Source of the DNA: Rhina ancylostomus
Lineage: Eukaryota
Assembly: GCA_030265395.1 (NCBI GenBank)
Contig: JARFYF010000001.1
Location: 35,989,176 to 36,053,175, forward strand
Length of the DNA stretch: 64,000 nucleotides
Direction of reading: 5' to 3'
Below the pieces are notes generated by a model that made no database searches, was not told where the DNA came from, and saw nothing but the letters and a program-made list of their open reading frames with translations. Both the position numbers and the translations under genes were made by a program. Shown here in pieces: positions 1 to 64,000 of the stretch. Each line of letters starts with the position of its first letter. Positions within the stretch are counted from its first letter, which is position 1.

Positions 1-778
1 GGGGGGGGGGGGCCCGGGGCCTATAAGACAATCCCATCAGGGTGACCCTCCCCTTCTTGTTTCTAAGTTCTGCCCATATGGACTCGCTGGATGAACTCCC
101 AAGAATATCCTCTCTAATGACCTTTGTTACGTTCTGTCACCAAGAAGGCAACTCCTCCTCTTCTCTTACCTGCACCCGTTACACCTGTATTCTGGAATAA
201 ATAAACTCAGAAACAAATACTAGAAGAAAGCCTATAGTAGTAGAATTCAATGTTAAATCACAAAGGATAAAGAAACAAAAAGATAGACTAGATTGAAAGA
301 GGAGGAATCAAAGTTTTTATCAAAGATGTTAAAACCTCTAATTGTTGAAAATAAGGCTCCACATATGTTCATGTTCAGTACAAGAGGAATTGATTGGCAG
401 TAGCAATTGTCACATAATAAATGTTAATAAATGTGGTCAAATAATGAGACTGAAATTTGTATAAAATGTGTGCATCATCATTCAAATACAACAAATTTAA
501 GATATTTAAAGGAAGTCAATGATAAGGGAATGAGCAAAAACTTTGTGAAGTTACCATAGATGCAAATGAGACAAATAGTTGAGATATTAGCATTTAATCA
601 AATGTTTGCTCTTAGTCTGTGCTTGTCATACTACTTAAGTACAAATAAACATTAGCCTTTATTATTTTGACTCTAAAATCTGACCCAATTATAAATATGA
701 ACTTGTAACACTGAGTAAACAAGAATGCAATGGGAATAAACTATTTATAATGCTTGTTATTTGGAATTTTTGACTTAC

Positions 779-1437
779 CTGCTGTGGTCCTCTTATCTCT
801 GATGATGGACGCTTAAGATGAGACTCCTCAANNNNNNNNNNNNNNNNNNNNNNNNNNNNNNNNNNNNNNNNNNNNNNNNNNNNNNNNNNNNNNNNNNNNN
901 NNNNNNNNNNNNNNNNNNNNNNNNNNNNNNNCTCCTCAACATTTATGAAAGAGCTTGAAGGTTTATGAACTGAAGGGCTTGAAGGACTTCTAAATGGGGT
1001 TCTGTCAACTGTGGAAATATTAATGTTTGCACATTTCCCTTGTTCGCCACAGAAAAGGTTGGGAGATGCTTCATTACTTGGTCCCACATTACAAATTTCA
1101 AATGAAGTCCATTCTTGTTTATTGCATTTTTTATTCAAGTCCTGGATATTATCATTCAACAGCACCTCTTCAACTTTACAAGTAGGGACTTCAATAGGAA
1201 GTTTTAGTCTTGGTTTTTCTGGTGCACTGTTTAGGAAATCATAATCATTATCTGAAGGTGGAAATTTGATATCTAAATCAGACAATGACTCAACAACATG
1301 AAGTTGCTCCTGTTGAACTCTGTGCCCTTGTGATGCAACAAAGTCCTTTGATAGACTTCCCTCCTTCACAGTAGCTTTTGCTGTATGTTCTTGCTCTCCT
1401 TCATCTGTGCACTGTATAGGCATTGAGAAAGGCATAT
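779..1437 (-). CDS. TANK: TANK exon 8 with TRAF-binding motif; contains a 100-N gap (832-931)
   Basis: ttttag|(N)MPFSMPIQCTD...VESLSDLDIKFPPSDNDYDFLNSAPEKP...IRGPQQ|gtaagt. PIQCTD (PxQxT, 1403-1420), ESLS..KFPP.DND and IRGPQQ are TANK hallmarks. Confidence 0.96.
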
Positions 1438-2109
1438 CTAAAATTGAAAAACCAAGCAAAAACAAGCATGTTAAAATTAGTAATCAGATTAATACAATAA
1501 CAGAATAAACAGAAGCAGAACTAGGCCACCCAGTCTCTTGTGCCTACTAAGCCACTCACTCTGATCATGGCTGATCTTTTATCTCAACACCACGAGTGCT
1601 ATATCCCTTGATTTTCATAATATTTAGAAATTAATGTGGAAACATTTGCAAGAATGCAACCCTTGTCAAAAAGGACAATGTTCAAATCATTTTTATTGTC
1701 ATAACCACTCTGAAATTTTCACAACTCCCACCCATCATTTATCATAAATATAGGGAGTATATTTGGTCCCATCATCTTCATCACTAAGAAAATATCTGCA
1801 TTGAGTTCCTTTAGCTACATCAAAACAGTTGATCATTACAAGCTGTGGTAGTGGGAAGATGTGCTTGTGTAAATGCGGAGTCATTAAGTTTGTTCCCAAA
1901 GAATTACTATTTCCAAAAATTTGTAGGAATAAAATAGCTTTCACTCTACCTTTTTCCCCCAAATTGAATTGATGTTCCAGCACACCAACAGCTGGAAAGG
2001 ATAACAACTGATACCTTCCAATGATAGCTGATAATAAGCAAACATGAGCATCTGAATGAGCAGTAGGTTGTTTTTGCCCTCAAGCCTCCTCTGATATTCA
2101 ATAAGACTT

Positions 2110-3560
2110 TGGCCAATTTGCATATAATATCAGCACCACGTTCCCAGCTACCCACAGTAACCTTTCACCCACTTATCAAGAATCCATCTACTTCTGCCTT
2201 AAAAATATTCAAAGGCTCTGCTTCAATCAAGCCCATTCATCTTTCTGAACATAAATGGAACAAGTCTAGTTTCTTCAGCATTTGTTTGTAAGATAACTTG
2301 CTCATTCCAAGTATCAGTCCAGTAAACTTCTTAGACTGCTTCTAATACATCCTTGTCTAGCAATACTGTAGACACTACTCTGGATTTCATCCCACTCATG
2401 CCATGTATAACAGAAGTAAAATCTTTGTACTTCATATTCAGTTCCCCTAGAGCAATAAATGACAATATTCTGTTAGCTTTCCTAATTACTTGCTTTACTT
2501 ACACAGTGGCCTCTTCCACATTATGCACAAGGACACACAAATCCCTCTGCATATCAGAGCTCTGCAAACTCTCATCTTTTCTATAATACGCTTTTTCATT
2601 TCTTTCTGTCAAAATGGACAACTTCACATTTTCTTTGCCTACTTAGTTAACCTATTTTTTGTAGCCCCCTCATGTCCTCTTAATATGCCTTCCGACATAT
2701 TTTGTGTCATCAGCAAATTTAGCAGCCATGCCTTTGGTGCCTTCATCCAAGTCATCTATATAAATTGTACAATGTTGAAGCTCCAGTACTGATCCCTGTA
2801 ATATACCATTCACTTCATCTTGCCAGAAAAACATACTGATGCCTACTCCATTTCCAGTTAGCCAGTCAATTTTCTAATATGCTACATTCTACACGATGAG
2901 CTTTTATTTTCTGCAATAACTTTTGCTGTTCTTAATTAGGTTGCACTTAACCAGGTGCCTTCTAGAAGGCCAAGTAGAGTCCATTCATGGGTTCCCTTCA
3001 TTCACTGCACGTTCCATCTTTTAAGAACCCCATTCATTGGTCAAACATGATTTCCCTTCAAACAAAACAATGGTGACTTGGCCTGAGTTTTTCTTAGAGC
3101 CCTACTATAAGGTCTTTAATCATAGGTTTTTGCAATTTCCCTATTACAGATGTTATACCAACTAGCCAAAGAAGTTGCGAAGCTATTTTCAATCTAATGA
3201 AATTTTACTTAAATCTATCTAAATTTACTTAAATTTACTTAAAACTGGAAAAGTAAAATCAATGTGATCACTATCTCACCAGTCACTACTTTTAACTCAC
3301 CAGGATGAAATCCTTCAGGGCTGAGAGACAGGTCAGCCCTCAGCACCAACAATTTGCTGAGTAATTTACTCGAGTTCCTTCCTCCCTTCCAATTCTAAAT
3401 TCACATATTTTTCCCCCAGGGATTTTACCTGGAACATCTTAAGGGAAGACTGATATATATGTCTGTTTAATCCATCTTCCATTTCATTGCTTTCTATTAT
3501 TAATTCCCCAAACTCTCTTTCTGTTACATACTTAGGGAATTTTGCTAACTTTCTCATAAA
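2110..3560 (-). mobile_element. Decayed CR1 LINE fragment
   Basis: Minus-strand RT remnants (aaatttgctgatgacacaaa = KFADDT, EHL..HQL-type segments) and a CR1 tail near 2110-2230. Confidence 0.75.
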
Positions 3561-4343
3561 AGTCCAAAGAAACTCGTAATGTTTTGAAATTTCTGATAAG
3601 CTTTATCGTGTACTCTGTTTATTCCTTTATTAATAGTTTAGTCCTTCTTTACTGCAAGACCAAACAAGAAGTGTGGATTGTTAAGACATATCTACATATT
3701 AAGCTCAAATGTATCGCTTCAGTTTTTGATCATTTATCAAATAACCTTTTCTGAGAGTTTCTTTAATTATTACTGGCACCAAGAAAGATCTTGATGTTTG
3801 GCATTATGAATTGAGAGAGGAAAGATTACCATGGTGGAAGTGAGAAGTCAGGTTTTAGATCCATAAGGACATTTCTAGCAGCACTTTAACATCATGAAAA
3901 TGTCCAAAAGATTAACTTTAACTTGTATTTTTCTCCCTTAAGATTTCATGTATTGGAAATTCAAACCTAGAATGTTAAAGTTTCTAATCATTACACAGAA
4001 GCAGCAGCAGGCTTTCAGGGCTGAGATAAATTAGAAAGATGAAAAGTATTACAGCACAGCAAAATCAATAAACAGTTATCTGAACTGAATTTTCCAACAC
4101 TACCCAGAAAGTCTGCAAAATTTCCCTTTGAAATTAAATTTTTGTCCACTGTTTCTATTAAAACAAAATCACTATGGTTCCAGAAATAGTGTAAAAAAAA
4201 CAAAAAATTAAGGGTGTCAGATAGCAAAAAAAGATTTTGTATGGAGGGTGTTACAATGAAAAATTGCAGGTCTTCAGTTTCACAGAAATGTCATTTGATA
4301 TCCTAAACAATTGATGTACAATGGAAATGTGTACAGTACTCAC

Positions 4344-4459
4344 TTATTACTTCTTTGTTGTAATTATATTTACTGAGAAGTTCTGTTTGTTTTTTGGTCA
4401 AGGCAGACAGGTGCTGAAATTCTTGATAAACTCCCTGAAGAGCAAACTCCATCCTCTCT
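4344..4459 (-). CDS. TANK: TANK exon 7, TBK1/IKKe-binding domain (TBD)
   Basis: ttgcag|(K)ERMEFALQGVYQEFQHLSALTKKQTELLSKYNYNKEVI(N)|gtgagt; 116 nt, phase 2 to 1; pattern EFxxLxxLxKxQxxxLSK of the TANK/NAP1/SINTBAD TBD. Confidence 0.93.
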
Positions 4460-5549
4460 CTGCAATGCAAGAATTTGTACATCAAGAAAATGGCTCAATG
4501 TTAATTTTCATTCATACATCACTCAGTACCACACATACCACGCAACCTTCCTTGGTAGAAATGAGGGAGAGTTTAGGCCTTAGATTGGCCATGACTATAA
4601 TCAATGCTGGTACATGATCAGCTGACAGAAGGTGCGCTTGTAACAGTAGAAAACAGCCAATTTTTCTACATTTCTTGAACCTGTGATCATCTGGTTGGGA
4701 GGCAGGCCACCAGGTGGTGATAAGAATCACATTTTGAATGAATGGCTTCTTACTTTGTGCAGGTATGAATTCTAACACCCCTCAGTATCATTTTCAGTTA
4801 CAGATAAAATGACATTTATTGCAGTGTAACCTTTAATATTTTGGAACTATGTATTAGTTTCATGGGAGAATATCACATTTTGGAACTAATTCCTCAACAC
4901 AGAAGTCGAATGTTTTATAACCAGTTTATACTGCCAAGTTTGTGTCCAATTTAATCTGGCATTTACAAAGATCCAGCACTAGATTGGCACTATAAATCCT
5001 GCTGAATTACTGCTCCAAACTTATACCAGCATGGCAAGATAATCACCCCTTCAGGGGTTGGTAACATGCCAGTAGGAATGCAGAGGTACTTCACTGAAGA
5101 CCCTGGCAGGAATGCAAACTGGCTTTGCTAATCTGGCATACTATGCACTTATCTATGACATATCTATTCTGCATTCAGTGAAGGTTTATTGCCACTGGTT
5201 AATGTCTCAATAAAATGACCTCCTCAAATATACAAAATAAAAAGAAATTCAATTTATTTTTTCTTTGAATCTTCTCCCCTCTTCAATCTGAAGTACAATT
5301 GATAAGGTTTGAATAACTTGCCAAAAGATGTTTTTTTGTTAACCCCTCTGTATGTCAGTGGACTTCTCAAAAGTGGGGGAAATCATAACAAGGCAAATCC
5401 TATTATCACTTTATAATCTAAGATGTAAATTTGTTACAGACAGAGATATGGGGCTAGAATTTAAGATGACTTCTTCCCACTTGAGCCAAGAGTACAGAAG
5501 GCTACCGTAATACAGTAATTCTGTAACATGAATTGAACTGCTCTGAACA

Positions 5550-5754
5550 AGGCACAAGTAACTGCAGATGCTGGAATCTGGAGCAACAAATGAATTGTTG
5601 GAATAACTCAGTGGGTCAAGCAACATTTTGAAGGTAAAGGGATGATCAATGTTTCATGTCAAGACCCTACATCAGGACTAAAATGTTAACCATCCCTTTG
5701 CCTCCACAGATGCTGCTCGACCTGCTGGGTTATTCCAGCAATTTATATTTTGCT
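5550..5754. mobile_element. Penelope-derived fold-back element (older copy)
   Basis: actgcagatgctggaatctggagc...ctcagtgggtcaagcaacat and its inverse cagatgctgctcgacctgctg...ttccagc; degenerate hammerhead at 5645-5680 (minus). Confidence 0.75.
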
Positions 5755-7645
5755 AAGACCATGCATTCTTCTGTTTTGTAAATTAGGTGAGACATTATGC
5801 ACTCATGACAGTTCAATGCTAAAGGTCATTGTAGAGGATATTCATTTTAACTAAACTGTTCATTACATTTTGCTTAATTGTTTAAGAAACAGTCACATAG
5901 AACTGATCATTTCTTGAGAGAATGGGGATTTGCAAAGATGGGAACTGTGGTGGGGAGTGGACAAGGAGAAAATATTTATTGCTCCCAAGCAGAGGAAGAA
6001 CTTAAACTGAGTTCCAAAAGCCAAGCAGATGAAGAAAGTACAAAGCAAGGGGCTTGTTAAAGAAGAAATACTCCAAATGGATGCACTACAAGTCAGAACC
6101 GATTAATTCATTTCTGTCTGGGGATGACTACAAAGAAATGGAAGATACATAGGCCAAGGATATTAAAAAAATTAAGTATTGCAAACAAGAAAAAAAACAA
6201 TTTTCAAGACCCAAAACACTAGTGGGCCTCTGGAAACACAGCACTGGAAATAGAAATACTATAATAAGAAACAGAAAGAAATGCATGACTGTTGACTTTA
6301 TGGGAATTTTAAAAATTCTTATCATTAATAAATGGCTATATATAACTTTCACAGAGTGAAAATGGAAGCCAGAAAGGCTTTGAAAGAACAAATGTGGTAG
6401 GGGATTAATTGAAATTGCAACCTTTCAAGTCGTTCCTTATCTGGGAGATCTTTGCTGATACAAATTTCAGCTAATTAAAATACTTGCCTTGTTTACTTAT
6501 AAAAACTTGATTTTTCCAACTAGATTTAATATACCATTTACAGAAACATGTTATGCCGTATGCAAGGTTCTTAATTATATTTTTTTCAAGTTATTAGAGT
6601 GAAAACAAGAGGCTATGGTTGATTGTGATGTCCCAATCTATAATTGAGCACATTCTTTCTTACAAATATTACAATCATTGGATACTTCACTTCACAACTT
6701 GTAACACAAAGAGGAACATTAAATTTTCAAAATAAATGATATAGAAAGCAGAATGAATTGGCAATCTTCACAAAAACATTACAAAATTGACTAAAATGAT
6801 ACACAAATTAGCAATGAAAGAATCAGCCTAAACTCCTGGGCAAAATGGGTCATGCAGGGATTGAAATAAAATTTATAATGATCCCGGAGAAGCAATTTAC
6901 TGCTTTGTTCATTTCCTTCATCCTTCAGGTCCAAGCCATTTTTAAAAAGGAGTTTTTAAAAAGTTTATTTTATGAAACCAACTCTGAAGCTAAAGAATTG
7001 GTGCTTAAAACTATCTTTGTGCAGTGAGTGAATCCAATAAAATTTTGCAAGGATTTCATAGTTGTTGCAAGCCTAGATCACCCCACTTAAGGGACATGAA
7101 GACAAGGAAATCTTCAGCAGCTGCAGCTTTGAGACACTAACTAAAATTGAAGGGGGAATTAATTTTCTTAACTGTAAAGGCATCACAGTCAGAAACTGAG
7201 CACTGCTGGACCACAATGGCACAGAACCTCAATGAAACAGCTGTGCAGCTCCAACAAAATGCTATTATTCTATTTGGCACTGCAGGGTACTCTTCCTGCA
7301 CAAGAGCAAAATCTCCAAACCCGTCTAGTTCATTTGGCCAGATCATTGCAATTGCTATCATTCACTTGCAGTATNNNNNNNNNNNNNNNNNNNNNNNNNN
7401 NNNNNNNNNNNNNNNNNNNNNNNNNNNNNNNNNNNNNNNNNNNNNNNNNNNNNNNNNNNNNNNNTAAGAAAAATGGAAGCTTCATGGAACCTAGCTCACT
7501 GAATGTTGCTACATTTTATTGTAAAAGGTTTTTATTAGCACTGTGAAAAAGTGCCTTGTTTTCCAACTGCTGTAATCTATTATTTTGTGTTCCAAATCAT
7601 CTTATTTGTAGAAAACAAGTTTAACAAAGAGGGATGAAAACATAC

Positions 7646-7722
7646 TTGTATAAAGCATGATGATCTGTCCCTGCCAAAGGAACATCCTTCTTTAATGATG
7701 ATTCAGTCAACTCCCAGTTCAC
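7646..7722 (-). CDS. TANK: TANK exon 6
   Basis: tttcaag|VNWELTESSLKKDVPLAGTDHHALY(K)|gtatgt; 77 nt, phase 0 to 2, exactly the phase needed to join the next exon. AAG acceptor. Confidence 0.82.
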
Positions 7723-9923
7723 CTTGAAATATAAAGTTTTACTGTGATTAACTAGATTTTACTTTGAAGTATACATATTTAAAAAGAAGCAAACTACTTT
7801 GCTACTGGGATAGTAGATCAGATGCAAAAGGATAAATTTTTTTTTAAATTGCATATATTTCTAAGTTTATGTCAAAAATAATAGCAAATAAAGAGGTTGT
7901 AGCCGCCAATTCCAACTGACTGAGCATGTACATGATCGGTGAGCACCATCTGCTGAAATTGTGTCAGACTACAAGTATTAATCTAACAGAGGATAAATCA
8001 AGTCTTTGTCTTGGGGTACATAAACATTAACAGGATAACACAGACGGAACAAGAAAAGCTCAAATCTATATTCTAAATATTTTTGCATTGCAGATTGTTG
8101 ACACCAACAGATCTTGCATTTTCAACGTACAGTTTATTCAGCAATACAACAACAAGATTAAGATCAATTCTTTCCAAAATCCAGGCCCAAAATGATCAGG
8201 CAGGAAAAACTCATAAATAAGAAACACAAGTGCCCATCGAGCTAAGTTCCATGTATTTCAGATTGGATCACTTGTACTATGCATGAAATCCACAGATTCT
8301 AGTTTTGATTCACTGATTTAACATTCAGAAACAACATCTGGCAACTCTGCATTTTTTATTTCATATATATCTAAGTTAAGTGCACATCCCTCTCATTTAC
8401 TGTGGGTCCAGTTTTTATTTTGTTTAAAGTCTGATTGATCAGAGAATATCAGAATATCACATAATTGGTAAAGCCATTCATATACAATCTGCTAAAACAA
8501 TGAAGGATTCAGCATTTCTTTGCCACAGCCTGGGCCACTTTCTGGATCTTCATCATGTCCTCCCACCATGTGCCAGAAATTTATGTCAAGTAGAGAGAAC
8601 AACTAACACCCACTACAACTATTTCCTGGTATTCCCCTCACTTGAGCATGACCTCCTGTCCCCAGTTTCCTTCCAAATGATCCCAGCATCTATCATTGCT
8701 TTGCAACCCAACAAGACCATTCTTGACCCTATGCCCAAAATTCTATGAGACACTTCCCCCACTGATCCTTCTCAATTCTCCATTGGCATTTTTCCCAGAT
8801 TCATCTCTTCCTTGGGCCTCTTTCACTAGACCAATGATCATCTTGCATTAACCAAGCTTCTCTCTAATCTGCAAATGGTGGTGGGTTGGACAGCAGAACT
8901 GCAAGCTTCTCTGGAGCACCGAGCTCCAGGAATGGACAATGATTGAAGTTCCCAGTTCTTTGGGAATTCATCTCCCAATTTCTTCATTAAAAAAAAGCAA
9001 GATTGATAGATGCCTCCCGAGATGATAATACATATGAAATACATTAAAGTATTTCTGTGGTGGTTTGAGACAATTTTTGACCTTTGTTCAGGCAAAGTAG
9101 CTTACTTTACCAAAAGGAACAACAGTATTTTAATGTTGTCATGGGTTTTTATCCAACTAGATAACAGTAATTAATGTACCCAGGGGGTCTGACCATAGAA
9201 TGCTCTCAGTAGCATAAGAAAGTGCAAGGCAAAAACAAAAAGAATAAAGAACATACACAGAAATAAAAAGTCAGTAAAAGGCATAAAGCAAAAGGGAAAA
9301 ACAAAGCAAAACTGTATGAAGTATATTTCAAGCTGATGGGAGATACTAAAAAGAGACAACAGATTTTATCAAACATGATGTTGCTGGAATCTTATTTTCA
9401 TTTCAATTCTAATTTTATAAAACATTAATACAACTGACAGCATCAACACTTGAAGTGTCAAAGCACTAGAAACAGTCAAAAGTAAACACCAGAAAAATAG
9501 TACAAATTTCCTCAGGAGAATTAACCTGCCATTGTACTCTATTTCAAAATTACCAAAATCAGATTAAAGCATTCTGGAAGAAAACAACATCATGTCATTT
9601 CTTGTTCTTACTGTAACATTCAAGTACAACCACATTATGAAACTAAAACAGAAAATATGTGAAATAAAAACAGATCAGCAACTCTTTAACTAAAAGTGTG
9701 ATGCCTTAAGCAATGAAGCAAGATCTGAATATCAGCATGGTGCAAAAACCCATTTTACAACTTCAGTGGTGTGTCTTGTTTCATTAAGGGAGCATTTCCA
9801 AAAAAAAGCTTTTTAAAAGAAAAAAATCTATACTTTCTTTATGGATATAGGCTCTGTATCATATACAGCCTATTTTAAAAGATCTATGTTGAAATTGTTC
9901 AGTATCTTATTTCTACATCTTAC

Positions 9924-10094
9924 CTCCAAGGTTGGCCTACTGCGGGGTTGTAAGTCGATGCATTCCTTTAATTCTTTTCTGAGCTGCCTCAGTTGATGGT
10001 CTTTATTTTCAATGTCAGTTTTAAGCTCTGTCTGTTTTTGCTGATAATCCTTTATCTGTTCTTTTAACCAGATGTTCGCAGCTACCAACTGTTC
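9924..10094 (-). CDS. TANK: TANK exon 5 (additional coiled-coil exon)
   Basis: tttcag|EQLVAANIWLKEQIKDYQQKQTELKTDIENKDHQLRQLRKELKECIDLQPRSRPTLE|gtaaga; 171 nt, phase 0 to 0, heptad-like E/K/Q/L-rich sequence. Confidence 0.85.
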
Positions 10095-10349
10095 CTGAAA
10101 GTATAAGGAAATAAAAAGCAACAGAAATCAATACATTAAGTAAGACAGCCACTTAGAGATAAAGGCCACCTTGCATATGTTGGAAATCTCCTTGGCACTG
10201 AAACCATTGGTCCTCTATCTTCATTAATTGTTAAGAGCAACAGAGGCAACACTGCAATTACTAGCCATGTTTTTAGTCTGTTTAGCAAATTGCTTGGCCA
10301 CAACTTCCTGCATAAACAAGCTCCAATCATGTGTCAGCAATAGCAAGAT

Positions 10350-10715
10350 ATAGCACCCTAATATCAGTTGAGAAGTTTGTAGGGTCAGGACCCACTCTGC
10401 TCATTTCCTGTGTTCAAGTCTCCAAGTTGCAGTACTAAGGAAGCATTGTTCAAAGAAAAGTGAAGATTTTTGGATGAGATATTAAACAGAGGTGCACACA
10501 GCTCTCCAAGTTGGACACAAATAAATTCAAGCCAAGAGCAGGGGGGTTCTGCCAGATAATATTTAATCAAAATCAATGCCTACTAAATCAGTACAATTAT
10601 TTCCTAGTTGTTTGTGTGACCCTGCTATGGGCAAATTGGTTGTTAAATTTCCTATAGCACAATTATGTCCAGTATTCAAAGGCACTTCAGTAGCGATAAA
10701 GTACTCCAGCAATCA
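10350..10715 (+). mobile_element. Ancient DeuSINE-like (SacSINE1/AmnSINE-type) SINE
   Basis: tgcagtactaaggg...tttggatgagatattaaac.gagg...tgtttgtg.ga.c.tgct.tgggcaaattgg.tg...tttcc resembles the recalled Deu-domain consensus. Confidence 0.6.
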
Positions 10716-10734
10716 TGAATGTCACCATATGAAC

Positions 10735-10870
10735 GGAGACACAGGAGACTGCAGATGCTGGAATCTGGAGCAAAAAAACAATCCGCTGGAAAAACTCAAT
10801 GGGTCAAGCAGCATTTATGGGAGGAAAGGAATAGTTGACATTTCAGGTCAAACCCTGCATCAGGATTCCA
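10735..10870 (-). mobile_element. Penelope-derived terminal-repeat fragment
   Basis: Same family as 5550-5754; minus strand reads CUGAUGC-AGGGUUUGACCU-GAAAUGUC. Confidence 0.75.
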
Positions 10871-11109
10871 AATGCAAGCTTGTTCTTTATTTTTTTTTGT
10901 AAAGATGACAATTATAAACATTGAAAATCTGAAGCATTTAGCTTTTATTGCAAACAATTCAATCTCATGCAAAGAATTACTATACATGAATTTTGTGACA
11001 ATAAAATGTACTCTTACTGGACAAGAAATATTTCATTCTTCACATATCTACATTGTGTTAGATGAGAAGATTTGGCCACATTATTCATGAAAAATTATAA
11101 TTTACAAAT

Positions 11110-12360
11110 AAAAGCAAAATTTGCTGGATGAGCTCAGCGGTCATGTAACATCAGTGAGGAGTGAAACAGAGGAAATGTTTCAAGCCAAGGGCCCTTCAAC
11201 AGGACTGAAAAGTGAAAAAACAACCCAAGCACCTTCAGTTGGAAGGGGAATGGTGCTGAAGAGAACAGAGGGAAAGTCTTTTACAGGGTGAGATTAAAAT
11301 AGTTGGGAAACAGTTATTTTAAAAATTAGCAGTTGGAGACAAAAAAGACAAAACACGGAAAAAGAGAGGTACAGCCACATCTTTGGAATAAGACAGAAAA
11401 AAACTTGGAATAATTATCTGAAAATTTTCAATCCAAACTAAATTCAGACAGCTTCAACATATCCAGGTGCAAGATGAGGGGCTGTTCCACAAACTTACAA
11501 TGGACATCATTGGTGCAACGTAGGATTCCAAAGACTAGAGAAGTTAGAATAAAAGTGGAACCATATGGGGTGTTCTGAAAAATGCATTTGGTTTCTCCAG
11601 TGTAGATAAAACCACACNNNNNNNNNNNNNNNNNNNNNNNNNNNNNNNNNNNNNNNNNNNNNNNNNNNNNNNNNNNNNNNNNNNNNNNNNNNNNNNNNNN
11701 NNNNNNNNNNNNNNNNNNNNNNNNNNNCATCTCCTGCAGTTGCCTGGGAAAGTGCTATGAGAAGGAGAGAGGTTGGTGGAGATGGGTGGACTAGGGAGTC
11801 ATGGAGGTAATGTTCTCTTTGGCATACGAAAAGGGAGGAGGGCAATAGGTATCTGGTGATCAAACCTGTTGGACGTGACAGGTTGGTGGAGTGGAACACA
11901 AGGACAAGGAGAACCCTGCATTCTGGCTGGGAGAGAGAAGGCGAGAGCAGAACTGCAGGAGAAAGTGGGTATATTTATTTGAAAGTCTTGTCATCTATGA
12001 TACAGGAAAAACCACAGTTTAAAAAAAAAGACATTTTTAAGTCTGGAAAGTCTCATCATCAGAACAGAAATGATAGTGATGGAGAAACTATAAGGGAGCA
12101 TGGGAGGTGGTGGTGTCAGTATAGTTGTGGGAGACAGAGGGCTTGTAATGGATGCCAGAAACTAACCAACCTCTGCACCCCTTCCCCCAAGATGCAGTTA
12201 GGCAGTCAAGAAATGAAAGGGAAGAACAAGATTGCCAGCAGAGGTCATGAAATTTGAGTTCTGTACGAGTGCAGGAAGCAGCACCAACAGAGTCTTCACT
12301 GCAGCAGAAAAAGAATTGAGGGAGGAGACCTAAACAGCATTGAAACAAAGACTGCTCTAC
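11110..12360 (-). mobile_element. Decayed Penelope-like element
   Basis: Terminal repeat at 11115-11210; minus-strand YTGETKC, KFVEQPLILHL and RT-thumb-like remnants. Confidence 0.7.
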
Positions 12361-12569
12361 CATCCTTCCCTTCCTCTTCCATTGCCTTTCAGCATCCCAA
12401 AGAGACTGTTTCCTCTATGATTGGTCCATGACACCTTCCCATGCCATTGCGGGAAATCCAAAACCTGCCCTTTTATTCCCTTCCCAACTCAGGTGTTTCA
12501 AAAAAGATGACCTTCTTATAGGCTAGCTAGCTGTAATAGCAAAATTGTTGTTACTCTTAAAGACGTTAT

Positions 12570-13545
12570 TGCTGTTAGAAAGTAATATCACATTTAGAAA
12601 GATTCAAGGTAATGAGGTAAAGTCAAGATAGCCTTCTGAAAGGGAGTTAATGTTTGACAAATTTATTGGAGTTCATTAAAGTAACAAGTGCTGTAGATAA
12701 AGGGGAACATGTGGATATATGAATTTTAAATTTCCAGAGGCATTTGATAAGATACCACATCAAAGGCTACTCTGTAAAATAAATGAAGATTGATATAGAT
12801 GGATATAAAATAAGTGGAGAAGATTGGCTGGCTAACAAGAACTGAAGGCAAAGATGGGTGCTTTACTGATTGGCAAGATGTAATGCATAGTGTACTCTAC
12901 TAATTGTTGCTGGGACCTCATTACAATTTCTATAAACACCTTGGATGAAATACCAAAAGTACAGTTACTACAATCACTGATAATTTCCTACCTATTGTTT
13001 TGTTTAATTGTGAAAAGAACATAAGGAGGTTGCAAGTAGATAGATTAAGAGAATAGCAAAGCTCTCACAAATGGANNNNNNNNNNNNNNNNNNNNNNNNN
13101 NNNNNNNNNNNNNNNNNNNNNNNNNNNNNNNNNNNNNNNNNNNNNNNNNNNNNNNNNNNNNNNNNNNNNNNNNNNATTATGATGAACTAAAATGCAAAAT
13201 TTTCTACGTTGGCAGGAAAAATTAAAAAGCACATTACCTAAACGGAGAACTCCGATGCAGGTGGATCTAGATGTCCTTGTGCAAGATTCGCAAAAACTTG
13301 TATACAAATACAACAAGCAATTAGTTTAAAATTAAGGGGGTCTCCATTTCAAACAGAGACAAGGGGATTTTTTTTTTGATTCAGGATGGTCAGGAATCTT
13401 TGGAACTCTCTTCCTCAAAGGATGGTAGAAGCAGTCTTCCAATATTTTATTTTAAGGCAGATGAAGACAGATTCTTGTGAAGCAAGGGGTTAAGAGGTTA
13501 ACGTGGATGGACTCCAATGCAGAATTGAGGTTACAATCAGATCAT
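12570..13545 (+). mobile_element. Decayed CR1 LINE 3' fragment
   Basis: CLTNLLEF, FQRAFDKIPHQRL, NLWNSLPQ; tail ttacaatcagatc..catg. Confidence 0.8.
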
Positions 13546-15567
13546 GGACAACCTCATATTTTCCCATTGGCCTTTCCATCTTTTTGCCCACTTCCTCAGC
13601 CTGTCTTTTTCCTTTTGCACATGCTATGTGTCCTTCTCACAACTTATTCTCCTACTTATCTTTGCATAATGAAAAAATCCAGGTAAAATACACTCTGTCC
13701 AAGTCATCAATGGTAAATACCCAAGGCTCAAGCAACAATCCCCACAAGATGAGCTCATTTATCACTACTCTGCTTTTGTTAGCTAACCAATCTTCCATTA
13801 TAAATATATTCCTCTTAATTCCATGAGCCCTTATTGTGAACGATAACCTTTTAAGTGACACTCTATTATGTGCCCTTTTAGAAATCCATCCAGTAGCTAC
13901 CCTTTATCTACCCTGCTTGCTATATCCTCAAAGGTCTTGAATAAAATGTCTAATACAACCTCATATCAAAAAACAATGCTAATTCTGCTTTAGAATTTAC
14001 ATATTAGAATTTTCCAAGTTTTCCAAGATTCTTAAATAATTGACTCTGGGTGGACTCCCAATACGTGACATTCGGTTTACTGGTCAACAGTTTCTTGCTT
14101 TCTCTTCCTTCTGTTCAGATTCTAGGGAATTTTGAAATATCAAAACCAATACAAGACACGTTATGGAATCTAGAATGCAAGGCATCACATCAGGAGGATT
14201 TGTCTGCTTTTAATCCCGTCAGTTTGCCCATTACTTTTTCTATAGCAATGCTGGGCACGATTGTGCCAATTCCAATCATCTGGCCAGAACTGCCATTGAA
14301 TGCCTCTGCCCATATGCACTCACTTGGGTTGGAATACGGAGGTTGATTTCACTGGCCTTATACACCCAGGAATTGGACCACAACATTTGGATGGCAAGAA
14401 TCATACCACAGAATCATTCATTGGACATAGCACAGAAAGCAGCCCTTCAGCTGAACAGGTCGGTGCCACTCTCTGCTGGAATAACTCTCCAGATTCATCC
14501 ACAGGCCCTTTCTTGATTACCTTGTAAGTTTTTCTCCACCATGTATTTAAACAGTTTCCTCTTGAAGGTCACAACTGAACTGCCTCCATCACATTCAGCA
14601 CATTCCATATTCCTTCCACATACTGCACAAATACTTTTCCTCTTAATGTTCTTTCACTTTATTGTATTGTATTCTTGTGTCCCAAAGGGAACAGCCTCCA
14701 CAATCTACTCTGTCCAGAATCTTCATCATTTTATATTCTTCCATCAAATCTCCTCTTAAGCTTCTCCTTGAAAACAAAACATTCCCAGCCTCTCTGATCT
14801 TTTCTTATAACTAGAGTCCCTCATCCCAGGAACCATTTTAATAAATATTTCCTGGATCGCCTCCAATGCCTTCACATTCTTCAACAACACAGCAACCAAA
14901 CTTGAACACAATACTAAACTAATGTTAATGTTTTTCCAAAGTTCAGCATAACCTCCCTGCTTTTATTTTCTCTGCCATTATTGATAAAGGCCAGATGGTA
15001 TACATCTTATGAACTACTTCCTCAACTTGTCCTGACACTTTCAATGATTCATGCACACATACCTTCTGCTCCTGCACTCCTTTTTGAACAGTATCGTTTA
15101 TTCTATATTGCCTCTCATTCTTAAAACCAAAATGCAACACTTTGCATTTCTAAGCATTACACTTCTGTCCATTCCACTACCTCGTTTATCCAACTGCAAT
15201 CTATCATCACCATCTTTGCAGTTCACCTGAATGCTGTTTTGTGTCATCCACAAGCTTGGAAACTGTAGCAAGCACCACCCACATCTACACAATTAATACA
15301 GATTGTAAAAACAATTGCCCAAACACTGATCCTGAGCGAGTGCCACTACATTCCCTCTGGACTATTACTTGGCCAACTTCTCATCCATGCTTTCTATGTC
15401 CTTTCGTGACGCATGCTTCAATTCTGCTGATAAACCTGTTCTGTGGCACCATAACAAAAGCCTCTGGAACTTCATGTACACCACATCAAATGCTATCAAA
15501 TCTATCTGTTGCCTCATCAAAATATTCTCTCAGTTTGTTTAAACACATTTTTCACTCAACAATTAGA

Positions 15568-16005
15568 GCATTCTGACTGGTTGTATCACAGCCTGGTATG
15601 GAGGCTCCAATGCACAGGATCACAAGAGGCTGCAGAGGGTTGTAGATCAGCCAGTTCCATCACAGGCACAATCCTCCCCGCTATCGAGGACATCTTCAAC
15701 AGGCAGTGCCTTAAGAAGGCAGCATCCTTCACTAAGGACCCTCACCATCCGCGACATGCCCTCTTCTCATTTCTACCATCGGGGAGGAGGTACAGGAGCC
15801 TGAAGACTCACACTCAACAATTTAGGAACAGCTTCTTCTCCTCCACCATCAGATTTCTGAACAGTCTATGAACATGATCTTTTTTTTTTGCACTGTTTAT
15901 TTATTTTGTAATTTATAGTAATTTTAATGTTTTTACACTGTATTACTACCGCAAAACAACAAATTTTATGACATACAAGTCAGTGATAATAAACCTGATT
16001 CTGAT
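15568..16005 (+). mobile_element. 5'-truncated Rex1-like LINE 3' end
   Basis: CLKKAASFTKDPHHPRHALFSFLPSGRRYRSLKTHTQQFRNSFF C-terminus; AATAAA plus (CTGATT)n tail. Confidence 0.85.
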
Positions 16006-16147
16006 TTCTCCATGCTGTCAGTTTTCTTAAATATCCCATGTCTTAACTATCTCTTCCCTCACTATTGCTATGGAAATAATGTTTTCCTGCAAAACGACAG
16101 ATGCAAAGTACTTATTTAGTGCCTCAAAGGTGCCCTCAGAATCTTTA

Positions 16148-16228
16148 TTTTAAATTTTATTTACAGTGTGGTAACAGGCCCTTCCGGCCCAACAAGTCCA
16201 CACCGCCCATTTTAAACCCCAAATTAAC
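16148..16228 (-). mobile_element. SINE fragment running into a gap
   Basis: ttttatttacagtgtggtaacaggcccttccggcccaacaagtcc resembles the reverse of a V-SINE-like body and tail. Confidence 0.55.
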
Positions 16229-16339
16229 NNNNNNNNNNNNNNNNNNNNNNNNNNNNNNNNNNNNNNNNNNNNNNNNNNNNNNNNNNNNNNNNNNNNNNNN
16301 NNNNNNNNNNNNNNNNNNNNNNNNNNNNTCGAATCCACA

Positions 16340-16734
16340 GGTTCTTTCAGGAGTCCAGGAATGAGTTGAAAACAACTTGGTGCTTCGCAAAGTTTTATTG
16401 GGAAAGGTTAAAACAAAGAAACAGTCACATAGCACATGGCACTAGCTTTGATAAGCTGAGACAAAGGGAACAATAGGCAAGCTCAGGCCAGGGGGAAGGA
16501 AGAGCCAGAGAGAGATTAACAAAAGGCGACACCTTTTATACCCAAGATAAGAGATGCTCCTTACCTAACAATAGTCCAATCAGGAAACTATTAGATGCTT
16601 GTGGCCAAACCAACCAATGAAAATACCACATATTCACCTGATGGACGAACCAATAAGCTAGTAAGTGGCCATTCCTTGTGCAGCCACTCAAGGTGTCTTA
16701 AACACTATGCATGTTAAAAAACTAATTAAGAACA
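16340..16734 (-). mobile_element. Putative solo LTR
   Basis: Terminal inverted gttctt/aagaac with TG start on minus; several CCAAT boxes (16576-16655), TATAAAAG (16540-16533), then AATAAA (16399-16394), in U3-R-U5 order. Confidence 0.6.
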
Positions 16735-17304
16735 GTCGAATCCAACACTCGTGATCAGCCTAGTTCACACTGGTATTTACAATCCAATACCCATCTATGC
16801 AGCCTTTTTTTCATACTTTATCATCCTCATTATTTCTTTTGTCATTCTGAGTACTCTGCATTTTGTTCTCCTTCTTTTGTTTCTCATGAGAATATGCCTC
16901 AAATGTACCTGAACTATCTCTTCCTCAATCACAGCTTGTTGTTCTACAACAGATTTCTGTCTGTCGACAATTGCTTCCAATTTATCAATGGACCACATCC
17001 AGTCTCATTTAATTGAAAATGGCCTCCTCCTTTTGTTTTACTTTGGATTGCTCCTTCTCCTTTACTCTACCTAACCTGAATTTCATAATGTTATGATCAC
17101 CATCTCCTAAATGTCTCCCTATCAAAACTTGGTGCACTTGACCTACCTCATTCCCCAGAACTAGATCCTATTATACTCCTTCCTTGGTGGACCAGAAACA
17201 TAATACTCTGGAAAATTATCCTGGACACATTTTACAAATCATTCATTCTTTCTGGTCTTAACACTAGTACTACCTCACTTTTAAATTGGGAGAATGAAAG
17301 TCCT

Positions 17305-20300
17305 AGCGAGTGGATGTTGTTGAGAAGACTTAAAAGGAGCTGAGCTATAGCGGAGCAGCCATTTTGCAGTGGCCATTGTGAGAGTGGCTGATGTTGAGGT
17401 CAAAATGCTGTGTTTGAGGTGCAAATGTAAGTGGCTTTATCTCGAGAGGCTTTGGCAAGGAGACAGAGCAGTGATTTTGAGATGGCAATCGTATGCTCCT
17501 TCTGCAACATGTGGAAGATGAGGGAAACTTCCAGTCTCCCTGGTGACTATACCTGTGGGAAGTGTGTCCAGCTGCAGCTCCTGACTGACTGCATTGAGCA
17601 TCTGGACCTGCGGTTGGACCCACTCAGGAGCATTCATGATGCTGAGAGCATCACACACAAGAGCTTTAGTAGTGAGGTGGTCACACCTAATAGGCAGGCA
17701 GCAGGTAGTTGGGTGACCACCAGGAGAGGTAGAGGGTGCAGTATTCCCCTGTAGCCATTCTCCTCACTAACAAGTATATCATTTTGGATATTGTTTGGGA
17801 TGGGGTGGGGGGCAAATATGCCCTTTCAAAGGAGAGCAGCAGCAGTAGCCAGGCCTGTGGCACAACAACTAGCTCTGATGCACAGGAGAGGGTGGAGACA
17901 AGTAGAGGTTTAGTGATAGAGGTGACTGATAGTGAGGGGGATAGATATGAGATTCTGTCGCTGCGAGCAAGACTCCAGGATAGTATGTTGCCTCCTAGGC
18001 ACCAGAGTCAAGAATGTCTGAGTGATTGCAGAACGTTCTCAAGCGGGACTGTGAGTACATATTGGTACCTATGACATAGGTAGAAAGAGAGATGAGGTCC
18101 TACAGTGTGAATATAGGGAATTAGGCAGAAGGTTGAAAGACAAATCCTCAAGGGTTGTAATCTTGGAATTACTCCTGGTGCAACACACAGTGAGTGTAGG
18201 AATGGGAGTTTCAGCAGATGAATGTGTGGCTGAGAAGCTGGTGCAGGAGGAAAGGATTCAGGTTTCTGGACCATTGGGATCTCTTCTGGGGCATAGGAGA
18301 CCTGTACAAAAGGGATAGGTTGCCCTCACACTGGTGGCGGAACCAATTGACTGGTGGGGAGATTCGCTGGAGCTACTTTGAAGGGTTAAGACTCATCCGG
18401 CAGGGTGGTGGGAACCAAAGTAGCGGGGTGGCAGATGAGCGAGTTGAGGCAAATGTAGAAGTTAAAGCAAGTTCAATAGGCAGGACAAGGTTGTGAAGAA
18501 GGTCTGAAAGACAAACCTGCATTTATTTTAATGCAAGAAGCCTGACAGGCAAAGCAGATAAACTCAGGGCACGGGACTGGGATTTTCCAGCTATTACAGA
18601 AACAGGGTTGAAGGATGGGCAAGACTGGCAGTTCATCGACCCGGGATACAGATGCTGCAGGCGTGATACAGGTGGAGTCAAGAGAAGAAGGGCAGTCATG
18701 TTTTTGATTAGGGAGAACATAATGGGAATACTTAGAGAGGGCATTACTGGGGGATCGTCCAATGAGACCATATGGGTGGTACTCAGAAATAAGGACATAA
18801 TCAGCTTGATATGATTGTACTAGAGGCCTCCCAACAGTCAGGGGGAATTAAAGAAGCAAATCTGTAGGGAAGTTGTAGATAGCTTTAAGAATAATAGGGT
18901 TGTAATAATAGGTGATTTTAACTTCCCTAATTTCAACTGGAACTGCCATAGTGCTAAGGGCTTGGATGGGGCAGAATTTGTTATGCGTGTCCTGGAAAGT
19001 TCTGTCATAAAATATGTAGATGTCCTACTAGAGAGGGGGCAACATTTGACCTCCGATTGGGAAATGAGGTAGGGCAAGTGACTGAAGTGTCATTGGGGGA
19101 GCACTTTGGGACCAGTGACCATGGTTCTATTAGTTTTAAAACAGTTAATGAAAAAGATAGGACTGGTCCACAAGTTAAAAAGTCCTAAACTGGGACAAGG
19201 CAAATTTTGACAGCATTAGACAGGAACTTTCAGAAGTTGATTCAGAAAATCTGTTTGCAGGGAAAGGGATGTCGAGCAAGTGGGAGGCTTTTAAAAGTTA
19301 GATAGGGAGAGTTAAGGGTCTGTTAGAGTGAAGGGCAAGGATGATTAGGGAACCCTAGTTGATGTAGAGGCTCTGGTCAGGAAAAAAAAGGAATGTGTCA
19401 GGTATAGGCAGCTGGGATCAAGTGAATCCCTTGAGGAGTATGAGGGATGCAGGAGTAAACTTAAGAGGGAAATCAGGAAGGCAAAATGAGAACATGACAT
19501 AGATTTGGCAGATAAGGAAAATGAGGATCCCAAGAGATTCTACAAGCACATTAATAGCAAAAGGTTAACTAGGGAGGGAATAGGACCCCTGAAGGATCCA
19601 AGTGGTTATCTATGTGTGGAGCTACAGGAGATGCACAAGATTTTAAACGAGTACTTCATATCTATATTTACCATGGAGCTCACGGTAGTTAGGGAATTCA
19701 CGAAAGAAAATCGTGATGTCTTGAAACATATCCATATTACAAAAAAGTGCTGGTGGTTTTAAAGCATATATTGGTGGATAAATTCCCAGGGCCTGACCAG
19801 TTGTACCCTAGGATATTGTGGGAAGCAAGGGAAGAAATTGCTGGGGCCCCGGTAGAAATAATTGTAACACGATTAGCCCTGGGTGAGGTACCGGAAAACT
19901 AAAGGGTGGCTAATATTTTGTCTTTATTTAAGAACAGCTGAAAGAACAAGCCAAGGAACTACAGTCCGGTAAGCTTTATATCAGTGGTGGTAAAGTTACT
20001 GGAGAGGATTCTGAGAGGCAGGATCTACCTGCATTTGGAAAGGCAAGGACTGATTAATGATAGCAAGGCTTTGATTGTAGGAAACTCTCATGTATTTGAC
20101 TGAGTTTTTTTTATTGAAGAGGTGACCAAAAGGATTGAATGGCAGGGTGGTAGACATCATCCACATTGACTTTAGCAAGGTCTTTGACAAGGTCCTGCAT
20201 GTCAGGCTGGTTTGAAAGGTTAGATCATATGGAATCTAGGATGAAGTCATCTATTGGATACAAAATTGGCTTGGTGAAAGAAGTCAGAGGGTGGTCATGG

Positions 20301-21310
20301 AGAGATTTTTTTTGCACATTGAGGCCTGTGACCTGTAGTGTTTGGCATATACAGTAAATTAACAATTTGGATGAGAATGTAGGTAGCATGGTAAGTAAAT
20401 TTGCAGATGACACCAAAATTAGTGGTATTATGGACAGTGAAGAAGGTTATCTAAGATTACAACAAGATCTAGATGAACTGGGAAAGTGAGCCAAGGAATG
20501 GCAGATGAAATTTAACTTTGACAAGTGCAAAGTGTTTCATTTTGATTAGTTAAACCAGGGCAGGACATGCACAGTAAGTGGCTGGCTCCTAGAGAGTACT
20601 GTACAACAGAGAGATTTAGGGATACAAGTACATAGTTCCCTGAAAGTGGCGAAACAGGTAGACAGGGTGGTGCAGAAGATGTTAGGCATGCTTGCCTTCA
20701 TCAGTCAGGGCACTGAGTAAAAGAGTTAAGGCATTATGTTACAGCTATACAAGATGTTGGCAAGACCACACTTGGGAGTATTGTGTGTCGTTCTGGTCAA
20801 CTAGCTATAGGAAGGATGTTATTAAGCTGGAAAGGTCACAGGAAAGATTCACAAAGATGTTACTGACACTGGAGGGCTCGAGCTAATAAGGAGAGACTAG
20901 ATAGGCTGGGGCTTTTATCCGTGGAGCATCGGAGGCTGAAGGTTGACCTTATACAGAACCAAAAGAGGCATAGATAAGGTGAATGATCAGACTTTTTCCT
21001 CAGGGTAGGAGCCTAAAACTCAAGGGCATAGATTTAATGTGAAAGGGGAAAAGATTAAAAAGGGACCTGGGGCAAGTTTTTCCACACAGAGGGCAGTGGG
21101 TATATGGAATGAGCTGCCAGAGGAAGTGGTAGAGGTGGGTACAATTACAACGTTTAAAAACATTGAGACAGGTATATGGATAGAGAAGGTTTGGGGGATA
21201 AGGGCCAAATACAGGCAAATAGGGCTAGCTCAGGTAGGTAACTTGGTCAGAATGGACGAGAGGCCAAAAGGGCCTGTTTCTGTCCTGTATAACTCTATGA
21301 CTCTAAGACT
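17305..21310 (+). mobile_element. Near full-length decayed CR1 LINE
   Basis: ORF1 remnants (CSFCNMW...YTCGKC zinc motif; esterase-like MNVWLRSWCRRKGFRFLDHWDLFW); ORF2 endonuclease (VIIGDFNFP) and RT (DFSKVFDKV, SKFADDTK); FSTQRAVGIWNELP near the end; (CTCTATGA)-type tail at ~21293-21310. Many stops and frameshifts. Confidence 0.93.
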
Positions 21311-21700
21311 CCATTATAACTACCTGTACTTTTTGCACTTCTCTAAGTTTCCTGCATGTTTGCCCCACCATATTTCTCCCACTCCTCAGCCTAAAGAATA
21401 TACTCAGGAGTGTATTGCTCCCTCTACTGTTTGTTAGAACTAAATAAATAAATTGTCTTTGACCTCTGCTAAATCCTTTCTTCCCTGCACTGTGATACTC
21501 TCATTTACCAAAACTGCTATCCCTTCTGCTTGCTTTCCTTCCCTACCTTTCCAGAACACCTTGTATCCAGGAACATTTAATGCTCAGTCCTGACCCTTTT
21601 TGAAAGACATTTCAGTTACTGGCACATCATCTTCCCACACAGCTATCTGTGTCTTCACCAATATACCACACTCTATGCAATCAAGTACATGCATAAACCA
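21311..21700 (-). mobile_element. 5' continuation (endonuclease region) of the old CR1 at 14410-17304
   Basis: Minus strand ends ...gtagttataatgg (VVIMG), which rejoins ggactttc (DF) at ~17303. Confidence 0.7.
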
Positions 21701-21731
21701 AATTTAGTTGTTATTTCATTTCCATTTTCAA

Positions 21732-21885
21732 TTAGATGAAAAACACTATGATGCTGGAGGAACTCAGCAGGCCAGGCAGCATCTGTGGACAAAAGCTGGC
21801 AGTCAACGTTTCAGGTCAGGATCCTTCTTCAGGACTGAAGATAGGAAAAGGGGAGGCCCAATAGATAGGAGAGAAAAGCAGAGCA
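21732..21885 (-). mobile_element. Penelope-derived terminal-repeat fragment carrying the intact hammerhead
   Basis: Reverse complement of the repeat at 24695-24855. Confidence 0.85.
21800..21837 (-). ncRNA. Minimal type I hammerhead ribozyme motif in a Penelope-derived repeat
   Basis: Minus strand reads CAGUC-CUGAAGA-AGG(AUCCUGA)CCU-GAAAC-GUU-GACUG: 5-bp helix I, intact CUGANGA and GAAA boxes, helix II, palindromic ACGU helix III, GUU cleavage triplet. Confidence 0.75.
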
Positions 21886-21974
21886 ATAAGCTCCAGCAAA
21901 ATTCTTGCATTTATTTTATCTAATGTGAACTGTTCTCATTTCCTTTTGCTTATTTCCCTTTATCTTATTACTTT

Positions 21975-22210
21975 CTATAATGAGCCTGCTCATTACTGTC
22001 TGCCAGCCATTTTCCCTGTGCTTGCTCACACTTGAACTGCAGCATGACCACCTCTCTAAACGTGACACCCACCAAGTTCTCAGCCTTGTGGATGTGCGAT
22101 AATGACTCCAGCTGTTGCTTCAACTCTGAAACCCAGAGGTAAATTTCTTGCAGCTGGAGATATTTCATGTAATGTGGCCTCCAGAAGCGTCCACAAGAAC
22201 CCACAAAGAT
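21975..22210 (-). mobile_element. CR1 ORF1 fragment
   Basis: KYLQLQEIYLWVSELKQQLESLSHIHKAE..TFREVV parallels ORF1 of the CR1 at 17431-17754. Confidence 0.6.
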
Positions 22211-23709
22211 ACATTCCCTTCAGACGAGCTGCCCTGCCATTCCTTAACTTCACAGACTGTAATTTGTGAAGCAGAAATTAGACAATAGAAATTATTCACC
22301 AGGCACTCAATCAGCTTGCTGCACTTAGCCACATCATACTTTCAAACTACTACAGGTCCCACTCTCTGCTAACGTCTTGGAACCTTTGTTCTGTTGATGA
22401 GAACTTGGTGGACAGCAAGTTTAGAAAGGTGATCACTCTGCATCTTAAGCATCCTCAGGTGGCATAGTCCTGAAGTACAACCTGGAACATTCCTAACAGA
22501 AAGTAAAGACAGTGCAGAGCTTTGCTTTGGTCAAAGAGGCAAAGCAGTTTAATAGTTTTTAAATGTTTCAAACATTGATATTTAAAACTATTAAAATGTG
22601 TTATTAGAAACTGAAGATTTTGTAAAAGAAAAGATTCAAACACTCAACAATTATTAAAAATAGTGAATGAAATTAAAATAACAATTTCACATATTCTGCA
22701 GGATGAGGATCCTCACTCTTATCAACGGGGTCACTGATTCTATGACAACAGATCTAATGTGGCATTGGATTGGAGAAATGATTCCCCATCATAACATGGA
22801 GAGTCTGAGCAAGACTGAGCCCTGCACCTTGACTCCACGTGGAGTCCAGTGATGCAAGGTATTACAAACTTGGCAAGATATTTCACCAGTGTAGCAGCAG
22901 GTCCATTTAAGTCCAAGATCTATTTCTATATGAATGGCTGAATGCCAATGGTTTCTTTCAGAATCATCTGTCACAACCAAGCAGATTTGGCTCAATTATT
23001 GTTGTAAGTTCCTCCCTCCTTTCTGTGTGACCTAAGGGGCATGACTGCCTCCTGGATCATTTGTTCAGTTAACTACCTAATACTTGCCTGCTTTCCCTCA
23101 TCTATCATCATGACTCCAACTCAGACTGAAGCTCAACAACTTTAAGTTCCTCAGAACAAAGACACTTACTGAAAAATTAATTGCTGGGGATCTCACTGAT
23201 CTCCATCAACTCCCACATCTTGCAGCTTTAAAACTTCACCTCCCCTGCTGTCTCAATAAAATTTTGATTTATATTTTAAACTCATTTGGGCTAATTATTA
23301 ATCTTACTTGTTTTTTTTTGAAAACAATAGGATGTATATTAAAAATTAAATGGTCTGAACTTGAATTACCAGTCTTTTCTGAGCTTTAAATTAAAAGTCA
23401 AATATGTTGTCTTAAGCTAATATGAACAGGTATTGTAAGTATTGGACACAGGACAAGAGCATCTCTTCCCCTCTGCACCTACTTCCCATGATCACATTTC
23501 CGTTCTTTTGCACTCTGTTGCTCCTTGGTAGCTGTGTTGTCTGACAGCTCCAAACAACTTTCAGGCACCAAGGTGAGCATTGGTCAATGAATTAACAACA
23601 TAGCAGGCATTCTTCCACCCATTCCAATAGCTGTCCAATCATTTCCAGAGTGCTGCATCTCATCATTCTCACTCCTCTGACAACAAGAGAAGACAGTACA
23701 AGATGAACA

Positions 23710-24883
23710 GCTGAAAAACACTACGATGCTGGAAGTACTCAGCAGGCCAGGCAGCATCCGTGGAGAAAAGNNNNNNNNNNNNNNNNNNNNNNNNNNNNNN
23801 NNNNNNNNNNNNNNNNNNNNNNNNNNNNNNNNNNNNNNNNNNNNNNNNNNNNNNNNNNNNNNNNNNNNNNGTTGTCAATGGGTTTGTAGAAGACGTCGGT
23901 GGATAAGGAATCTACTGAGATGGAGATGGAAAGATTGAGGAAGGAGAGAGTGGTGTCAGAGATAGTACAAGTGAACTGGAAAGCTGGGTGAAAATTTATG
24001 GTGAAATTTATGAAACTGTTGAGTTCCACATGGGTACAAGAGGTGGCACCAATGCAGTCGTTGATATAGCAGAGAAAGGTGTTGAGGAATGGGGCCAGAG
24101 CGGGCTTGGAACAGAGACTGAACATAGCCAACGAAGAGGCAGGCATAGCTGGGACCCATAGCTATGCCCTTGGTCCTTAGAAAGTGAGAGGAATTGAAAG
24201 TGAAGTTGTTTAGGGCGAGGATAAGTTCAGGCAGGCAGAGGAGAGTGAAGGAACCTGGTTCTGTCGCTGGTCAAGAAAGAAGCAGAGGGCTGTGAGGCCG
24301 TCATGATGAGGAATGGAGGTATATGGGGAATGGAGGTATATAGGGACTGGACATCCATGGTGAAGATGAAGTTGTGTGTACTGGAGAACTTAAAGCTATG
24401 GAAGAGTTGGGGAACATATGATGTGTCAGGGACGTAGGTGAGTAGGGATTGGACTGGGGGGGGGGCAGATGGAACAGGATGGTGTCCAGGTATGAGGTCC
24501 ATGGGGCAAGAGCACGTGGAGACAACAGGTCTGCTGGGACAGTCCATCTTGTGGATTTTGGGGAGGAGATAGAAGCGGGCAGTCCTTGGTTGTGAGACTA
24601 TCATATTGGCAGCTGCAGAGAGGGCAGGGGTGGGGAGATCTCCTGAGGTGATGAGGTCAGTGATGGTGCAGGAGATCACTGCTATTTTGCCCACCTATCA
24701 CTGCTCTGCTTTTCCCTTCTATATATCGGGTTTCCCTTTTTTCTATCTTCAGTCCTGAAGAAGTCCTGACCTGAAACATTGACCGCCTGCTTTTCTCCAC
24801 TGGTGCTGCCTAACCTGCTGAGTTCCTCCAGCATCATAGTGTTTTTTATCTAGATTCCAGCATCTGCAGCCCTTTGTTTCACT
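23710..24883 (-). mobile_element. Penelope-like element fragment with inverted terminal repeats
   Basis: RT motifs PRTARFYLLPKIHK...RPVVS, FTMDVQSLYTSIPH, MGPSYACLFVGY; inverted aaaaacac.acgatgctgg..ctcagcagg arms; candidate TSD agatgaaca at 23701-23709 and 24884-24892. Confidence 0.88.
24750..24785 (+). ncRNA. Minimal hammerhead motif, slightly degenerate, in a Penelope terminal repeat
   Basis: CAGUC-CUGAAGA-AGUCCUGACCU-GAAAC-AUU-GACCG; core boxes intact, but helix III reads ACAU and helix I has one mismatch. Confidence 0.55.
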
Positions 24884-24959
24884 AGATGAACAAGTCCTTG
24901 TAACCCACCATCACTGTGGACCTGCAGATGTTACAGCATTGTCCTTTCAACCTACTTCC

Positions 24960-36330: not shown

Positions 36331-38559
36331 TGTTACAATCTTGCTAGGGTGGCCCCTCATTGTTACATATGCCTGCTGCTGATCCTGGGATTCCCTTCTG
36401 AACTGGCTGTTGTTCTTTGGAGAGTCACTGCGTTGATATTAGTTTGTGTCTGGAATATTCAATTTTTCATAATTTACAAGAACTAAATATCCTTGTCTTC
36501 CTTGTTTGGATCCAATGGGCAGCATGGGTAATTAAAATAAAACTGGACTCTATCCACTTTGAGCCTGTCTCATAGTGAAACAATAGGGTCAAATATTTCT
36601 CCAGTTAATCCCCATAATTATGGTTTCACTTGCAACATTAATAATATAATTGTATCATCAAATAATATAAACAGAAGCAGAGACAGCTGGTACACCACTG
36701 CTGAGAATGCTTTTGAAAGGTGAGTTACCCTTTAATGGCTCTTAAAGTTTTCCTATACTGTTGTGATATAACTACAAGTTGATTAGGCAAAAGCATTGTT
36801 GTTGTGCTGGGCCAGTAACATGTTTATGGAAAGCTCAGTCTTGACTGGGTCACAAAGTACCACGACAGAAAATGGCTTAGTGAGCAAATGGGGGGAAAAA
36901 AGACATTTTTCTACAAAAGTACAACATAATCATTCAACATCAGCATGTTGTCACATTAGGAATTTAAAATTGTCTTTACCGTGCACTGTGAGCAACACCA
37001 CTCACAAAACATTAAATTAGTAACTATAAGGGCCTGGCACAAGGAAAAAGAAAAACACTGGACATCCTGGTCCTGGTTTTCTTCTTCCTGTCCAACTGTT
37101 CAAAGTCAGAGAAGCTGCTCTTTAATTAAAATAAGTATGACCTGATTTTTAAAACATAATGATCATAAATATTAGTTCTTTTGAATGGAATCCAAAAAAC
37201 TGACTGAGATTGAACATTGTTACACATTCAGGCTCTGACAAACTCCCTCAAAATGGGTCACCACCAATGGATATTAGTTACCTATTTTTCACAAAAATTG
37301 GATATCCCTTAGGAATACTATTTCCTCTATCATTAACTAACCTTTTTAATGAAATAACTATATTGGCAACTTGTTCACTTGTATTATTGACATCCTTCAG
37401 TTGGTCTGGTATTGAGTGACATAGCTACTGCCAAAATGGAATTAATTTTGTCTGGAATAGTCCTTGCGCAGATTAAAAAAATCACCTAACTCTTGCCCTG
37501 AAGCAAGCTATTTGATAATAAGTGGAAATCACCTACCTACTTCTAATGTTAGTATACTTAGATCCAGACTTAAATTCTACTGTTATCCACTCAAAGTATT
37601 AATTTATCTTCAACAGTCAGGTCACACCATTGCAACTGTATTCGAATAGCAAGGCCAAATGGGCAGCTAGTTCTGCAGCAAAGACATTCAGAATTACAGC
37701 AGGAATGTTGGTTGGTCCTATCGTCTTTGCTGTAACCAGCACTTAGAGCCATTTCTGGATATTTTATGAGGTGAACAAAAGTGGCCAAAGAATAGCTTCT
37801 ACTGCCAGGAATTTTAGGAAAAAACAAAGATGACTGATCCATTCAGCACTTCTGACTGATAATGACTATAAATGCTGCAGCCTGAAAAATACTTTGCTTA
37901 AGCCTCTGATTGCCTGTCCTTATATGTTCCAGTATAAACCAATATCAAACAAAGTTTGACATTGAGCTGCACTGGAAAATATTAGAACAGGCAACTAGAA
38001 GCTTGATTAAAGATTTTTCAGGAAGCATCGAAAAGGAACAGGAGGAGGAAGCAAAGCTAGAGAGGTTTATGGAAGTAATTTCAGGATCAGAGGTCAAGGC
38101 AGAAGGGAAAAGTACTATTGTGGTGAAAATCTGAAATAAAATAGAAAATGCTGGGATACTCAATAGCTTAGACANNNNNNNNNNNNNNNNNNNNNNNNNN
38201 NNATATTTCATTTCTGCTGAAGGGTCATTGATCTAAAATGTTAATCCTGGTTCTTATTCTGTCAATGCTCTACTGAGCATTTTGTATTTTCATTTCTCGG
38301 GAAGATGGGACCTTCTCAAGATAGAAGGACTGCATTTCAAGAAGTCTGAGACCAAAGTCCTTGCTGAGAATCTCACTAGCATGCTCAAGAAATTATTAAA
38401 CTAATTTGGCAGGAGCATAGGCACAAATGTGTATAATTACAGAGGAAGAAAGGNNNNNNNNNNNNNNNNNNTGACCAATACCACCAGTGTGAGAAATAAT
38501 AAAGCATTAGATGGGAAGAGATCAAGAGAAAGACAGACAGATCCAGAATGCATGCAAGA

Positions 38560-40145
38560 TAAGGATACCACAAAATTCATTTCTTCCTATCTTAACTCTG
38601 TTCTTGCTTCCTTGTCCAATCTCTTCCCAACTACATCTACATCTTTTCTGACAGTAAACTCCTCCCCACTACACTGTTATGTTAACAACCTCAATTTGCT
38701 GCCCCCAGCTGGCTCAGTTTCAGCAGGTGTCTATCCAATGTCCCCACACCACAGTCTTCCACCAGGACACCAAAGCCTCTTTGCTTCTTCCTTGAATAGA
38801 TTCAAAACCAGTCTGAATCCTCTACCACCCTTCACTGCCTGGGTGAACTCATTGTAGCACTGAACAATCTTTCCTACCACTCCATCTACTTCCTCCAAAA
38901 AAGTGATGTAGCTGTGGGAACCTGAGTCCAAGCTATAGCCATCTCTGTGATAGGTGGAACATCCCCCATTTCAGTGCCACTCAAGTCACACCCCTCCTCC
39001 CACTTCATCTCTCTTACTGGTGCACTGATGATTGTATCAGTTCTACTTCCTACTCTCCTTACCAAATTAGAAAGTTTCATTACCTTTGCTGCCAGTTTCT
39101 GCCCTACTCCTACCTTCATCTGGTGTATCTCTGACTCTTCCCTTCCTTGACTTCTTGATTTTTCAATTCAGAGGAAAATCTCATGACCAGCATCTTTTGC
39201 AAACCTACAGATTCCATTCTTTTTAAGCCCAGCACATCTGATCTGACAATACCATCTTCCATATTAGTACCTCCATTAGTTTTTCCTTTTTTCCCCTCCA
39301 GTGATGGGTTTCCCTCTACCTTAATTGACAAGGTCCTCAACCATGCCTATTCTATTTCTCACACTCCTGTTCTCGTCCCTCCTCTTTACTTTCAGAGCAA
39401 GGAAAATGTTTCCCACATCCTTGCCTTCCCTCTATCCACTACACATTCATAGGATTGTTGTCTTGGACTTCCAACACCTTCAGCATGACACATCTGTCAC
39501 AACCACCTTTTTCTTTGGAGCATTCCAAGAGGGTCATTCCCTCTGGAATGCTGAGGTCCACTCTTCCACTTCCACCTATACTTCCTCCCATAGCACCTTC
39601 TTATGTAACTGCAAGAGCCATAGATGCCCTTCCCAAAAACACCTTCCAGGTAAGACAATTTACTTGTATGTTTTTCAATTTAGTGTACTGTATTCAATGC
39701 TCAGAATCAACTCTTCTACATTGGGGAAACTAAATATCACCTGGGTAACAGCTTAGCATAATGTCTATGTCCATTCAAGCTTCCGAGTCGCCTGTAACTT
39801 CAATCCCCAACCTACTTCGACTTGGACCTCAATCTTCAGCCTCCCAGATTTTATCAACAATGCCCAACTGAAGCTTGAAGAATACCCAGCCTTCCAAGTA
39901 GTCTTCTGGCAATAATTTTCAGCAATTCTGGTCCTTTGTATTTCATAATTCCAGTCTATTTTTTTTACCCCTCTTTAATTCAGACTTTTCCTTCAGTTCT
40001 CTCCTTTTCTTCAAACGTTTCCCAGAATCGAGGAAGGACCATCGACCTGATCTGTTTCTCACTCCACAATGTTGTCTAACCCGGGGCATTCACAGCATTT
40101 GTTTTATCTCGGATATCCAGCAGCTGCAGCATTGTGCTTTTGATG
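38560..40145 (+). mobile_element. Decayed Penelope-like element
   Basis: ESFITFAASFCPT..FIWCISDSSLP, IFCKPTDS, GFPSTLIDKVL, FQVRQFTC..NLVYCIQCS, KLEEY, and a terminal repeat at 40025-40140. Confidence 0.8.
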
Positions 40146-40716
40146 TTCCCCTCATCGTTTCCCTCGGCAGAGAACTTCTAAGCGGTGTTAACAATTACAA
40201 CTTAGTAAATGGGAGCGGAAGAGGCCATTCCGGCACTCGACCAAGTGGCAAAACAGTAATTTTAGTTAATTTTCCAAATGCACTTTATGCAACCATAAAC
40301 CGTAAAAACTGACGAGAGAGCAGTTTGCAAGGATGATCTGAGACATACGTTGCCCGTTGTGTTTCCGATCACATGAATGGGTCCCGTCCCTCCCCTCCCC
40401 GCCCCGCAGCTGCTGANNNNNNNNNNNNNNNNNNNNNNNNNNNNNNNNNNNNNNNNNNNNNNNNNNNNNNNNNNNNNNNNNNNNNNNNNNNNNNNNNNNN
40501 NNNNNNNNNNNNNNNNGTTGAAGAGCGCCCTTCACTAGGCCTCAGCAAGTCACCCGGGACCCGACAGCAGTTAAAGGGCAGCGCTCTCCCCTTCCCCACC
40601 CCCAACCCCCGGCAGTGGGGCTGGCCCCAGACCTGGGAGCCCGGGTGCCCGCTCCCTTGGGCCCGGCTCCTCGACACTTTCGGGCCCTAACCGGTCACGG
40701 TCGCCGCCAGACTCAC

Positions 40717-40785
40717 CAACATGAGAGGCCCGGGTCCCGGCGGAGCTGCGGCGTCGGACCCGCTGGCGCTGCTGATTTTTGCCGG
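40717..40785 (-). other. TANK: TANK first (mostly untranslated) exon; 5' end approximate
   Basis: Strong donor TTG|gtgagt at 40716-40711 inside the only CpG island, just downstream of CCAAT/kB/ETS motifs. TSS cannot be determined from sequence. Confidence 0.75.
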
Positions 40786-40827
40786 CGCCGCTCATTGGCT
40801 GCTCGCTGACGGCCGGGAGAAGAGTTC

Positions 40828-40851
40828 GGAAGTCCCCAGTGGGGAATCCCC
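40828..40851. promoter_or_regulatory. Tandem NF-kB (kB) sites
   Basis: GGGGACTTCC on the minus strand (40837-40828) and near-palindromic GGGGAATCCCC (40841-40851); both fit GGGRNNYYCC and lie 3 bp apart. Confidence 0.8.
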
Positions 40852-41320
40852 GGCTTCTGAACTCGCTGACTTCCGCCTTGCTGCTTTCAGCCGCCCGAGA
40901 GAAGGAAGCTGGGCCGCACCCTCCGTCCCACCGCTTAACGGGGCCATTCCCCAGCTGACCAGCAACACAGGTTCCATGAGCCGAGAAGCAGGTGCACAAC
41001 TTGAGTTTTCTCTTACTGGACCATTGAAGTGGCAGGGGTTGATTGCTCCAGGGCAACTGATAAAAATGATCAACACGTTTCCTATTTTAGGACATCCATT
41101 AATATAAGATGATCCAGTCAATGAGAAAGATACCAAAATCCCAACGTTCCTCCAAAGCAAAAGGATATCTTCCCAATTACATGGCACTAAGTTACCTACA
41201 AGTCATTTTAGATCGTTTGTATTGGTTTAGTATTGTCATATGTATTGAGAGACAGTGAAAAGCTTTTGTTTTGCATGCCATCCAGGCATATCATGCCATA
41301 CATAATTACATCAAGGTAGT

Positions 41321-41569
41321 TGAAAAACACGATGATGCTGGAGAAAACTCAGCAGGCCAGGCAGCATCTGTGGAGAAAAGCAGGTGGTCAACGTTTTGGG
41401 TCAGGACCCTTCTTTGAAGAATCCACTTTGAAGAAGTTTTCTTCTTCTATCCTGACCCGAAACATTGACCGCCTGCTTTTCTCCACAGATGCTGCCTGGC
41501 CTGCTGAGTTTTCTCCAGCATCATCGTGTTTTTCATCTAGATTCCAGCATCTGCAGTCCTTCGCTTCTC
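41321..41569. mobile_element. Young Penelope-derived fold-back element with 14-bp TSD
   Basis: ~86-bp near-perfect inverted arms (41321-41406 and 41450-41535); exact direct repeat tacatcaaggtagt at 41307-41320 and 41570-41583. Confidence 0.9.
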
Positions 41570-41714
41570 TACATCAAGGTAGTAAACAGAATATAGTGTT
41601 GCAGTTACAAGTAAAGTGCAGTGCAGATGGACAAATAACATGCAAGGGCCATGACAAGGTAGACTGAGGGATCAAGAGTTCATTTTTTAGTGTATGAGAA
41701 GTCTGTAAAAGACA

Positions 41715-42412
41715 GAACCAGATTTATTATCACTGATATATAACATGAAATTTGTTGTTTTATGGCAGCAGTACAGTGCAAAGACATAAAAAGTTATTTT
41801 TTGAGAAATAAATAGTGCAAAAAAAAAGGAACATTGAGGTAGTGTTCAGGAATCTGATGGAAGCTGTCCTTGAGTCTTGTGGTTCATGCTTTCAGGCTTT
41901 TGCATCTTCTGCCCAGAAGGAGAGGGAAGAAGAGAGAATGACTGGGGTGGGTGGGCTCCTTGATTATGTTAGCTGCTTTCTTGAAGCAGTGGGAAGTATA
42001 GAGGGGAGGTTGGTTTGCATGATGGACTGACCTGAATTCACAATTCTCTGCAATTTTCTTGCTATCTTGGGCAAGAAATTTGGTGTCCATTGGGTACAAA
42101 AAACATCAAGCAGACGAGAAGGCAGCATCCATCACTAAGCACCCTCACCATCCGGGACATGCACTTTTCTCGTTAAAAAACGGGGAGGAGGTACAGCAGC
42201 CTGCAGACCCACACTCAACAATTCAGCTTCTTCCCCTCCGCCATCAGATTTCTGTACAGTCCATGAACACTACCTCGTTATTCCTTTTTTTTGCACTATT
42301 TATTTATTTTTGATAGTAATTTTATGCCTTCACACTATACTGCTGTCACAAAACAACAGATTTCATAACATTTAAATCAGTCAGTGATAATAAACCTGAT
42401 TCTGATTCTGAG
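41715..42412. mobile_element. Cluster of Rex1-like LINE 3' ends in opposite orientations
   Basis: Minus: CFKKAANIIKEPTHPSHSLF..GRR; plus: KAASITKHPHHPGHALFS with AATAAA(CTGATT)n tail ending ~42411. Confidence 0.8.
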
Positions 42413-42639
42413 TAAACCTCTGAAAATGAAAAAAAACAAAACTGCAGATGCTGGTAATCTGAAATAACCACAGGAAATGCTGGAAATACTCAGCAGTTCA
42501 GGCTGCATCTGTGGGAAAAGAAATAGAGCTAATGTTTCAGATTGAAGATTCAATAGACAACTCGCCTTGTTCCCCCACTTATGGTCAAAACAACGGAAGC
42601 AAAGAGGCAAACATCCTCAATGATTTGTTGCTTCAACAC

Positions 42640-43250
42640 AAACTTATTTGTGAACTTTATAATGAAGGTCATGACCATGTTAAGAGGAATATTGAGAGCA
42701 TCGGAGAAACACACAAAGAAGAAAAAAGAGCTTGTTCACTGCAGCAGCCAATGCAGGTATCTCTCAAACTGGAGAAAGAACATTTGGGATGGCATTGAGA
42801 AAACAAAAATAGGAATAAGTGAAGTCAGCAAGGACTTATGAAAGTGAAATCATTTTTGACAACTCTTTTGGTATTTTTTGAGCTCGTAATCCATAGAATA
42901 ATGGTGAACAAATTGATGTGGTGTATTTGGCTTTCAGAAGGCTTTCAATGAAGTGCCACACAAGAGATAATTAAGTAAAATTAGAGTGTGTGGTACTGTG
43001 GGTGATATATGTGCATGATTAAAGATTGTTTATTACCAGAAAACAGTAGTATTAACTGTCATTTTCAGATTGGGAGGCTGGGACAAACAGGAGGGATGCT
43101 GCAAGGATTGGTGCTGAATCAAATTTTATATCCAAATTTTCTAATGATACAAAACTAGGTAGTAACGTGGGCTGTGTGGAGCAAGTAGGGAGAGGTTATA
43201 GACAGGTTAAGTGAATGGGCACCAACCTGGCAGATGGAATGTAATGTGTT
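42640..43250 (+). mobile_element. Decayed CR1 RT fragment
   Basis: DVVYLAFR.AFNEVPHKR, SKFSNDTKLG, W..TWQME remnants. Confidence 0.7.
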
Positions 43251-44089
43251 TTCTTTTGATTAAAAGGAGCAGCAAAAAACTTGACATAGACTGCTCCATT
43301 TGCACTGCAGGTACTTAAACTTTATCTGATAGCCTCTTCTAAATAATGTTATCAAATATTTTTCTGTAATTTTATGTGCAAATCCATAGACAAGCTCCTG
43401 TCCATGACACTGGCTGCCTCTTAAGAAAATTCTTTCAGATTTATCAGAATCTATTCCATTTATTGCAGTGGTAATCCCACACAAAACATTATTTTCAGCC
43501 AAAACCTGAGGAATAGGATGATAGCTCCCCATTATTGTTCCTTAATTTCAACTTAATTTCACTTTTTGACTAAAAATAAGGATTCTATGGCAGGATGGAA
43601 ATCTTACATTCTCTTACATTCATATTACATATAGTAATATTTTCCATATCACAGAAATTCATCACCATTTCATATTTGCTTCTCTCTGTATATACACTCT
43701 CTGTATTTGTACAAGGATAAGCTAGGGATGCATTAAGATCGCAGTATTTCACAGGCTTTGGATTATACTGATGGTATATGTAGGTTAGAGCATTAAAAAC
43801 CTAATAATTCTGACGTTAAAAACCTAATAATTTCTCGAACAATCCAGAAGCTTTCACCAAGGTGGACAGGAGTCCATAATATCAAACCAGAGTGTTAAGG
43901 ACTAAGTCGAGATTAACGATCTTGGACTTCAGTACCTCAGAAAAATAGTTCACCAATACCTTTTTAGGGCAATTAGGAATAAATGCTAGATTAGTCACTG
44001 ATGCCCACATCTCAATAAATGAATTAATAAAAGTTCATTTGTATGTCTGGTGTCATGTATGGGCCTGACCAGGAAAGGACAGCAGATTT

Positions 44090-44250
44090 GATAAGATAAG
44101 ATATCTTTATTAGTCACATGTACATTGAAACACACAGTGAAATGTATCTTTTTTGCATAGAGTGTCACCACGCTTCCGGCGCCAACATAGCATGCCCCCA
44201 ACTTCCTAATCCATACATCTTTGGAATGTGGGAGGAAACTAGAGCACCCA
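44090..44250 (-). mobile_element. V-SINE-like SINE, partial
   Basis: (gataa)n tail, tttattagtcacatgtac, tctttggaatgtgggaggaaact.gagcaccc; an internally deleted sister copy lies at 49328-49452. Confidence 0.7.
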
Positions 44251-45056
44251 GACCGACACAGATTCCTTCCCTTAAGGACATAAATGAACCAATTTTTATT
44301 TTTTCTAGCAATCTGATAATTTCATGGGTTACCATTATGGATACTAGTTTATTTTATTCAAAATGTTATTTAATTAAGTCAATTTAATTTCCTGGCCACC
44401 GTGATGGTATTTGAACTAATTCCTCTGGATAATTAGTACAGGCCACTGTATCATTACTCCAATATAATCACCATGTTACAGAACCCCATATTGAAGTGAA
44501 ATATGATAGGAAATAGACTTGAGAAAGCAGAGTGAGAGAATTGAGGTGATATAAATATCAGGATGCCTATGACTTTTTCACTATACTCACCCTTCCTTCA
44601 CAGTCTAGGACATTGAACCGCTTTTGGCATCAAACCACAAACATAACAATACACTCCTGCTGGTGACCTCATTGGCGACCTCCAGTGAATTCTTCTTTGT
44701 TTCATCAACAAGCTTCTTCCTCACAACAGTTAAAAAGACCCCTACAGCTACCAGCATGTCAGGAAATAAAAATTCAGCCCATATTTTGCCATGTGTGATC
44801 ACACATTTTTATTTTAGTCTCCACTCTTCTGATGTTATAGACAAGCTCCAGGATGCCACTGTGACTGATATCACTCGTTTTAGTTAACCCACTCATCTTC
44901 CACAACTTGAGATGTTTTCTACTCATAGAAACACTTACAGGCCTTTTAATGGCTTGCATTGAATCCAAACTCCCATTAAAATTCTCTGTGAAAATAGAAA
45001 TTTCAGATTATTTAACTTAACTCCAGCTTTTTACCATCCCTCTGTATTTAACTTGC

Positions 45057-46057
45057 TTATCTATCAAATAAAATCAATCATTTGAATAAAGAAAGAACAA
45101 ACGAACTGAAGGAAAAATCAATGCCCTGTACTGCTATTAAATCTAACTCCTTTGGAATTAAACATTTTTATTATCTAAAAGATCTCAAACATATTTCCTC
45201 AAAATCTAATCTTGTTCAGAAAACAAATACAATATTCATATGTTAATACCCTGAAAACTAAGGACATTTATACCTTATATGAACCAAGTTGTCCTCTTAT
45301 GGATCTTTTCACAGGACCTTAGTATTCTGTTGCATGTGTGAAGACCAAACAGAACACATTATACGAAATGGCCATTTAATAACATGTACATGTTGAGTGG
45401 CAAGAATTCTACTTCTGTTTTTACATGTAAGTATTCATTTTAATGTCTGCACATTTGAAACACAATTCATTCATCACAAACATTCCACGTTGTGTGGACT
45501 GCAGTTTGTAGATCTTTCTCCCAATAAACACCCTTGAGTAGAAAACCCTACAAGTATGTACATGCCCTTCCCAGTCTGCCTTAGACTCATTATCCAAAAC
45601 ATTCACTCTGTTTCTCTTTCTAAAGATATTGCTTGATGAGCTGAGACCTTCTAGTAGTTTCTGATTTTATAACAAGTTCACAAAGTTATGTAATGGTTGG
45701 TTAACAATCTACATTTTGGAACCATTTGTACAAGAATCGATAAGGGAAAATAAGGCTAAATAACTAGGATAAAACAGTAGCACATCATAGTTAAATGATC
45801 ATTTTGCTGACATTTGGACAATCAGAATTATAAAACTCAATTCAAGCTTATTTCAGAAAACACAAAAATCAATATTGCAAGTAGAGGCTTAAAACTGTCA
45901 TCCAGCTCCAGAGATTATATAAATCCAGCAGCAGCTCCTATCCTAACGTGATGAAAGAAACTGAAGTCTGAATTAATCTATAGTTATCTGTCAAATAAAA
46001 TCAATCCTTTGAACAAGGAAAGAACAATTGAACTGAAGGGAGATTCAATACCCCGTA
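45057..46057 (+). repeat. 74-bp diverged direct repeat pair (45057-45130 and 45984-46057)
   Basis: ttatct.tcaaataaaatcaatc.tttgaa.aa.gaaagaacaa..gaactgaagg is present in both copies. Confidence 0.85.
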
Positions 46058-49000
46058 ATTAAATTTAATACACAATAATTTTATTGATTTGAGAAAGGAA
46101 GTGCAAATTAAAATTAAAATATATCAAACCTGTCAACAGAAACTATAGCATAACTACAAGTAATAATGCAATGTGCTAAGTACCTTTCTTCATTATCTTG
46201 AGTTCCCTCATTTCATTACTTAAAAATATGATTTAAACACCTGAGAAAAAGAGCAACATATTTGGCTGCAGGTAATAAGTATTTTTGACAAAGTTTCATA
46301 TGAATTTGTGGATTTTTAATTAAATATGTTATTGTTGATATGCAAGAGTCTGTTGACCAAGGTTTCTGCTCTCTCTATTCTTTATCGGTATTCCTCCCAC
46401 TGAAGCAGTTTCTCTGCCTTTGTTCCATGTTCTACCAACACATCCCCTGTCCCCTTCTTACACTGCCTGCCAATTTCCTTGCAAACCCTTTCATCCCGCC
46501 TATTACTATTGTTAAATATATTGGGAAAAAAAGTGTCAGTCTATTTCTCTCTCTATACAATTAGCAGGTCACTTCAAACTGAGTTAATTTGAACAATTTT
46601 CTTCAAATTGCCATGACCTGATTCTTTAACAATTTTATCAGTCTGGAGAATTTAACATGGCTTATTTCCAACCCCTGAACAATTATTGAATCATGATTGG
46701 ACCTACATTTGCTGAAAACACTCAGCAAGCCAGGCAGTATCTGTGGAAAGAGAAATAATTAATGCTTCATGTCCAAGGCTCTTCATTAACAGTTAATTGA
46801 AACAGCAACTATATCTCCTTCCACATATGCTGTCCAATCTACTGAGTGTTTCCAGCATTTAACTTATTTCATATTTTCAGTATCTGGAGTTTTTTGATTT
46901 TCATTGATTGCACTTGTGCCATCTCATAAAAATAAGGATTATTGCACCATTAGTTTATTACTGCCATTTTGATTGAATTCCATAATGGATTCCACTGGCT
47001 GAAGTCACGATCAGATATATACCAAGGGAAGAGGACAATAAGGGTGAGGAAGGTGGAAGGAGGAGTTGGGGAAGGGAACAAAACAAATGGTGAAGACAGA
47101 AGGGTAGAGAAGGTTAAGGAGGAGAGAATGGTTGATGATGGGATCAGGGAGAGAATTATGGAATTTTGAGCCAGTATGGCTCAAGAGCAAGGAATCGATA
47201 TTAGTGGGAGGAACTGCTACCTCTTTTGGGTCTGTGTTGGCAGTGAGACAGGGCATAACCTTGGATTTGTAATGNNNNNNNNNNNNNNNNNNNNNNNNNN
47301 NNNNNNNNNNNNNNNNNNNNNNNNNNNNNNNNNNNNNNNNNNNNNNNNNNNNNNNCAACTTAGTCTCATCCCATATATTTGTGGGGAGGACTTATCAGGA
47401 TCTCTTGGACTGGATGTATATTTTTAAACTCTAATCCCAGTGCCTTTTTTGATGCTGTGTGGTTGTCCAGTTTTATTCGTTATGGCTTATTGCAGAAGTT
47501 TGGTAAGACTGAATAGCTTTCTAAGCCATTTGGATGGCAGTTGAGAATCAACTTCATTGTTGTGGGGCAACACACACAAAATGCTGGAGGAACTCAGCAG
47601 GTCAGGCAGCATCTATGGAAGGAAATGAACAGTTAACGTTTCGGGCCAAGACCCTCTTGTGTCTTCATTGTTGTGGGTCTGGAGACACATACAGACCAGA
47701 CCAAGTAAAAAAGGCACATTTCTTAGCCAAAGGACATTGATTAACAAGATGGCCAGCACTAATACAAGCATTATATTCATGAATTAACTGAATTTAAATT
47801 TACGCTTACTGTGGTAGAATTTGAACACAAATCAGCAGATTATTAATTCAGGCATCTGGATTTTTTGTCTAATAGCATAGCCACTATGTTTACCATTTAT
47901 TTTTGACCTTGCTAATTTTTTTCACATGGTGCAATAAATATAACTTCTCCCTATATTCAAACATTGTTCACACAAGCAATAGCAACATTCCCGAAAGAAA
48001 AGTACTTACTCTTAAGAATGCAGTTGAAGACCTTTGGAAGAATTTCCTATCCTCCTGTTCAAATAAATGGTATCTCTAATGTATTTTCCTTTAATTCCAT
48101 TTGTTTTACATTTTATGAAATTGGCTTGTGCATTGATGTTGAATTTAAAGTAGATTTATTTGCCATTGTTTCTATTTTCAAATCAAGATACTTCCCTCTG
48201 ATTAAAATCATTCTCCGAACCATGCATAAATTTTCTCATAAAACAAATGTCATTACTCAATACAGGTGCACAGCTAGATAATTGCTCATTTTTTCTTAGT
48301 TAGCTACTTTCTTGCTTATGCATCTATATCATTCTATATTAGATCTATGTAATAACACTTTCTGATGCTGTCTGATTTGACCAATCACTGTTGGTTTACT
48401 GTATCACAAGCATGTCTTGTCAATTTTGTATCTAATTGTAACTATTCATATTGTGTCCCCACAACAGAATCAGCCTTAACAGTTATCAAGTGAAATGTGA
48501 AATATAGTTACAAATATGTGCTCAGGTTATTCATGTTGCTGTTTGGTTTATATAATGTAACATTTCACACTATATTTTTCTGGTAGATTGAAGGTAAACT
48601 CTTCCATCATCATCTCAACTTTTTTACTTTTTTCCATATATTTGGGAATAACCTTTATTTTATTTTCCACAGTAAATCATTGGAGGCTGAATTTGCTACG
48701 AAATCCCAGGATACATACGCAGGCATCAAATGCTGAATTAACTTACATCCATTTTTTCCATTACAGGTAGGACACCAACTTCATGCTGGACATTAAGTAT
48801 CAAGATTGCAGCCAACACAAACAGAGCTTTTCAGTGGTGGGTGCCTCAGCAGGGGACTAATACTACCAGCACTTAAAGATAACCTACAATACCAAAAGCC
48901 AGTCTCCTTCCATTAAAGTGGTGGTGAGTTACAGCAACAAAAGATGCTTGAAGTCATGTGAAACCTATTCTGATGTAGAAGAGAATGTCATAATGGAAGA

Positions 49001-50004
49001 ACATGGAAAAGTTGGCTAAAAGATCTAATATTGTATTAGTATCTTTCTGGAGGAGGCCCTCCAGATAAACACCCAGATGGCTGAGCAACCAAATAGGTAT
49101 AGCAATGAGTGCCATGGATCAAGTCACAAGGAAATGGATGTAGTGCAACAAAAGGTTCACACTTGTGGGCATGATCAACAAATGCATCAACTAATGCCAC
49201 ATTGCAATTAAAGTGCCATTAGTCTCAGCAACTGCTCCATTCACAATATCACATCTCTCACCCAACAGCCATCAATCACCACTCATACCTCACCCTCGTA
49301 AACTTAACACTGCTGCAAGTCTCATAATATAAGATAAGATAACTTTATTAGTCACATGTACATCAAAACACACAGTGAAATGCATCTTTTGGCATAGAGT
49401 GTTCTGGGGGCAGCCCGCAAGTGTCACCATGCTAACCGCTACGCTACGGTGCATGCCCTTACCTTGTAAGTTGACTGATGGCTAAATACACTATCTAAAT
49501 GATAACCATCACCATGTAAACCCATTCTATGACTTAAGTTAATATTTGTCTTNNNNNNNNNNNNNNNNNNNNNNNNNNNNNNNNNNNNNNNNNNNNNNNN
49601 NNNNNNNNNNNNNNNNNNNNNNNNNNNNNNNNNNNNNNNNNNNNNNNNNNNNGCAGAGAAAAGGGAGGTGTGAAGAAAACAAACAGAATCTCTGTGATAG
49701 GGTGGAGACGAAGGGAGAATGATTTACACCAGTGGTGGTGAACCAGCTGAGAGAGTGTGGTGAAGCCTTGCCTGGAAGTGTCGTAATTGGACAGAGATGA
49801 ATGTGAACAGAGCAGGAAAAAATATAATGGAATTGTGAGATACCGAATGTTGCAGATGCTGGAAACCTGAAATAAAACAGGGCTTGCAGGAAATACTAAG
49901 TTGGCTTGCACACAACCTGTCAACTCATTTGTCTGTTTGCACAAATGCTGCCCAGCTTGCTGAGCATTTCCAGAAAACTTGGTTTCTATTTCTGGAAACC
50001 TATA

Positions 50005-51107
50005 GACAGCCTAACTATTTAAGAAAGGAGGGAGAAAGAGAACAGCGAATGACCAATCTTTAGCCAAACATCAGAAGTAGGGAAAATGCTGGAATCTATC
50101 ATGAAGGATGTAATAACAGAACACTTAGGAAAGAATAACATTCATGAAAGGGAAGTCCTGTTTGACTAAATTAATGGAGTTCTTTGAGGACTTGACCAGA
50201 AGAATAGCTGAGGGGACTCCAGCGGATGTGGTGTACTTAGACTTTCACAAGACTTTTGGTCAGTCCTTAAAAGGGAGGTTAATCAACCTGGTTGGAGCAC
50301 TTTGAATTGGGAGTAATATACTGGCATGGATTGAGAATTGGTTAGCAAATAGAAGATAAAGAGTGTGATTAAAAATGTCTTTCTCAGGCTGTGACAGATG
50401 AGCTATACAGGAATCAGTGCTTTCCCCCAGCTCGTCACAATTTATACCCACAACTTGACTGAGGAGACCACGTGTCCTATTTCCACGTTTGCTGATGATA
50501 CAAAGCCAGGTGGATTCTGCGTAGGGCGGAGGATGTACAGCGGCTTCAAGAGAATGTTAAGAAACTAAATGAGCGATGTCATTAATTTGATGCCATTAAG
50601 CTGGAAAGAGTACAGACAAGTTTTTTTGAGGATGTTGCCGGGACTCGGGGGACTGAGTTACAGAGAGAGGTTGAGCAGGTTGGGACTGTTTCATTGGAGC
50701 ATAGGAAAATGAGGGGTGATCTTATGGAGGTGTATCAAATCACAAGGGGCAAAGATAGAGTCAATGGGCACAGTCTTCTTGCCAGGGATAGGGAATCAAG
50801 AACTAGTGGGCAGATGTTTAAGGTGAGGGGAGGAATTTAATAGGAACCTGAGGGGCAACTTTTTCACACTGAGAATGGACAGTATATGGAATGAGCTGCC
50901 AGAGGAAGTGGTTGAGGCAGGTATATTAACAACATTTAAAATGTACTTGGACAGGTACATGGATAGGAAAGATTTAGAGGGATATGGGCCAAATGCGGGC
51001 AAATGGGACCACCTTAGATGCAAATTTTGGTCGGCTTGGACCTGTTGGGCCGAAGGGTCCACTTCTGTGTTCTCGGACTCTTATGACTCCACGACTATGA
51101 CTCTATA
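50005..51107 (+). mobile_element. CR1 LINE 3' region (composite, internally deleted)
   Basis: SCLTKLMEFFE, DVVYLDFHKTF, FADDTK, WNELPEEVVEAGILTTFKMYLDRYM; tail gactatgactctata. Confidence 0.88.
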
Positions 51108-54100
51108 ACAGTGACGATGAAGAAAACTCTTATTCAGTGTCACTTTCCTCATCATTTGTTAAGATGTTGGCATGACATATAATCTAAAGAATATTTATGA
51201 TGTATAACTTGGAGGATTTTTCATGCCTCATCTACCAGTGAAGCACAATCAGAAGTCACCCAATATCTGGATGCTATAATGGAAATTCAGATTTCTGTCA
51301 CACATTGTTAGCTTGCTGCCACGCACGCTCACTCTGCTGGCATCAGGGCTGTGGATGCAAGTTTCCAAATGGCGTTTCCAGGATCCTATTCAGTTCAATA
51401 GATTATTAGGATTGCTCAAGTTCCACATTGGAGCTGTGGCACTGGCTATGTGGAGCATGAACCACCTCTCTCCATGTGACTGTATTTGTTTTCCTATGTC
51501 TGTCACTTCATCAACACCCTTGGTGTCACCTAACAGGCGGCCAGGCCAAACTACTGCCAACATGCCAGGATGGTTTCTCTAAGGCCCAGAGTTACTCAGG
51601 GTTATCCTGCAAAGCCATCTGCAGTCTTTCACGTTGAAAGCCAGCAACCCTCCACCAATTATGCTACAGCCATTGGATTACCAATGAGAATCACTAGGAC
51701 AGGGAAAGGCATAGAAAGCAGACAGTAAAGGCAAACAGATGAATGATTAATTGATGCTTCCATCTTAACACGGTAAGCTTTGCTTCATAAATTAGGTTTT
51801 GAAAATTTAATTTATGTTGGAGTTTAGTTATTCATTGTGGTCCTGGCCCCTGTGATGGTCAGTGACAGAGGGAGAATAAGGTATGGGAGCATTGATGGAT
51901 GTGAAAATGGGGTTGCATTTATAGATATCACAGAGAGATATGTTGTTCAAAGATAACACTGGTGGGAAAGTTGCCAGCGAAGCTGTCTCGTCACTTCCTT
52001 AAATGGCCTCTTGAACCATGGGGAAGCCTGCAAGCCTCGCAATGCTGCTTCCTCCTTCTGTCTGCTGCTATTTGATAGGAGATACTGAAACAAGTAAGTT
52101 TCTTTAAACAGAGAGAGTTAGTCCATTTTGCAACAGTGAAAGCAAACAGTTGCAACTATCTTTGGAAGGAGTAGGATATCTACATTTATGGTTAAAGTCA
52201 CCTTGACAGCCACTGGAAATTAAGTTCTAACCCGAATGATATGTCTCTGCAGTGGCTGGTTTAAGTGAAGATGTCATACTTAGCACAAAGAAGTGCATTG
52301 ATGGCCAAACCNNNNNNNNNNNNNNNNNNNNNNNNNNNNNNNNNNNNNNNNNNNNNNNNNNNNNNNNNNNNNNNNNNNNNNNNNNNNNNNNNNNNNNNNN
52401 NNNNNNNNNNNNNNNNNNNNNNNNNNNNNNNNNNNNNNNNNNNNNNNNNNNNNNNNNNNNNNNNNNNNNNNNNNNNNNNNNNNNNNNNNNNNNNNNNNNN
52501 NNNNNNNNNNNNNNNNNNNNNNNNNNNNNNNNNNNNNNNNNNNNNNNNNNNNNNNNNNNNNNNNNNNNNNNNNNNNNNNNNNAAAAATCCCATAAAATAA
52601 TCATCTCCCACAACAGTGTTCAGTCATCTTCCCTTGACATGAAATGGTATTAACATTGCCAAATCCCAACATTTCACCATTATTTGTTCTTGTGCCTTTA
52701 CATGAAAATGTTATTTAATCAGCAGCTTTTTAAAGATGCACAAAATAAAGGAATAATCATACTAAAGTTCAGTTAACATAAATGAAAACTTTTTTTCTGT
52801 TTAAGCAGTCTGTAGGGCTTCTAGCTAAATACTCATTTGGTTTCAAAGCACCGATTAGATGATCAGAAGAGGACACTCACTTAATGGCCATTAAAATTGG
52901 TAAAATAGACCACACAGTTTTAGTAATGTAGGTGGATATATTTTTATTTGATCTGTTAATGCTGATAACCTTCTTGAGAATTTGAGAAATGAGAGGAAGG
53001 GTTTACTGCAGATGAAGTAACATTTCACTAAAAAACATTATGATGAGTGCAGCAAGTAATGTTGGTTTCTCCCTTTTTCTCCAAGCCGTTTCTCTGCTGA
53101 AAATGACTACATTCACTGATAAGATATCTAAAGAACTGACATAGGTTTGTCATAATTCATTCATAAGTAACTGCAATTAATTCATTTTTTCCAAAACAAA
53201 TTCCTGGTGGTGACATTAATTCTGCATGAGGTGGATATTTCACTCCTCTGTTTATAGGTCTGTTTTAAATGGAAGTAAATTTTATACAAGCTGAGCATCT
53301 GAGCTGGAGTAAACATGGCACAATAATCACATACCTGCATTTATATGGCATCCTTCATGGTCCTCTATAAGCTTTTAGGTACTGTTTGCACTGTTGTAAT
53401 ATTGAAACCATAATATAGAGAAGCAAATTCTGGATGAAAAGTATAAGAAAAGAGATGGAAACTTCCAAATTACTTGTAGGATGCTTTTGAATAATTCTAG
53501 ATATCAATAAAACAGCAGTAACAAACTTCAATATGATTTCTACTTTTACAAGATATTCCTTTTTCATTTTTTTAGAATGTGGCTGAATTCTTGAAATACA
53601 GTGCTGTTTCAAATTGTAAGTCTATTACATAACTTTGAAAAGGTTTAAGAAACAACAGTGTTAATGATATTAGTGTGTTAATGTGTGCTCAGAATGCGTG
53701 TCTGCATGTTTCTGTTTATTACATGTGTGCAGCAGAACCTGGGCCCTAAAAATCTTGGACCACCTTGCCATTAATTGAAGAGCTTGCTCTCTCAATTTTA
53801 TGTGGTAGCTGATGTGCAATGATCACCTAACATTGAAAGAATTCACGCATAGGCATCTTCCACTTGTCTGTCTGGAGTGGAAGCAAGTTATCCTCAACAG
53901 CTGTTGACGAAGGGAAATAATCATTCAGAAATAATTGGTCCAGCCATATAAACACTACTGTTAAAGAAAATCTAAAACTGGGTATTCTGCAGTGAGTGGC
54001 TCTCTACCTGAATACTAAAACTTTCAATTTTCCACAAAGTACAAGGTTGTTGGGAGTTGGAATACTTTCCATTTGCCTGGATGAGTGCAGCTTCAATAAA

Positions 54101-57100
54101 ACTGAAGAAACTGAGCACAATTCTGAACAAATCAACTCACTTATCACTTCCTCAACTACTGGTGCACTATGGCTGCAGTGTGAATGATGGTATTTGTTTA
54201 TTATTGTCACTTGTACTGAGGTACAGTGAAAAACTTGTCTTGCACACCAATCGTACAGGTCAATTCATTACACGGTACTGTTATATTGGGTTAGTACAGA
54301 GTGCATTGAGGTAGTACGGGTAAAAACAATAACAGTACAGAGTAAAGTGTCACAGCTACAGAGAAANNNNNNNNNNNNNNNNNNNNNNNNNNNNNNNNNN
54401 NNNNNNNNNNNNNNNNNNNNNNNNNNNNNNNNNNNNNNNNNNNNNNNNNNNNNNNNNNNNNNNNNNGTACAGGTCAATTCATTACACAGTGCAGTTACAT
54501 TGGGTTAGTACAGAGTGCATTGATGTAGTACAGGTAAAAACAAATCTACAAATAGCTCTACAGTAATTTACCATCTCCTTCAATGGAACCCTGCAGATCT
54601 GTGACCTATATCACCAAGAAGGACAAGAGTAGCAAGCACATGGGTAAAACGCCATCACAAATTGACTTCTAAGTCACACAACAAACTAACTTTGACTCTA
54701 TTTCAAAAAGTCAATCTTAACAACACTGTGGATGTACAATAAGAAAATAATCAGTCCATTTACTCAAGAGCATTTTGGGATCTGGATTAAAATCTAGCCT
54801 TGCCAGTGAAGCCCACATCATATGTATAAGGAAAGTAATATGTTAAGTAGTATTTTGTTGGTCACAATGAAAAACATTAGTCAGCCATGATTTGCCTCCA
54901 GCAATAGTTTTTACCTCCTGCTGAATTGTTTTCCCCCATCCCTATTTCTCACTAAAATATTCACTTAAATATGCCAATCTTCCATAATCCCTTGCCTTTA
55001 ACCTTAAAGATTTTTCTTGTCCTTGGCTTTGTCTATGCATTGTCACAGGGAATCAACTAATGAAATGTTGAATTTAATTCAAGGAGCATTGAGCCAGAAC
55101 TTGTTTGGAAATACTGATGGTTCCACGCTGACCAGCCAATATTTCCAAGTGTAAGTACCAGCAAGTTTAGGGCTCTCATTCAAGTGCAGAAGTGCTGAAA
55201 TTTCTAGTCACCCTATGTTGTTGCTTTGCCAACTGTGCTGCATTGTTGAATTCTTCATGCCATCCAGAGGAAGATGTAGCACAATTACTCAGCACCAACA
55301 TTGTGGAATGTGCCCAGGAAACTTATGTTTTGTTGGGCCTGGCACAGGATGAGTAAGTTTTCAATGCTGGCAGAGACATATTAAAAAGATGGTGTATTAA
55401 CAATACATGGATAATTAGGACATTTAAAATTCATAGAATATTTTATGTTTTATCATACAATTTAGTATTAGTCTTCTGTAGTGTTCATTAATAGTTATTA
55501 AGTTTACAGTCAATACCTCACATGAAAGAAAGTATAAACAATCACAATTCCATGAAAACTCCTTCAATGGATAATGCAAGACCTCATATGATCCTCATAT
55601 CTGTTGATATTGAATAACATAAGAACTTATGAACAAGAACGATATGCTTATACACAAACTATTATTAGTATATCTCCATGTGTGGATACAGTACAACTAT
55701 TATGAATTTAAGTGATGTACTAAATACTTAAAAGACAAAATAAATGGCAGGCTATGGATTTTTCCCTGAGACATATTCACAGCTTAGCAGGCACAATTGG
55801 AAGAAAATGACAGATAACTGCAGCCACATTGTCCAAAAAACAAAAAATTCAAGTCAAGCTTGTGGTTTCAGAGTTTCATTTTTTTGCATAATACCGTGTT
55901 AGAAACAACTATGATTAGGGTATCACAATTGTTTTAATGGCTGCTGATTGCACAACCACAGGGATTCTCAGCAACAAATGCTTCTGAAAGCTCCACAAAT
56001 TATGGTGAAACTGGGTCTTCTGGGTTTCTCATCTGAAATTCCACCCATCATTGGCCCTTGTTAATGTACAGGATAATATGGAAGTGTCAGCTCTTTGCCA
56101 AAGATCTTCTGTCTTCCATCAGTTCTGGGTTTTCCTTTGTTTTAATCTTTATCTTTAATAGTGCAATAACGTCAGCCTCAACCATTCTCTGTATCAAAGA
56201 CTTCTGACATCCCACTATTTTTTTGCATTAGAACATTTCTAACTTCTCTCCTCCCTCTCTGATATTTTAAAATTGATGACTCTCGCTAATTAAACCCCAA
56301 CCAGAGGGATTTGTTTATCCCTATTCATCCTTTCAAAAAAGTAATTTTGACAACTTCTAATCATGCACCTATTATCTTTCTGCAGCAATTCAAGTAAGCC
56401 TTGTGTTCCACTTTTCTCCAAATAACTTTGTTATTTTATTCCTAACAACATCCTGCTGAATCTGCACTGTATGTTGTTTATCACTTTTAGGTGCCTCCTA
56501 TAAAGAAGCATTTAAACTGCACACCTTTCCTGTGGAGTGTTACTTAAATATTGCCTTGCACACATTTATCACTACTTCTTCGCTCTTGTACCCTCTACCA
56601 TTTTTACAAAGTCAAACTATTTTTATTTTCTTACAGCTTTATTTAGTCTCATTTATATTCTCAAGATATATATTTGCTTTTGTTATTAATGGCAGAAGCC
56701 ACCTACTTGTAATAAATTACTGATGCCATAATCCTTCAGGGGATGGGCAGCACAGTTCTATCTTTGAAAACTGAGTTGACTGTTTCCAGGAAGAAATTTT
56801 TCATAGCACCGAGGAGGTCATTTGACGTGTAAAGTCCACATTGGCTTAATGTGAGAACAATCCAGGTAATACCACTCCGCTACCTTCACCCCATAGCCCT
56901 TATATGCTCTCACATTGAATTGACAACAACCAGCTAATTCAGTTATAACCCAGAGAAATGCAAAATCCCTTATAGGACAGTCAGATGTTTAGGTACACTT
57001 TAGATGGGCTTTATTTTCTTTTTAAAATATATGTGTCGATATCATGAAAATGGTAAAAAATTTACAGGGAAATTGATAATCAAGGGAAGAAAATTCAGCA

Positions 57101-58727
57101 GTAAATATACATATTTCAAATTATACAGCTTGTATATGCCTGCTGGTAACCTATTAGGGTAATACTTGCATGAGTTTATTTGTGTTATTTTAATGGTGCT
57201 TATTGGATACACAAGGCATGATGCAAAAAATTCTTGCCTTGTTTACATCACATGGCTAAATGNNNNNNNNNNNNNNNATTTACTCCATGGCAAAATAACC
57301 TTTTTTTTTGCATATGTATTATTGGAATTCTGACAACTTCTCCTCTCTTTCCTCTACATGCAATTTGAAATTAGTTTCTTTTAAACTATATTCCCAAAGT
57401 TTAAAAATATAATTTTATAATTATTTTAGGAAATTGTTTGGTAGGTTACAATTTCAAAATAAAATTGGCCTAGGAACATGAATATGCTAAAAGAACCAGA
57501 ACACAATTTAGTGGTTATATTATACTAATGGAAAATTCTCTTATTACTTTTTAATCCATACCTGTATTTCTGTAAGTATGCAAGTTTCAAAGCCTGTTTG
57601 TATGACACAATGTTTTAAGATAATTATTGTATTTTATCTGGAGATCAGCCTGTGTATCAAACACCATTACAGTAGTTAATCCAATCTGAATGATAAGGCA
57701 TTATTTACTGCAGCCAAATGAAAGAATATGTATTTTTTCTTGGCTCCTCCATCTCTTTTCATTTATGACTTCAACTTGAGAAATTTCCATTGGGTCTTAC
57801 AAATAATTGATGTAGTTTTCCTGAAGATGTAAACTGAATATCCAAGCTTAGAACCCATACTTATTTGAATTCTCTTGATACACAAACAGACACATGGGCA
57901 ACTATCTGGGTAAATCCTAAGGACCTGAAATAAATGTGACTTCACTGTGTGTCAAAAGTATCATGGACCTCAATTTGATATTCAGTAGGAAATTTGCTGC
58001 CTGGGAATTTGATAATTAGGAATGACAAATTCAGAAGCATTACGATCAATGAAATTCCATAAATAAGTAGTTCCTGACATTCTCTATGATTCATAATTTC
58101 AAGAAGAATATATTTTATCTTTTTGCACCAAATTTTACAAAAATATAGTCCTGAGATACTAATTTATATTTTTCCTGGTAATGAATTGTTTGTTTATATT
58201 ACTTTTAAATAAAGTTTTGTTGTAAAATTCAAGAAACAAATAAATATTTGAATTAGATACAGGAATAGGCAACTCGGCTCCTTAAGCTTGAATCTCCATT
58301 TAATAAGATCATGGTTGATCTGACTGTAATTTCAACATTGTTTTCCTGTCCACTCTTTTCATCATCTCACTTATCAAGAATCCACCTACGTTTGCCTTAA
58401 AATGATTCAAACTCTCTATTTCCACCATCCTTAATAATATTTTTAACAAGACCAATGATCATAAGTCAGCATTGCAGTTATAAAACTTTCCCTCCAAAAA
58501 TATATTTATTTAATTGTCAGGCATGGAAAACACTGGTGGACTGGGAACCAACAATCATTCAAACAGGCAATGAGGAGTCTATTCATTTTCCTGGCTTTGC
58601 AGAAATGTGGTTTGCAGTGAGGATATTAAGGAAGCCTATGATGGTAGTGCGAAGATGAGACACTTGGAGGCAGGAAATCATGTATTAATATCTCCAGGAA
58701 TATATGCAGTGTTGGCTTATGTTTTAT

Positions 58728-59885
58728 TGTCAAAGTCAAAATTGAGTTTATTGTCATATGCACAAGTACATGTATACACAGGTGCAACGAAAAACTTATT
58801 TGCAGCAGCATCACAGGCACATGGCATCATATAAGCAGCATTCACAAGAAAAATTAAACATAAATTATCCACACTTTTTACAAGAACACAATTAGATCAA
58901 AAAAAAACATTAGGTCCATTTTAGTGCAAAGTGATCAAAGAGGTCATAGTGTTGCTAAACTGCAGTGATTAGGGTTGTGTTGGTTTGTTCAAAAACCGAA
59001 TGGTTGAAAGGAAGTAGCTGGTGATGTGGGACTTGAAGCTTCTGTCCCTCCTGCCTGATGGTAGTTGTGAGGAGATGGCATGTCCCGGATGATGGGGATC
59101 TTGCTTGTTTAAGGCAGACCCTCCTGGAGATACTTCCAATGGTGGGGAGGGATGTGCCTGTGGTGTCCAGGGCTGAGTCCACTACTCTCTGCAGCTTCTT
59201 ACATTCCTGTGCATTTGAATTACCATACTAGATCATGATGCAACCAGTCAAGATACCTTCAACAGCACATCTGTAGAAGTTTGTTAGAGTGTTTGGTGAC
59301 AAGCCAAACCTCCTAATAAAGTAAAGATGCCGGCATGCCTTACTTGTGATTGTATCTCTGTACCAGGCCTAGGACAGGTCATCCAATATGTTAATGTCCA
59401 GGAATTTAAAGTTGCTGACTCTCTCCATGCCTGATCTCCCAATGTAGATAGCCACATGTTTGCCCTCCTTCCCCCTCCTGAAGTCAACAATCAGCTCTTT
59501 AGTTTTACTGGCATTGAGCAAGAAGTTGTTGTTACGGCACCACTCAACCAGGTGTCCTATCTCACTCCAGTAAGCTGACTCATCACCACCTATGATTCAT
59601 CCAACAATAGTGGTGTCATTGGTGAATTTATACATGGCATCAGAGCTGTGCTTAGCCACACAGTCATCTGTGTATAGCAAGGAGAACAGTGGGCTAAGCA
59701 TGGATCCTTGAGGTTCACCTGTGTTGATGGTCAGGGAGGAGACGCTGTTCCCATTCCTTACTAAATGAGGCCTGCCGATGAGGAAGTCAAGTATCCAGTT
59801 GCAGAGGGAATTACAGATGCCCAGGTCTTGAAGCTTGATGATGAGTTTGGATGGGGTGATTGTATTGAACACCTGAGCTGATGAA
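58728..59885 (-). mobile_element. 5'-truncated Rex1-like LINE
   Basis: [17 protein letters not shown]...LCNWILDFL...[20 protein letters not shown]...[11 protein letters not shown]; AATAAA plus (TTTGAC)n tail at 58728-58753. Confidence 0.9.
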
Positions 59886-62800
59886 CGGCAGCATATACTG
59901 TATGTATATTGGATATATATTTTCTGTACAGTACCATATGTCTGTCCCCCAAAGTAAGGACCATATTAAATTGCTGATTGTAAAAATGAGATGCATTGAC
60001 AGAGTCATTTAGAAACAGAGGAACAATGCTGCCCTTAAAACTTCTTTTATGAGTCTTGCTGCAAAGAATGTAGGAAAGTATGTTGTAGAAAAATGGAAGC
60101 TAAAGTAGATGAACACCACAGTGGTGATTGATATTTCAGAGTAATTCATGTTAGATAATTTCAGTAAATTATGAACATCTGATCTGAATTTTGATGGAGC
60201 AGTTTTCTTGACCAAGCTGCAGCTATCAATCTTCTATTTCTCAATTTTTCATATTTCTCCCTTATCCCTGGACAAAACTTTGAGCCATCTTCCTTGTAAG
60301 GAAGGAGATGTTAACAGTTTATTTATTTTACCTACGGGGCACTTACTGACTTTACCTTGTGCCTGCAATTATGCAGAATAGAACCAAGATCTCAGTATGC
60401 ATTCCTTGATGGTGATGATAGCTGCAGGAAACAAGCAAACATAGAGGACAATCTCTTATCATTACCTTAATGGTAGAATCTCAAGAAAGCAAACCTACAC
60501 ACAGAAGAGATAATAAAGAATCTCATTGTTTCTCTTGGACATTTCAGGGATATGTTGTACAATACTGTATGTAGAAAGGTAAACCTTGCTTTTTTAACAC
60601 AGCATTGGCTTAAGTCAACTTGTGACAGCTTACTACTCCAGCTAACTTCGTATGTCAATGTCTTTATTCTAGGACCATGGCTCTTCTAGGACAATGTCTT
60701 TATTCTATTGCCAGGAATTGCAAGGAGTAGAACTAGGATCACTGAGCTTGCAGTGTGCCCTATGGGAAATCTTCTGTTTGTGCCACACATTTGCTGCTTC
60801 TTTTGCCTCATTTATGACAATAAAACTTCAATTCAATAGCCTGTAAATTTATAATTTTGACTTCCCACTGTTCTAATTTAAACCATAATGAAATGGCTAA
60901 TGCAAGTCTTTAATTGTTGATGCTGCACTGATAACTTATATCTCCTTCCCATCTGTATCCCAGAAGAAATTGGACCGAGAGAATAAATAGTGTTGTGAAT
61001 GGCCTGTAACATCAAATTGCCATAGCAGGACAAGATCACATTGGCAAATAGAAATGTGATCAAGATACTCTTCTGGCATTGATTCTTGAAGGAAATTCTA
61101 GTCTTTCATTTATTTATTTTGGGCAATATAATTTGTGAATGAGAGTGATTTGAATGTAACCAGATAGCAAGGCTATTTTTCTATTTATATATTTCTACAT
61201 ATGAAGTCTTATAACTCAGCTCATTTTGTACATCAAGGTGCTAGACAGAGTCATCTACTCATTTCAATCTTTATCTATAATTCTTCAAATATGCAAGAAT
61301 GAATAATGCTCTCATATGTAATAAACTACAGAGCAAACTTGACAAACTTTTATTTCTCAGATATTGTAGGATAGGCATGAAAAAGGTTGAAAATCTACAC
61401 ACATATGTGAAAGAGATTATGAGGCAGGCAGATATTGGACATTTTCAGTTGCTATTAAAAATTAAATTCTTGATCAGCTGTATCTTTGCCAATTGCACCA
61501 AATATAATCCATATTGTTGTTTTTTTATGTTTTCTATTGCATAGTTCAAGATCATGCAGGTGTTATTGCAGGACTGAGCAATCTACCATCCATATTGTAT
61601 TGTATAACAGAAGCTTTGCTTTGGTTTGCAGATTGCCAAATCTCTTTTTCTTGTAAAATACAGGATAACCAACATAATTTTCTTTGGGACTGGAGGTAAC
61701 AGATTGCATGAATGTTGAAATGCATGCAAAGCCACAGAATCCAATCTGACTCTACAGTTGGAAAGGGTTGTCTTTTGTGAATAATCAAATGTGGTCTGTG
61801 ATACTTACAATGTTATCCATCTGTTGGTAAATTTCTCATGATAGCATCAAGACATGTTCATTCTGTCACAATTGACACTCCCCTGGTGCTTTGAGGCTGA
61901 CAACAATACACAAATCTGGTTGTTTGGTTTGGAATTTTTTTGTTTTTTTAAACGATGATTGAAATGCATCAATGTGACCCAATGCAACGTTTTTCTGTAT
62001 TTTCCCATTTTCACTGATTGAAATCTTACTTGGTAACTATATTAATTAAATTATTAACCTTTGCAAAAAGTTATAACAACATGCTAGCAAAGGAATATTC
62101 TTATATTTTGGATTCCGAAGGTACAATTTTATTATCATGTATGATGGTATTTCATCGTATAATCTCATGAATGTTTTGTATTATTTTGTTCATAACACTG
62201 CTAGTTTTAATATTCATTTCTAAAAATGTTGAACAATACCTGGGAATTCAGACTAGTGAATAATTAGGCTTGATTTATACAGAATACTTAAAGTTATTTG
62301 CTGAAGTTACACCTGTAGATCTTTCAAATAGACTAAAGTCAACAATAATCAAAAAAACAAATAAGATAGATTAAAAGATGACAACAATAACAAGATGATA
62401 AATGAAAAGCTCCATTTGCAGTTACAATGACAAGCAAAATCTTTTATCTGGCTGTTCAGCACCTAAGAATCTTTGTCAAATCATTTCACAAAATAAATCA
62501 TTATTGGAGTGCAGCTTCTTGTTCTGCAGTCAAATACAGAAGCAATTCTGTATCAGTCAACTCAGGCAAGCCAACCTGAGATGAATGGCCAATTACTCTT
62601 TTATTTGGTAATATTAGTTAAGGTAAGAATGTTAGCCAAAAATAAATAAAATACTTTGAATAAAATATGGCTTATAAATGATTGAACTACATCACTGGGC
62701 CATACAGTACATAAAGATAGTGGGAGGTAACAGTCAGAGGCTAAGAGTAAAAAAAAGTTTCTGAATGAAAAAAGAGCATGTGATATGGTGTTCCAAGAGT

Positions 62801-64000
62801 TGCATGGGGCCATTTTATATAAAAAATATTTTAGAACTATACATTTGCTGATTAAAAAATGTTTGACAAATATTGCACAAGTTTGGAGAAAAAGCTGGAT
62901 ATGTATATATAGGTGGCAGATGTTGACTGTAAATAACTGAAAATAATACATCAAATAAGGAAACACTGCTTAAAGGGCAAAACAGAAATTGCTGAAAATA
63001 CCCAACAGAATCTGTGGAGAAACAGAGTTCTTTCAGGTTGATGATCTTTTATAAGAAAGGTGATTATATCTTCTTGGACACCCGAAAGAATAATTTCAAA
63101 ATGGAATTGAGCAGTACACATGTGAAAATACGTTTCTGAAGATTGCAAGACAATAAGGACATTGAAATGTATAATCCTTGTTTCTGCATTTAGCAGTATG
63201 AATACAAAAGAATGTGTGATGTTAAATTGTGCACAAACTACATCAATTGTTGAGATAAGTCAACCTTTTCAATAGTGGGAAAATGGGGTTGATCTGGTAT
63301 GGAGTTTGAAAAGGTAAATTTGCCCAAATAGTTTGCTCTGTTAACCTCTTTGCAGAAATGAGATAATATAGAACCCATTATTAATTGGAAGAGATGAGGA
63401 GAGACAGAAATGTTAAGAAATTGATCAAAGTGTTGAGACGTGAGTAACAGTGTTCCCTTTAATACTGAAGAAGTGGAGTGCACCAAGGAGAGTAATTAGC
63501 CCTACATTGGGTTGAAATAATTACACCCTGTAAAAGTACAATATATTGTGCTGATGTTTCTTATTCATAAAATGCAATCATCTGGCACCTAACTGCATGA
63601 GAAGAAGTTTATTCACATCAGTGGTAAATACTATATGTTTTTAGGTGTTTGGGCAGACACTGGTGTAGCTTGAACTGCTTCAGTGTCATGCTTCTATATT
63701 TGGTACTTTATAACAACATATTTATAATTTAGTGCCACTTTATTGTCTCAGGAACTGAGACTACTGCAGAGAAATACAGGTAGCAAGAAAAAGAACCTCA
63801 CAGGACAAAATAGAAAAGCATAGAACATAAAAAACAAATGGAAAAAGATAACTTAACTGATGAATGCAACATTTAAGATAGCTCCTCAGGTGTGACAGAC
63901 CCCAGATGATGTATTCTTGTAAAACACTTAACAGTGTGAACAGTTCTTTTAAGTGCAGGAAGGATTCAGATGAATTGCTTTATTTGCTTAATTACTGAAT

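Follow-up and report, generated by a model that had tools for sequence, protein, structure and literature searches.

The window, the whole 64,000-nt stretch of DNA analysed here, carries coding exons of TANK on its minus strand, placed by tblastn near 33609, 33154, 27859, 10094, 7719, 4461 and 1441. The exon at 1441-779 matches 16 proteins among 283 candidates, 15 of them named TANK and one unnamed; its best match is a ray TANK protein with 95% identity. A PDB search with the TANK exon gave no match. The hammerhead motif described below lies on the same strand as the gene and is thus in the sense orientation, so the initial annotation, which named TANK as the host and placed the motif in its sense strand, is right on both points.

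The intron that holds the motif (Table 1) is bounded by two coding exons that are joined on one contig in 4/4 runs of a related organism; these runs belong to one study, their RNA status is a tool's guess, and one is flagged as probably DNA. Within the intron, the motif lies 5.9 kb past the donor, and its predicted cut site 11.7 kb before the 3' splice site. It had been called the longest intron of TANK, which does not hold: the last TANK exon is found at L193:2493-2326, about 28 kb past the window's last TANK exon, so the last intron measures about 28 kb and exceeds the motif intron (17.6 kb). The number given to the motif intron, 4, is correct if there is one 5' non-coding exon, for which a GC-rich island at 40500-41000 is a candidate site; in a model with a micro-exon at 32465-32439 it becomes intron 5. 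The island probably marks the promoter of TANK.

The closest ray TANK model contains this micro-exon of 9 codons, which the window matches exactly on the minus strand. The same model omits the exon of the TBK1-binding domain (4461-4345), which is present in the window; the discrepancy reflects either an alternative isoform or a model error. A run of 100 N at 832-931 interrupts the large coding exon, and since related TANK proteins have no insertion there, it looks like an assembly gap with overlapping ends. A further candidate exon near 22450, based on a loose peptide match, was rejected: no TANK protein aligns to it and a relative's contigs skip it.

The repeat insertion that carries the motif is probably older than some species splits. 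X5 contigs span both insertion junctions and agree exactly with the flanks, though X5 may be the window's own source. One X6 contig, with 12 differences in 484 positions, reaches 31 letters past the 3' junction. In X7, end distances give a weak hint that the 5' junction is crossed as well. The relatives' contigs break inside the repeat, short of the orthologous core.

Table 1. Features of the motif intron and of related repeat pieces in the window
Feature	Position	Strand	Basis or remark
TANK coding exon upstream of motif intron	27705..27859	-	tblastn and joining contigs
TANK intron holding the motif	10095..27704	-	GT..AG; 17,610 nt nominal, N runs included
TANK coding exon downstream of motif intron	9924..10094	-	tblastn and joining contigs
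Minimal type I hammerhead motif	21800..21837	-	direct reading and descriptor scan
Helix I 5' arm	21837-21833	-	motif part
CUGAAGA box	21832-21826	-	motif part
Helix II region	21825-21813	-	motif part
GAAA box	21812-21809	-	motif part
CGUU	21808-21805	-	motif part
Helix I 3' arm	21804-21800	-	motif part
Truncated terminal-repeat (pLTR) fragment carrying the motif, assigned to a Neptune-type Penelope-like element	21733..21887	-	family homology
Predicted competing hairpin, UCCU.UCUUCA with UGAAGA.AGGA	21822..21846	-	folding; pair probabilities 0.81-1.0
Sense-strand 3' end of motif repeat	23709..23770	-	hammerhead position falls in adjoining N run
Frameshifted RT remnant of Penelope-like family, separate insertion	23880..24694	-	similarity to genome relatives
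Antisense copy of motif repeat, 87.6% identical, own core broken	24702..24852	+	blastn; 2.8 kb upstream in TANK pre-mRNA
Inverted GIY-YIG endonuclease remnant	25028..25384	+	58% identity to L081 endonuclease
Second, older antisense copy, broken core	27232..27317	+	blastn
Only other readable sense core in TANK part of window	5646..5682	-	broken: A9, helix II and palindrome changed

Sequence and structure of the hammerhead motif

The minus strand from 21837 to 21800 holds a 38-nt minimal type I hammerhead motif. The earlier reading of these letters is confirmed, together with the 5-bp helix I, both boxes, the ACGU palindrome and the GUU site, where the cut is predicted at 21805/21804. The motif shares with published minimal hammerhead ribozymes (min-HHRs) the CUGANGA and GAAA boxes, a U16.1-H17 site, type I closure by helix I and a palindromic 15.2-16.2 stretch (ACGU) without loop 3. 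It lacks another of their hallmarks, an extra nucleotide between A9 and 10.1 plus a G10.1-C11.1 pair. There is no helix III stem-loop, and helix I has no loop or bulge for tertiary contacts.

In helix II the copy departs from its description. When the 38 nt are folded alone, the minimum-energy form (-6.1 kcal/mol) combines the 5-bp helix I with a 3-bp AGG/CCU helix II, as reported earlier; this helix II is shifted by one base against the family register. At its base the copy has a G-U in the family register and, in the shifted register, an A-U with no extra nucleotide. The word "intact" was an overstatement, given two helix II substitutions relative to the family majority. The folding z-score of the isolated motif is only -0.59.

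In the window the motif is the sole hammerhead-like match of a descriptor scan. Order-3 Markov simulations of the window (n=100) gave eight loose matches and none as strict as the motif, and the looser core pattern alone was seen in 4/100 shuffles. The search with hammerhead models that had been proposed as a check divides accordingly: the descriptor scan recovers the motif, but the Rfam hammerhead models give no match at either threshold, a result that is uninformative for minimal motifs. Against Rfam as a whole, the window has no match at the gathering threshold, and near the motif there is a single unrelated chance match.

A truncated end of a Penelope-like element

The motif forms the middle of a 155-nt truncated pLTR fragment. 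Homology stops at 21887 and 21733, and other family copies run further on both sides. The fragment ends carry a 4-nt ATTG as a possible target-site duplication, which is weak and may be chance. Genome-wide, exact matches number 2,118 for a 28-nt pattern of the motif and 4,796 for the 33-nt downstream flank, the reversed control being 0 in each case; motif density is 0.96 per Mb. A 221-nt query gave 1,749 candidates, and the 40 scored non-self matches are all 90-94% identical, 39 of them covering about 150 nt. Summed contig depth is about 1e6 over the repeat and about 5 in the flanks, figures that were not taken as a copy number.

Parent elements were sought in 20 genome stretches bearing reverse transcriptase (RT), and three of them tie the repeat to Penelope-like elements (PLEs). 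In L096 the RT, the endonuclease (EN) and then the motif-type repeat follow each other on one strand, with an N run between endonuclease and repeat. L081 has the end of an endonuclease, next a sibling repeat carrying its own hammerhead and then a 738-aa RT frame, and L097 is a tandem ending in the repeat. The parent family thus has an RT followed by a C-terminal GIY-YIG endonuclease with CC..H..H (CCHH). Pfam RVT_1 is found in 2/3 RT frames tested (E 4.6e-5, below the cut-off), and GIY-YIG in the endonuclease is at the cut-off. The linker joining RT to EN reads C-X4-C-xx-C in L081 and has a degenerate form in L096; as described in the available text of Craig et al. (2021, PMC8557442), a CX2-5CxxC linker marks Neptune and Nematis and is absent in Penelope/Poseidon. 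As judged from sequence, the motif fragment is the truncated terminal repeat of a Neptune-type PLE, where the choice of Neptune over Nematis would rest on these motifs and on the reported vertebrate range. The initial annotation had proposed a Penelope-type minimal type I hammerhead in need of a partner, and L096, L081 and L097 show that origin.

L081 (G000:C2762:1-3287) is a short unplaced contig in which the uninterrupted RT frame stands behind a full endonuclease end and pLTR, which suggests that its element belongs to a younger subfamily than the window's. A majority sequence for a second subfamily was not obtained, as only seven copies were available and most were of the first subfamily. 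The sibling repeat of L081 differs at N7 and loop 2, yet its boxes and helix II stem are retained, a hint of selection on parent elements.

The window contains 12 family fragments by blastn. The stretch 23709-25384 is a decayed Penelope-like insertion in which the RT remnant is adjoined by an inverted repeat end from 24702 to about 24880 on the plus strand. Pfam gives no match to the window's frameshifted RT and endonuclease remnants, whose identity comes from genome relatives. The sense repeat end at 23709-23770 makes a cis sense partner possible 1.9 kb upstream of the motif, its core within the N run; within the TANK part of the window, no readable intact sense partner was found. Just past the GC-rich island, a head-to-head fold-back pair of the motif repeat with broken cores occupies 41317-41539.

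Decay of the copy and predicted folding

Decay was assessed in 95 distinct copies, picked by the downstream flank only from the 4,796 matches and all located in the first 33 Mb of C1. Of these, 48 were kept, some of them starting just 5' of the core, and 47 were dropped: N in the motif removed 20, indels 5, and truncation or rearrangement 22. In the family majority, A9 is followed by an extra A, helix II has 4 bp with G10.1-C11.1 as its opening pair, and helix I contains an A-C mismatch; the extra A occurs in 46/48 copies, G10.1 in 43/48 and C11.1 in 33/48. Helix I pair 4, in 26 copies, is A-C in 15/26, A-U in 4/26, G-C in 3/26 and another mismatch in 4/26.

Measured against this majority, the window copy is ordinary. 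It differs at 4/42 motif positions, where the family mean is 4.6, and the whole fragment has 10 differences in 153 nt, four of them at CpG. C11.1 has changed to T, as in 11/48 copies, so G10.1-C11.1 is now G-U; position 10.3 is A, which leaves an A-C mismatch and two Watson-Crick helix II pairs in the family register. A C-to-T change at a CpG created the fifth pair of helix I, and five pairs are present in 7/48 copies. As neither register offers the extra nucleotide together with G10.1-C11.1, the copy is filed as a decayed descendant and not as an intact member of the class. Loss of G10.1-C11.1 and a GUU site both lower hammerhead cleavage; the literature search found no published figures for the cost of either.

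Across the 48 copies the family cores decay at background rate. Core positions carry 25/480 substitutions (5.2%), unconstrained positions 32/480 and downstream positions 35/567, the two neutral sets thus standing at 6.2-6.7% (Fisher p 0.41 for core vs unconstrained, 0.59 for core vs downstream); helix II has 18/336 and CpG positions 88/288. The core rate is slightly below background, and with the modest power of 48 copies from one contig arm this is compatible with weak selection. The core is whole in 21/48 copies, core plus palindrome in 8/48, G10.1-C11.1 as well in 4/48 and full helix II too in 2/48. Core and palindrome are retained together at a frequency of 0.17, as against 0.19 expected from independent sites, so that an intact-looking intronic copy is to be expected in about one of six full-register copies. 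As a family average, the test speaks for the family and not for any single locus.

Predicted folding differs between the isolated motif and the motif in its context. For the isolated 38-mer, the hammerhead fold is predicted to make up 33% of the ensemble; the active dimer is calculated at 0.9 kcal/mol above two monomers (3.2 for the family majority) and at 7.5 kcal/mol above the best dimer. A hybrid dimer of the window copy with a majority copy is placed 2.8 kcal/mol above the monomers. In context, the competing hairpin (Table 1) is predicted to bury the CUGAAGA box and to abolish both helix I and the shifted helix II, leaving a hammerhead-like fraction of 4e-5 for the element and of 1e-4 for a 251-nt context. 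With flanks the active dimer is expected 15 kcal/mol above two monomers; dimer cleavage is thus predicted to be feasible for the isolated 38 nt and unfavourable with flanks. The family majority with flanks is also predicted to be shut (hammerhead-like fraction 2e-6). Since the parent was presumably functional, equilibrium folding may be misleading here.

The antisense copies would offer a second route to sequestration. The copy at 24702-24852 is predicted to form a duplex of about 150 bp with the motif fragment (-247 kcal/mol), and the older one at 27232-27317 a duplex of -137 kcal/mol; both energies leave loop cost and kinetics out of account, and the first, with its loop of 2.8 kb, also disregards proteins and the competing neighbour of that antisense copy at 23770.

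The hairpin also appears as a family trait. The upstream flank of the family is complementary to its own CUGAAGA box, with a hairpin probability above 0.5 in 13/26 flank-keeping copies, and the box is predicted to be paired in the family-majority sequence as well. Readable family sequence 5' of helix I is retained in 26/48 full-register copies, and most of the others start a few bases from the core. Among the family copies L101-L190, these start points form a truncation hotspot that coincides with the hairpin, which in the window lies at 21846-21822. The hairpin may have served the parent element as an inbuilt off state, or it may be a place where truncation and fold-back are favoured.

Consequences for TANK and comparison with known systems

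With high probability, the motif is an inherited ribozyme from a PLE end, in a 155-nt fragment; its decay is likely neutral, and it is predicted to cut TANK pre-mRNA either not at all or without effect. Following the literature model, the parent element would have cleaved its tandem transcripts by means of a double hammerhead, and the window copy would retain its boxes by chance, as about one in six full-register copies do. In nascent TANK RNA, the box may pair with its upstream flank, or the fragment with an antisense copy transcribed earlier. Transcription proceeds at 2-3 kb/min, which puts synthesis of the acceptor 4-6 min later than that of the motif; with box or fragment sequestered, the helix III dimer would fail to form during the minutes until the intron is complete, and TANK would be spliced normally. 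From the density of 0.96 per Mb, a few hundred sense intronic copies may be expected genome-wide by chance, so one in TANK needs no special explanation.

An improbable variant of this account is that the passenger copy cleaves occasionally, paired either with the sense copy near 23.8 kb, provided that the core of that copy is intact, or with family copies in other transcripts, while splicing completes and no selection acts. Intact boxes and palindrome would permit this, as would the correct fold of the isolated motif, the small predicted cost of the hybrid dimer, thousands of potential partners and the sense repeat end 1.9 kb upstream. It has to contend with the hairpin and antisense duplex predicted in context, with the lack of G10.1-C11.1 in either register and with the scarcity of competent partners, only 8/48 copies. 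Even tandem dimers are low in activity: in vitro, a minimal monomer is reported not to cleave and dimers to cleave at a low level, as far as the available text of two studies goes (PMC4209133, PMC6765202).

Co-option, in which cleavage of nascent TANK RNA tunes the splicing or output of this immune adaptor as in the intronic hammerheads of amniotes, is very unlikely. Sense orientation inside TANK, chance changes that completed helix I and provided another 3-bp form of helix II, and an insertion apparently common to at least one relative are all in keeping with it, and domesticated intronic hammerheads have been reported (PMC6155905, available text). Yet the divergence is ordinary (10/153, with CpG-type changes), the motif has neither the helix III nor the tertiary contacts of the amniote intronic ribozymes, it is predicted to be shut in context, and hundreds of sense intronic copies would arise by chance. 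Cleavage by itself need not matter for the host: hammerhead-cut reporter introns were still spliced efficiently, and only a fast HDV ribozyme blocked splicing (available text of PMC2995048, citing Dye 2006 and Fong 2009). The earlier proposal that self-cleavage could affect TANK processing is therefore unsupported, in view of ordinary decay, a damaged helix II, predicted sequestration and the lack of a readable intact sense partner.

A more elaborate and just as doubtful version holds that chance decay re-registered this copy into a hammerhead that folds better than its parent, through its full 5-bp helix I and new 3-bp helix II, and that it would act as a cis double hammerhead with the sense copy 1.9 kb upstream; TANK RNA would be cut when hairpin and duplex are opened, for example by editing or helicases in the antiviral response, an early ribozyme domestication in an immune gene of cartilaginous fish. 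If true, a minimal hammerhead that depends on dimers would for the first time have been shown acting on a pre-mRNA of its host, and the path leading from a transposon ribozyme to a regulator of genes would become testable. A chance arrangement of letters, to which the missing Rfam match and the low z-score might point, has next to no probability after 0/100 equally strict simulations and is refuted by thousands of homologous copies tied to a PLE.

The neutral passenger reading, as found, is of little consequence for TANK: the motif is likely an inert passenger of a known kind, and the ray joins the vertebrates whose PLEs scatter minimal hammerheads. No literature joining hammerhead, Penelope and cartilaginous fish was found, nor any on a TANK intronic ribozyme in sharks, in a search that left most subscription papers outside. 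The main text of a 2026 retrozyme preprint, as available, contains neither "shark" nor "cartilaginous", and two supplement files of PMC4209133 contain no shark or skate term. The minimal-hammerhead family of PLEs may thus be undescribed in cartilaginous fish.

The closest relatives are the min-HHRs of PLEs, of which about 4,000 are counted in coelacanth and about 9,000 in Xenopus tropicalis (Cervera and de la Pena 2014, PMC4209133, in the available text). The system described here shares with them type I topology, a helix I of 4-5 bp, the absence of helix III or loop 3, the palindromic 15.2-16.2 stretch, the location in a pLTR and dispersal as thousands of single copies; the extra nucleotide after A9 and the G10.1-C11.1 pair are found in the family majority too. 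It differs in its host, a cartilaginous fish, which that text does not name, and in a 4-bp helix II in the family, and the window copy further lacks G10.1-C11.1 and one more helix II pair.

The coding parents resemble the EN+ Neptune/Nematis elements described in the available text of PMC8557442, with a GIY-YIG C-terminal to the RT, a CX4CxxC linker and CC..H..H in the endonuclease, a partial pLTR tandem, heavy 5' truncation and inverted truncated copies (L081, L096, L097; 23.7-25.4 kb). Unlike those coding elements, the TANK-intron fragment is a non-coding scrap. With the amniote intronic hammerheads (RECK and others; PMC6155905, available text) it shares type I topology, sense orientation, a long host intron and a likely retroelement origin. 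Those ribozymes, in contrast, are conserved across amniotes and have tertiary contacts, whereas the motif in TANK is minimal, one of thousands, and bears no sign of constraint.
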